Below, piece by piece: positions 1 through 38,773 of a stretch of DNA of 38,773 nt. Source of the stretch: Trueperaceae bacterium (lineage in GTDB: Bacteria > Deinococcota > Deinococci > Deinococcales > Trueperaceae); NCBI GenBank assembly GCA_040905465.1, contig JBBDRK010000066.1, forward strand, positions 19,836 through 58,608, read 5' to 3'. The notes under the pieces were generated by a model. That model worked only from the letters and a program-made list of their open reading frames with translations, was not told where the DNA came from and searched no databases. The number at the start of each line of letters is the position of its first letter. Position 1 is the stretch's first letter. A program made the translations under genes and the position numbers.

Positions 1-24
1 CAGCCGGTCCTCATGCAGCCGGTC

Positions 25-471
25 TCAGGCACCTGCGAACTCGGCAGGCAGCGGTTCGATCTGCAGCAGCGCGCGCTCGGCGACCAGATCGGCCAGGGAG
101 GTCGAGCGGAGCACTTCACGAACGGCACCATCAACCCGCCGCCACAGCGACTCGGTCGAGCAGTTGCCGGTCCGCCCGCAGGCAGCTGCATCGTCGATGC
201 AATGGACCGGAGCGACGCTGCCCTCCAGGAGCTCTACGACCTCGAGCGCGTCGATCTCGTCGAGCGGTTTGGCGATTCGGTACCCCCCGTGGGCGCCTCG
301 TACCGACTCGACGTAGCCGGCACGGCGCAGAACGGCGAAAATCTGTTCCAGGTACTGCTGGCTCAGGCTCTGCCGGTCTGCCACCGCCTTCAGGCTGGTC
401 GGGCGACCGCCACCGATGGCAACCTCGACCAGTGCCCGCATCCCGTACTGCGCCTTGGTGGAAACCCACAT
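25..471 (-). CDS. Rrf2-family transcriptional regulator, IscR-like (three Cys, probable Fe-S binding)
   Basis: N-terminus MWVSTKAQYGMRAL, wHTH SLSQQYLEQIF...SVRGAHGGY, and C-x6-C-x5-C (HCIDDAAACGRTGNC). SD-like GAGGTGAAGG before the ATG. Confidence 0.9.
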   Translation of the reverse strand: MWVSTKAQYGMRALVEVAIGGGRPTSLKAVADRQSLSQQYLEQIFAVLRRAGYVESVRGAHGGYRIAKPLDEIDALEVVELLEGSVAPVHCIDDAAACGRTGNCSTESLWRRVDGAVREVLRSTSLADLVAERALLQIEPLPAEFAGA

Positions 472-484
472 ACCTTCACCTCGA

Positions 485-539
485 TTCGGAACGATTCCGA
501 ACTCGGCCCAGTATAAGGCGCGCCAGCTCGGCTGGTCAA
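485..539 (-). promoter_or_regulatory. Sigma70-type promoter and palindromic operator of the Rrf2 gene
   Basis: On the minus strand, TTGACC (539-534)-N18-TATACT (515-510). A perfect inverted repeat TTCGGAA-CGA-TTCCGAA (485-501) lies between the -10 and the SD. Confidence 0.65.
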
Positions 540-554
540 CGAAGCGCCGGCGGG

Positions 555-908
555 CTAAAGATTCTCCCGCACGAGCGCCATCAGCTGGCTGGGCCGAAAC
601 GGCATCTGCACGCTCGACGAAGCGCCGTCCTTGCCGGCACCGCCACCCTCGGACGCCCTGGGAGTCAGCAGGATCACCGGAATCTCCGCCGCCGCTTCGC
701 TTTCCTTGAGACGCTCCGTTACAGCGACCCCGCTGTCGTCCTGAAGCCGCTCATCGAGCACGATGAGGTCGGGCTGCTCGTTCTCGGCGAGCTCGACACC
801 CTCGTCTCCGGACACGGAAGAAAGCACCTCGAACCCCTCCAATTCGAACTTGGAACGCAGGAGGTCGAGCATGTGTGACTGTTTGTCGATCAGCAATACC
901 TTTGCCAC
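555..908 (-). CDS. Stand-alone response regulator receiver (CheY-like), atypical
   Basis: KVLLID...PDLIVLD...IPVILLT...MPF receiver pattern. GTG at 908 preferred to TTG at 1004 because homology starts there. Confidence 0.8.
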   Translation of the reverse strand: MAKVLLIDKQSHMLDLLRSKFELEGFEVLSSVSGDEGVELAENEQPDLIVLDERLQDDSGVAVTERLKESEAAAEIPVILLTPRASEGGGAGKDGASSSVQMPFRPSQLMALVRENL

Positions 909-1000
909 TGTCGGTACTCTACTCGTGGCATCGTAACGCGGTCTGTGCCCGATGTCCACGCGGGCCCGGTGTCGGTTCGGCAGTTGGCGGCGAGCGGTTC

Positions 1001-2242
1001 TCAAGGGAGCAGCGACAACGGATCGACCGCCACGCCACCGATGCGGATCTCGAAGTGCAGGTGAGGGCCGGTCGAAGCCCCGGTCGAGCCGGCCAGCGCA
1101 ATGACGTCTCCTTGCCTGACGATCTCGCCCGGCACGACCAGGACGCTGCTGAGGTGGGCATAACGCGTCTGGAGCGAGTCGTCATGGTCGAGATAGACCG
1201 AATAACCGTAGGCGCCCACCCAGCCGGTGCGGCCCACCACGCCGTCTAGCGCGGCAGCTACCGGTGTTCCCGTGTCCACCGCAAGATCTATTCCCCCGTG
1301 GAACCGGTTGCCGGCGACCGATATGTCGCGCCAGCCGAAGCTGGAGCTCAAACGCCCGGTCAGCGGCAAGATGAAGTCTTGCGACATCGGTCTGAACTCT
1401 CCCAGCAGCGCCGGCGCACCGCGCAGCAGCTCCGCCTGCAGCAACGCATGCCAATCGGCGCCCTCGACCGGGTCGATCGGGCCCGCCGCCCCGTCCATCG
1501 GGGCAGCCCGGGCGGCAGTCGTGTCAGTTGCGGCCGTTGCTTCAGCAGTCCCGCCGGCAGTCCCGCCGGCAGTTCCGGCAGCAGCTCCCCCGGGTGCCCC
1601 GACCCCGGCATCGCCGGCCCTGGTGTCATCGGACTCTGCGGGCAAGCCAGGAGTAGGTAACGCGGGCGCGGACTCGACGGTTGCCCGGTCCGCGCCGCCC
1701 ACCGCCTGCGGCACCGGCAGCAGCAACCAGCCGCCCTCTACCGGCTCGGCCAGGCTCGCCAGCCCGTTGACCCTGAGCAGCTCGGCTGGCGATACGCCGT
1801 GGCCGATGGCGAGTTCGAGCAGAGACGCTCCGGCCTGCAGGCGCAGTGGCAGGCCGTCGGTCGGCGGAACGCGCACCGCGGTCTCGGGAGCAAGCTGAGC
1901 CGAACCGTCGAGCTCGGGATTGGCCAGGCGCAACGTCACAACCAGCAGTCCGAAGCGGCGGGCGACATCGGTGAGGTTCTCACCCGCCTGTGACCGCTCG
2001 GTACGGAAGCCGGGTCCTGCCGGGAGCTCGATCAACTGACCCACTCGCAGGAGATCGCCGCTCAACGCATTCGCGTTACGCAGCGCCTCGACTGTCGTGC
2101 CGTAGCGTCCGGCGAGTGCGAACAGCGTGTCACCGGGCGCGACCAGGTGCTGGCGCTGAGCGCTCGCGAGGGAACTCACGACTCCCAAAAAAACGAGGGC
2201 GCCGGCAAGCACCGCTCGCCGCGCCCTCATGGTGCCGATCAT
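1001..2242 (-). CDS. Exported LysM-repeat M23 family peptidoglycan endopeptidase
   Basis: Signal peptide, about three LysM repeats (HLVAPGDTLFALAGRYG...), an Ala/Gly-rich linker, and M23 motifs HGGID, YAHLS and STGPHLHFE. The start could be 2230. Confidence 0.9.
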   Translation of the reverse strand: MIGTMRARRAVLAGALVFLGVVSSLASAQRQHLVAPGDTLFALAGRYGTTVEALRNANALSGDLLRVGQLIELPAGPGFRTERSQAGENLTDVARRFGLLVVTLRLANPELDGSAQLAPETAVRVPPTDGLPLRLQAGASLLELAIGHGVSPAELLRVNGLASLAEPVEGGWLLLPVPQAVGGADRATVESAPALPTPGLPAESDDTRAGDAGVGAPGGAAAGTAGGTAGGTAEATAATDTTAARAAPMDGAAGPIDPVEGADWHALLQAELLRGAPALLGEFRPMSQDFILPLTGRLSSSFGWRDISVAGNRFHGGIDLAVDTGTPVAAALDGVVGRTGWVGAYGYSVYLDHDDSLQTRYAHLSSVLVVPGEIVRQGDVIALAGSTGASTGPHLHFEIRIGGVAVDPLSLLP

Positions 2243-2257
2243 GCACTCAGGCTATCT

Positions 2258-3841
2258 TTACCCCTGTCCCAGTGTGGAGAGGAACTCCTCATTCGACTTC
2301 GTGCGCGACAGGCGCGACAGCAGCATCTCCATCGCCTCGGCGGCGTCCATGTCGGAGATGACCTTGCGCAGCAGCCACATCTTGGCCAGCGCGCCTTCGG
2401 TCAGGAGCAGGTCCTCGCGCCTGGTGCCCGACTTGAGTATGTCGATCGCCGGGAATATGCGTCGTTCCTCGAGCCGGCGTGACAGGTGCAACTCCATGTT
2501 GCCGGTCCCCTTGAACTCCTCGAAGATGACGTCGTCCATGCGCGAACCGGTCTCGACCAGAGCGGTTGCCAGGATCGACAGCGAGCCGCCGCCGCGAATG
2601 TTTCGGGCAGCTCCCAGGAAGCGCTTTGGCCAGTGCAGCGCGCTGGAGTCGAGGCCGCCCGATAGGGTGCGGCCGGTCGCCGGCGTCACCAGGTTGTTCG
2701 CACGCGCCAGTCGGGTGATCGAGTCGAGCAGGATCATGGCATGTCCGCCCTCCTCGACTATCCGCCGGGCGCGCTCGTGAACGAACTCGGCGACCCTGAT
2801 ATGGTTCGCGGGCGGCTCGTCGAAGGTCGAGGCGATGACTTCGACGCCCTGGACCGACTCCCGGAAGTCGGTGACTTCCTCGGGTCGCTCGTCGACCAGA
2901 AGCACGATGACCTTTATCTCCGGCTCATTGGTGATCACCGAATTGGCGATCGCCTTGAGCAGTGTGGTCTTACCGGCTTTCGGCGGAGCGACGATGAGTC
3001 CGCGCTGGCCGCGACCGATTGGCGCCAGCAAGTCGATGACTCGAGCAGACAACTCGTTCTGGGTAGTTTCCAGCTCGATGCGCTTCTCGGGGAAGGTGGG
3101 CACCAGGTCGTCGAAGCGCGGACGCTTGGCGGCCTGGAAGGGGTCGACGCCGTTTACGGCCTCGACCCTGATGAGGGTGCCGTATCGCTCGTTGTCTCGT
3201 GGACGGCGAGCCTTGCCCAGGATAAAGTCGCCGGTGCGCAACCGGAACTGCTTGATCAGCCCGGCCGAGACGATCACCGAGCGGGTGTTGTTCTGGAGCA
3301 ACGACTCCTGCAGGAAGCCGTAGCCGTCGGAGGAAATCTCCAGGTAGCCGCGAACCAGCTTGAGCCCCTCGGACTCAGACGAGCGTTCCAGGATCGCTAT
3401 CGCCAGCTCGTCCTTCTCCATCTGGCGGTACTCTTCGAGCCCCACCTCCTTGGCGATCAGGTGCAGCTCGGGAACGATCTTGGACTGCAGGTCACGGTAA
3501 TTGAGGCCCTGCTTGCGGCCGTTGCCGCGAGCCCGACGGTTGCGACCGCCGCGGCTTTCCTGTTCGGCCTGGCCGTCGGTGCCGGGCTGCTCGTCGCCTG
3601 TTTCGCCGTCACCGGCTTCCAGGGCCAATTCGGCTTCGACCTGGCGCGCCTCTTCGGCGGTCTCCGCTTCCGCGGCAGCCGCCGCGGCCTTCTCAGGGTC
3701 GGACTTCTTGCGCCGGCCACCGCCACCGCCGCCGCCTTCCGGCTTCTTGCGCGGCCTGCCGCGCCTCTTCGGCTGATGCTCGTCGCTGTCTGCTGCCGCG
3801 GTCACCACCTCCGAGTCGCTCTTTCGGGGACGTGGGCTCAT
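2258..3841 (-). CDS. rho: Transcription termination factor Rho with an N-terminal charged extension
   Basis: GYGFLQ RNA-binding motif, APIGRGQRGLIVAPPKAGKT, DERPEEVTD, LDSITRLARA and EEFKGTGNME. Start placed at ATG 3841 (MSPRPRK); the ORF is open to GTG 3943. Confidence 0.97.
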   Translation of the reverse strand: MSPRPRKSDSEVVTAAADSDEHQPKRRGRPRKKPEGGGGGGGRRKKSDPEKAAAAAAEAETAEEARQVEAELALEAGDGETGDEQPGTDGQAEQESRGGRNRRARGNGRKQGLNYRDLQSKIVPELHLIAKEVGLEEYRQMEKDELAIAILERSSESEGLKLVRGYLEISSDGYGFLQESLLQNNTRSVIVSAGLIKQFRLRTGDFILGKARRPRDNERYGTLIRVEAVNGVDPFQAAKRPRFDDLVPTFPEKRIELETTQNELSARVIDLLAPIGRGQRGLIVAPPKAGKTTLLKAIANSVITNEPEIKVIVLLVDERPEEVTDFRESVQGVEVIASTFDEPPANHIRVAEFVHERARRIVEEGGHAMILLDSITRLARANNLVTPATGRTLSGGLDSSALHWPKRFLGAARNIRGGGSLSILATALVETGSRMDDVIFEEFKGTGNMELHLSRRLEERRIFPAIDILKSGTRREDLLLTEGALAKMWLLRKVISDMDAAEAMEMLLSRLSRTKSNEEFLSTLGQG

Positions 3842-4074
3842 GACGCGCCGCCCCCAAGGGGGCGCTGCACGTCGCCTATGGACTGCTTCAACTCGCCGAT
3901 CATGGTCGTGCCTCTCAAACTGGGATTCTATGGAAGTGCGCACGGGCTCACCCGATGACGTTCCGGCGCGCTCTCGTCCTGGCAGTGCGACGGCTTTCGA
4001 TGCGATCCGCCGAGACCAGGTTTTCTGAGGAAGTGCAGCGACACAACTCGCGTCTGGAACTGACCGCGCTCTTG

Positions 4075-4135
4075 TTGACTAAGTCCAATGCCGGCTGCTA
4101 GGTTTAGTATATGCAGGGTGACTTGCGCTTGTAAA
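4075..4135. promoter_or_regulatory. Overlapping divergent sigma70-type promoters for rho (minus) and the T-box-ileS leader (plus)
   Basis: Plus strand: TTGACT (4075-4080)-N18-TAGGTT (4099-4104). Minus strand: TTTACA (4135-4130)-N18-TATACT (4111-4106). Confidence 0.6.
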
Positions 4136-4177
4136 GCGACGAGGTCACCTGGAGGCGCCGCGAGGCTGCTTCCGGCA

Positions 4178-4470
4178 AGGCTGAGACGGGAACGAGTAGG
4201 GCCTCAAGGACCCGACAGCGAGCCGGGGATGGTGAAAGCCCGGCGGGCACCGAGACCACGAAAATCCTCCCCGAGCCGCTCCCCGAAAGTCGCCCGGCGA
4301 CGAGTAGACGGAGCCGCGTGACGCCCGTTAGAGCGTCAGGCTATCCGCAGGGTAGCCGGAGAGGCTCCTGAGCCGCAAGGCAGGAGCGAAGTTGGGTGGT
4401 ACCGCGCTTCGGCGCCCCAATGCACGTCCTGTTGCTGAGCCCTCAGGACGAGGCGGTCGGGGCGTTTTTT
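4178..4470 (+). ncRNA. T-box riboswitch, Ile specifier, transcription attenuation type
   Basis: AGTA box (4195-4198), AGCGA and GGTGAAA distal motifs, specifier GAAA-ATC (ATC 4264-4266 is an Ile codon), stem II AGTAG, F-box CCGTTA, T-box GGGTGGTACCGCG (4394-4406), antiterminator TTGGG/CCCAA with a TGGTACC bulge and a GCG-cTTCGg-CGC helix. Directly upstream of ileS. Confidence 0.95.
4413..4470 (+). terminator. T-box attenuator intrinsic terminator
   Basis: CGCCCC (4413-4418) pairs with GGGGCG (4459-4464), followed by T6 (4465-4470). Mutually exclusive with the antiterminator. Confidence 0.85.
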
Positions 4471-4494
4471 CGTGCTCCGGAGGGCGAGGTGCCC

Positions 4495-7400
4495 ATGTTC
4501 GAAGACGTTACAAGCAACGTTGACCTTCCCGGCCTGGAACGGCTGATCATGGCGTTCTGGAAAGATCGGGACATATTCCGCAAGTCGATCGACAAGCCCG
4601 CCCCAAAGGGCGACTATGTCTTCTACGAAGGTCCACCCACCGCCAATGGCAAGCCGGGCCTGCACCACGTGAGCGCTCGCGCTTACAAGGACCTGTTTCC
4701 GCGCTTCAAGACGATGCAGGGTTACCGGGTCGGGCGCAAGGGCGGCTGGGACACGCACGGGCTGCCGGTCGAGATGGCGATAGAGAAGCGCCTGGGGTTC
4801 ACATCGAAACAGCAGATCGAGGAGTACGGGATCGAACGCTTCAACGACCTCTGCCGCTCCTACGTCTTCGAGAACATCCGCGACTGGAACGAGATGACCG
4901 AGCGGATCGGCTTCTGGCTCGATCTCGAGAACGCCTATGTGACCTACCACAACGGCTACATCGAGTCGTGTTGGTGGGTGATGAAGCAACTCTTCGAGCG
5001 GGGCCTGCTGGTCGAGGACTACAAGACGACCTGGCACAGCGCCAGGTCGAACACCACCCTGGCCTCCCATGAGGTGGCGCAGGGCTACCGCGAGGACGTC
5101 GAAGACCCCTCGGTGTATCCGAAGTTCCAGGCCGACTCCGTGCAGCTCCACGTCCGCGGAATCATTCCGCCCCACGAGCAACGCCCGGTATTCCTGCTCG
5201 GCTGGACCACCACACCGTGGACCCTGGCGGCGAACACGGGCCTGGCGGTGAAGCCGGGAGCCGAGTATGCGCTGGTGGCGGCGCCGCCACGTCATGGCGA
5301 GCGGCACGAAGAGGAGGGCGAGCAGCATCTGTACCTGCTCGCCAGCACGCTGGTCGAGCGGGTTTTCGAAGAGAACCGGCACGAGGTGCTCGGAAAGCGT
5401 CGCGCGGAGGAGCTCGACGGGCTTTCCTACCGCCCTCTCCTGCACGGTCAACGGCCCGCCGGCGCCGACCTCCAGGGCGGATGGCGGGTCGTGCTCGACG
5501 ACTACGTGAGCCTCGAAGACGGCACCGGAGTGGTGCACCTGGCCCCCGCCTACGGTGACCTCGACAAGGGGCGCGAGCACCGCCTGCCCACGCTCTTCTC
5601 GGTCGGACTGACCGGCCTGGTGATGCCGGAGGTGCGTCCGCTCGACTCGGAGGAGGCTCCGGGACCGTACGCCGGAATGTGGTTCAAGGACGCCGACGGA
5701 CCGATATCGGACGACCTGCTGGAGCGCGGCCTGCTGTACCGGAAGACTACGATCCGGCATGCCTATCCGTTCAACTGGCGCGACGAGACGGAGCCGCTCC
5801 TGAACGTCGCCAAGAAGAGCTGGTACATCCGCACCACCGCGGTCCGGGAGAAGCTCCTGGCGAACAACGAAAGGATCAACTGGGTTCCCGACCACGTCAG
5901 GAGCGGCCGCTTCGGAAAGTGGCTCGAGAACAACGTCGACTGGGCGCTCTCGCGCGAGCGCTACTGGGGCGCGCCGATGCCGATCTGGGAGAGTGACGAT
6001 GGCGAGCGGGTATGCGTCGGAAGCGTCGAGGAGCTCTCCAGGCTGGCCGGGCGCGACCTTTCCGGTCTCGAACTGCACCGACCCTACGTCGACGAGATCA
6101 CCTTCGACCGGGGCGGCAAGACCTTCCGCCGGGTGCCTTACACCGTGGACGTCTGGTTCGAGTCGGGCGCGATGCCCTACGCCCAATGGCACTATCAGGG
6201 CAAGGAAGACACTCCTGTGGCGCACCAGCGCCTGGCCGCGAACTTTCCCGCCGACTACATCTGCGAGGCGGTGGATCAGACCCGCGGCTGGTTCTACAGC
6301 CTGCACGCCCTGGCGACGCTGCTCACCGACAGCGATGGAGGCGAAGGAGAACGCCCCGCCGGGCCGCTAGCCGACCTCGAGCCCGATACCTCGGCATTTC
6401 GCAACGTCATCGTGCTCGGCCACATCGTCGACGAGAACGGTGAAAAGATGAGCAAGTCGAAGGGCAATGTGGTCGATCCATGGAGCGTGCTGGACGCTCA
6501 GGGGGCCGACGCGTTGCGCTGGTACCTGTACAGCTCCAGCCCGCCCGGAGCAACCAAGCGCTTCAGCCAGAATCTGGTCGAGGAGACGGTACGCGACTTC
6601 TTCAACACGCTCTGGAGCACCTACCGCTTCTTCGTCATGTACGCCAACCTCGACCGCCCGGAACTGCGAGAGCCGGTGGCGGTGTCCGAACGTCCTCTGA
6701 TCGACCGCTGGCTGTCCGCCAGGCTCGCCGCCCTGGTTCGCGATGTGACCGCCATGCTGGATGCGTACGACCCGACCGCGGCCAGTCGCGCCGTTCGCGA
6801 CTTCATGGTCGACGAGCTGTCGAACTGGTACGTGAGGCGCAACCGGCGCCGCTTCTGGAAGAGCGAAGACGACCGCGACAAGGCTGCCGCCTACGCCTCG
6901 CTTCACGAGGCGCTGGTGACGGTCGCCAAGCTCATGGCGCCGATGGCGCCGTTCATGGCGGAGGCGATTTACCGAAACCTGGTGGTGGGGCTCGACCGCG
7001 CGGCCCCCGAAAGCGTCCACCTCGCCGACTGGCCGCGGGTCGACTCGGCGCAGCTCGACGAGGAACTCCTGCGCGACATGGCGGCCCTGGTGAAGGTGGT
7101 GGAGCTCGGCCGCGCCGCCCGGGCAGCGAGCGGTGTGAAAACTCGCCAGCCGTTGCCCGAGGTGCTGGTGCGCGTCCGCTCTCCAGCGGAGCTGGCCGGC
7201 CTCAAGCGCCTCGAGCACGAGCTGCTCGACGAGCTGAACGTCAAGCGCGTCCGTTACCTGGAGGTCACCGACGACTTCGTCGACTACCAGGTGAAGCCCA
7301 ACCTGCCGCTCCTCGGAAAGCGAATGGGCAAGCTCGTTCCAGACCTGCGGCGCGCCCTCGAACTGACCGACGGCCGCGAGATCGCCCGCAACGTGCGCGA

Positions 7401-7812
7401 AAGACGCAACACTTTGATCACCTTGCAGGGCGAGCCGTACGACTTCGAACCGGAGGCCTTCCTGCTCGACGCCCGCAGCCCCGAAGGTTTCGCGGCGGTC
7501 GAGGAGCGCGGATACCTCGCCGCTCTCGATACCAGGCTCAGTCCCGAGCTGCTCCGCGAAGGCATGGCGCGCGACGTGGTCCGGTTGGTACAGAATGCCC
7601 GCAAGAACGCAGGGCTCGAGGTATCGGACAGGATCGTAGTCGGGCTGACGGCCGGCTCACCCCTCGCGGAAGCGATCACGGAGCATCGCTCGTCACTGGC
7701 CAGCGAGGTGCTCGCCGACGACTTGGGGCTGCAATCGGTAGACAGTCCTCTGCATGTGGAGGACGGGGAGGTCGAGGGTCAACCGATCTCGATAAGCTTG
7801 CGGAAGGCGTAA
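4495..7812 (+). CDS. ileS: Isoleucine--tRNA ligase, type 2 (IleRS2)
   Basis: FYEGPPTANGKPGLHH, GWDTHGLPVE, editing-domain WTTTPWTL and GTGVVHLAPAYG, DWALSRERYWG, KMSKS, and IleRS2-type C-terminus EGMARDVVRLVQNARK. ATG 4495 follows GAGG; the Ile T-box lies upstream. Confidence 0.98.
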   Translation: MFEDVTSNVDLPGLERLIMAFWKDRDIFRKSIDKPAPKGDYVFYEGPPTANGKPGLHHVSARAYKDLFPRFKTMQGYRVGRKGGWDTHGLPVEMAIEKRLGFTSKQQIEEYGIERFNDLCRSYVFENIRDWNEMTERIGFWLDLENAYVTYHNGYIESCWWVMKQLFERGLLVEDYKTTWHSARSNTTLASHEVAQGYREDVEDPSVYPKFQADSVQLHVRGIIPPHEQRPVFLLGWTTTPWTLAANTGLAVKPGAEYALVAAPPRHGERHEEEGEQHLYLLASTLVERVFEENRHEVLGKRRAEELDGLSYRPLLHGQRPAGADLQGGWRVVLDDYVSLEDGTGVVHLAPAYGDLDKGREHRLPTLFSVGLTGLVMPEVRPLDSEEAPGPYAGMWFKDADGPISDDLLERGLLYRKTTIRHAYPFNWRDETEPLLNVAKKSWYIRTTAVREKLLANNERINWVPDHVRSGRFGKWLENNVDWALSRERYWGAPMPIWESDDGERVCVGSVEELSRLAGRDLSGLELHRPYVDEITFDRGGKTFRRVPYTVDVWFESGAMPYAQWHYQGKEDTPVAHQRLAANFPADYICEAVDQTRGWFYSLHALATLLTDSDGGEGERPAGPLADLEPDTSAFRNVIVLGHIVDENGEKMSKSKGNVVDPWSVLDAQGADALRWYLYSSSPPGATKRFSQNLVEETVRDFFNTLWSTYRFFVMYANLDRPELREPVAVSERPLIDRWLSARLAALVRDVTAMLDAYDPTAASRAVRDFMVDELSNWYVRRNRRRFWKSEDDRDKAAAYASLHEALVTVAKLMAPMAPFMAEAIYRNLVVGLDRAAPESVHLADWPRVDSAQLDEELLRDMAALVKVVELGRAARAASGVKTRQPLPEVLVRVRSPAELAGLKRLEHELLDELNVKRVRYLEVTDDFVDYQVKPNLPLLGKRMGKLVPDLRRALELTDGREIARNVRERRNTLITLQGEPYDFEPEAFLLDARSPEGFAAVEERGYLAALDTRLSPELLREGMARDVVRLVQNARKNAGLEVSDRIVVGLTAGSPLAEAITEHRSSLASEVLADDLGLQSVDSPLHVEDGEVEGQPISISLRKA

Positions 7813-7884
7813 CGTCGTGCAGGAGCCGCGACTCCCAAGTGGGTTAGAATCGCCGCGTTCCGCAGCGGGCACTGCTGTCCCTGA

Positions 7885-8955
<1,071 letters not shown>

Positions 8956-9019
8956 CCGCGTCCGGCTACCAAGCTCGCGCTTGCCTTGCGCTCGCCGGCC
9001 GGGGCTGGGCCGCCACCGT

Positions 9020-10213
9020 ATGAACCTGACTACCATCGACCAGCTCTCAGTCGCCGGGCGCCGCGTCCTGGTCCGGGTTGACTTCAACGTGCCGGTAAAG
9101 GCGGGACGGGTCGGCGACGACACTCGTATCCGAGCCGCTCTGCCGACTCTCGAGGCGTTGCAGGCAAGAGGCGCCACCCTGATACTGGCGAGTCACCTGG
9201 GAAGGCCCAAGGGTCCCGCGGACGGCGAGCGGATGAGACCGATAGCCGATCGACTCGCCGAGCTGCTGGCGACCGAGGTCCGTTACCTGGCCAGCGACGG
9301 TCCGGCCAGCGCCGCCCAGCGCGCCTTCGTTGCGGACGCTCCGCCAGGCAGCGTGACGATGCTCGAGAACACGCGCTTCGACTCGCGCGAGAAGGATAAC
9401 GACCCGGAGTTGGCCCGGGCTCTGGCCGGCTACGCGGACCTGTTCGTGAACGACGCCTTCGGTGCGGCTCATCGCGCTCACGCCAGCACCGAGGGAGTGG
9501 CGCGCTTGCTCCCCGGTGCCGCCGGCTACCTGCTGGCCCGTGAGCTCGAGGTGCTCGGCCGTCTGAAGACGTCGCCGGCAAAGCCTTTCGTGGTGATCGT
9601 CGGCGGCGCCAAGGTTTCGGACAAGATCGGCGTCATCTACAGGCTGCTGGAGCTGGCCGACAAGCTGGTTATCGCCGGCGCCATGGCGTACACGTTCTTC
9701 CAGGCCCGGGGCGGCGAGGTGGGCCGATCGCTGGTGGAGGCCGACAAACTCGATCTGGCGCGCGACCTGCTGGCCACCGCGGAAAGGCGCGGGGTGGAAC
9801 TCCTGTTGCCGGTCGACTCCGTCTGCGCCCAGGACATCGCCCCCGACGTGGCGACCGAGGTGCACCCGTCCGATGCGATTCCTCCGGACCTGATGGGCCT
9901 CGACGCCGGGCCGCACGCCATCGGCGAGTTCGTGGCGGCACTCGCCGGCGCGAAGACCCTGTTCTGGAACGGCCCGCTGGGCGTGTTCGAGGTTCCACCG
10001 TTCGACGCGGGCACCCGAGCCATCGCCGCTGCGGTCGCGGAGCTCGAAGCGTTTACCGTAGTCGGTGGCGGAGATTCGGTCGCGGCGATTACCGCCATGG
10101 GCATGCAGGAAAGGGTCGATCATGTGTCGACCGGCGGTGGCGCTTCCCTCGAATTCCTGGAAGGACGAACACTGCCCGGAGTGGCGGCCCTTGCGGGCCG
10201 CTCGAGCGGCTGA
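9020..10213 (+). CDS. pgk: Phosphoglycerate kinase
   Basis: RVLVRVDFNVP, SHLGRP, NDAFGAAHRAHAS, GGAKVSDK, GGGDS and STGGGASLEFLEG. Follows gap. Confidence 0.98.
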   Translation: MNLTTIDQLSVAGRRVLVRVDFNVPVKAGRVGDDTRIRAALPTLEALQARGATLILASHLGRPKGPADGERMRPIADRLAELLATEVRYLASDGPASAAQRAFVADAPPGSVTMLENTRFDSREKDNDPELARALAGYADLFVNDAFGAAHRAHASTEGVARLLPGAAGYLLARELEVLGRLKTSPAKPFVVIVGGAKVSDKIGVIYRLLELADKLVIAGAMAYTFFQARGGEVGRSLVEADKLDLARDLLATAERRGVELLLPVDSVCAQDIAPDVATEVHPSDAIPPDLMGLDAGPHAIGEFVAALAGAKTLFWNGPLGVFEVPPFDAGTRAIAAAVAELEAFTVVGGGDSVAAITAMGMQERVDHVSTGGGASLEFLEGRTLPGVAALAGRSSG

Positions 10214-10215
10214 CC

Positions 10216-10842
10216 GTGTCCGCTACACCAACCAGGATCTTGCGCCTGGGCCCGGAGTTGGGCCTCGACGCGGAGTTCGCCCATATGGGCGGGGACTACA
10301 GCTACATGTCGTCCGCGTACTACGAGGTTCTCGACGCCGAAATGGCGGGACAGCGGATAATACCGACGACCCTCGACGCCCTCGACGCCTACGTGCCGCC
10401 GATCGCCATGGAGCGCGCCCGTCTGGCCGGTCTGCTGGTACCGGAGTTCGAACTGGTCACCGAGCGCTTCCCGGCTCCGCCGTTCATGGCCTACCCGGTA
10501 AACCCGTTCTCGAGTGCCGCCGAGCTCATCCTCGATTCCGAGACGTTGGAGCGGCGCCGCAACGGACTCACCTATACCGGCAAGTACGCCGCATTGTGCC
10601 AGAAGTTGCCGAGCGACTACCGCGTGGACGTGGTCCGCATGGTGCTGGGCCGCTGCCTGAGCGACGAGTACCGCGAGTTCGCCCGGGAGGTGTTCGGGCT
10701 GTTCCGGGTGCCGCTCGCGCGGGTGCGGGTGATCGTAGCCTCACACGGATATCTTCTGTCGGCGCTCGAGCCCCTCCCCTTCGAGTCGCTCACCCTCAAC
10801 GAAAAGGCTCTCCTTACCGGGCTCGGTACATGGCCAAGCTAG
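10216..10842 (+). CDS. RimK-like ATP-grasp N-terminal (RLAN) domain protein
   Basis: GDYSYMSSAYYEVLDAEMAGQRIIPT resembles the RLAN motif (Y-x-Y-x-S-x-G-YY-x-S-L-x-AEARG...IP). GTG 2 nt after the pgk stop; overlaps the next ATP-grasp gene. Confidence 0.7.
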   Translation: MSATPTRILRLGPELGLDAEFAHMGGDYSYMSSAYYEVLDAEMAGQRIIPTTLDALDAYVPPIAMERARLAGLLVPEFELVTERFPAPPFMAYPVNPFSSAAELILDSETLERRRNGLTYTGKYAALCQKLPSDYRVDVVRMVLGRCLSDEYREFAREVFGLFRVPLARVRVIVASHGYLLSALEPLPFESLTLNEKALLTGLGTWPS

Positions 10843-11729
10843 CCATCTTCACCGAGCGCTACACGATTCGCTCGTCGGTCGAGCTCACTGCCCTCACCAA
10901 CTTCCGCCAGGCCGCATTCGAACTAGGCCATCAGCTCGACTTCCTGTTCAAGAGCGAACTCAAGTACCTGCACAACTACGACGGAGTGCTGATCAGGGCG
11001 CTCACCGACCCGCTGAACGCCACCTACGTAGTGGCGCGGATCGCCGAGATGAACGGACTGCGCGTGCTCGACAGCAGCGAGAGCATCAGGATCTGCTGCG
11101 ACAAGGTGAACATGTACTCGCGCCTGATGGCCGGAGGCGTTCCCATGCCCGAGACCCGATTCCTGGAGCGGCACGAGGTGACCGCCGAAAACGCCGCCGA
11201 GCTGTTCGAGGCGCTCGGCATGCCGCTGGTGCTGAAGGCGCCCAACTCCTCGTTCTCGACATATGTGGACCGGGTGACCAACGCGGAGTCGTTCGTGAAG
11301 GTCGGGCGCAGGTTCCTGCGCCGAGCCGACCGGGTGGTGGTGCAGCAGTACATGCCGAGCGAGTTCGACTGGCGGGTGATAACGCTTCACGGCAGGATAC
11401 TGGCGGTAGTGAAATACCAGTTCGCCCAGGACAAATGGAAGCTGATGGAGCGCGGACCGTCCGGCGATTGGGCGCGGGTCGTTCCGGTACCGCGCGAACG
11501 GGCCGATCCGAAACTGCTGGAAACGGCGCTCGCCGCGGCAAACGCCGTCAGCGGCTCGCTGCATGGAGTCGATGTCAAGGAGATAGACGGCCAGTTCTTC
11601 GTGATCGAGGTCAACGACAACCCCAGCATCGACGCCGGCGGCGAAGACCTGGCGAACTCCGAGATCTATGCCGAGATCATCCGCTACCTCGCCGGCGACA
11701 GCGACTTCTCCATCGACAGCGCCTCCTGA
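10830..11729 (+). CDS. RimK-family ATP-grasp peptide/amino-acid ligase
   Basis: SIRICCDKV, PLVLKAPNSSFS, VVQQYMPSEFDWRV and GVDVKEIDGQFFVIEVNDNPSID. Start at ATG 10830 (MAKLAIF), not 10065. Confidence 0.9.
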   Translation: MAKLAIFTERYTIRSSVELTALTNFRQAAFELGHQLDFLFKSELKYLHNYDGVLIRALTDPLNATYVVARIAEMNGLRVLDSSESIRICCDKVNMYSRLMAGGVPMPETRFLERHEVTAENAAELFEALGMPLVLKAPNSSFSTYVDRVTNAESFVKVGRRFLRRADRVVVQQYMPSEFDWRVITLHGRILAVVKYQFAQDKWKLMERGPSGDWARVVPVPRERADPKLLETALAAANAVSGSLHGVDVKEIDGQFFVIEVNDNPSIDAGGEDLANSEIYAEIIRYLAGDSDFSIDSAS

Positions 11730-12154
11730 CCGTCCGCGTAGTAGTCCGGCCGGCGCCCCGTCTCCACGAAGCCGGCCGACCGGTAGAGAGCGATTGCCGC
11801 GTCGTTGTCCGCGCGCACCTCGAGCTGCAGCCGGGCGAGACCACGGGCGATAGCGGCCTCCTCTACCCGGCTCAACAGCAATCGCCCAACTCCGCGGCCC
11901 TGATGCAGCGGATCGACGGTCAACGAGTAGAGATGGGCCGCCCGCGCACCCATGCGAAAGAGCGCAATCGCGTTGCCCAGCACTTCGGGAGGGCCGGCGC
12001 CGGGCTCCGCTTCGGCCACCAGCACGATGCCGTTCGCCCGCGACATCAGGTAGCGCAGCTGAGGCCGGGTAAACCGGTCGCTGGCATGAGCTTCCTCGAG
12101 TTCGAGCAGCCGGTCCAGATCTTCCGGCGTGGCCGAGCGGACCCTGAGGCTCAG
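11684..12154 (-). CDS. GNAT acetyltransferase (RimI-like), probable CTG start
   Basis: LYSLTVDPLHQGRGVG, LEVRADNDAAIALY and DYYADGQEAL. The GNAT N-terminus VRSATPEDLDRLLELE continues in frame upstream of ATG 12046 to a CTG at 12154 overlapping the etfA stop. Confidence 0.8.
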   Translation of the reverse strand: MSLRVRSATPEDLDRLLELEEAHASDRFTRPQLRYLMSRANGIVLVAEAEPGAGPPEVLGNAIALFRMGARAAHLYSLTVDPLHQGRGVGRLLLSRVEEAAIARGLARLQLEVRADNDAAIALYRSAGFVETGRRPDYYADGQEALSMEKSLSPAR

Positions 12155-13128
12155 CCCTTGCCCTCGCGCAGCGCTTCGGTCAACTCGGGGACGATCTTGT
12201 GCACATCGCCCACGATCCCGTAGTCGGCCGCCTTGAAGATCGGCGCGTCGCCGTCCTTGTTTATCGCCACCACTACCTTCGAGCGGTTCATTCCCGAGAG
12301 GTGCTGGACAGCGCCCGAAACTCCTAGCGCCAGATACAGCTCAGGCGCCACCGTCTTGCCGGTCTGGCCGACCTGCTCGGCGTATGGCCGCCAGCCGGCG
12401 TCGACTACCGCACGAGTAGCGGCGATGCCGGCGCCAAGGAGACCGGCCAGCGGCTCGACCAGTGTCGCGAATCCCTCCGCACCTCCCAGCCCACGACCAC
12501 CGCTGACCACCACCGACGCCTCTTCGAGCGCCACGCTGCCGCCGGCGGGTTTGCGCTTCTCCCCGACCGTTACCCGCAGATCACGTTCGCCGAAAGATAT
12601 CTCGGCTGCCTCGACGCTGCCGGTCTCGGAAGCCGCGGGCAGGGCGTACACGTTGGGCTTGACCGACACGACCGCAGGCAGGCTGCCTGCTCGCACCCGT
12701 TCGGTGACGCGCGCGAGGTATGCCAGGCGGGTCGCGGCCAGCGAATCGCCGTCGACCTCGAGCGAGGTGACGTCCTCGAGCAGGGGCGCGCCCAGCCTCA
12801 CCGCTACGCGCGGGCCGACCGAGAGGCCGGTGCGACTTGCCGAGAGGAACACGACCCGTGCCGGCAGGTCCTTCGCCAACTCGGTGATTGCGGTCGTCCA
12901 GGTGTCCGCCCGTATGTCGGCAAGGGCAGGATCGTCCACTACCCTGACGCGGGGAAGGTAGCGGGCCAGCTCGCTCGCGCACTCCTGCACGCCCGAACCG
13001 AGGATCAGCCCGACCGGCTCCACGTCCAGCTCCCGCGCCAGTTCGCGGCCGGCCTGCGCCAACTCGAGGGCGCTCTTGCGCAACTTGCCGTTCGAATGTT
13101 CGGCGACTATCAGGATCACGTCGGGCAC
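12151..13128 (-). CDS. etfA: Electron transfer flavoprotein alpha subunit
   Basis: VVSGGRGLG, ATRAVVDAGW, QVGQTGK, LGVSGAVQHLSGM and INKDGDAPIF. Confidence 0.96.
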   Translation of the reverse strand: MPDVILIVAEHSNGKLRKSALELAQAGRELARELDVEPVGLILGSGVQECASELARYLPRVRVVDDPALADIRADTWTTAITELAKDLPARVVFLSASRTGLSVGPRVAVRLGAPLLEDVTSLEVDGDSLAATRLAYLARVTERVRAGSLPAVVSVKPNVYALPAASETGSVEAAEISFGERDLRVTVGEKRKPAGGSVALEEASVVVSGGRGLGGAEGFATLVEPLAGLLGAGIAATRAVVDAGWRPYAEQVGQTGKTVAPELYLALGVSGAVQHLSGMNRSKVVVAINKDGDAPIFKAADYGIVGDVHKIVPELTEALREGKG

Positions 13129-13130
13129 TC

Positions 13131-13892
13131 CTACTTGGCCAGGACCTTGGCTTCGTCGCGCAGTCGGCGGACGAGCTCTCTGGCAGCCTCGCTCGGATCG
13201 CCAGTCAGGATCACGTTGCGGCGTTCGCGCAGCTCCAGCGACTGGCCGAGCAGCCGCGTGAACGGCTCGGCGCCGCCGGCATCGGCGAGGCTCGACTTGC
13301 GAAGCTCCTTGCGCTTCGCCTTCATGATGTTAGGCAGAGTCGGGTAGCGCGGCTCGTTCAACCCCTGTTGGGTGGTAACGACCGCCGGCAGCGGCAGCTC
13401 CAGGTCTTCGGTGCCTTCGTCGGCGTCATGAGTCACCGAAAGGGTGCCCCCTCGGACCTCGACGCGCGTAGTCCAGTCGCTGTGCGGCCAACCGAGCGCT
13501 TCGGCCACCGCAGGACCGAGGGCCGAGCTGTCCCAGTCGGCCTGCTTGCCTCCCACGAACACCAGGTCCGCTCCCTCGCCGTCGATGACCGACGCCAGCA
13601 CCCGGGCCTGGCTGATCGGGTCGAGGTTCTCGTCGGTCTCGACGTGAATCGCCCGGTCCACGCCCATTGCCAGTGCCGTCCGGATTGCCTCCTCGTAGCG
13701 CCGCGGTCCCAGCGCCAGTGCGACGATCTCGCCGTCGGCTCCGCCCTCGCGCAACCGCAATGCCTCCTCCACTCCGTACTCGTCCATGCCGTCGATCACG
13801 AAGGTCACGCCACCCAGGTCCACGCCGTCGGCGCCATCTCGCAATCGGGCTTCGGCGTCGGGCACCTGTTTCAGGATCGCCACGATCTTCAT
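13131..13892 (-). CDS. etfB: Electron transfer flavoprotein beta subunit
   Basis: [31 protein letters not shown] and [17 protein letters not shown]. Confidence 0.96.
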
Positions 13893-13935
13893 GCCTTGGT
13901 CCGTTGTCTGTTGTCGATCACGACGGCAGTCTACC

Positions 13936-15078
13936 TCATCGATTTCGCAGCCCGCGAGCGATCACCACCCGCTGGATCTCGTTGGTGCCCTCGTAAATCT
14001 GGTTGAGCTTCACGTCGCGAAGCAACTTGGCGACCGGATACTCGTCGACGTAACCGTATCCGCCATGCACGTGCAGCGCTTCGTTGGCGGCATCGAACGC
14101 GATGTCGGAGGCGTAGGTCTTGGCGATTGCCGACGCCTCGGTGTGAGGAAGTCCGGAATCCACCAGCCACGCCGCGTACCAGGTCTGCAGGCGGGCGGTC
14201 TCGATGCCGATCTTCATGTCGGCCAGCTTGAACTGGATCGCCTGGAAGTCGAATATCGGTTGGCCGAAGGCGTGCCGCTCTCCGGCGTATGACGTGGCTT
14301 CGTCGAGCGCTCGCCGGGCAACGCCGACCGAGCCGGCGGCCACCGGGATGCGGGTGCGGTCGAGCGTCCGCATGGCGATCCGAAAGCCGTCGCCGGGCTC
14401 GCCCAGCACGTTTGCCCTGGGCACGCGGACACCGTCGAAAACCAGTTCGGCGGTATGGGCGGCACGCTGGCCCAGCTTGCCGTAGATCTTCTGATGCGAC
14501 AGGCCGGCGGCGCCTTTCTCCACCACGACGGCCACCACGCCGCGGTGCCGCTCCTCGGGGGCGTAGGTCGCGAAAACGACGGTCAGGTCGGCGATGCCGC
14601 CGTTGGTTATCCACATCTTGGTGCCGTTCAGCACCACGTCGTCACCGTCGAAGTCGGCCCTGGTCTTCATCGCTGCGGCGTCCGAGCCGTTGTCTGGTTC
14701 GGAGAGGGCGAACGCCGCCAGGCCGCCGCCCCGGCTGAGCCGACCCAGGAACCGCTCATGCTGCTCGGCGTTGCCGCCGATCAGGATGGGCGTTACGCCC
14801 AGCTCGGAGGCCATCAGGATGCTGTAGATGCCCATGCAGCCCCACGCGAGTTCTTCGCCTATTACCACCTCGTCTATCATCGACAGTCCGAGGCCGCCGG
14901 CGGAGCCGGGGATGCCGACGTTCAGCAGGCCCAGCTCCGCCGCCCGGGCCGTGATCTCTTCCGGGAAGCTCTCTTCCCTGTCGAAGCGCGCGGCCTGCGG
15001 GGCGATCACCTCGCGGGCGAACTGCCTCGCGAGCGACCGTATCTGCTTCTGCTCATCGCTGAGGCTGAAATCGATCAC
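13936..15078 (-). CDS. Acyl-CoA dehydrogenase
   Basis: [37 protein letters not shown] and [10 protein letters not shown]. Confidence 0.95.
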
Positions 15079-15101
15079 CGGCTCCTCCTGACGTCCCGCT
15101 T

Positions 15102-16253
15102 TCAGCGGCCTTTCTCGCGGTAGAGCTGTCGCCCGATCACTACCCGCTGGATCTCGCTGGTTCCCTCGTAGATCTCCGTTACCCGGGCGTCGCGAAAGTA
15201 GCGCTCGACCGGATACTCACGCGAGTAGCCGTAGCCGCCGAACACCTGGACTGCGGCGTCGGTCGTGGCTGTGGCGGCCTCACTGGCGAATAGCTTGGCC
15301 ATCGACGCCTCGCGCGTCACCCGGTAGCCGCGGTCTCGCAGCCAGGCGGCTCGGTGAGTGAGCAGACGGGCCGCCTCGAGGCGGGTCACCATGTCGGCCA
15401 GCTTGAACTGCACGCCCTGGAACTCGCGGATCGGCTGGCCGAAGGCGTGCCGCTCGGCGGCGTAGTCGCGGGCAGCCTCGAAGGCCGCCCGGGCGATTCC
15501 CACCGACTGGGCGGCGATTCCGATCCGTCCACCATCGAGCGACGTCATGGCCAGAATGAACCCCTGGCCCTCGGGTCCCAGGAGCGCCTCTTCCGGGATG
15601 TCGCAATCGTCGAAGGTCACGGTGGTCGTGACCGCAGCATGCTGTCCCAGCTTCTCTTCCGGGCGGCCGAAGAACATGCCACGAGTGCCGCGCTCCACCA
15701 GGAAGCAACTCACGCCGCGCGCGCCTCCGCGAGGGTCGGTCTTTGCCATCACCAGGTACAGCTGTGCTTCGCCGCCGCCGGTGATCCAGGCCTTGGTGCC
15801 GTTCAGGCGGTAGCCGCCCGATCTCCTGTCCGCCCGGGTCTTCATCGCCGCGGCGTCGGAACCGCAGTGCGGCTCCGACAGGCAAAAAGCGCCGATCCAC
15901 TCGCCGCCGGCCAGCTTCGGCAGATAGCGCTCCTTCTGCTCATCGCTGCCGTGAGCCAGCAGCATCACCTGTGGAAGGCCGTTGGTAACCGCCATGATAG
16001 TGCCGTGCGAAGCGTCCGCCGCCGAGATCTCCTCGAGCAGGACGACGTAGGAGAGTGTGTCGAGGCCCGCGCCACCGTAGCGCTCCGGAGTAGTGACGCC
16101 GAGCAGACCGAGCGATCCCATCTTGCGCAGGGTGGGCCACGGGAAGCTTCCCTGCCGATCGAGCTCGGCCGACACGGAGGCGATCTCGCTCTGGGCGAAC
16201 TCGCGCACATGCCGCTGCATCAGCAACAGGTCATCAGGAAGAGCGAAATCCAC
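15102..16253 (-). CDS. Acyl-CoA dehydrogenase (short/branched-chain type)
   Basis: FCLSEPHCGSD, LNGTKAWIT, GGRIGIAAQ, FGGYGY and IYEGTSEIQR. First gene of the acd-acd-etfB-etfA-GNAT run. Confidence 0.95.
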   Translation of the reverse strand: MDFALPDDLLLMQRHVREFAQSEIASVSAELDRQGSFPWPTLRKMGSLGLLGVTTPERYGGAGLDTLSYVVLLEEISAADASHGTIMAVTNGLPQVMLLAHGSDEQKERYLPKLAGGEWIGAFCLSEPHCGSDAAAMKTRADRRSGGYRLNGTKAWITGGGEAQLYLVMAKTDPRGGARGVSCFLVERGTRGMFFGRPEEKLGQHAAVTTTVTFDDCDIPEEALLGPEGQGFILAMTSLDGGRIGIAAQSVGIARAAFEAARDYAAERHAFGQPIREFQGVQFKLADMVTRLEAARLLTHRAAWLRDRGYRVTREASMAKLFASEAATATTDAAVQVFGGYGYSREYPVERYFRDARVTEIYEGTSEIQRVVIGRQLYREKGR

Positions 16254-16418
16254 TGCCCTCCCCCGGCGGTGTCGGCATGCTGCCAGGGTATAACGCCGGA
16301 GTGCGCTCGCCTACCGCAGTTGCCTGGCGACGCCGTACAAATCAGCTGCGGAGCCCGAAGAGCAGTCGCACTGACGGTCGCCCGTCCGCGCTGAGGCTAG
16401 ACTTGTACAGGAGGACAG

Positions 16419-16745
16419 ATGACTGCCAAAGAGTTACTGCGCCGGATGCCGGGCGCGTTGGACCCGCAGGCCGCCGAGGGGACCGATGCCGTCATTCAGT
16501 ACGAGATCTCCGAGCCCACCTATCAGGTGCTGCGTGAGGGGGAGCTGACAGTTCACGACGGCCGGGCCGACAACCCTGACCTTACCGTGGCTGTCAGCGA
16601 CGAAAACCTCGTGCGGTTGTTTCGTGGCGAGTTGAACCCCATGACGGCATTCATGTCGGGAAAGCTCAAGGTCAACGGCGACATGGGTCTCGCTCAGCGA
16701 CTGGTCGGCCTGGTCGACCGCGAGAAGGTCTTTCAGCTCGTCTGA
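16419..16745 (+). CDS. SCP2 sterol/lipid-binding domain protein
   Basis: LFRGELNPMTAFMSGKLKVNGDMGLAQRL SCP2 signature. SD AGGAGG and a TAGACT -10-like box upstream; divergent from the acyl-CoA dehydrogenase operon. Confidence 0.9.
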   Translation: MTAKELLRRMPGALDPQAAEGTDAVIQYEISEPTYQVLREGELTVHDGRADNPDLTVAVSDENLVRLFRGELNPMTAFMSGKLKVNGDMGLAQRLVGLVDREKVFQLV

Positions 16746-19387
16746 CGCTCGACTTTGGCCGGCCTCGAGGTTCGCGCCAACGCCTTGGTGCGGTGCCTCA
16801 GTTTGTCCCTGTACATCCGTTGATCGCTGAGGCGCATCAGTTCGGCCGGAGAGGCCGCGTCGTCGGGGAGTAGCGCGATGCCGGCACTGGTATTGACGCG
16901 AGGAAATCCGTCGCAGCGTACCCTCTCCACCGCGTCGGCGACCCTGGCCAACAACGCGGCAGAGTCGGCGGGCTCGACATGCAGCAGGATCGCCGCGAAC
17001 TCATCGCCGCCGATGCGATAGACCCTGCCCCTCTCCCGCAACTCCGCCTCGACCGCGGCGGCGAAGCGGGTGAGCAGCACGTCGCCGCGTTCGTGCCCTT
17101 CCGTGTCGTTGATCGTCTTGAGCGCATCGAGGTCGAGTGTCAGCACGGCCAGCGAATCGTCGTGACGCCGTGCTCGCACCACCTCCACCGCCAGGTCCTG
17201 CTCGAACGCTCGGCGATTCGCCAGCCCGGTGAGCGGGTCGGAGTAGGCCATCGCATGAAGGCGTCTGGCCGACAGCTCAGCCTCGCGCCGGGCCCGCTCG
17301 AGCTCCTTGGTCCGGTCAGCCAGGATCTCGTCGAAGCGCCGCCCCAGGCCGGCGGGTGAAAGCTCGCCACTCCGGGCGTCTCGCCGGTCGACCAGGCGAG
17401 AGGATTCGCCGGCGTAAGCCTCCGGCACGAGGAACAGCGCCTCAGTCCCGGAAAAAGCCTCGAGACAGGCCGCCACCACCGTTGGATCGAACTGGTGTCC
17501 GCTGTTGCGCGCTATCTCTGCGAGCGCCTCGCCGGGTGACCACGCTCGCTTGTACGGCCTCTCGTGGGTGAGGGCGTCGAGAACGTCCGCCGTGGCCACG
17601 ATTCGCGCCGAGAGCGGTATTTCCTCACCCTCCAACCCCAGCGGGTATCCCTTTCCGTCCCAGCGCTCGTGGTGGGCCAGGGCGATCTCCTGTGCAAGCC
17701 TCAGGACGCCTGACTTGGCGCCCTCCAGGATCCGGGCCCCGATGACGGTGTGCGAGCAGATAGTCTCGAACTCCGAGATGCTCAGCTTCTCCGGTTTCAT
17801 CAGGACCGAGTCGGGAATCCCGATCTTGCCGAGGTCGTGGAGTCGAGCCGCGGAGGAGAGAAGCTGCACCTCGTCCTCGGGCCAACCGAGAGTGCGTGCA
17901 ATCGCCGCCGTGTAGCGGGCTACCCGCCAGGTATGCTCGCCGGTCTCGTCGTCGCGGTACTCGGCCGCGACCGCCAGCCGCGTCACGATCTCCCGTTGAG
18001 CCTCCTCCAGCTCGAGGGTCTGGGCGCGCACTCGCCCTTCGGCCTCCTCACGGGCTTGCTGCACCACCTCGAGCTGGTAAGCTTCGACCTCGTGCCTGGC
18101 GCGCTCGAGCTCGAACTGCATGGCGAGCCGGCCGGAACGTTGCTCGTTCTCCTGATTGAAGACCGCCTTCTCGACCCGATGGTACTCACGCTGGTGGTGC
18201 AGCGCCAGGCTCAGCTCTCCGCGCCGCTCGTATCCGACGGCCAGGAGCTCGTGAGCTTCGAACATGGACCGCTTCCGGTCGATGCGCCCGGCCAGCTCGA
18301 GACTGCGGTGCAGCAACTCAATCGCCTCCTCGGTGCGGTCGACGGCCAGGGACACGCGGCCGAGGTTCACCAGCGCGTCTATCTCCCCCTCCCTGTCCTC
18401 GATCTCCTGAGCCAGTTCCAGTGCCCGGCCGTACGAAGCAGTCGCCTGCTCGTGTTGCCCGAGCGCCGTGTGCACCTGGCCGATGCCGTCGAGGTTATCG
18501 ACCTCGTAATGACGTATCCCCAGGCGCCGGACCATGTCGAGCGCCTCTCCGAAGAGCTCCAGCGCCTCTGTCCAGCGCTCCAGTCGGCACGACAGGTTGG
18601 CCATCAGGTTGAGTGACGCCAGTTCGATCAGCGCGTCGTTCGCCTGGCGGCCGACCTCGCGCGCCTGCGTGAAATATCGCCTGACCGCCTCGTTGTCGCC
18701 GAGTTCGTAGTACAGCCGGCCGAGCCCAATGAGGTTGACCGCTTCGCTCTTGGTGCCCGGGGCGGCTTTCCGAATCAACTGGTAGGCAGACTGCAGGCAC
18801 TCCAGCGCCCGGGGGTGATCTCCCAGTTGGGTGTGCAGTCCGCCTATGTTGCTGAGTATGTTCGCCTGCCGCTCTTCGGCGCCCGCCCGTTGCGCCAGCG
18901 CCAGTCCGTTTTCGAGATGCTCCAGCGCTCCGATGTAGTCTCCGCGGGCACCGAGGACGGCCGCTTTCAGGTTCAGCGCGTCTGCCTCCGCCACGGACTC
19001 ACCGAGACTCCGTGCCAGCGCGAGAGCCTCGTCGCTGCGCTCTGCCGCCTGGTCGAGCAGGCCGAGCTCGCGTTCCACTCTCGCCAGGGCCAGGAGCGCT
19101 TCGACCGCGTCGCCCGGCTGGTCGGTAGCCACGAAGCCTTTGTGCGCCTCGGCTAGCGGCTCGAGCGCCTCCTTCAGGCGGCCGAGCCGGTACTCCTCGA
19201 CCCCTGCAAGCAGGAGTTCACCAGGGCTGGCGCCGCTGGGGCTGGTCTCACTGGGGCTGGTGCCACTGTGGCTGGTCTCACTGGGGCTACTTCCGCTGGT
19301 TCCACTGCCGCTGGTGCCACCATGGTCCTTGGCACTGGCTGCTGCGCGGCTGTCTGCGCCTGTCCGTCCGTGCGAGATCGCTTCCAT
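16733..19387 (-). CDS. Soluble TPR-HD-GYP-GGDEF c-di-GMP signalling protein
   Basis: About 400 aa of helical TPR-like repeats, a coiled coil, HD-GYP (EYRDDETGEH, HDLGKIG, HHERWDGKGYP, DVLDALTHERPYK), a coiled coil and GGDEF (DPLTGLANRR, DLDALKTIND, RIGGDEF). SD GAGGGGG. No obvious TM helix. Confidence 0.93.
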   Translation of the reverse strand: MEAISHGRTGADSRAAASAKDHGGTSGSGTSGSSPSETSHSGTSPSETSPSGASPGELLLAGVEEYRLGRLKEALEPLAEAHKGFVATDQPGDAVEALLALARVERELGLLDQAAERSDEALALARSLGESVAEADALNLKAAVLGARGDYIGALEHLENGLALAQRAGAEERQANILSNIGGLHTQLGDHPRALECLQSAYQLIRKAAPGTKSEAVNLIGLGRLYYELGDNEAVRRYFTQAREVGRQANDALIELASLNLMANLSCRLERWTEALELFGEALDMVRRLGIRHYEVDNLDGIGQVHTALGQHEQATASYGRALELAQEIEDREGEIDALVNLGRVSLAVDRTEEAIELLHRSLELAGRIDRKRSMFEAHELLAVGYERRGELSLALHHQREYHRVEKAVFNQENEQRSGRLAMQFELERARHEVEAYQLEVVQQAREEAEGRVRAQTLELEEAQREIVTRLAVAAEYRDDETGEHTWRVARYTAAIARTLGWPEDEVQLLSSAARLHDLGKIGIPDSVLMKPEKLSISEFETICSHTVIGARILEGAKSGVLRLAQEIALAHHERWDGKGYPLGLEGEEIPLSARIVATADVLDALTHERPYKRAWSPGEALAEIARNSGHQFDPTVVAACLEAFSGTEALFLVPEAYAGESSRLVDRRDARSGELSPAGLGRRFDEILADRTKELERARREAELSARRLHAMAYSDPLTGLANRRAFEQDLAVEVVRARRHDDSLAVLTLDLDALKTINDTEGHERGDVLLTRFAAAVEAELRERGRVYRIGGDEFAAILLHVEPADSAALLARVADAVERVRCDGFPRVNTSAGIALLPDDAASPAELMRLSDQRMYRDKLRHRTKALARTSRPAKVERQTS
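19221..19320 (-). repeat. Degenerate 15-nt tandem repeat encoding a Ser/Thr/Gly/Pro-rich N-terminal tail
   Basis: GTSGS-GTSGSSPS-ETSHS-GTSPS-ETSPS-GASPG. GGCTGGTCTCACTGGGGCT occurs twice, 30 nt apart. Confidence 0.75.
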
Positions 19388-19482
19388 GTCGCCCCCTCAG
19401 GGAAGCTGCATCTCGTCGTTACGAAGTACCCCCCAGGTACCGGTTCCGTTCAAGGCTCCAAGCGGCACTGTCATCAGCGTGG

Positions 19483-20949
19483 TCATTCGGACCCGTCCGT
19501 CGCCGCCCCGCTGACTCTCGCCATGAAGCTTTCGATGTTGATCCTGCCTTCGCCGAGCTGCCCTTGGTAATCCTCGTTCGAGTCACCCGAGTAGATGTCA
19601 TCGGAGGTGGCCATCAGGGTTCCCATCAAAGTCGATCGGGCCGTTCCGTGATCCTGACCGATCGCCAGGGCGAGCGCGCCCGAGGCGATCGCCGCGGACA
19701 TCGAGGTACCGCTCCAGGGTGCCTGAGACAGCGCCGGATACGGCCCGTAGATCGACACGCCGGGGGCCGCCAGTTCGACTTTCGTACGTGAGAAGTTGGC
19801 CGTGGCCGTCTTCTCGTTGTCCAGGCCGACACTGGTCAGCGAGAGCTTGTGGTCGGCGCCCAGCGCCACGTGCGCCATGCTGGCAGGATAGGTCACCATC
19901 CCGTCGTCGCTGTCGCCCGCGGAGGTGACCACCAGGACGCCTCGGGCGGTTGCGATGCGCAACGCTTCCAGGACGGCCTGCACCGGTTGGTGAGCGCCCA
20001 GGCTCAGGTTGATGACATCGGCTCCGTTGTCCACGGCCCAGTAGATCGCCTGCGCAAGGTCGGCGGCCTCGCCGACCCCATCGGGTCCGAGAACGCGCAG
20101 CGGCATGATGGTCGCCCGCGGGGCGATCTGCCGAACTATTCCGGCGACGTTGGTGCCGTGGCCGTAACCCCTGTTGTCCAGGTCGCCCGGCTCGTCATCG
20201 GGATAATCGTCGTTGGCGCGGAAGTCTTTCCATTCTTCCGTCGGGGACAACGCCTCGAAAAGGGCAGGATGTTTCAGGTCGACGCCTGTATCGATAATGG
20301 CGATCTTCACGCCGTAGCCCAGGTTGTCTGCCAGAACGTGCCCCTGCTGCAACCGGATCTGATGCCAGGCAGCGGTGTTCTCGGGCATCCACAGGAACTC
20401 GGCTTCTTCGCCGCCGCCCCACACAGTCGACAGGCCGCCACCCCACACCGTCGAGAGGCCGCCGCCCCACACGGTGGACATCCCGCCGCCCCACACCGTC
20501 GACATACCCCCGCCCCACACCGAGGACATGCCCTCCATTTCGACTGAGGCATCCGGACCCGCGAACACCTGCGCGTTGGGTTCCAACGAGTCGTCGGCAG
20601 CCAGTACCGAAAGACCAGCACGGTCCGCCGTCGCGTACTCCGAGTCGACTCCCAGGACCGCCACATCGCCGGGCTCCCAGAAGAGCAGCTCTCCACCGTA
20701 GCGTTCGGCCATCGCCTCGCCGGTATCGTCGGGACCGAGGCGCAAGGTGAGGAGGTACTCGGGGCCGGCGAGCCGGCCGGCGGGTGCCAACGACTCCTGG
20801 GGTTCCCGAACTCCGCTGCACGAGATAAGGAGGGTAAACGCTGCGGCCCCGGCAAGCGCCGTCGCGAAGCGCTGTGCCCGGGAGCGCGGCAATCGGAGAG
20901 CGTTCGGAGCGCGGCGGTCATGGAATAGTGCGGTAATGGGGAATATCAT
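19483..20949 (-). CDS. S8 subtilisin-family serine peptidase, predicted lipoprotein, with internal octapeptide repeats
   Basis: Triad IAIIDTG / GHGTNVAG / WSGTSMS, VINLSLG, and lipobox LISC (Cys codon 20820-20818). Start uncertain: ATG 20949 or ATG 20988. Confidence 0.9.
   Translation of the reverse strand: MIFPITALFHDRRAPNALRLPRSRAQRFATALAGAAAFTLLISCSGVREPQESLAPAGRLAGPEYLLTLRLGPDDTGEAMAERYGGELLFWEPGDVAVLGVDSEYATADRAGLSVLAADDSLEPNAQVFAGPDASVEMEGMSSVWGGGMSTVWGGGMSTVWGGGLSTVWGGGLSTVWGGGEEAEFLWMPENTAAWHQIRLQQGHVLADNLGYGVKIAIIDTGVDLKHPALFEALSPTEEWKDFRANDDYPDDEPGDLDNRGYGHGTNVAGIVRQIAPRATIMPLRVLGPDGVGEAADLAQAIYWAVDNGADVINLSLGAHQPVQAVLEALRIATARGVLVVTSAGDSDDGMVTYPASMAHVALGADHKLSLTSVGLDNEKTATANFSRTKVELAAPGVSIYGPYPALSQAPWSGTSMSAAIASGALALAIGQDHGTARSTLMGTLMATSDDIYSGDSNEDYQGQLGEGRINIESFMARVSGAATDGSE
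20410..20529 (-). repeat. Five in-frame 24-nt tandem repeats encoding (M/L)S(S/T)VWGGG
   Basis: MSSVWGGG-MSTVWGGG-MSTVWGGG-LSTVWGGG-LSTVWGGG. Units differ mostly at synonymous positions. Confidence 0.97.
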
Positions 20950-20993
20950 TGCGATACCATCTCGCGACGAGTTTAGGTCCGCGGTCATTACGG

Positions 20994-21015
20994 AATTCTT
21001 ACAAAATTCTTACAA
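20994..21015 (-). promoter_or_regulatory. Perfect 11-bp tandem direct repeat upstream of the S8 gene, candidate transcription-factor site
   Basis: AATTCTTACAA x2 (minus strand TGTAAG-N5-TGTAAG), an AT-rich island in GC-rich DNA. TAAACT -10-like hexamer at 20975-20970. Confidence 0.6.
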
Positions 21016-21046
21016 TCGCTCGTGGCCGACCTCGCCCCGATCCGAC

Positions 21047-21349
21047 TCAATCGTCCTCACCGCTCCCCCGCCACTCGGCCAGGAACAGGCCGAGCAGTTC
21101 GGGAGCGTCACGCAGCTGCTCACCTTGTCCCACGCGCAGCCTCACCTTGCGGGCAGGCCGCACGCCGCGCCGGGCAAGCATTCTGGCGAGCCACCTGGCG
21201 GCGTCGCCGAAGTCGCTGGCGGTAGAGATCGGAAAGCGCTCGCGGCTGCGAGCCCCGGCTTCGTCCTCGAGCACCAGCAGCGCCTCCACGGCGCCGGCAT
21301 TTCGGCTGAGGAACACCTGTTCGACGAAACGAGGCGTCACGCGCGGCAC
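21047..21349 (-). CDS. Small hypothetical protein
   Basis: Fills the gap between lysC and the S8 promoter on the same strand, with protein-like composition (VEQVFLSRNAGAVEALLVLE...). No recognised domain; start could be 21340. Confidence 0.55.
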   Translation of the reverse strand: MPRVTPRFVEQVFLSRNAGAVEALLVLEDEAGARSRERFPISTASDFGDAARWLARMLARRGVRPARKVRLRVGQGEQLRDAPELLGLFLAEWRGSGEDD

Positions 21350-21457
21350 GCCGGCAGACGCCTGCCGAGAGGCGGCGCCTCGGGTCGGTGCCGGCGGGAC
21401 CCTTCGTCGAGTACGGGCCGGCGGATCGCGGGCTGGCCGACGTCGGGAGGGGCCACG

Positions 21458-21946
21458 TCAGGCCGGTTGCTCGAGCCCGAAAGCTGCGTGGACGGCGGCC
21501 AGGGCTTCCTTGGCGCGCCCGGCCGGGATCACGACCGAGATACGCACCTCGCTGGTGGCGATCATCTCGATATTGGCACCGGCCGCCGCCACAGCGTCGA
21601 ACATCCTCCCGGCGATCCCGGGCGTCGAGCCGATGGCGATGCCCACTATGGACACCTTGGCGATGTCGGTGTCTGCACTGGCTTCGCCGCCGATCTCACC
21701 GAGGACCGGTGCGACCGCCTCCAGGGCATCCTGGACGAGATCACTCGGCACCGTGAAGGCCATCTGCTGCCTGCTGTCGCCCGCCCCGGGAACCCCCTGG
21801 ATGATCATGTCCACGCTCACCCCGGCCCGGCCCAGCGCTGAGAACAGGCGAGCCGCCGTCCCCGGCTCGTCACGCACGCCGCGAACGTTGATACGGGCAT
21901 GGCCGAGGTCCAAGGCGGCGCCGGTGACGGGACGATCTGTTCTCAT
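21458..21946 (-). CDS. Aspartate kinase beta subunit from an internal in-frame start
   Basis: Strong SD GAGGAGG (21958-21952) ahead of in-frame ATG 21946 (MRTDRPVTG), at the boundary of the ACT region. Gives 162 aa. Confidence 0.75.
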   Translation of the reverse strand: MRTDRPVTGAALDLGHARINVRGVRDEPGTAARLFSALGRAGVSVDMIIQGVPGAGDSRQQMAFTVPSDLVQDALEAVAPVLGEIGGEASADTDIAKVSIVGIAIGSTPGIAGRMFDAVAAAGANIEMIATSEVRISVVIPAGRAKEALAAVHAAFGLEQPA

Positions 21947-22735
21947 CGAGGCCTCCTCATGGCCGACCCGGCACACTATCGTGCCGGGGTTGAAGCTGAA
22001 AGACGAACGGACGTGGACGTGTACTCCATAGCGTCTGGCGTACCACACGCTGCGGGGGTGGAGCACCCTGGCGCCGAGCGCCGCGAGTTCCAGCATCTCG
22101 TCGTAGTCGATCCGCTCGAGCTTGCGCGCACCCGGTACCAGATGGGGATCGGTGGTGTACACGCCTTCGGTGTCGGTGTATATCTCGCACTCGCGCGCTC
22201 CCAGCGCCGCGGCGACGGCCACGGCGGTGGTGTCGGAACCGCCGCGGCCGAGGGTGGTTATCGCGTGACTTTCGTCCCGGCCCTGGAAACCGGCAATCAC
22301 AGCCACCTCGTGATCTGCAAAGCACGCGATCAACGCCGCCGGGTCGACCTCGAGGATTCGGGCACTGCCGAACTGCCCGTCGGTGAGGAAGCCGGCCTGA
22401 TCGCCGGTGAACGACCGGGCGGCCACCCCCGCCGCCTGCAGCGCCATCGTCAGCAGGGCCATCGACTGCTGCTCACCGGTGGCCAACAACACGTCCAACT
22501 CCCGTCTCGACGGCCGCGGCGCTGCTTCGCGGGCCATCGAGATCAGCCTGTCGGTAGTGCTCCCCATCGCCGAAACCGTGACGGCTACCTTGATCCCCGA
22601 CTCCACCGTGCGGGCGATGCGCGCCGCCACCTTGTGAATGCGGTCGAGATCGCCGACGCTGGTGCCGCCGAACTTCTGGACGACCACGTCGAATGGAAGT
22701 GGCGGGCTGGCCTTGGTGGGGACGACGGCGCACAT
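21458..22735 (-). CDS. lysC: Aspartate kinase alpha subunit (two ACT domains)
   Basis: VVQKFGGTSV, VSAMG, TTLGRGGSDTTAVA, YTDTEGVYTTDP and IEMIATSEVRIS. SD GGAGG before ATG 22735. Confidence 0.95.
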   Translation of the reverse strand: MCAVVPTKASPPLPFDVVVQKFGGTSVGDLDRIHKVAARIARTVESGIKVAVTVSAMGSTTDRLISMAREAAPRPSRRELDVLLATGEQQSMALLTMALQAAGVAARSFTGDQAGFLTDGQFGSARILEVDPAALIACFADHEVAVIAGFQGRDESHAITTLGRGGSDTTAVAVAAALGARECEIYTDTEGVYTTDPHLVPGARKLERIDYDEMLELAALGARVLHPRSVWYARRYGVHVHVRSSFSFNPGTIVCRVGHEEASMRTDRPVTGAALDLGHARINVRGVRDEPGTAARLFSALGRAGVSVDMIIQGVPGAGDSRQQMAFTVPSDLVQDALEAVAPVLGEIGGEASADTDIAKVSIVGIAIGSTPGIAGRMFDAVAAAGANIEMIATSEVRISVVIPAGRAKEALAAVHAAFGLEQPA

Positions 22736-22811
22736 AGCGCCTCCAAATATATCCATAGCTCGCTCCGGCATGCGACTGGAGCCCCTTGGCGACGCGTGGT
22801 AGAACGAACCG

Positions 22812-24194
22812 ATGAACGCGCACCACGACCCCCTGCGAGTTGCCGTCATCGGCGCCGGGCCGGCAGGGTTCTACACTGCGGAAGCACTTCTCAAGGCACG
22901 CGAGGACGTTTCGGTGGACATCATCGACCGCCTCCCTACCCCGTTCGGACTGGTCCGCTACGGCGTGGCGCCCGACCATCAGAAGATCAAGTCCGTAACC
23001 AGGATGTACGACCGCACCTGCCGCGATCCGCGCGTGCGCTTCCTCGGGAACGTCGAGTACGGCAAGGACATTAGCCACGACGAGATCCTTGCCCACTATC
23101 ACGCTGTGGTCTATGCGGTGGGGGCGCCGGCCGACCGCGACCTGGGAATCCCGGGCGAGGATCTGCCGGGCAGCATGTCGGCCACCGAATTCGTGGCCTG
23201 GTACAACGGCCATCCCGACTACCGGGAAGCTGCGCCGCTGCTCGACGTGAACACCGTCGCCGTTATCGGCATGGGCAACGTTGCAGTCGATGTGACGCGC
23301 GTCCTGGCCAAGTCGGTGTCCGAGCTACAGGCCACCGATATCGCCGACCACGCCCTGGGGCGGCTGAGATCGAGCGACGTTCGCGACGTGATGATGGTTG
23401 GGAGGCGCGGGCCCGCTCAGGGGAAATTCACCACCAAGGAGCTGCGCGAGCTCGGTGAGCTGGAGAACGCCGATATCGTCGTGGACCCGCATGAACTCGA
23501 GATCGACGAGGCCAGCCGGGCAAGCGTCGAAGGGGACGCGGTGGTAAAGCGCAACATCGACGTGCTGCAGGCGTTCGCGGCGAAAGCGAGCATGGGCAAG
23601 CCTCGGCGTGTCCACATCCGCTTCTGCCTCTCCCCCGTGGAGATCCTGGGGAACGACCGGGTCGAGGGGTTGCGGCTCGAACGGAACCGCCTCGTGCCCA
23701 GGGAAGACGGTTCGATAGCCGCCGTCGCCACCGGCGAGTACGAGACTTGGCCGGTGGGACTGGTGTTGCGGTCGGTAGGCTACCGGGGCACCGCGCTGCC
23801 GGGGGTGCCGTTCGACGAGCGACGGGCGACGATTCCCAACGACGAGGGTCGCGTCCTCGACCGTCCAGGCGGCCGGACAGCAGCGGGTGAGTATGTGGCC
23901 GGTTGGATCAAGCGCGGTCCCAGCGGCGTGATAGGCACCAACAAAGCCGACGCGATGGAGACGGTGACCGCGCTGCTGGCCGACCCGCTGCGCGAGCTGG
24001 CGCCGGAACCGGCGAAACCTCAGGCGGTAGACGCGCTCCTGGCGAGCCGGAACGTCGACGTTTTCGATTACCAGCGCTGGTGCGCGCTCGATCGCCTGGA
24101 AGTCGCCGCCGGCGAGTCGCAGGGGCGGCCGCGGGTGAAGCTGACCGAGGTATCGGAGATGCTGCTGCGGTGTCGGCCGGAAGTGGCGGAGTAG
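22812..24194 (+). CDS. FAD-dependent NADPH:ferredoxin oxidoreductase (FprA/adrenodoxin reductase-like)
   Basis: VAVIGAGPAGFY, PFGLVRYGVAPDH, FVAWYNGHP, IGMGNVAVD and GWIKRGPSGVIGTNK. Confidence 0.93.
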   Translation: MNAHHDPLRVAVIGAGPAGFYTAEALLKAREDVSVDIIDRLPTPFGLVRYGVAPDHQKIKSVTRMYDRTCRDPRVRFLGNVEYGKDISHDEILAHYHAVVYAVGAPADRDLGIPGEDLPGSMSATEFVAWYNGHPDYREAAPLLDVNTVAVIGMGNVAVDVTRVLAKSVSELQATDIADHALGRLRSSDVRDVMMVGRRGPAQGKFTTKELRELGELENADIVVDPHELEIDEASRASVEGDAVVKRNIDVLQAFAAKASMGKPRRVHIRFCLSPVEILGNDRVEGLRLERNRLVPREDGSIAAVATGEYETWPVGLVLRSVGYRGTALPGVPFDERRATIPNDEGRVLDRPGGRTAAGEYVAGWIKRGPSGVIGTNKADAMETVTALLADPLRELAPEPAKPQAVDALLASRNVDVFDYQRWCALDRLEVAAGESQGRPRVKLTEVSEMLLRCRPEVAE

Positions 24195-24249
24195 GCGCAA
24201 CCGGTAGCGGTCGCCTTGCTCGGGCGCTCACGTTAGCGAGACCCCCGGG

Positions 24250-25025
<776 letters not shown>

Positions 25026-25029
<4 letters not shown>

Positions 25030-25859
25030 GCGCCGGTCCTCCCCTCGTCGCCGGTGGTCGGCGCGTCGGCCGAGCTGCCCTTCCTCGTCGCCTTCCTGCC
25101 CAGGTACGCTTCGATCACCTTGGGATCGTCGACCACGTCGCGGTAAGTACCCTCGGCGATCTTCTCGCCGTAGTCGAGCACCACTACGCGGTCGCTTATC
25201 TCGCCTACCACGTTCATCTTGTGTTCCACGAGCAACACGGTATAGCCGCCTTCATCGCGCATGCGCCGGATGATCCGGGTTATCTCGGTCGTCTCCTTCG
25301 GGTTCATCCCCGCGCTGGGCTCGTCGAGCAGCAGCAGCTTGGCCCCGGTCGCCATTGCCCGGGCCATCTCGGTTCGCCGGCGGTTGGCGTAGGAGAGGTT
25401 TATCACCGGCTGGTGCAGACGGTAGCTCATGAGCCGGGGGCCGAAAAACGAGAGTTTCTCCAGTGCGGTTTCATGCACCTCGCGCTCCTTGCGCAGGTAG
25501 CCCGGCGTGCGCAGGACGGCCGCCAGCCAGTTCGAGTGCAGCTTGTGGTGCTGCGGTATCAGGATGTTGTCCAACACGGTCAGGTTGGTGAACAGCCGCA
25601 GGTTCTGGAAGGTGCGGGCGATGCCCCGCTGCACGATCTTGTCGGGGCTGTTGCCCACCAGCGTGCGACCTTCGAAGTCGATGCCGCCTCGGTCGGGCCG
25701 GTACACCCCGGTAATCAGGTTGAACAGGGTGGTCTTGCCGGCCCCGTTGGGTCCGATAACCGAAACGATCTCGCCCTTCTCCACCGAGAAGCTGAGGTCG
25801 GAGATGGCCCTGAGTCCCCCGAACGACTTGCTTACTCCCTGTATGTCCAGCATCGCCAT
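25026..25859 (-). CDS. livG: Branched-chain amino acid-type ABC transporter ATPase
   Basis: FGGLRA, GPNGAGKTT, ARTFQNLRLF, LDEPSAGMN and VIEAYLG. SD AAGGAGG before ATG 25859. Confidence 0.92.
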
Positions 25860-25860
25860 C

Positions 25861-27327
25861 TCAGGTCCTCCTTCCCTCGTCAACAGGCGGCGGTTCCTCT
25901 CCGGCATCGTCGTCGTCACCAGGCTCGCCCCGTTCCAGCAGCGGGTGGGCCGCCGGTTCAGGTGCGTCGATCCCCTCTTTCCCCTCTTTGTTCAGTGCGG
26001 GATTGTGCAGCCAGGCATCCTGGGCGCGTTCCTCATCGGTCGGCTGGTCGCGCCGCTCGCGCAGCAACCAGGCCCAGGTGAATTCGCTGCGTCCGAGAAC
26101 GCCGTTGGGACGGAAGACCATGATCACCAGCAGCAACACCGCAAGGAATATGCGGCGGAGGCCGAACGCCCGGAAGTTCCCCTCGAGCCAGCCGACCGCG
26201 GGCCCGGCGAACGCCACCAGCACGGTCACCAGGCCCATGCCGGCAAGCACGAACACCGCAGGATGCAGCCGTGGCCGAAGCCTGTTGATGCGCCGGTAGA
26301 CGTAGGCACCGCCGGCGGCCGCCAGCAGCAGGGCGCCCAGCGCCAGCGTCCAGGTGGTCAGCGGGTACGACCGCTCGAGCGGATCGCCGTACTGCAGCAC
26401 GAACACCACCAGGGCGGTACCGAGCAGCGTTCCCGTTACGGAGCCGGTGCCGCCGACCGAAATGGCAACCAGGAAGAAGAATGTCAGGAAGAAGAGGAAG
26501 GAGTCGAGCCTGGCCGAGGAGAGCCACGACACGTAGAGCCCTCCTGCCACGCCCGCGAAGAACGCCGAAAGGGTGAAGGCGAGCACCTTGTGATAGGCGA
26601 GGTTCACGCCCATCGCCTGCGCCGCCACCTCGTCCTCGCGAATACCCTGCAGGGCGCGTCCGTACGAACTGAACTTGAGCCGCGACATCACGAAGACGGT
26701 CAGACCCAGTATGCCGAACGTCCACCACAAACTCTTCCCCATCAGTGACGGCACCCCGGTAAAACCGAGCGAACCGTTGGTGAATGCGGCGAACAGGTCG
26801 GTCGACGCCAAGAGTCGAATGATCTCGCCGAAGCCGAAGGTGACGATGGCGAGATAGTCGCCTCGCAACCTGAGGCTGGGTATGCCGACGAGCAGACCGA
26901 AGGCCGCGGCCACCAGACCGCCGATGAACATGGCGATGAGGATGCGAGTCCACAGGGCCTCGGGGGCCGCCAGGGCCTCCAGGCCGAGGCCGCGAGCCCA
27001 GTTCTCGATGCTGAGCCCGAGGGTGAAGTCGTTCAGCTGGCTGCGGGCGCTCGCTGCGATCTGCAGCCGGTTCAGTTCGGGCAGGATCAGCAGTGCAGTG
27101 GTATAGCCGCCCAGGAGCATGAAACCGTGGTGGCCGAGCGAGAGGATCCCGGTAGTTCCGTTGATCAGGTTGAGGCTCACGGCGGCAGTCCCCCAGATGG
27201 CGAACAGCGTGAACACCTGCCGCATCTTGGATCCGCCCTGCTCCTGAACGAAGTAGAGCACCAACGCGACAACCGCCAGTGCCGCCAGCGTGAGGAGCAG
27301 GTTGCGAACGGAACGCTGCTGAACCAT
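25861..27327 (-). CDS. livM: Branched-chain amino acid-type ABC transporter permease
   Basis: SLNLINGTTGILSLGH, LRLRGDYLAIVTFGFGEI and GIREDEVAAQAMGVN. TGATG overlap with the livH stop. Confidence 0.9.
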   Translation of the reverse strand: MVQQRSVRNLLLTLAALAVVALVLYFVQEQGGSKMRQVFTLFAIWGTAAVSLNLINGTTGILSLGHHGFMLLGGYTTALLILPELNRLQIAASARSQLNDFTLGLSIENWARGLGLEALAAPEALWTRILIAMFIGGLVAAAFGLLVGIPSLRLRGDYLAIVTFGFGEIIRLLASTDLFAAFTNGSLGFTGVPSLMGKSLWWTFGILGLTVFVMSRLKFSSYGRALQGIREDEVAAQAMGVNLAYHKVLAFTLSAFFAGVAGGLYVSWLSSARLDSFLFFLTFFFLVAISVGGTGSVTGTLLGTALVVFVLQYGDPLERSYPLTTWTLALGALLLAAAGGAYVYRRINRLRPRLHPAVFVLAGMGLVTVLVAFAGPAVGWLEGNFRAFGLRRIFLAVLLLVIMVFRPNGVLGRSEFTWAWLLRERRDQPTDEERAQDAWLHNPALNKEGKEGIDAPEPAAHPLLERGEPGDDDDAGEEPPPVDEGRRT

Positions 27328-28520
27328 CACACCTTCTCCGAGAGGTCTTCGCCGACGATCCCGCTGGGCTTGATCAGCAGGACGATGATGAGCAGAGCGA
27401 AGGCGAAGGTGTCCTTGTACTGGGTCACGCCCGGAATGAGAGCGGTGAAGAAGTTCTCCATGAACCCGAGCAGTACGCCCCCGATTACCGCGCCCGGCAG
27501 GCTTCCGATGCCACCTACCACCGCTGCCGCGAAAGCCTTGATGCCGGGGAGCAGGCCCATCACCGCCGGCTGCGAAAGCGTGCCGTAGCTCATTCCCCAC
27601 AGGACCCCGGCGGCGGCCGCGAGCATGGAGCCGAGCAGGAAGGTAGTGGCGATAACCCGGTTGACGTCTATTCCCATCATCTGCGCCACTTCGGGATCCT
27701 GCGCCGATGCCCGCATCGCCTTGCCAAGGCGGGTGCGGGTTACGAACATAGTCAGCACCACTACCAGCGCCGCGGTGAGCAACACCACGAGAATCACTAC
27801 CCTCGTTCCGAACACTGTCTGGCCGACGAGCTCGAACTGCATGGATTGCGTCCAGCTGGTTTCAGGCCGGTAGGCGGTCACGTTGCGGGTGAAAGCCAGG
27901 ACGCCGGTGTTCTGCAGGAAGAACGACATGGCGATCGCCGTTATCAGGAGCGAGATGCGCGGGGCGCCGCGCAACGGCCGGTAGGCGACGCGGTCGAGAA
28001 GCACGCCCACCACGCCGGTAATCAGCATGCTCAGCACGAGTGCCGGAATCCAGCCGAGAGCCGAGCTGCTAAGGATGAGAGTCAGGGCGATGAAGCTGAT
28101 TATCCCGGTCCCCAACACCAGCGGATCGCCGAGACGGCCGCGCCACAAGGAGACTACGTACATCAGGCCGAAAGTCGACAGCGCAGCCGCGAATAGCGCC
28201 CACGGCAGCGCGTACGGCGTTCTCGCGAAGATGAAGTAAGACACGAACGCACCCACCATGAACACTTCGCCATGGGCGAAGTTGATCAGGCGGATGATGC
28301 CGTACACCATGGTGTACCCGAGCGCTATCAGTGCGTAGAGGCTGCCTAATTGCAGCGACTGCAACAGGGCCCCGGCGAAAAATGCGGCAGTGTAGCCGCG
28401 CTCCGATATCAGGAACGCAATGCGGGCGAATAAGGCGATCAGCACGGCCGCCCCGATCAGCCAGGGCGTGAGCCTGGCTAGAACAGGCCGCGAATCTCTC
28501 TCTTTCTGCAAAATAGCCAC
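27327..28520 (-). CDS. livH: Branched-chain amino acid-type ABC transporter permease
   Basis: GSLYALIALGYTMVYGIIRLINFAHGE, GKAMRA and KAFAAAVVGGIGS. Confidence 0.92.
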   Translation of the reverse strand: MAILQKERDSRPVLARLTPWLIGAAVLIALFARIAFLISERGYTAAFFAGALLQSLQLGSLYALIALGYTMVYGIIRLINFAHGEVFMVGAFVSYFIFARTPYALPWALFAAALSTFGLMYVVSLWRGRLGDPLVLGTGIISFIALTLILSSSALGWIPALVLSMLITGVVGVLLDRVAYRPLRGAPRISLLITAIAMSFFLQNTGVLAFTRNVTAYRPETSWTQSMQFELVGQTVFGTRVVILVVLLTAALVVVLTMFVTRTRLGKAMRASAQDPEVAQMMGIDVNRVIATTFLLGSMLAAAAGVLWGMSYGTLSQPAVMGLLPGIKAFAAAVVGGIGSLPGAVIGGVLLGFMENFFTALIPGVTQYKDTFAFALLIIVLLIKPSGIVGEDLSEKV

Positions 28521-28609
28521 CTCGAATTGGAGTCGACGACATAGTCTATCCGAATCGGCCCGCCGGCCGGGCTAAGGGCCGCGGGCGTCCCAGCGAACTA
28601 ACCAAAGAG

Positions 28610-28641
28610 GAGCAGGAGCGGGTTTGATCCCGCCCCTGCTC
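28610..28641 (-). terminator. Stem-loop after the binding-protein gene (partial terminator or mRNA stabiliser)
   Basis: GAGCAGG-a-GCGGG / CCCGC-c-CCTGCTC inverted repeat, followed on the minus strand by CTCTTTGGTT. Confidence 0.6.
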
Positions 28642-28674
28642 GCTCCACTGCCGCTCAGGCAGTTCCGAAAACGG

Positions 28675-29808
28675 TTACTGGCCCGTCGAAACGTCGAAGA
28701 GCGGCTCGCCCGGGTAGGTTCCGCCCTCGTAGCGGAAGAAGCCCATGATCCGGTCGGCCGGCGTGCCATCGGTACCGGCGTAGGTGATCTCGCCGGTAAC
28801 GCCCGGGAAGCCCTCGAGCTCTGCCAGCGCATCACGCACGGCGTCGACGTCGTCGGATCCGGCGACTTCGATGGCTTCGAGGATGACGTTCATGGAGTCG
28901 GCACCGGCGAGCGTGAAGCCGTTGAAGGTGCCGTTCGGCATGTTCTCCTCGAAGAAGGTCTGAAACTCGGCCGCGCGTTCGGCTGCGTCACCGGTGAGCT
29001 GCTCGGGAATGGCAAAGGCCGTGAAGACCCAGCCGTCGAACGCGGCGCCGCCGGCTTCGGGGCACTGCGCGTCGTCCGAGGCGTCCGCACCGACGATTGC
29101 GGTGTCGGCGAAGCCCTGCTGGCGAAGCTGCTGGACCAGCGGCACCGCTTCTGCGCAGAAGATCGGGGCGTAGATCATGTCGGCGTCGAAGCGCCGGATG
29201 TCGTTGATCTGAGCGGCGAAGTCGACCTGGTTGGCAACGATGTCGACGACGGTGGTTTCGCCGCCGAGAGCGGTGAACTCATCGCCGAAGAAACCTGCCA
29301 ACCCGAAGCTGTAGTCGTCGTCCTGCTGCCGGAAGACTGCCACTCGTCGGGCACCCTCCTGGTTGTAGGCGTAGCCGGCCGCAACCTGTCCCTGGAACTC
29401 GTCGTTGTACGCCATCCGGAAGATGTAGTCACCGATCTGCGTGGTGTAGTTGTTGGTCGAACTGGGAGTGATCATGATGATCCCTGCGTCCTGCAACACC
29501 TCGCCGGCCGGAATCGCCTGGCTGGAGCCACCGGTTCCGAGCACGGCGACCACACCTTCATCGACGAAACGATTGGCGCAGGCGATCGACCCCTCGGGTG
29601 TGGTGCCGTTATCGCAGACGCTCAACTCGACGCTGCGGCCGAGAACCTCGGGCCGCTGGGCCAGCGCGGCTTCCATCCCCTCCAGCTCGGGGGTGCCGAG
29701 CGCTACGAAGCGACCGGACAGTTCCAGGTTCACGCCGATGCGAATCGGCTCCTGGGCACTGACCAGCCCTACTATGAGAACTACCAGGACAGCGAGTAAC
29801 CTCTTCAT
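28675..29808 (-). CDS. LivJ/LivK-family ABC substrate-binding protein
   Basis: Signal peptide MKRLLAVLVVLIVGLVSA, IRIGVNLELSG, DYIFRMAYND and FPGVTGEI. SD GGGAGG before ATG 29808. Confidence 0.92.
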   Translation of the reverse strand: MKRLLAVLVVLIVGLVSAQEPIRIGVNLELSGRFVALGTPELEGMEAALAQRPEVLGRSVELSVCDNGTTPEGSIACANRFVDEGVVAVLGTGGSSQAIPAGEVLQDAGIIMITPSSTNNYTTQIGDYIFRMAYNDEFQGQVAAGYAYNQEGARRVAVFRQQDDDYSFGLAGFFGDEFTALGGETTVVDIVANQVDFAAQINDIRRFDADMIYAPIFCAEAVPLVQQLRQQGFADTAIVGADASDDAQCPEAGGAAFDGWVFTAFAIPEQLTGDAAERAAEFQTFFEENMPNGTFNGFTLAGADSMNVILEAIEVAGSDDVDAVRDALAELEGFPGVTGEITYAGTDGTPADRIMGFFRYEGGTYPGEPLFDVSTGQ

Positions 29809-30133
29809 CAGTATCCTCCCGTTGTCGTGTAAGCGGCGGACGCCGATTGCCGGAGCCCGGGCGCGTACTCGATTTGCGTTGCAGACGCATGATAAACCGT
29901 GCATTTTTTCACTGTCAACGTGGAAGCCTTCACCGACTAACAAAGCCCGCCGAACTGCCCGCGAGGGCAGGTTAGCCGATAACTTGCAGCATGACTATAC
30001 TCACATGACCAGTTGACCGTGAACTGAGTGACACTCTTGCGCCATACGCCGAATTCGTGGTCTAAATAGATAGCAAGCAGGCTCGGTCGTCGCGAAGGCA
30101 GCGAACAGCCTGGCGAGCCACAGGAGGCATGGC

Positions 30134-31474
30134 ATGGCGCTCACCGCACAGGACATCCGCACGTCGCTGGACGAAGAAAAGGTCCGATTTCTTCGGCTAC
30201 AGTTCACCGACATTCTCGGGCACAGCAAGAATGTCGAGCTTCCGATATCCCAGTTCGACAAGGCGCTCGACGGCGAGATCATGTTCGACGGCTCGTCGGT
30301 CGAGGGGTTCACCCGCATCGAAGAATCGGACATGCTGCTGAAGCCCGACTTCCAGACCTTCCTGATCGTCCCCGAGCTCATCGAAGGCAACGGCAACGGC
30401 CGCATTGCCAGGATCATCTGCGACATAGCGTTCCCGGATGGCGAACCCTTTCCAGGCGATCCCCGCTACGTGTTGCGGCGGCAGATCGAGCGGCTGCGCA
30501 AACTGGGGTTCGATGACATGTCGGTCGGTCCGGAGCCGGAGTTCTTCCTGTTCGAACGCGACGAGGAAGATGCGCCCACGACCGTTACCCACGACGCCGC
30601 CGGCTACTTCGACCTGGCCCCGCTCGACCGCGGCGAGGAAGCGCGCCGCGACATGGTCGATGCGCTGGTGGAGATGGGCTTCGAGATCGAGGCTGCCCAT
30701 CACGAGGTAGCTCCCGGCCAGCACGAGATCGACTTCAAGTACGCGCCCGCGCTGGAGAGCGCCGACAGCATCAGCACCTTCCGCACCGTGGTCAAGCGAG
30801 TCGCACTCAACCACGGACTGCACGCCACCTTCATGCCGAAACCGGTTGGCGGGATAAACGGATCGGGCATGCACACGCACCTTTCGCTCTTCAAGGACGG
30901 CAAGAACGCCTTCTATGACGAGAAGGCCGAGTACCAGCTGTCGCGGACGGCGCTGAACTGGATCGGCGGCCTGCTCGAGCACGCCTCCGGGATGGTGGCC
31001 GTCACCAACCCGACCGTAAACTCCTACAAGCGGCTCACGCCCGGTTACGAGGCGCCCACCAATATCGCCTGGTCGGCTTCGAACCGCAGCGCAATGATCC
31101 GGATACCGGCGCGCCGTGGAATTGGAACGCGCAGCGAGTTGCGCATGCCCGACCCGTCGTGCAATCCGTATCTGGCGCTGGCCGTGATGCTGGCCGCGGG
31201 CCTCGACGGCATCGAGCGGGACATCACTCCGCCGCCCGCCATCCAGCGCAACATCTATCAGATGAGCGTCCGCGACCGGCGTCGCCACAAGATCAAGGAA
31301 CTTCCATCCACATTGCGCGAGTCGGTGGGCGAGTTGCGCCGCGACGCGGTGATCCGCCAGGCACTGGGCGAGCACGTATACGAGAACTTCATCGCAACCA
31401 AGACCAAGGAGTACGACTCGTACCGCATCGCGGTACACGACTGGGAGCTGAAGGAGTATCTGGCGGAGTACTAG
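30134..31474 (+). CDS. glnA: Type I glutamine synthetase
   Basis: [64 protein letters not shown] and [22 protein letters not shown]. Confidence 0.97.
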
Positions 31475-31503
31475 CCGGCAGCGGGCGTTGCTACAGTAGG
31501 AGC

Positions 31504-32034
31504 ATGCCTCCCGCACCCAAAGTAGACAGGCTCCCGGTCACAGTAGTCGGGCTCGATCCCGGCCTGGCGAACCTGGGGTTGGGCGCCGTGCGGGAGGAGG
31601 GGCGGTCTACCCGCTGGCTCGGGTCTCACTTGGTGGTAACGCACAGCAAATCATCACGAGCGGACCGGCTCGCGCGCATCTACGACGAGGTCGGCGAGTT
31701 CCTGGCAACCCATCGCCCGGACGCCATAGCCATCGAGGGTCAGTACTTCCACCGCCAGAAGGACACGGCGTTCAAGGTCGGGCAGGCCGTCGGGGTTGTG
31801 CTGCTGGCTGCCGAGCGAATGGGTGTTCCCGTGCACGAGTACGGGCCGATGGAGGTCAAACAGGCGCTGGTGGGGACTGGCCGGGCCTCGAAGGAGCAGG
31901 TCGCGTTCATGGTGCGCGGTCTGCTCGAGCTGCCGGCCGGTCTCTCGAGCCATCATGTGGCCGACGCCCTGGCCCTGGCTCTCACTCACCTGAGCGCGCG
32001 CCGGCTCGGCGCCTTTTCCCGCGCACAGGGCTGA
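31504..32034 (+). CDS. ruvC: Holliday junction resolvase RuvC
   Basis: VVGLDPGLANLGLG, AIEGQYF, EVKQALVGTGRASKEQV and HVADALALAL. ATG 31504 follows AGGAG. Confidence 0.93.
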   Translation: MPPAPKVDRLPVTVVGLDPGLANLGLGAVREEGRSTRWLGSHLVVTHSKSSRADRLARIYDEVGEFLATHRPDAIAIEGQYFHRQKDTAFKVGQAVGVVLLAAERMGVPVHEYGPMEVKQALVGTGRASKEQVAFMVRGLLELPAGLSSHHVADALALALTHLSARRLGAFSRAQG

Positions 32035-35000
32035 CGGTGCCAGCCTCTTTCAAGCTCGCCCACCGGTAGCCGCTTTCCTCTTCCAGGAGCCGAAGCCTTG
32101 CCAATCGGTTCGCCAGCCCCTCCGACAGGTCGAGTTGCGTCATCTGCAACAGCGAACCTGCGAGTGTCACGGCGTCGGTGAGAACCCGGTAGGCTTCGCG
32201 GTCGAAATAGCCCTGCCCTTCGTGCGAGTCGATCCGCAGGAACTCTTCGGCGCGCGAATCGGCCAGCAGTTGCGCCAGCAACTCGGTCGCCGCAGGAGTC
32301 CTGGCCGCCAACGGGGCGAACTCGAGAAGCATCGGCATGAGTTCGGCGAACAGGATCGCCCGGTACGGTTCGGCCGAAGAGTGCTGGCCGGCGGCCAACT
32401 CCTGCTCGAGCCGGAACCGCCCCAAAACCCGGCCGCCCAACGGCGCAAGCGCCATCCACGCCAGCAGGGCGATCTCGAGGGGAAGCATGCGGCTGTCGAC
32501 CGCTTCGCTCACCCCCCGGTGCGCGGCGTAGGCGCCCAGCAACTCCTCGAAGGCCCGCTCGGCATCGCGCCGGCTGACTTCCCACTCGAAATCGTGCCGG
32601 TCGAGTGCCGATAGGAAGTCGCGGTAGCTGGCCAGGAGCGCTTCGGTTTCCGCCAGCGGCGTGTCGAGCAGGTCGCCGAACACGTCGAACAATGGCCGCA
32701 ACAGCAGATCGCTGACCGCATCGTGAACGCTGGGCACCCCGCGCCCGGCCAACTCGCGGCACAGGTCGGCGTACGGCTCGCTCGCGCTGTCCGTCACCTC
32801 CCGGAAGTCGACCAGGACCCGGTACTGGAACGCAGCAAGGTCCGCCTCCATGCCGCGCTCCCGCACCTCGTCGGAGGGTGCGAGGTGCTCGAGCCCGCTG
32901 CCATGGTCGCGGAACACCAGGTAGCGGCCGGGACCCCCGTCAAGGCCAATCCCCTCGAACAGAGTTCGCCGGCGGCTGACCCGGCCACCACCCTCTTCTC
33001 GTGAGCTGTAGGGGACGCTCATGTTCAGCCTGCCGCGAACCTCGGCGTAACTGTTGTGGAACAGCACCAGCGAAGCGTTCCCGTCGACCAGGTTGCTGTA
33101 GGCGAGCACGTCCTCGGCCACTGAACCGTCCTCGGTCAGGAAGTCGTAGAACAGGAAGCCGTCGGCGTCGGCGAAGTGCGCCCGGCGGTGCAGCAACGGG
33201 AATATCTCCCGCTGGTGGCGCTCGATCAGCCAGGGGTCGGGCAGCTCCTGCCGTCGCGCCCGGCGATACTCCATCCCGTACTTCTCCTCGAAGCCCTCGA
33301 CCTGCCCGTGGCCGAACATCGGCAGGCCCGGCATGGTCGCCATGACAGTGCACACCCCGAAGTACTTGTCGCCCTTGCCGAACTGGGCCACGGCGGTGTC
33401 CTCGTCCGGATTGTTCATGAAGTTGACGAACCGTCCCAGCACCTCCGGATCGAACTCCAGAACGTTCTTTACGAACTGCCGGAACTCGGCGTTCGCCTCG
33501 CGCTTCAGCATGTTCATGAAGGCGCTGTTGTAGACCCGGTGCATGCCCAACGTTCGGACGAAGTAGCCTTCCATCATCCAGAACGCCTCGGCCAACAACA
33601 GTGTCCCTGGGACCTCGCTGGCAACTCGGTCCACCACCTCTCGCCAGAACTCCCGGGGAATCATCCGCTCGAACTCGGCGGCCGACATCGAGCCGTTCTG
33701 GGCGCGCGACGGTATGGCTCCTCCGCGACCGGGCTCCGGGTACCAGAGCCGCTGAATATGCTGCTTGGCCAGGGTCATGGCGGCGTCGAAACGGATCACC
33801 GGGAACCGGCGGGCGACGCCCAGGATCGTCTCTATGACCGCTTCCCGCACTTCCGGCTTGAGGTAATCGAGTTGGGCGGTGTCGTTCCAGGGCATGGCCG
33901 TGCCGTCGTTGCCGTGATAGATGAAGCGCACTTCACCGGTTTCCCGGTCGACTCGCTTGAATACCACCGCCGCGTCGGTGTTGTCGTAGTAGTGGTCTTC
34001 CAGGAACACGCCGACTCGTGCGTCGAGCGAGAGGTCGGGGCCGTTGAAGGTGTAGCCGGGATAGGGGGAGTGAGCCGTCTGCACGAACCAGTCCGGGCTT
34101 TCGATCACCCAGCGTCCGTCGATGCCCACGTGGTTCGGCACCATGTCGCTGGCCAGGCGAATCCCCCGCTGCCAGGCGCGCTCACGCAGGTCGTCGAAGG
34201 CGGACTCGCCGCCGAGGTCGTCGGCGATTCGGTAGTCGTACAGCGCGTAGGCCGACGCCACGGCGTCAGGCTGACCCCGCAAGTGCTTTATTCGGCGCGA
34301 CGCCTCGCTTCGTTCCCACAGCCCGATCAGCCACAGGCCGCTGAATCCCCGCGCGGCCAGCTCGTCCAACTCCTCGTCGGGTATCGCGTCGAGAGTGGTT
34401 ATGTCGCGCTCGTAGCGGCGCGACAGTTGGTCGAGCCAGACATAGCTGCTCTTGGCGAGGAGAACCAGGCTGGGCATCCACGAGGCGTCGGGACTGAAAC
34501 GCTCGTACTCCTCGGGGCCACCGGGACCCCTCAGGTCCTCGAGGCCGAGCACGGGCGCCTCCTCGGCCGACCCGGGGACGCCTGCCTTGCGCTCCTCCGC
34601 CAGCAGATCGACCCCCAGCAGCAATCGGTCGAGCAGATTCCCGATCCGCTCACCGAGCAGCGGACGCCAGTTGACCCGGGCGTACTCGAGTTGCCCTTCG
34701 AGCGAGGTGGGGTGGGACAGCGACGGCGCCTGCAACAACTCCAGCAGCGGCGGTCCCGCCACGCCCGACTCGTGAGCGGCATCGTGCCGGGCCGCTTCCG
34801 AGAATAGGGCGGGGTAGGCGTCGTCTGCCCGGAGCGGGGCGTCGTCGAAGAGCTCGCGAAAGCGTTCCAGCGCAGGATTGTCGTTGGCCAGCCACAGGAG
34901 CAGCATCTCCTCGAAGACGACTTCGCGGTTGGCGACCCCGTCGGTCTCGGAGGCCAGATATTCCGCCGGAACTTGCCCACCGCGCTCGACGGCGACGGTC

Positions 35001-35386
35001 GGGAACGTCTCTGCGAAGCGGGTGAGGAGTACCGTCAATCGCTCGGCGCCCAACTCCTCCTCGGCTCGATTCAATGCATCGACGACCGGGTCACGCTCTC
35101 GGGCCAGCTCCCGCTGAACCGTGATCAGCAGGTGCTGCAGTTCGTGAAGCAAGCCGGCGGCAAACAGTTCGCCGGCGCGTACCGCCAGCTCGGGAAAGCG
35201 CCGCGCGTCTCGCAGTTCGTTCATCCGGTCGGCCAGAGTTCGAGCGGCGTCAACGTCGGCGAACAGCACGTTGCCGCGGATTCCGAAGAGGCTCTCCTCT
35301 ACCGAATAGCGCTTGCGCGCCGCACGCGACAGGTGCAACTCACGTGGCGGGCCGGGTACTGCCAGGGGAGCCACGCTCACTTCCAA
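31982..35386 (-). CDS. Large GH13 alpha-amylase-family protein with long N- and C-terminal extensions
   Basis: DMVPNH (region I), IRFDAAM (nucleophile), LLAEAFW (acid/base) and MNNPDE (region IV). TTG 35386 follows GGAGGG; the ORF is open to 35446. Confidence 0.85.
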   Translation of the reverse strand: MEVSVAPLAVPGPPRELHLSRAARKRYSVEESLFGIRGNVLFADVDAARTLADRMNELRDARRFPELAVRAGELFAAGLLHELQHLLITVQRELARERDPVVDALNRAEEELGAERLTVLLTRFAETFPTVAVERGGQVPAEYLASETDGVANREVVFEEMLLLWLANDNPALERFRELFDDAPLRADDAYPALFSEAARHDAAHESGVAGPPLLELLQAPSLSHPTSLEGQLEYARVNWRPLLGERIGNLLDRLLLGVDLLAEERKAGVPGSAEEAPVLGLEDLRGPGGPEEYERFSPDASWMPSLVLLAKSSYVWLDQLSRRYERDITTLDAIPDEELDELAARGFSGLWLIGLWERSEASRRIKHLRGQPDAVASAYALYDYRIADDLGGESAFDDLRERAWQRGIRLASDMVPNHVGIDGRWVIESPDWFVQTAHSPYPGYTFNGPDLSLDARVGVFLEDHYYDNTDAAVVFKRVDRETGEVRFIYHGNDGTAMPWNDTAQLDYLKPEVREAVIETILGVARRFPVIRFDAAMTLAKQHIQRLWYPEPGRGGAIPSRAQNGSMSAAEFERMIPREFWREVVDRVASEVPGTLLLAEAFWMMEGYFVRTLGMHRVYNSAFMNMLKREANAEFRQFVKNVLEFDPEVLGRFVNFMNNPDEDTAVAQFGKGDKYFGVCTVMATMPGLPMFGHGQVEGFEEKYGMEYRRARRQELPDPWLIERHQREIFPLLHRRAHFADADGFLFYDFLTEDGSVAEDVLAYSNLVDGNASLVLFHNSYAEVRGRLNMSVPYSSREEGGGRVSRRRTLFEGIGLDGGPGRYLVFRDHGSGLEHLAPSDEVRERGMEADLAAFQYRVLVDFREVTDSASEPYADLCRELAGRGVPSVHDAVSDLLLRPLFDVFGDLLDTPLAETEALLASYRDFLSALDRHDFEWEVSRRDAERAFEELLGAYAAHRGVSEAVDSRMLPLEIALLAWMALAPLGGRVLGRFRLEQELAAGQHSSAEPYRAILFAELMPMLLEFAPLAARTPAATELLAQLLADSRAEEFLRIDSHEGQGYFDREAYRVLTDAVTLAGSLLQMTQLDLSEGLANRLARLRLLEEESGYRWASLKEAGTVSPVRGKRRRAGARSGE

Positions 35387-35560
35387 CTCGGTTCCCTCCC
35401 TCCGGTCCGGCACGCGGTCGGCGCAACGGCGTGAAACAGTGTTCATCTACTGACAGGGAAGCCTGCGACGGGCAAGAATTCCATGGGCTGGCACGGATTC
35501 TGCCCACCATGTGCGACTCTAGTACAATTCCGTAGGTCAGAAGGCGGGTCAGGAGAGCGA

Positions 35561-37186
35561 ATGACGGAGATCGACACCGAGTGGTTCAAGAGCGCGGTGC
35601 TGTACGAATTGTACGTGCGTGCCTATCGCGACTCCGACGGCGACGGCCACGGCGACCTCACCGGCGTCGCCCAGAAGCTCGACTATATTCGAAGTCTCGG
35701 CGTCGACGTCGTCTGGCTGCTGCCGATCAGTCCGTCACCGTTGCGCGACGACGGCTACGACGTCAGCGACTACTACGACATCCACGAACATTACGGGATC
35801 CTCGACAACTTTCGCACGCTGGTGCGCGAGGCCCACGACCGGAACCTGCGGGTCATCACCGATCTGGTACTGAACCACACCTCGTCCGATCACCCCTGGT
35901 TTCAGGAGTCGCGCAAGGGCCGTGACAACCCCAAGAGCGACTGGTATGTCTGGACCGATGATCCGGAGCTCTACAGTGGCACCAGGATCATCTTCACCGA
36001 CACCGAGACCTCCAACTGGACGTTCGATGAAGTGCGGGGCCAATACTACTGGCATCGCTTCTTCAACCACCAGCCCGACCTGAACTTCGACAACACGGAA
36101 GTACGCGATGAGATGAAACGGGTGATCCGTTTCTGGCTCGAGCTCGGTATCGACGGATTTCGCATGGACGCCATCCCCTACCTGTTCGAGCGAGAAGGCA
36201 CCAACAACGAGAACATCCACGAGACGCACGAGTTCCTGAAGGAGCTGCGCGTGTTCATCGACGAGATCAAGCCGGGGACGTTCCTCCTGGGCGAGGTCAA
36301 CCAATGGCCCGAGGACACGATGCCCTACTTCGGCAGCGGCAGCGACGAGATGCCTCTGCTGTTCCACTTCCCGGTCATGCCCCGTCTGTTCAAGGCTGTG
36401 GCCGAAGGGGCGCGCGACAGCGTGGAGTGGATTATCGACCATACGCCGGCGATCCCCGACACCTGCCAGTGGGTGGTGTTCCTGCGCAACCACGACGAGC
36501 TGACCCTGGAGATGGTCACCGAGGAGGAACGCGCGTTCATGGTGGCCGCCTACGCTCCCGAACCCCGCATGCGCATCAATGTGGGAATCCGCCGGCGACT
36601 GGCACCGCTGATGGGCGGCGACCACCGCCGGATCCGGCTGATGAATTCGATGCTGATGACACTGCCGGGCACGCCGATCATCTACTACGGAGACGAGATC
36701 GGCATGGGGGACAACATCCAGCTCGACGACCGAAACGGCGTTCGCACCCCTATGCAGTGGCACTCGGGCGCCAACGCCGGCTTCAGCGAAGCGCAACGGC
36801 TCTACTCTCCGTTGGTCGAGGACGAGCGTTACGGCTACCGGGTGTTGAACGTAGCCGACCAGGAGCAGGACCCCGAGAGCCTGCTCAACTGGACCCGGCA
36901 GCTCATCAAGACCCGTCAACAGCATCCGGCATTGGGACGCGGCTCGTTCCGGATCCTGCGCCCGGACAACCGCGCCTTCCTGCCGTTTTTGAACGTGTAC
37001 GGTGATGACGTGGTCGTTTCCGTTCACAACCTTTCCGGGCAGACCGAGCGAGCCGAGCTGGACCTTTCGGAGATCGACGGGAAGCCGCTGGTGGATCTTT
37101 TCACCCATCAACCGTACGGGCGCGCCTCCGAGGAGGTTCGGGTGGTGCTCGAACCGTACGCATTCCTGTGGCTGGGCGTGGAGTGA
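35561..37186 (+). CDS. treS: Trehalose synthase / maltose alpha-D-glucosyltransferase (GH13_16-like)
   Basis: SPLRDDGYDVSDY, LNHTSSDHPWFQ, RIIFTDTETSNW, YYWHRFFNHQPDLN, FRMDAIPYL, FLRNHDELTLEMVT and INVGIRRRLAPL. SD AGGAG. Confidence 0.93.
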   Translation: MTEIDTEWFKSAVLYELYVRAYRDSDGDGHGDLTGVAQKLDYIRSLGVDVVWLLPISPSPLRDDGYDVSDYYDIHEHYGILDNFRTLVREAHDRNLRVITDLVLNHTSSDHPWFQESRKGRDNPKSDWYVWTDDPELYSGTRIIFTDTETSNWTFDEVRGQYYWHRFFNHQPDLNFDNTEVRDEMKRVIRFWLELGIDGFRMDAIPYLFEREGTNNENIHETHEFLKELRVFIDEIKPGTFLLGEVNQWPEDTMPYFGSGSDEMPLLFHFPVMPRLFKAVAEGARDSVEWIIDHTPAIPDTCQWVVFLRNHDELTLEMVTEEERAFMVAAYAPEPRMRINVGIRRRLAPLMGGDHRRIRLMNSMLMTLPGTPIIYYGDEIGMGDNIQLDDRNGVRTPMQWHSGANAGFSEAQRLYSPLVEDERYGYRVLNVADQEQDPESLLNWTRQLIKTRQQHPALGRGSFRILRPDNRAFLPFLNVYGDDVVVSVHNLSGQTERAELDLSEIDGKPLVDLFTHQPYGRASEEVRVVLEPYAFLWLGVE

Positions 37187-38184
37187 GGCGTCTCCCGCCA
37201 TTACCGCACGGTCGGCTCGTCGCGGCGGTCCGCGCTTTCGTCCTGAGTGTCGTGTCGCTGCTCCTGGCGGGTTGCGGCGGCGAGTTGCAGACCCCCGGCG
37301 AAGCGTTGCGGATCTTCGGAACCAGCCTCCCCCAGGCGTTCGCCGGCGAGCGCTACGACGCCCCGGTCCGGGCGGTGGGAGGGTTGCGCCCGTTCAGCTA
37401 CACTCTCGGCGAAGGCGAGCTGCCGCCCGGGTTGGAACTGCAGAACGGCGTGATCAGGGGCGTCCCGAGCGAAACCGGTCGATTCGTTTTCACGGTCACC
37501 GTCTCCGACGCCAACCTCTCGCGCACCTTTCAGGAGTACACGCTGACCGTGATCGAAAGGCCGCCGCCCACGCTTGAGCTGGTGGTCCCCGAAACCGAGG
37601 TGCGAGAGCCGACCACGGTTCGGCTGCGCCTCGCAAACGCTTCCGAGGTCCGTGCCGTGAGCGCCAGGCTGATCTGGGACCCGGGCAGTCTCGAACTGGC
37701 GCCCGGTTCGGTCGCGGCCGAGGCCAGCGGGACCGCCCTTTTGTGGGAGAGCGGGCCCGGTTGGCTGCAGATAGACCTGGCAGCGTTGGGCACGCCGTGG
37801 AACGACGCTCGGAACCTGGCGAACTTCGTGCTGGCGCCCAGCCAACCGACGGTTCTGGAGATTACTGCCACCGTCGTGTTCCTCGACGACCGCGACGGCA
37901 GGCACTTCCAGGGCGCACCCGCCGCTCCGGAGGGCGGCGCGGACTCGCCCGACACTGATCCTCCAGGTCCGGATACGCCCGACAGCGAGGACGAGGATCC
38001 GGCCGAGGGCGATCCTGCCGAGTCCGATACCGACGGGGCAGACAGCAACGGGGCGGAAAGCAACGGACCCGACGCCGTCGGGTCCGAATCAGCCGGGTCC
38101 GAATCAGCCGGGTCCGAATCAGCCGGGTCCGATCCGATCGGAACCGACGAGCCCGAGCCCGAGCCGGAGGGGGACGAGCAATGA
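37183..38184 (+). CDS. Predicted lipoprotein with an Ig-like (He_PIG-type) domain, a beta-rich second domain and an acidic low-complexity tail
   Basis: Lipobox LLAGC, GGLRPFSYTLGEGELPPGLEL..G.IRGVP...FTVTVSD Ig motif. GTGA overlap with the treS stop. Confidence 0.75.
   Translation: MRRLPPLPHGRLVAAVRAFVLSVVSLLLAGCGGELQTPGEALRIFGTSLPQAFAGERYDAPVRAVGGLRPFSYTLGEGELPPGLELQNGVIRGVPSETGRFVFTVTVSDANLSRTFQEYTLTVIERPPPTLELVVPETEVREPTTVRLRLANASEVRAVSARLIWDPGSLELAPGSVAAEASGTALLWESGPGWLQIDLAALGTPWNDARNLANFVLAPSQPTVLEITATVVFLDDRDGRHFQGAPAAPEGGADSPDTDPPGPDTPDSEDEDPAEGDPAESDTDGADSNGAESNGPDAVGSESAGSESAGSESAGSDPIGTDEPEPEPEGDEQ
38080..38132 (+). repeat. Perfect 15-nt tandem repeat, about 3.5 copies (GSESA)
   Basis: GGGTCCGAATCAGCC x3 plus GGGTCCGA. 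Confidence 0.95.
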
Positions 38185-38717
38185 ACACCGGGAGCCTTCC
38201 GAGCAGGGCGACTTTCGCTCTGCTCGCCCTGCTGCTGTTCACCAGCGCAACCGCCACGAGCTATCGGGAACTGTCGCTGCAGGAGATCTTCACTGCCACC
38301 GAGGTCGGCTTCGTTGCGACTGTCGCTTCGTCCAGCGTCGAGATGCGTGGAGACATGCCGTGGACGGTGGTCGAGTTCGAGGTACAGCGGTGGCTCGCCG
38401 GCGACGGGGCCGAGAACCGGGTCCGGCTCGCCTTCCTGGGCGGCAGCCGTCCTGGCGGGGCCAGCTTGCAGGTCAACCTGATGCCCGGTTTCGAGGTTGG
38501 AGAGCGGGTGATGGTACTCGCCTACGACGAGGAGTACTACTCGCCCATCGTTGGCTTCAATCAGGGTGTCTGGCGCCTGCGGGACCAGGCGCTGCTCGAC
38601 GCTCAGGGCAGGCAACTGAGCCTCGCCGACGACGGCCGGCTCCTCGCCGATGGGCCCGGTGTGGAGCCGCAACTGGTGATCGACGCCGTGGCTCGCGAGC
38701 TCGAGGCGCGCCAGTGA
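38181..38717 (+). CDS. Hypothetical exported protein
   Basis: Signal peptide (...LALLLFTSATA), ATGA overlap with the previous gene and SD GGAGGGGG. No function recognised. Confidence 0.75.
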   Translation: MNTGSLPSRATFALLALLLFTSATATSYRELSLQEIFTATEVGFVATVASSSVEMRGDMPWTVVEFEVQRWLAGDGAENRVRLAFLGGSRPGGASLQVNLMPGFEVGERVMVLAYDEEYYSPIVGFNQGVWRLRDQALLDAQGRQLSLADDGRLLADGPGVEPQLVIDAVARELEARQ

Positions 38718-38773
38718 GGGCAGTGAGCGGACCGACGCCGCGGAGGCTGCTACCCGCACCGTCGTTGCTGGTG
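38714..38773 (+). CDS. Possible 5' end of the next gene (truncated by the window)
   Basis: GTGA overlap at 38714 and an open frame to the window end (VRAVSGPTPRRLLPAPSLLV, signal-peptide-like). Confidence 0.35.
   Translation, partial: MRAVSGPTPRRLLPAPSLLV

Follow-up and report, generated by a model that had tools for sequence, protein, structure and literature searches.

Conserved pairing of a repeat-bearing S8 subtilase with a TPR protein carrying c-di-GMP enzyme domains suggests a candidate peptide-signalling cassette in Deinococcota

To characterize an unusual two-gene unit in Deinococcota, we analysed a 38,773-nucleotide stretch of DNA (hereafter the window) from a Trueperaceae bacterium (assembly GCA_040905465.1, contig JBBDRK010000066.1, positions 19,836 to 58,608). 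The unit lies on the minus strand of the window and consists of an ORF for an S8 subtilase (positions 19483..20988, 501 aa; Pfam Peptidase_S8, E 1.1e-36) followed, after a 95-nt spacer (19388..19482), by an ORF for an 884-aa protein (16733..19387) containing TPR (TPR_12, E 5.6e-39), HD-GYP (HD_5, E 1.1e-34) and GGDEF (E 6.9e-34) domains. The neighbouring genes are housekeeping genes (aspartate kinase, an SCP2-like gene, two acyl-CoA dehydrogenases and ETF), and among the seven neighbours scanned we found no sigma factor. A first-pass annotation, made from the sequence alone, had described this arrangement of an exported protease with five Trp-containing octapeptides beside a soluble TPR-HD-GYP-GGDEF protein, and what it described is indeed present, on the strand and at the spacing it gave. 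Just upstream of the S8 ORF, at 20994..21015, are two copies of an AT-rich 11-bp direct repeat that may be a promoter or operator, a function that is only inferred; the repeat occurs nowhere else in the genome, and so no regulon could be derived from it.

The S8 protein has the hallmarks of an exported pro-subtilisin. One correction concerns its start: the ATG at 20988 gives a 56-residue leader, whereas a TTG at 20892, which we infer is the likely true start, would give a canonical 25-residue lipoprotein signal peptide (20818..20892) ending in the lipobox LLIS-C57. The strongest hydrophobic window lies at residues 41-60, and the Cys is invariant in 14 of 14 aligned relatives, although lipidation itself is inferred. 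The signal peptide is followed by a propeptide (20542..20817, residues 58-149) with a predicted I9-like beta-alpha-beta-beta fold; Pfam does not call Inhibitor_I9 here, but the AF2 model places the strands and helix at model residues 44-103 with a pLDDT of about 82. The catalytic domain (within 19486..20409, which also includes the junction EEAEFLW|MPENT) contains the triad motifs DTG (from residue 233), HGT (from 277) and GTS (from 427), and the corresponding Asp, His and Ser columns (D199, H243 and S395 of the aligned sequence) are invariant in 14 of 14 relatives. The model matches unautoprocessed pro-subtilisin E over model residues 42-456 (Z 40.9, rmsd 2.2, 332 aligned) and thermitase (Z 39, rmsd 1.5), and propeptide and catalytic domain are aligned together to pro-subtilisin E and pro-Tk-subtilisin over model range 42-460.

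Between the propeptide and the catalytic domain, at 20410..20529 (residues 154-193), are five tandem octapeptides, (M/L)S(S/T)VWGGG, which read MSSVWGGG once, MSTVWGGG twice and LSTVWGGG twice, in that order. TRF detects the underlying repeat at 20410-20532, with a period of 24 nt, 5.1 copies and 83% matches. The array has a pLDDT below 30 and is therefore predicted to be disordered, and it occupies the position at which pro-subtilisins carry the propeptide tail that is cut at maturation. In particular, residue 1 of thermitase aligns to model residue 162 (S8 residue 196) and residue 4 of BPN' to model residue 166 (S8 residue 200), such that the mature N-termini of these enzymes align 3-7 residues after the last unit. 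The same Trp recurs at period 8 in the motif before the first unit (A-W-M-N-G) and at the junction (x-W-M-P-E-N-T).

The partner protein is predicted to be cytoplasmic, in that it has no signal peptide and no 19-residue window exceeds a Kyte-Doolittle value of 1.56. Its TPR array (18188..19222, residues 56-400) comprises eight repeats of about 40 residues that are predicted to form a superhelix of the peptide-channel type (pLDDT 95.5, 18 helices). The HD-GYP domain (17477..17965, residues 475-637) has intact HD (HDLGK, from residue 517) and GYP (residue 580) motifs, and the GGDEF domain (16787..17248, residues 714-867) has an intact GGDEF motif at residue 793 with no RxxD motif five residues before it; phosphodiesterase and cyclase activities are inferred from these motifs alone. 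The best Foldseek matches of the TPR array are LGN/Pins TPR domains (TM 0.70/0.83), with Rap of phi3T (structures 8rsv, 8rtc and 8rst) appearing only at ranks 45-50 (TMq 0.53, against 0.70 for LGN). A profile search of PDB sequences identified LGN, consensus TPR and kinesin light chain, with no Rap, NprR, PlcR, PrgX or AimR among the 60 listed of 263 hits, and NCBIfam gave no RRNPP model. (Note that a HaaT hit in NCBIfam is far below its cut-off and reflects only TPR similarity.)

We next asked whether the pairing is conserved, the absence of conserved linkage having been named beforehand as grounds for rejecting the signalling idea. The linkage holds. The Trueperaceae genome contains exactly three S8 genes with propeptide and repeats, each with its own peptide, and three TPR paralogues, adjacent one to one, with a spacer of 9 nt in the two paralogous cassettes. 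A close S8 relative is carried by 166 of 364 Deinococcota genomes, and of 40 places sampled from the list of S8 relatives, 38 have a TPR homologue adjacent, 35 of them with HD-GYP. In the reverse direction, 25 of 37 TPR-family places in 61 related genomes lie within 3 kb of an S8-family place, as compared by hand. Among 47 partners, all 47 have TPR, 44 HD-GYP, 21 GGDEF and 2 a histidine-kinase ATPase; that is, the TPR array is the constant element whereas the output varies, as expected if the protease or its peptide communicates with the TPR. No CHAT domain was found among the Pfam hits of the window's partner or the 25 commonest families of the 47 partners. The pairing is not uniform, however, as most S8 genes with 7-mer-type units lack an adjacent TPR gene (7 of 16 Deinococcota loci, two of them cut by contig ends). 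One locus (L107) has two unit types followed by two TPR-HD-GYP genes. In a second phylum, we found 12 acidobacterial loci in which an exported S8 with S-W-x-x-G-x hexamers in the same position lies directly after a cytoplasmic TPR-CHAT gene.

All 67 family genes that we read carry 2-8 tandem 7- or 8-residue units ending W-x-G-G, with 60 distinct main units in 64 genes; Trp is present in 100%, and the last Gly in 99%, of 191 octamer units. Copies within a gene differ heavily at synonymous sites but hardly in protein (pooled pS 0.571 against pN 0.152 in 64 genes; pS 0.47 against pN 0.07 in the window gene), and several genes show pN 0 with pS 0.69-0.87, indicating that the copies are old, with near-saturated synonymous divergence, but have been kept alike in protein. 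A region search of 5.8 billion proteins returned only five relatives of the propeptide-plus-repeat part, named 'S8 family peptidase' or 'thermitase', and RefSeq calls the pair 'S8 family serine peptidase' and 'HD domain-containing phosphohydrolase'. Our literature searches found no paper describing this cassette.

To look for evidence that the units and the TPR arrays evolve together, we compared peptide and TPR distances across cassettes. Peptide distance follows TPR distance after allowing for the catalytic domain of the protease itself (partial r 0.30, permutation p 0.0002, 45 cassettes), but the signal is fragile: using ranks on the 36 cassettes that also have HD-GYP, the peptide follows the TPR (0.165) and the S8 catalytic domain (0.134) about equally. 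Moreover, two cassettes (L012 and L130) differ by 13% in TPR but at three of the four variable peptide positions. Pherotype-like diversification of the concave TPR face is not supported, as the presumed concave A helices (assigned from a secondary-structure list rather than from model coordinates) are more conserved than the B helices (entropy 2.12 against 2.38), and in close cassette pairs with different peptides changes are not enriched in A helices (for example, 10 of 135 in A and 19 of 139 in B for the pair L109/L112). A predicted complex of the TPR domain with the 51-residue repeat segment scored 0.01 in a run without controls and is neither for nor against binding.

Taken together, these findings raise the possibility that the two genes form a conserved signalling cassette. 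In the reading we favour, the subtilase is exported and lipid-anchored through the N-terminus of its propeptide, and processing at the junction, where subtilases cut themselves before degrading their propeptide, would set free several copies of one 7-8-residue Trp peptide per protease molecule, in the register (M/L)STVWGGG or GGG(M/L)STVW. The peptide would then be taken up again by one of the many Opp/Dpp-type importers and bind the concave channel of the neighbouring cytoplasmic TPR superhelix, changing the activity of the HD-GYP phosphodiesterase (and of the GGDEF cyclase where present) and so the c-di-GMP level. Our analyses establish the anatomy of the cassette, the conserved pairing, the selection acting on the copies and the position of the array; autoprocessing and cleavage at each unit, release, import, binding, lipidation and any effect on the enzyme are inferred from genome comparison alone, and we regard this reading as tentative, somewhat less likely than not to be correct. 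The first-pass annotation had proposed much the same route, with the TPR protein likened to RRNPP receptors and switched between cyclase and phosphodiesterase activity, and its interpretation is only partly supported: the linkage, the constancy of the TPR array, the selection and the position of the array support it, but RRNPP membership is not established, and a cyclase/phosphodiesterase switch is speculation, only 21 of 47 partners having a GGDEF domain against 44 of 47 with HD-GYP. Import also draws little support from gene context, because an Opp-type importer is adjacent in only one of the three cassette places of the genome (C72, which holds a tandem cassette pair) and in 1 of the 40 sampled places (L117); with about 30 such binding-protein genes in the genome this adjacency may be chance, and we reject it as a conserved feature.

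Other readings account for part of the evidence. The TPR superhelix might instead bind the whole unprocessed array of the S8 precursor before export, or of a non-exported fraction, so that the c-di-GMP enzyme reports how much precursor is waiting in the cytoplasm or chaperones it, with no need for release or import. The closest TPR relatives, LGN and kinesin light chain, do bind stretches of intact partner proteins rather than free oligopeptides, LGN/Pins holding extended segments of 25-45 residues in an eight-TPR channel against arrays of 16-64 residues here; mixed A-B-A arrays exist in seven Deinococcus loci; and docking explains the pairing and the selection on the copies equally well. However, the lipobox Cys is invariant and every aligned family member has a signal peptide, which would place the array outside the cell; the array sits exactly at the processing junction; and non-identical TPRs would not require identical units, yet identity is what selection keeps. 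We consider docking unlikely, though the strongest of the alternatives. Somewhat less likely still, the units may be only a processing linker, that is, repeated copies of the maturation site that time or stage propeptide removal or space the catalytic domain from the membrane, with the TPR-HD-GYP gene a co-regulated neighbour that senses something else. The predicted disorder and position of the array, the resemblance of the conserved part of each unit (hydrophobic-W-small-G-G) to the junction itself, and the lack of demonstrated binding are consistent with this view, but a linker does not explain why the variable positions are held identical among old copies within a gene yet differ between lineages, why the TPR array remains the neighbour through changes of output domain and across two phyla, or why cassette duplications keep one protease per TPR gene.

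Least likely in our view is that the protease cuts environmental or cell-surface proteins and the TPR protein senses the imported products, the internal repeats being irrelevant to sensing. One paralogous cassette pair does follow a peptide-uptake and peptidase operon (S58, M20, SBP_bac_5 and two permeases), and M20 peptidase genes lie next to two 7-mer-type S8 genes, but this reading does not account for the universal presence of the repeats or the selection on them, and importer adjacency is rare. Two further ideas were examined. A RiPP-type reading, with the units as Trp-modified core peptides, found no support in that no radical-SAM or other maturase gene was present among the neighbours scanned, and LapD/LapG-type inside-out control was rejected because the partner has no predicted membrane segment.

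Peptide signals read by cytoplasmic TPR receptors are known essentially from Bacillota and their phages, and c-di-GMP enzymes are usually fed by small-molecule, redox, light or phosphorylation inputs. If the favoured reading is correct, a cassette whose S8 gene has close relatives in nearly half of the sampled Deinococcota genomes would tie an exported, self-processing protease with a built-in peptide array to an HD-GYP/GGDEF enzyme, and so provide a new input class for c-di-GMP, a first candidate peptide autoinducer system for the Deinococcus-Thermus group, and a new way to encode a signal, inside the maturase. The hypothesis is directly testable, because cultured carriers exist (Deinococcus psychrotolerans, D. 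gobiensis and Calidithermus chliarophilus). More doubtful, but possible, is a class of peptide signalling spanning phyla, in which exported subtilases carry their own multi-copy autoinducer in the propeptide tail, release it as they mature, and are read by an LGN-like TPR receptor encoded next door with interchangeable outputs (HD-GYP/GGDEF or a kinase in Deinococcota, CHAT protease with a sigma factor in Acidobacteria). This would place peptide quorum sensing, with direct entry into c-di-GMP turnover, in bacteria where none is known.

Several known systems share elements of the cassette. TPR domains are tied to c-di-GMP control in Vibrio vulnificus (rcbAB; PMC12282931), although no protease or repeat peptide appears in the title and opening of the abstract of that paper. 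The gene context of ECF54 sigma factors (PMC8999054; see also Huang 2015 and Casas-Pastor 2021) likewise has an S8 protease gene conserved next to a TPR-bearing protein, and in our acidobacterial loci that S8 also has tandem peptide units in the same position; there, however, the partner output is a CHAT protease with a sigma factor. For that context the literature proposes only 'proteolysis', without mention of the repeats in the passage considered, and the signalling hypothesis would offer a ready explanation for this unexplained context. In LGN/Pins and kinesin light chain, eight TPRs of about 40 residues form a superhelix whose inner channel holds extended peptides, and kinesin light chain recognises Trp-centred short motifs; these are eukaryotic scaffold proteins without an enzymatic output, and the similarity is one of repeat class rather than evidence of shared function.

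With RRNPP(A) quorum sensing, and especially Rap-Phr systems, the cassette shares a predicted cytoplasmic TPR-type receptor encoded next to the source of an exported peptide, several copies of the (here candidate) peptide in one precursor, and whole-cassette duplication with diverged peptides (as in the C72 tandem pair); indeed, S8 proteases mature Phr pheromones outside the cell, and tandem pheromone copies are known in RRNPPA propeptides (PMC11343458). It differs in that there is no separate small propeptide gene, the only candidate peptides lying inside the protease; in that the TPR is closer to LGN and kinesin light chain than to Rap; in that the outputs are HD-GYP, GGDEF or a kinase ATPase and not an HTH or phosphatase; and in its host phylum, Deinococcota rather than Bacillota. 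The yeast alpha-factor precursor similarly holds several identical copies of a signalling peptide that are set free by a subtilase-family protease, the S8 protease Kex2, but there precursor and protease are separate proteins and the receptor is a surface GPCR, not a cytoplasmic TPR protein. Finally, the S8 protein has the predicted propeptide and catalytic-domain fold of pro-subtilisin E and pro-Tk-subtilisin (PDB 3whi and 2e1p; Z about 40), in which the propeptide tail leads into the active site and autoprocessing is followed by propeptide degradation; here the tail is expanded into 2-8 identical units, and the propeptide carries the inferred lipid anchor.

Two minus-strand genes separated by 95 nt make up the unit under study. 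The first (19483-20988, 501 aa) encodes a Peptidase_S8 protein (Pfam E 1.1e-36), and the second (16733-19387, 884 aa) encodes a protein with a TPR array, an HD-GYP domain (HD_5, E 1.1e-34) and a GGDEF domain (E 6.9e-34). Tandem Repeats Finder reported a 24-nt unit present in 5.1 copies at 20410-20532, which encodes MSSVWGGG MSTVWGGG MSTVWGGG LSTVWGGG LSTVWGGG, residues 154-193 of the protease. The protease contains the triad motifs DTG (from residue 233), HGT (from 277) and GTS (from 427), together with a lipobox, L-I-S-C57. The partner retains its HD, GYP and GGDEF motifs, and none of its 19-residue windows reaches the hydrophobicity of a membrane helix. The neighboring genes encode aspartate kinase, an SCP2 protein, two acyl-CoA dehydrogenases and ETF. 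The first-pass annotation had described a two-gene minus-strand unit among housekeeping genes, comprising an exported S8 protease with five near-identical Trp-containing octapeptides and a soluble TPR-HD-GYP-GGDEF protein, and this observation proved correct in every point that could be checked.

Some further features of the two genes are apparent from the sequence. The ATG start of the S8 ORF gives an unusually long leader of 56 residues, whereas a TTG at 20892 (residue 33 of the ORF) would give a canonical lipoprotein signal peptide of 25 residues. Just upstream of the S8 ORF, at 20994-21015, lies an AT-rich 11-bp direct repeat (two copies) that is unique in the genome; AT-rich stretches with TGTAA/TGTAT motifs also precede both of the other S8 genes of this type in the genome (on contig C72, see below), raising the possibility that these stretches are promoters. 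The partner protein begins with a Ser/Thr/Pro/Gly-rich low-complexity stretch of about 55 residues (window 19224-19320), which is encoded by 15/30-nt periodic repeats and is not part of the aligned TPR region of relatives.

To place the repeats within the protease, we built an AF2 model on 14 relatives. The model folds a propeptide (model residues 44-103, pLDDT about 82) and the catalytic domain, but leaves model residues 110-165 (S8 residues 144-199, which contain the array) below pLDDT 30. The best structural matches are unautoprocessed pro-subtilisins, namely pro-subtilisin E (Z 40.9, rmsd 2.2, 332 residues aligned) and pro-Tk-subtilisin (Z 39.7), both of which cover propeptide and catalytic domain together. 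Residue 1 of mature thermitase aligns to S8 residue 196 and residue 4 of subtilisin BPN' to residue 200, whereas the array ends at residue 193. The units therefore occupy the propeptide tail, the segment that subtilases cut at maturation before degrading the propeptide. Because the putative lipid-anchor Cys belongs to the propeptide, we infer that processing would also free the catalytic domain from the membrane.

The genome under study contains two more copies in tandem on another contig (G000:C72:1900-15500, locus L101). One consists of an S8 gene with KSMIWSGG x4 followed after 9 nt by a TPR-HD-GYP-GGDEF gene, and the other of an S8 gene with (S/A)STVWAGG x4 followed after 9 nt by a TPR-HD-GYP gene. 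Both lie directly after a peptide-uptake and peptidase operon (Peptidase_S58, M20, SBP_bac_5 and two permeases). A tblastn search of the whole genome found exactly three S8 genes with this propeptide and three TPR paralogues, paired one to one. Named relatives place the organism in Trueperaceae. Among the matches returned by a scan of named records, those that include the propeptide were confined to Deinococcota records (Truepera, Deinococcus, Thermaceae, Meiothermus), apart from one acidobacterial row of 27% identity that starts at residue 39. Of 364 genomes of the phylum, 166 have a match at E <= 1e-35: 95 of 125 in the Deinococcus-like family, 33 of 127 in the family of the window itself, and 0 of 23 in one family. 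Cultured, non-pathogenic carriers include Deinococcus psychrotolerans S14-83, D. gobiensis I-0 and Calidithermus chliarophilus.

Every one of the 67 family genes that we read carries two to eight tandem units of seven or eight residues. In 191 octamer units, W is present at 100%, the final G at 99% and the G before it at 79%, whereas the first four positions vary; there are 60 different main units among 64 genes. Seven Deinococcus loci (L024, L114, L117, L120, L127, L130 and L134) have mixed arrays of the form A-B-A, for example SRTIWAGG NFLAWSGG SRTIWAGG, so that two different peptides are encoded in one protease with only one TPR gene seen next to it. A degenerate unit (G-x-x-A-W-M-N-G) often precedes the array, and the junction after it reads x-W-(M/L)-P-E-N-T, such that W recurs at period 8 from the end of the propeptide to the mature N-terminus. 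The sequence is compatible with putative cutting either after W or after G-G.

To ask whether the copies are recent products of slippage, we compared the units within each gene. Over 64 genes, the pooled synonymous difference among copies within one gene is 0.571 per site and the non-synonymous difference 0.152. Many genes have identical units with near-saturated synonymous divergence, including RSNAWAGG x4 (pS 0.72, pN 0), KISMWSGG x3 (pS 0.87, pN 0) and SVTAWSGG x5 (pS 0.69, pN 0); for the window itself pS is 0.47 and pN 0.07. The copies are therefore not recent slippage products. Each copy is held to the same peptide, including at positions that differ freely between lineages, which a spacer would not require but a multi-copy ligand for one binding site would.

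To determine whether the linkage between the two genes is conserved, we picked 40 places from 150 listed of 373 matches in the phylum, before seeing their surroundings, and examined 7 kb on each side; the choice leans towards the best-scoring, octamer-type relatives. A homologue of the TPR array of the window lies next to the S8 gene in 38 of the 40, and 35 of these also have HD-GYP. The exceptions are loci L114 and L121. In L121 (G060:C1:3624664-3640052), an S8 gene with SVTAWSGG x5 is followed by a 1091-aa protein with an eCIS_core domain instead of the TPR gene, and a TPR homologue lies about 10 kb further downstream, which suggests an insertion into the cassette. Of the 16 Deinococcota loci from the named collection, nine have the TPR neighbor (three of these being places already in the set of 40) and seven do not; those seven are of the heptamer type, and two of them are cut by contig ends. 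In the reverse direction, 25 of 37 TPR-family places (E <= 1e-25) in 61 related genomes lie within 3 kb of a listed S8-family place, as judged by comparing the two lists by hand. At least five of the twelve unlinked places sit within 5 kb of a contig start in fragmented assemblies, and one of the twelve is in an unpublished genome (G034) on which nothing else here rests.

Of 47 partner proteins, 47 have TPRs, 44 HD-GYP, 21 GGDEF and 2 a histidine-kinase ATPase domain; one has TPR plus GGDEF without HD-GYP. The TPR array is thus the constant element and the output is exchangeable, which points to the TPR array as the part that is functionally tied to the protease. The AF2 model of the array is confident (pLDDT 95.5) and consists of eight repeats of about 40 residues followed by a long helix that leads to the HD-GYP domain. 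Foldseek ranked LGN/Pins TPR domains first (TM 0.70/0.83, rmsd 3.0-3.5), whereas the Rap receptor of phage phi3T with bound pheromone appeared at ranks 45-50 (TMq 0.53). A profile search of PDB sequences gave LGN, consensus TPRs, O-GlcNAc transferase and kinesin light chain, with no RRNPP receptor among 60 of the 263 hits. The array is therefore predicted to be a peptide-channel type of TPR superhelix, but we cannot assign it to the RRNPP family.

We next tested whether peptide and TPR array vary together. For 45 octamer cassettes, the distance between main units (four variable positions) correlates with TPR distance after allowing for the catalytic domain of the protease itself (partial r 0.30, 1 of 5001 permutations as high), whereas the converse is nil (0.03, p 0.31). 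With ranks, however, on the 36 cassettes that also have HD-GYP, the two partial correlations are similar (0.165 and 0.134) and the HD-GYP domain adds nothing; moreover, partial Mantel tests on related sequences overstate significance. The presumed concave A helices are more conserved than the B helices, and close pairs with different peptides do not concentrate their changes in A helices. Two of the cassettes, L012 and L130, differ by 13% in TPR yet at three of the four variable peptide positions. We therefore treat co-variation as weak support only. One anecdotal case fits the idea of a ligand: at locus L107 (G277:C16), one S8 gene with two unit types (QSKIWAGG x2, RSSIWSGG x2) is followed by two TPR-HD-GYP genes in a row.

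A parallel exists outside the phylum. Among the non-Deinococcota loci returned in the scan of named records, twelve acidobacterial ones (Pyrinomonadaceae, Blastocatellia, Chloracidobacterium; loci L039, L041-L044, L054, L058, L067, L070, L073, L082 and L085) share one layout. They encode an S8 protease with a signal peptide, a propeptide and two or three S-W-x-x-G-x hexamers in the same place (P-W-T-x-G-x plus two S-W-x-x-G-x hexamers between propeptide and mature domain), and each lies directly downstream of a TPR_12-CHAT gene whose product has no signal peptide or membrane segment; L039 also has a sigma-70 family gene downstream. Other acidobacterial S8 genes (L098, L091, L094, L081, L049 and L086) carry two or three Q-(S/H)-T-x-A-x-x-D units inside the loop between the catalytic Asp and His. 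All of these but L086 have a small (240-350 aa) HD-GYP gene immediately downstream, and those for which the search gave a hit have a TPR-CHAT gene upstream. Subtilase and CHAT genes are a conserved, untested context of ECF54 sigma factors (PMC8999054). In a Planctomycetota MAG (locus L050), an S8 gene carries a run of x-W-D-D-x pentamers about 200 residues before the catalytic Asp, with a CHAT hit about 3 kb downstream.

The most economical way to connect an exported, putatively lipid-anchored protease with a soluble cytoplasmic TPR enzyme would be that maturation sets free the units, that these are imported, that they bind the TPR channel, and that binding alters HD-GYP (and GGDEF) activity. 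The arrangement and conservation of the genes, the constraint on the copies and the predicted position of the array are results of our analyses, whereas lipidation, cleavage, release, import, binding and the activities of the enzymes themselves are inferred. This four-step reading is the best of those considered, although we hold it only tentatively, and the interpretation of the first-pass annotation, that autoprocessing releases a peptide that is re-imported and switches the partner, is partly supported. That the array is the ligand of the TPR protein in some form, whether released or as precursor, we consider somewhat more likely than not.

The main rival, docking of the precursor inside the cell, would require neither release nor import, but we regard it as unlikely. 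Less likely still is that the array is a mere processing linker and the TPR gene a co-regulated neighbor, since a spacer would not require that each copy be held to the same peptide. We consider it least likely that the partner senses other products of the protease. Adjacency to an importer, as seen at the C72 cassettes, is not conserved.

Public records name the genes only as 'S8 family peptidase', 'thermitase' and 'HD domain-containing phosphohydrolase', and full-text searches of the literature found no description of this cassette. The nearest published system is RRNPPA signaling with tandemly duplicated pheromones that are matured by extracellular proteases (PMC11343458). Compared with that system, the cassette, if it functions as we propose, would differ in that the signal lies inside the maturase, the receptor is of a different TPR class, the output is c-di-GMP turnover, and the host belongs to another phylum.

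Follow-up and report, generated by a model that had tools for sequence, protein, structure and literature searches.

A tandem Trp-Gly peptide array between the prodomain and catalytic domain of a predicted lipoprotein subtilase, and its association with a TPR/c-di-GMP gene in Deinococcota

Few enzymes have been studied as closely as the subtilases, whose maturation is a standard textbook example. In the 38,773-nucleotide stretch of DNA from a Trueperaceae bacterium that we analyzed as a whole (hereafter the window), one gene for a subtilisin-family (S8) protease encodes five tandem tryptophan-bearing units immediately upstream of its catalytic domain, a cassette that is absent from curated models and from the papers found. 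We asked what the cassette is, whether selection or sequence turnover keeps its units alike, and what role such an element could play inside a protease zymogen.

Placement of the array within the protease zymogen

The encoded polypeptide comprises, in order, a signal region with a lipobox, an I9-like prodomain, the peptide array and a catalytic domain (Table 1). The S8 assignment derives from a match to Pfam PF00082 (E = 1.1e-36; 127.1 bits against a cut-off of 21.8; residues 225-465), and the catalytic triad (D233, H277 and S429, in Asp-His-Ser order) aligns by HMMER with the triad region of subtilisin BPN' and is invariant in both protease alignments that we built, A1 (13 sequences) and A3 (96 sequences). 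No NCBIfam model reached its own cut-off with the protease, the best matches below cut-off being a type VII secretion mycosin (114.2 against 278.75) and QhpE (96.9 against 165). The oxyanion-hole asparagine is replaced: the window protease has Asp359 at the position of BPN' Asn155, where Asn is found in at least 90% of A3 and where the two nearest relatives, P0004 and P0008, also have Asp. This substitution may weaken catalysis; the proprotein convertase PC2, which is an active subtilase, also has Asp at this position.

At the N-terminus, hydrophobicity peaks at residues 42-60, C57 is invariant in all 13 sequences of A1, and a lipobox-like pattern recurs in 91 of 95 family members; by this Cys-ending pattern, we predict a lipoprotein. 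Translation may in truth begin downstream of 20988, the start codon being uncertain. The region that follows escapes profile searches, since Pfam returned no match within residues 1-224 and none to I9 (PF05922) anywhere in the protease at E <= 0.01. An AlphaFold model, however, places at residues 78-142 a beta-alpha-beta-beta...beta fold (pLDDT 87-98; strands 78-83, 100-105, 109-114, 134-137 and 140-142; helix 90-97), predicted to dock on the catalytic domain as the prodomain does in pro-subtilisin. The top Foldseek match of the model is unprocessed pro-subtilisin E (3WHI_B; E = 1.6e-20 over 438 columns), and the prodomain and catalytic parts together also match Tk-subtilisin (2Z2Z). Protein Atlas feature matches to I9, Peptidase_S8_N and Fervidolysin_NPro-like clusters (0.83-0.86) serve as leads only, as do all Atlas results for residues 60-224, where every feature score lies below 0.9 and every structure TM at or below 0.41.

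Query residue 223 aligns with BPN' residue 22 (HMMER), so that BPN' residue 1 falls at about 201-202; together with the conservation of W200 and P202 (each at least 90% in A1), this alignment suggests that the pro/mature junction lies at W200|M201. Pro-subtilisins likewise have an aromatic P1 at this junction. In those enzymes, however, the last prodomain strand enters the junction directly, whereas in the window protease 58 residues (143-200) are inserted, 40 of them in the five units. The array follows ...LEPNAQVF (residues 135-142) and precedes ...AAWHQIRL. AlphaFold confidence drops sharply within it (pLDDT 49, 50, 45 and 58 over residues 151-190, against 87-98 in the flanks), and does so in the models from both the 13- and the 96-sequence alignment, which rules out the array as a fixed element of the fold. 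Lone beta-bridges were modeled inside it, at 181-182 in the shallow model and at 164-165 in the deep one. Thus the original prediction, which had located the array at the prodomain/catalytic junction between these same flanking peptides, holds for its position, and the fixed structural element that would have contradicted it is not seen.

Table 1. Features of the protease gene, its array and its neighbor in the window
Feature	Position	Strand	Basis or remark
Partner gene, 884-aa soluble protein	16733..19387	-	Pfam: TPR ~60-470, HD-GYP 475-637, GGDEF 714-867
S8 (subtilisin-family) predicted lipoprotein gene, 501 aa	19483..20988	-	ORF list; Pfam PF00082
Catalytic domain, residues 201-501	19486..20388	-	Pfam, alignments, AlphaFold
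Codon of Ser429	19702-19704	-	catalytic residue
Codon of Asp359	19912-19914	-	aligned to subtilisin oxyanion-hole Asn155
Codon of His277	20158-20160	-	catalytic residue
Codon of Asp233	20290-20292	-	catalytic residue
Last spacer EEAEFLW, residues 194-200	20389..20409	-	canonical pro/mature junction predicted at W200|M201, with Trp200 as P1
Peptide array, five tandem 24-nt units (M/L)S(S/T)VWGGG	20410..20529	-	residues 154-193, pLDDT 45-58
I9-like prodomain, about residues 75-144, last strand LEPNAQVF	20557..20766	-	AlphaFold, Foldseek
N-terminal signal region ending in lipobox L-I-S-C (Cys57, codon 20818-20820)	20818..20988	-	conserved Cys, pattern, hydropathy
Perfect direct repeat AATTCTTACAA x2 (TTGTAAGAATT on gene strand)	20994..21015	.	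6 nt upstream of the listed protease start codon; possible operator, status uncertain

Conservation and selection of the peptide units

Tandem Repeats Finder delimits the array at 20410-20532 (period 24, 5.1 copies, 83% matches, no indels) with a score of 162, the highest among the 31 repeat rows of the whole window, and no Pfam or NCBIfam model covers it. Read in frame from 20529 to 20410, it encodes MSSVWGGG, MSTVWGGG twice and LSTVWGGG twice, exactly the five units that had been predicted, with VWGGG unchanged in all five. The predicted variety of codons is likewise present (Ser TCC/TCG, Thr ACG/ACC/ACT, Gly GGC/GGG/GGT, Leu CTC/CTG): variation is confined to eight of the 24 columns of the unit, namely six third positions, where every change is silent, and two first positions, which account for the M/L and S/T alternation. 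Over the 10 unit pairs, codon differences number 27 silent versus 10 replacement, such that units differ at a proportion of 0.47 of silent sites and 0.066 of replacement sites.

Like arrays recur among relatives: homologues retain a Trp-Gly unit at this site, and their lacking one would have contradicted the original prediction. Two or more Trp spaced by a constant 7 or 8 residues were found in 151 of 163 proteins and then in 256 of 271 relatives, in each case upstream of the catalytic Asp, at the same place as in the window protease and in two to eight units; because of this recurrence, the window array lies far beyond chance. All organism-named relatives belong to Deinococcota, and the array marks out a large S8 clade. 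The units share a core of hydrophobic-W-small-(G/S/D/E)-G, within which the Trp and the next Gly are retained across 256 arrays, and resolve into 7-mers with the logo G-[WRFY]-[SNT]-A-W-[AS]-[GS] and 8-mers with the logo x-S-x-[VLAIM]-W-[AS]-[GED]-G; in the 7-mer clade, the canonical junction lacks a Trp. Several arrays (L001, L083, L085 and L086) contain two unit types in A-B-A order. The array is independent of the prodomain, being kept in four S8 genes that have none (L091b, L093b, L097b and L095), and it always lies between lipobox and mature domain, in these genes as well. Many family members carry, in addition, separate C-terminal lectin, CBM or Ig domains. An A1-based scan of contigs with generic S8 patterns matched the N-terminal part in L001, L002 and L014 among at least 80 loci; L079 is a different S8.

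Units resemble one another far more within an array (identity 0.75-0.78) than between proteins (0.38-0.50), and the 256 arrays have 204 distinct modal units. Such uniformity could reflect either recent copying or selection. In four arrays beyond that of the window (L084, L088, L089 and L090), the peptides are identical or nearly so while 0.60-0.78 of silent sites differ, with silent-to-replacement counts of 18:0, 53:7, 15:0 and 25:0, respectively; the pooled pN/pS of the arrays is 0.30. Arrays that encode the same peptides despite heavily diverged silent sites indicate that selection acts on the peptide, as had been proposed from the window array, and the silent-site divergence rules out fresh slippage or gene conversion as the sole cause. 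Purifying selection thus keeps whole units identical at the peptide level within a protein, while species differ. The arrays of L082, L086 and L001 are identical or nearly so in DNA, indicating that duplication or conversion is also at work.

A neighboring TPR/c-di-GMP gene

The gene downstream of the protease gene lies on the same strand after a gap of 95 nt; a promoter/terminator scan covering 16500-21500 found nothing, and hence no terminator-like site between the two genes. Its product, here termed the partner, has neither a signal peptide nor a transmembrane-like segment, its highest 19-residue hydropathy (1.56) falling within the HD domain. Neighboring genes encode an aspartate kinase, an oxidoreductase, acyl-CoA dehydrogenases and similar proteins. 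A peptide importer or permease gene was found neither in the window nor as a conserved neighbor across loci, and no radical-SAM, cyclase, prenyltransferase or similar gene occurs in the window or adjoins the protease gene in the loci read.

Inspection of 22 loci, which are related orthologues and paralogues of one phylum (19 from the genus Deinococcus), shows that a gene for HD-GYP, GGDEF or EAL domains adjoins the protease gene in 21, the other flanks being different. The outputs of these partners comprise HD-GYP with GGDEF, GGDEF with EAL, HD-GYP alone and GGDEF alone. A TPR N-terminus, by comparison, is common to 19 of the 21, L096 and L098 giving no TPR match at E <= 1e-8. This combination of varying output domains with a shared TPR region points to the latter as the common input. 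The pairing has exceptions, in that L002 has an array without an adjoining partner, and L094 and L096 keep the partner next to degenerate arrays; D. deserti has a single partner, of the form TPR-HD-GYP-TPR-GGDEF, adjoined by two protease genes whose arrays differ. Similarity matrices of protease and partner are correlated over 20 pairs (Mantel r 0.76, reached by 0 of 2000 permutations), a correlation that linkage alone can produce.

By sequence, the partner TPR is nearest to the peptide-binding TPRs of LGN/Pins in a PDB search that also returned designed TPRs, and no RRNPP receptor matched it at E <= 0.01. A complex prediction between TPR residues 55-470 (A2) and array residues 146-200 (A1), run without controls, scored 0.02 against a mark of 0.32 and speaks neither for nor against binding.

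A proposed self-cleavable cassette and its alternatives

Tandem Trp peptides next to a gene that resembles those of peptide sensors raise the possibility that the protease liberates signal peptides from itself. The reading that we tentatively favor, at somewhat less than even confidence, is that the array constitutes a disordered, self-cleavable tether that is cut after each Trp to yield identical peptides sensed by the TPR partner. The cassette sits inside the zymogen of a subtilase predicted to be lipid-anchored, between the membrane anchor or prodomain on one side and the predicted N-terminus of the mature enzyme on the other. Following prodomain-assisted folding, the protease would cut behind every Trp, which would occupy P1 and be followed by a small P1' residue, and the conserved ...F-L-W|M-P-E-N junction would represent one further copy of the same cut site. 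Subtilisin sites have an aromatic P4, a small P2, an aromatic P1 and a small P1', a pattern that the unit logo resembles. Cleavage would detach the catalytic domain from its anchored prodomain and, at the same time, release several identical Trp-ended peptides of 7-8 residues, which for the window protease would be GGG(M/L)S(S/T)VW. In the least certain step of the scheme, these peptides would enter the cell and occupy the TPR groove of the neighboring enzyme, shifting c-di-GMP turnover much as in Rap/Phr-, NprR- or ComR-like signaling, except that the pro-peptide would be part of its own processing protease. That the whole amounts to a new form of peptide signaling, with a pro-pheromone cassette in its own protease zymogen and a TPR receptor wired to c-di-GMP synthesis or breakdown, we consider possible but doubtful; the presence of the TPR/c-di-GMP neighbor in nearly all loci is circumstantial support for it.

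A plainer account, which we likewise hold to be possible without thinking it probable, is that the cassette acts as a cleavable tether and nothing else: redundant autoprocessing or release sites would separate the catalytic domain from its lipid-anchored prodomain, with the peptides as waste products, and the neighbor would be co-regulated or would respond to another cue, such as the general products of extracellular proteolysis. The position of the array, its disorder, its site-like logo and the Trp at the canonical junction fit this account equally well, and so do the constant placement between lipobox and mature domain, also in proteins that lack the prodomain, and the array of L002 that lacks a neighboring partner. 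A cut site, however, needs few fixed positions, yet whole units are identical within arrays despite silent divergence, and this identity extends to positions that are free to vary between species; a tether also leaves unexplained why 21 of 22 loci pair the protease with outputs swapped on a mostly shared TPR input. The array could alternatively fill the active site unit by unit as a pseudo-substrate, inhibiting the zymogen or fresh enzyme until consumed, for which the substrate-like logo, the modeled beta-bridges and the adjacency to the prodomain tail, which fills the active site in pro-subtilisins, can be cited. We regard such a brake as quite unlikely, given that the bridge residues are of low confidence and the bridge shifts between the two models, that the I9-like prodomain already supplies inhibition, and that copies range from two to eight without visible compensation. 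The original prediction had raised a pseudo-substrate, and with it a candidate aggregation- or amyloid-like motif, as alternatives.

Trp is favored at membrane interfaces and in wall-binding repeats, and the array is both predicted to be flexible and part of a predicted lipoprotein, all of which would suit an element that holds zymogen or enzyme at the surface through the membrane interface or a wall or S-layer component. This role appears improbable: no Pfam, NCBIfam or Atlas match ties the array to a binding repeat, many members already have their separate C-terminal domains, 204 modal units fit poorly with a conserved envelope ligand, and the cytoplasmic partner is left without an account. 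The original prediction had likened the array to a multi-core precursor with a possible signal role, of which the signal part gains the circumstantial support of the neighbor while the RiPP version is not supported. In the latter, the units would be cores chemically modified, for instance at Trp, before or after excision; the cores are indeed tandem and near-identical with an invariant Trp, and enzyme-fused repeated cores exist in borosins and plant BURP cyclases. The modifying-enzyme genes sought in the window and next to the protease in the loci read were not found, however, and the PatA/PatG model (TIGR03895) scores 37.4 bits on the protease against a cut-off of 421, making this origin very unlikely. 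Least likely of all, and already disfavored, is a neutral low-complexity linker that serves for spacing alone and is kept uniform by slippage or gene conversion. The arrays with (nearly) identical DNA and the variable copy number are what such a linker would show, but conversion would homogenize silent sites too, and 0.47-0.78 of these differ in the window array, L084, L088, L089 and L090 while the peptides stay the same or nearly so; the Trp and following Gly are, moreover, kept across the whole set of arrays.

Comparison with known systems indicates which parts of the favored self-cleavable, peptide-releasing cassette would be new. The catalytic fold and triad are those of pro-subtilisin E/BPN' and Tk-subtilisin (S8A enzymes with an I9 intramolecular-chaperone prodomain), and the predicted docking of the prodomain is like that in 3WHI and 2Z2Z; unlike these enzymes, the window protease is a predicted lipoprotein, lacks a Pfam I9 match and has Asp for the oxyanion Asn. 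RRNPP-type systems (Rap/Phr, NprR/NprX, PlcR/PapR, PrgX, ComR/XIP and AimR/AimP) mediate peptide signaling in Firmicutes and their phages, with a cytoplasmic TPR protein encoded beside the exported precursor of a species-specific peptide of 5-10 residues; Phr peptides are matured by subtilisin-family enzymes, and some XIP pheromones are Trp-rich. Most of the present loci similarly encode a TPR protein, in the window one without a membrane segment, beside a putative precursor. In contrast to RRNPP systems, the protease zymogen doubles as the putative precursor and carries two to eight copies, the TPR region is fused to c-di-GMP enzymes rather than to a DNA-binding or phosphatase domain, the partner has no sequence match to solved RRNPP receptors, and the phylum is Deinococcota.

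Multi-copy pro-peptides cut by subtilisin-like convertases are found in yeast alpha-factor (Kex2), fungal Kex2-processed repeat proteins and neuropeptide precursors, which share with the array tandem identical short peptides, a species-variable copy number and an S8 protease, although release by that protease is here only predicted; in those systems, however, the precursor is a protein distinct from the protease and carries dibasic sites, whereas the present cassette forms part of the protease and conserves Trp. Multi-core or enzyme-fused RiPP precursors (cyanobactin PatE with the PatA/PatG subtilases, borosin OphMA, and BURP-domain cyclases with repeated Trp cores) also have repeated cores, in some cases on the same polypeptide as the processing enzyme, but differ in the modifying enzyme or domain, of which our searches found none here, and in the PatA/PatG score, which is far under its cut-off. 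In LapG/LapD, finally, a periplasmic protease gene lies beside the gene of a c-di-GMP-domain receptor, a pairing of protease with GGDEF/EAL-family gene like the present one; LapD, however, spans the membrane and holds its protease from outside, whereas the partner has no membrane segment and a TPR input, and LapG is a cysteine protease whereas the window enzyme belongs to S8.

A search of the openly accessible literature turned up nothing on repeats in subtilases of Deinococcota, on a protease-TPR-c-di-GMP pair or on RRNPP-like systems in Deinococcus. Should the peptides prove to be signals, each activated enzyme would emit a fixed number of identical, species-specific Trp peptides, extracellular proteolysis would be linked to second-messenger control by an undescribed route, and Deinococcus, a model for stress resistance, would gain a peptide communication system, the first in Deinococcota. 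Under the plainer tether reading, multi-site release would still represent a new maturation design for a lipid-anchored subtilase. One copy of such a system would be that of D. radiodurans, with DR_A0342 as the partner. Text matches to this name in PMC8779699 were KEGG pathway numbers rather than the gene; a passage of PMC11219805 refers to DR_A0342 solely in connection with its HD-GYP and GGDEF domains and with an IS2621 insertion.

The array and the predicted layout of its protease

The original prediction of five tandem (M/L)S(S/T)VWGGG units agrees exactly, in coordinates, frame and translation, with the open reading frame (ORF) of the protease, a 501-residue predicted lipoprotein. Tandem Repeats Finder delimits one array, at 20410-20532, with 5.1 copies of a 24-nt period, 83% matches and no indels; its score of 162 is the highest among the program's 31 rows for the window, and translation gives MSSVWGGG once, then MSTVWGGG twice and LSTVWGGG twice. 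Variation is confined to eight of the unit's 24 columns, six of them silent third positions and two of them first positions (M/L and S/T). No Pfam or NCBIfam model covers the array, and a literature search found no paper describing such an array.

Coordinates of the array, its surroundings and other features of the window
Feature	Position	Strand	Remark
Five-unit array	20410-20529	minus	inside ORF 19483-20988; residues 154-193
Asp359 (oxyanion position)	19912-19914	minus	aligned with subtilisin Asn155
15/30-nt tandem repeats, partner N-terminus	19224-19320	minus	encode SGTSGSSPSETSHSGTSPSETSPSGASPGE, a low-complexity stretch rich in Ser/Thr/Pro/Gly that precedes the TPR region
Perfect direct repeat, two copies	20994-21015	gene strand	TTGTAAGAATT
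Long high-GC3 ORF, 1154 aa	31982-35446	minus	no Pfam match at E <= 1e-6
Long high-GC3 ORF, 409 aa	37530-38759	minus	no Pfam match at E <= 1e-6
Perfect 15-nt tandem repeat	38079-38132		CGGGTCCGAATCAGC; 3.6 copies, 100% matches
Further short repeats	37996-38233		

The protease has a single Pfam match, Peptidase_S8 (residues 225-465, E 1.1e-36), with catalytic residues D233, H277 and S429 that are invariant among aligned relatives; all NCBIfam models fall short of their cut-offs, the highest-ranked being mycosin (114 bits vs 279), QhpE (97 vs 165) and PatA/PatG (37 vs 421). Its N-terminus ends in a lipobox, L-I-S-C57, whose Cys57 is invariant in 13/13 relatives, and a lipobox-like pattern is present in 91 of 95 family members. 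AlphaFold modeling with a 96-sequence alignment (mean pLDDT 85.2) yields a beta-alpha-beta-beta...beta domain at residues 78-142 (pLDDT 87-98), after which confidence falls to 72 at residues 141-150 and to 49, 50, 45 and 58 across the array region (151-190), before recovering to 89 at residues 191-200. A 13-sequence alignment leaves this picture unchanged, and Foldseek matches the resulting model best to unprocessed pro-subtilisin E (3WHI_B, E 1.6e-20, 438 columns), with unprocessed Tk-subtilisin also among the matches. Lipobox, confidence profile and structural match together point to an S8 family member in which a lipid anchor is followed by a prodomain predicted to be I9-like by fold, then the low-confidence array, predicted to be disordered, and then the catalytic domain.

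Alignment with HMMER sets protease residue 223 against residue 22 of subtilisin BPN', a register under which the mature enzyme would canonically start at about Met201/Pro202, with Trp200 as the predicted P1 residue; among the closest relatives W200 and P202 each show conservation of at least 90%. The oxyanion-hole Asn is replaced by Asp in the window protease and its two closest relatives (P0004 and P0008) and is retained in at least 90% of the family. This substitution may signify weak or specialised catalysis; PC2 is an active subtilase with Asp at the same position.

Conservation of the array and selection on its units

A search with residues 60-260 found 13 proteins, all of which carry such units at the corresponding place, among them SSTIWAGG x4 (Calidithermus chliarophilus), LSTVWSGG x5, RSSLWAGG x4 and SSKVWAEG x4. 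When 1.84 billion representatives were searched with a profile, 150 proteins were listed, every one at E < 1e-94. Defining an array as two or more Trp at a fixed period, lying in the 130 residues before the catalytic Asp, we found one in 151 of 163 proteins, with a period of 7 in 101 and 8 in 47. The 12 misses comprise two fragments, six giant unrelated multi-domain S8 proteins, one degenerate case and three pattern misses that do carry arrays, one with Phe replacing Trp. After the addition of 108 further relatives the count is 256 of 271, with 2-8 units per array and logos of G-[WRFY]-[SNT]-A-W-[AS]-[GS] for 7-mers and x-S-x-[VLAIM]-W-[AS]-[GED]-G for 8-mers. The array is a hallmark of the family. 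The seven organism-named matches are all from Deinococcota (two Calidithermus, one Trueperaceae MAG and four Deinococcus), and some members bear C-terminal ricin lectin, CBM or Ig domains, which are typical of exported enzymes. Phe-type arrays occur in Deinococcus sp. D7000 (locus L090; AGAFVT x4, period 6 residues) and protein P0160 (GLYAFNN x3); the unit may require an aromatic residue, not Trp as such. The D. radiodurans protease (L081, isolate DRR11) has a longer, 21-residue repeat (LGARPIWIW...).

Units are far more alike within a protein (identity 0.75-0.78) than between proteins (0.38-0.50): the 256 arrays hold 204 distinct modal units, and in 69 arrays all units are identical. For 17 arrays, taken from the window and related loci, we compared silent with replacement changes in the DNA. 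In the window, 0.47 of silent sites differ vs 0.066 of replacement sites; silent and replacement differences number 18 and 0 in KISMWAGG x4 (L084), 53 and 7 in GLGVWGD x6 (L088), 15 and 0 in TVGLWGSG x3 (L089), and 25 and 0 in the L090 array, and pooled pN/pS is 0.30. Silent differences on this scale would have been erased by gene conversion or fresh slippage, and their retention contradicts either process as the sole cause. Whole units, including positions free to change between species, are thus kept by purifying selection on the peptide. Exceptions are L082, with no DNA difference between its two units, and L086 and L001, whose matching outer units differ little in DNA; several arrays have an A-B-A layout.

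The partner gene and a proposed link to the array

The protease gene is followed in the window, on its own strand, by the partner gene, and the 95 nt between the two contain no terminator-like site. The partner is an 884-residue protein to which Pfam assigns TPR repeats, HD-GYP and GGDEF. No membrane segment was found in it, implying a cytoplasmic location, and its nearest named relatives are from Trueperaceae MAGs (55-59% identity), which makes that lineage the probable source of the window. The pairing recurs in D. alpinitundrae (L001) and also in a Deinococcales MAG (L014), where the gene order is reversed. A tblastn search of plasmid and megaplasmid records gave 18 Deinococcus records, all of which were examined and their neighbours scanned with Pfam. 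A partner-type neighbour of 416-1251 residues lies in 21 of 22 loci, the exception being L002, where the neighbour is an M20 peptidase. Partners join TPR to HD-GYP+GGDEF, GGDEF+EAL, HD-GYP alone or GGDEF alone; TPR input is common to 19 of the 21, those of L096 and L098 giving no TPR match at E <= 1e-8. An IS630 element separates the two genes in L087, gaps of 0.75-1 kb do so in L082 and L088, and the remaining flanking genes vary locus by locus. In L081 (NZ_OV024759.1) a transposase gene interrupts the partner, separating its TPR portion from its HD-GYP-GGDEF portion; PMC11219805 identifies this partner as DR_A0342 and describes an IS2621 insertion in it in ATCC 13939 strains. The tryptophan-breakdown genes kynU and kynA lie just upstream in L081, probably by coincidence.

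D. deserti and D. taeanensis (L091, L093, L097/L099) each have a tandem pair of S8 genes with differing arrays, for example GYNAWSS x4 and SFGAWA(S/T) x5. The second copies, which carry a different unit, have no prodomain and keep the array directly after the lipobox, as does the L095 protease of D. peraridilitoris (GSRWWAD x5). The D. deserti partner, 1251 residues long, has a doubled architecture, TPR-HD-GYP-TPR-GGDEF. L094 and L096 keep the partner and have decayed arrays.

Subtilisin sites combine an aromatic or hydrophobic P4, a small P2, an aromatic P1 and a small P1'. By analogy the array unit resembles such a site, and the conserved junction F-L-W|M-P-E-N looks like one further copy of it, a likeness that would have the protease cut after each Trp. 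Such cuts would free the enzyme from its anchored prodomain and release identical Trp-ended 7-8-mers. In the reading we tentatively favour, these peptides would get into the cytoplasm, bind the partner's TPR groove and alter c-di-GMP turnover. The TPR of the window's partner is closest by sequence to the TPRs of LGN/Pins, which bind extended peptides.

Similarity matrices for the protease catalytic domain and the first 430 partner residues correlate across 20 pairs (Mantel r 0.76, reached by 0/2000 permutations), and 12 of the 20 have the same nearest neighbour for both proteins; shared descent of linked genes could explain this correlation. Conservation is lower in the partners' TPR regions than in the proteases (e.g. 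0.74 vs 0.85 and 0.43 vs 0.64). Simple co-expression for one physiological end would leave unexplained why the output domains differ in kind, some making and others breaking c-di-GMP, when a TPR input is shared by 19 of 21 partners, and it is on this pattern that we favour a sensor link. Against peptide signaling stand several observations: no importer is linked to the pair, the partner TPR has no sequence match to solved RRNPP (Rap/NprR/PlcR/PrgX-type) receptors, the window protease has Asp at the oxyanion Asn position, and the loci compared are mutually related and from one phylum. The closest likenesses, in working only, would be multi-copy pro-peptides cut by subtilisin-like convertases and, if the TPR link is real, RRNPP signaling; that protease, array and partner form a categorically new signaling design seems to us rather doubtful.

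Upstream repeat and remainder of the window

The direct repeat ends 6 nt before the listed protease start codon, which suggests that the true start lies downstream of 20988. A 14-nt part of it, TGTAAGAATTCCGT, is found again in L002, 76 nt ahead of the protease gene. Across 16 upstream regions of 250 nt each, a loose motif, TGT[GA]A[GC]A, has 11 occurrences, compared with 1.7 +/- 1.3 in shuffles. Because the motif was picked after inspection, repeat and motif are only a lead toward a candidate shared operator; besides the window, the upstream observations cover L002, L014, L081, L083-L085 and L089. Elsewhere the window carries housekeeping genes, namely those for Rho, IleRS, GAPDH, PGK, ETF, acyl-CoA dehydrogenases, aspartate kinase, a Liv-type ABC transporter and glutamine synthetase.
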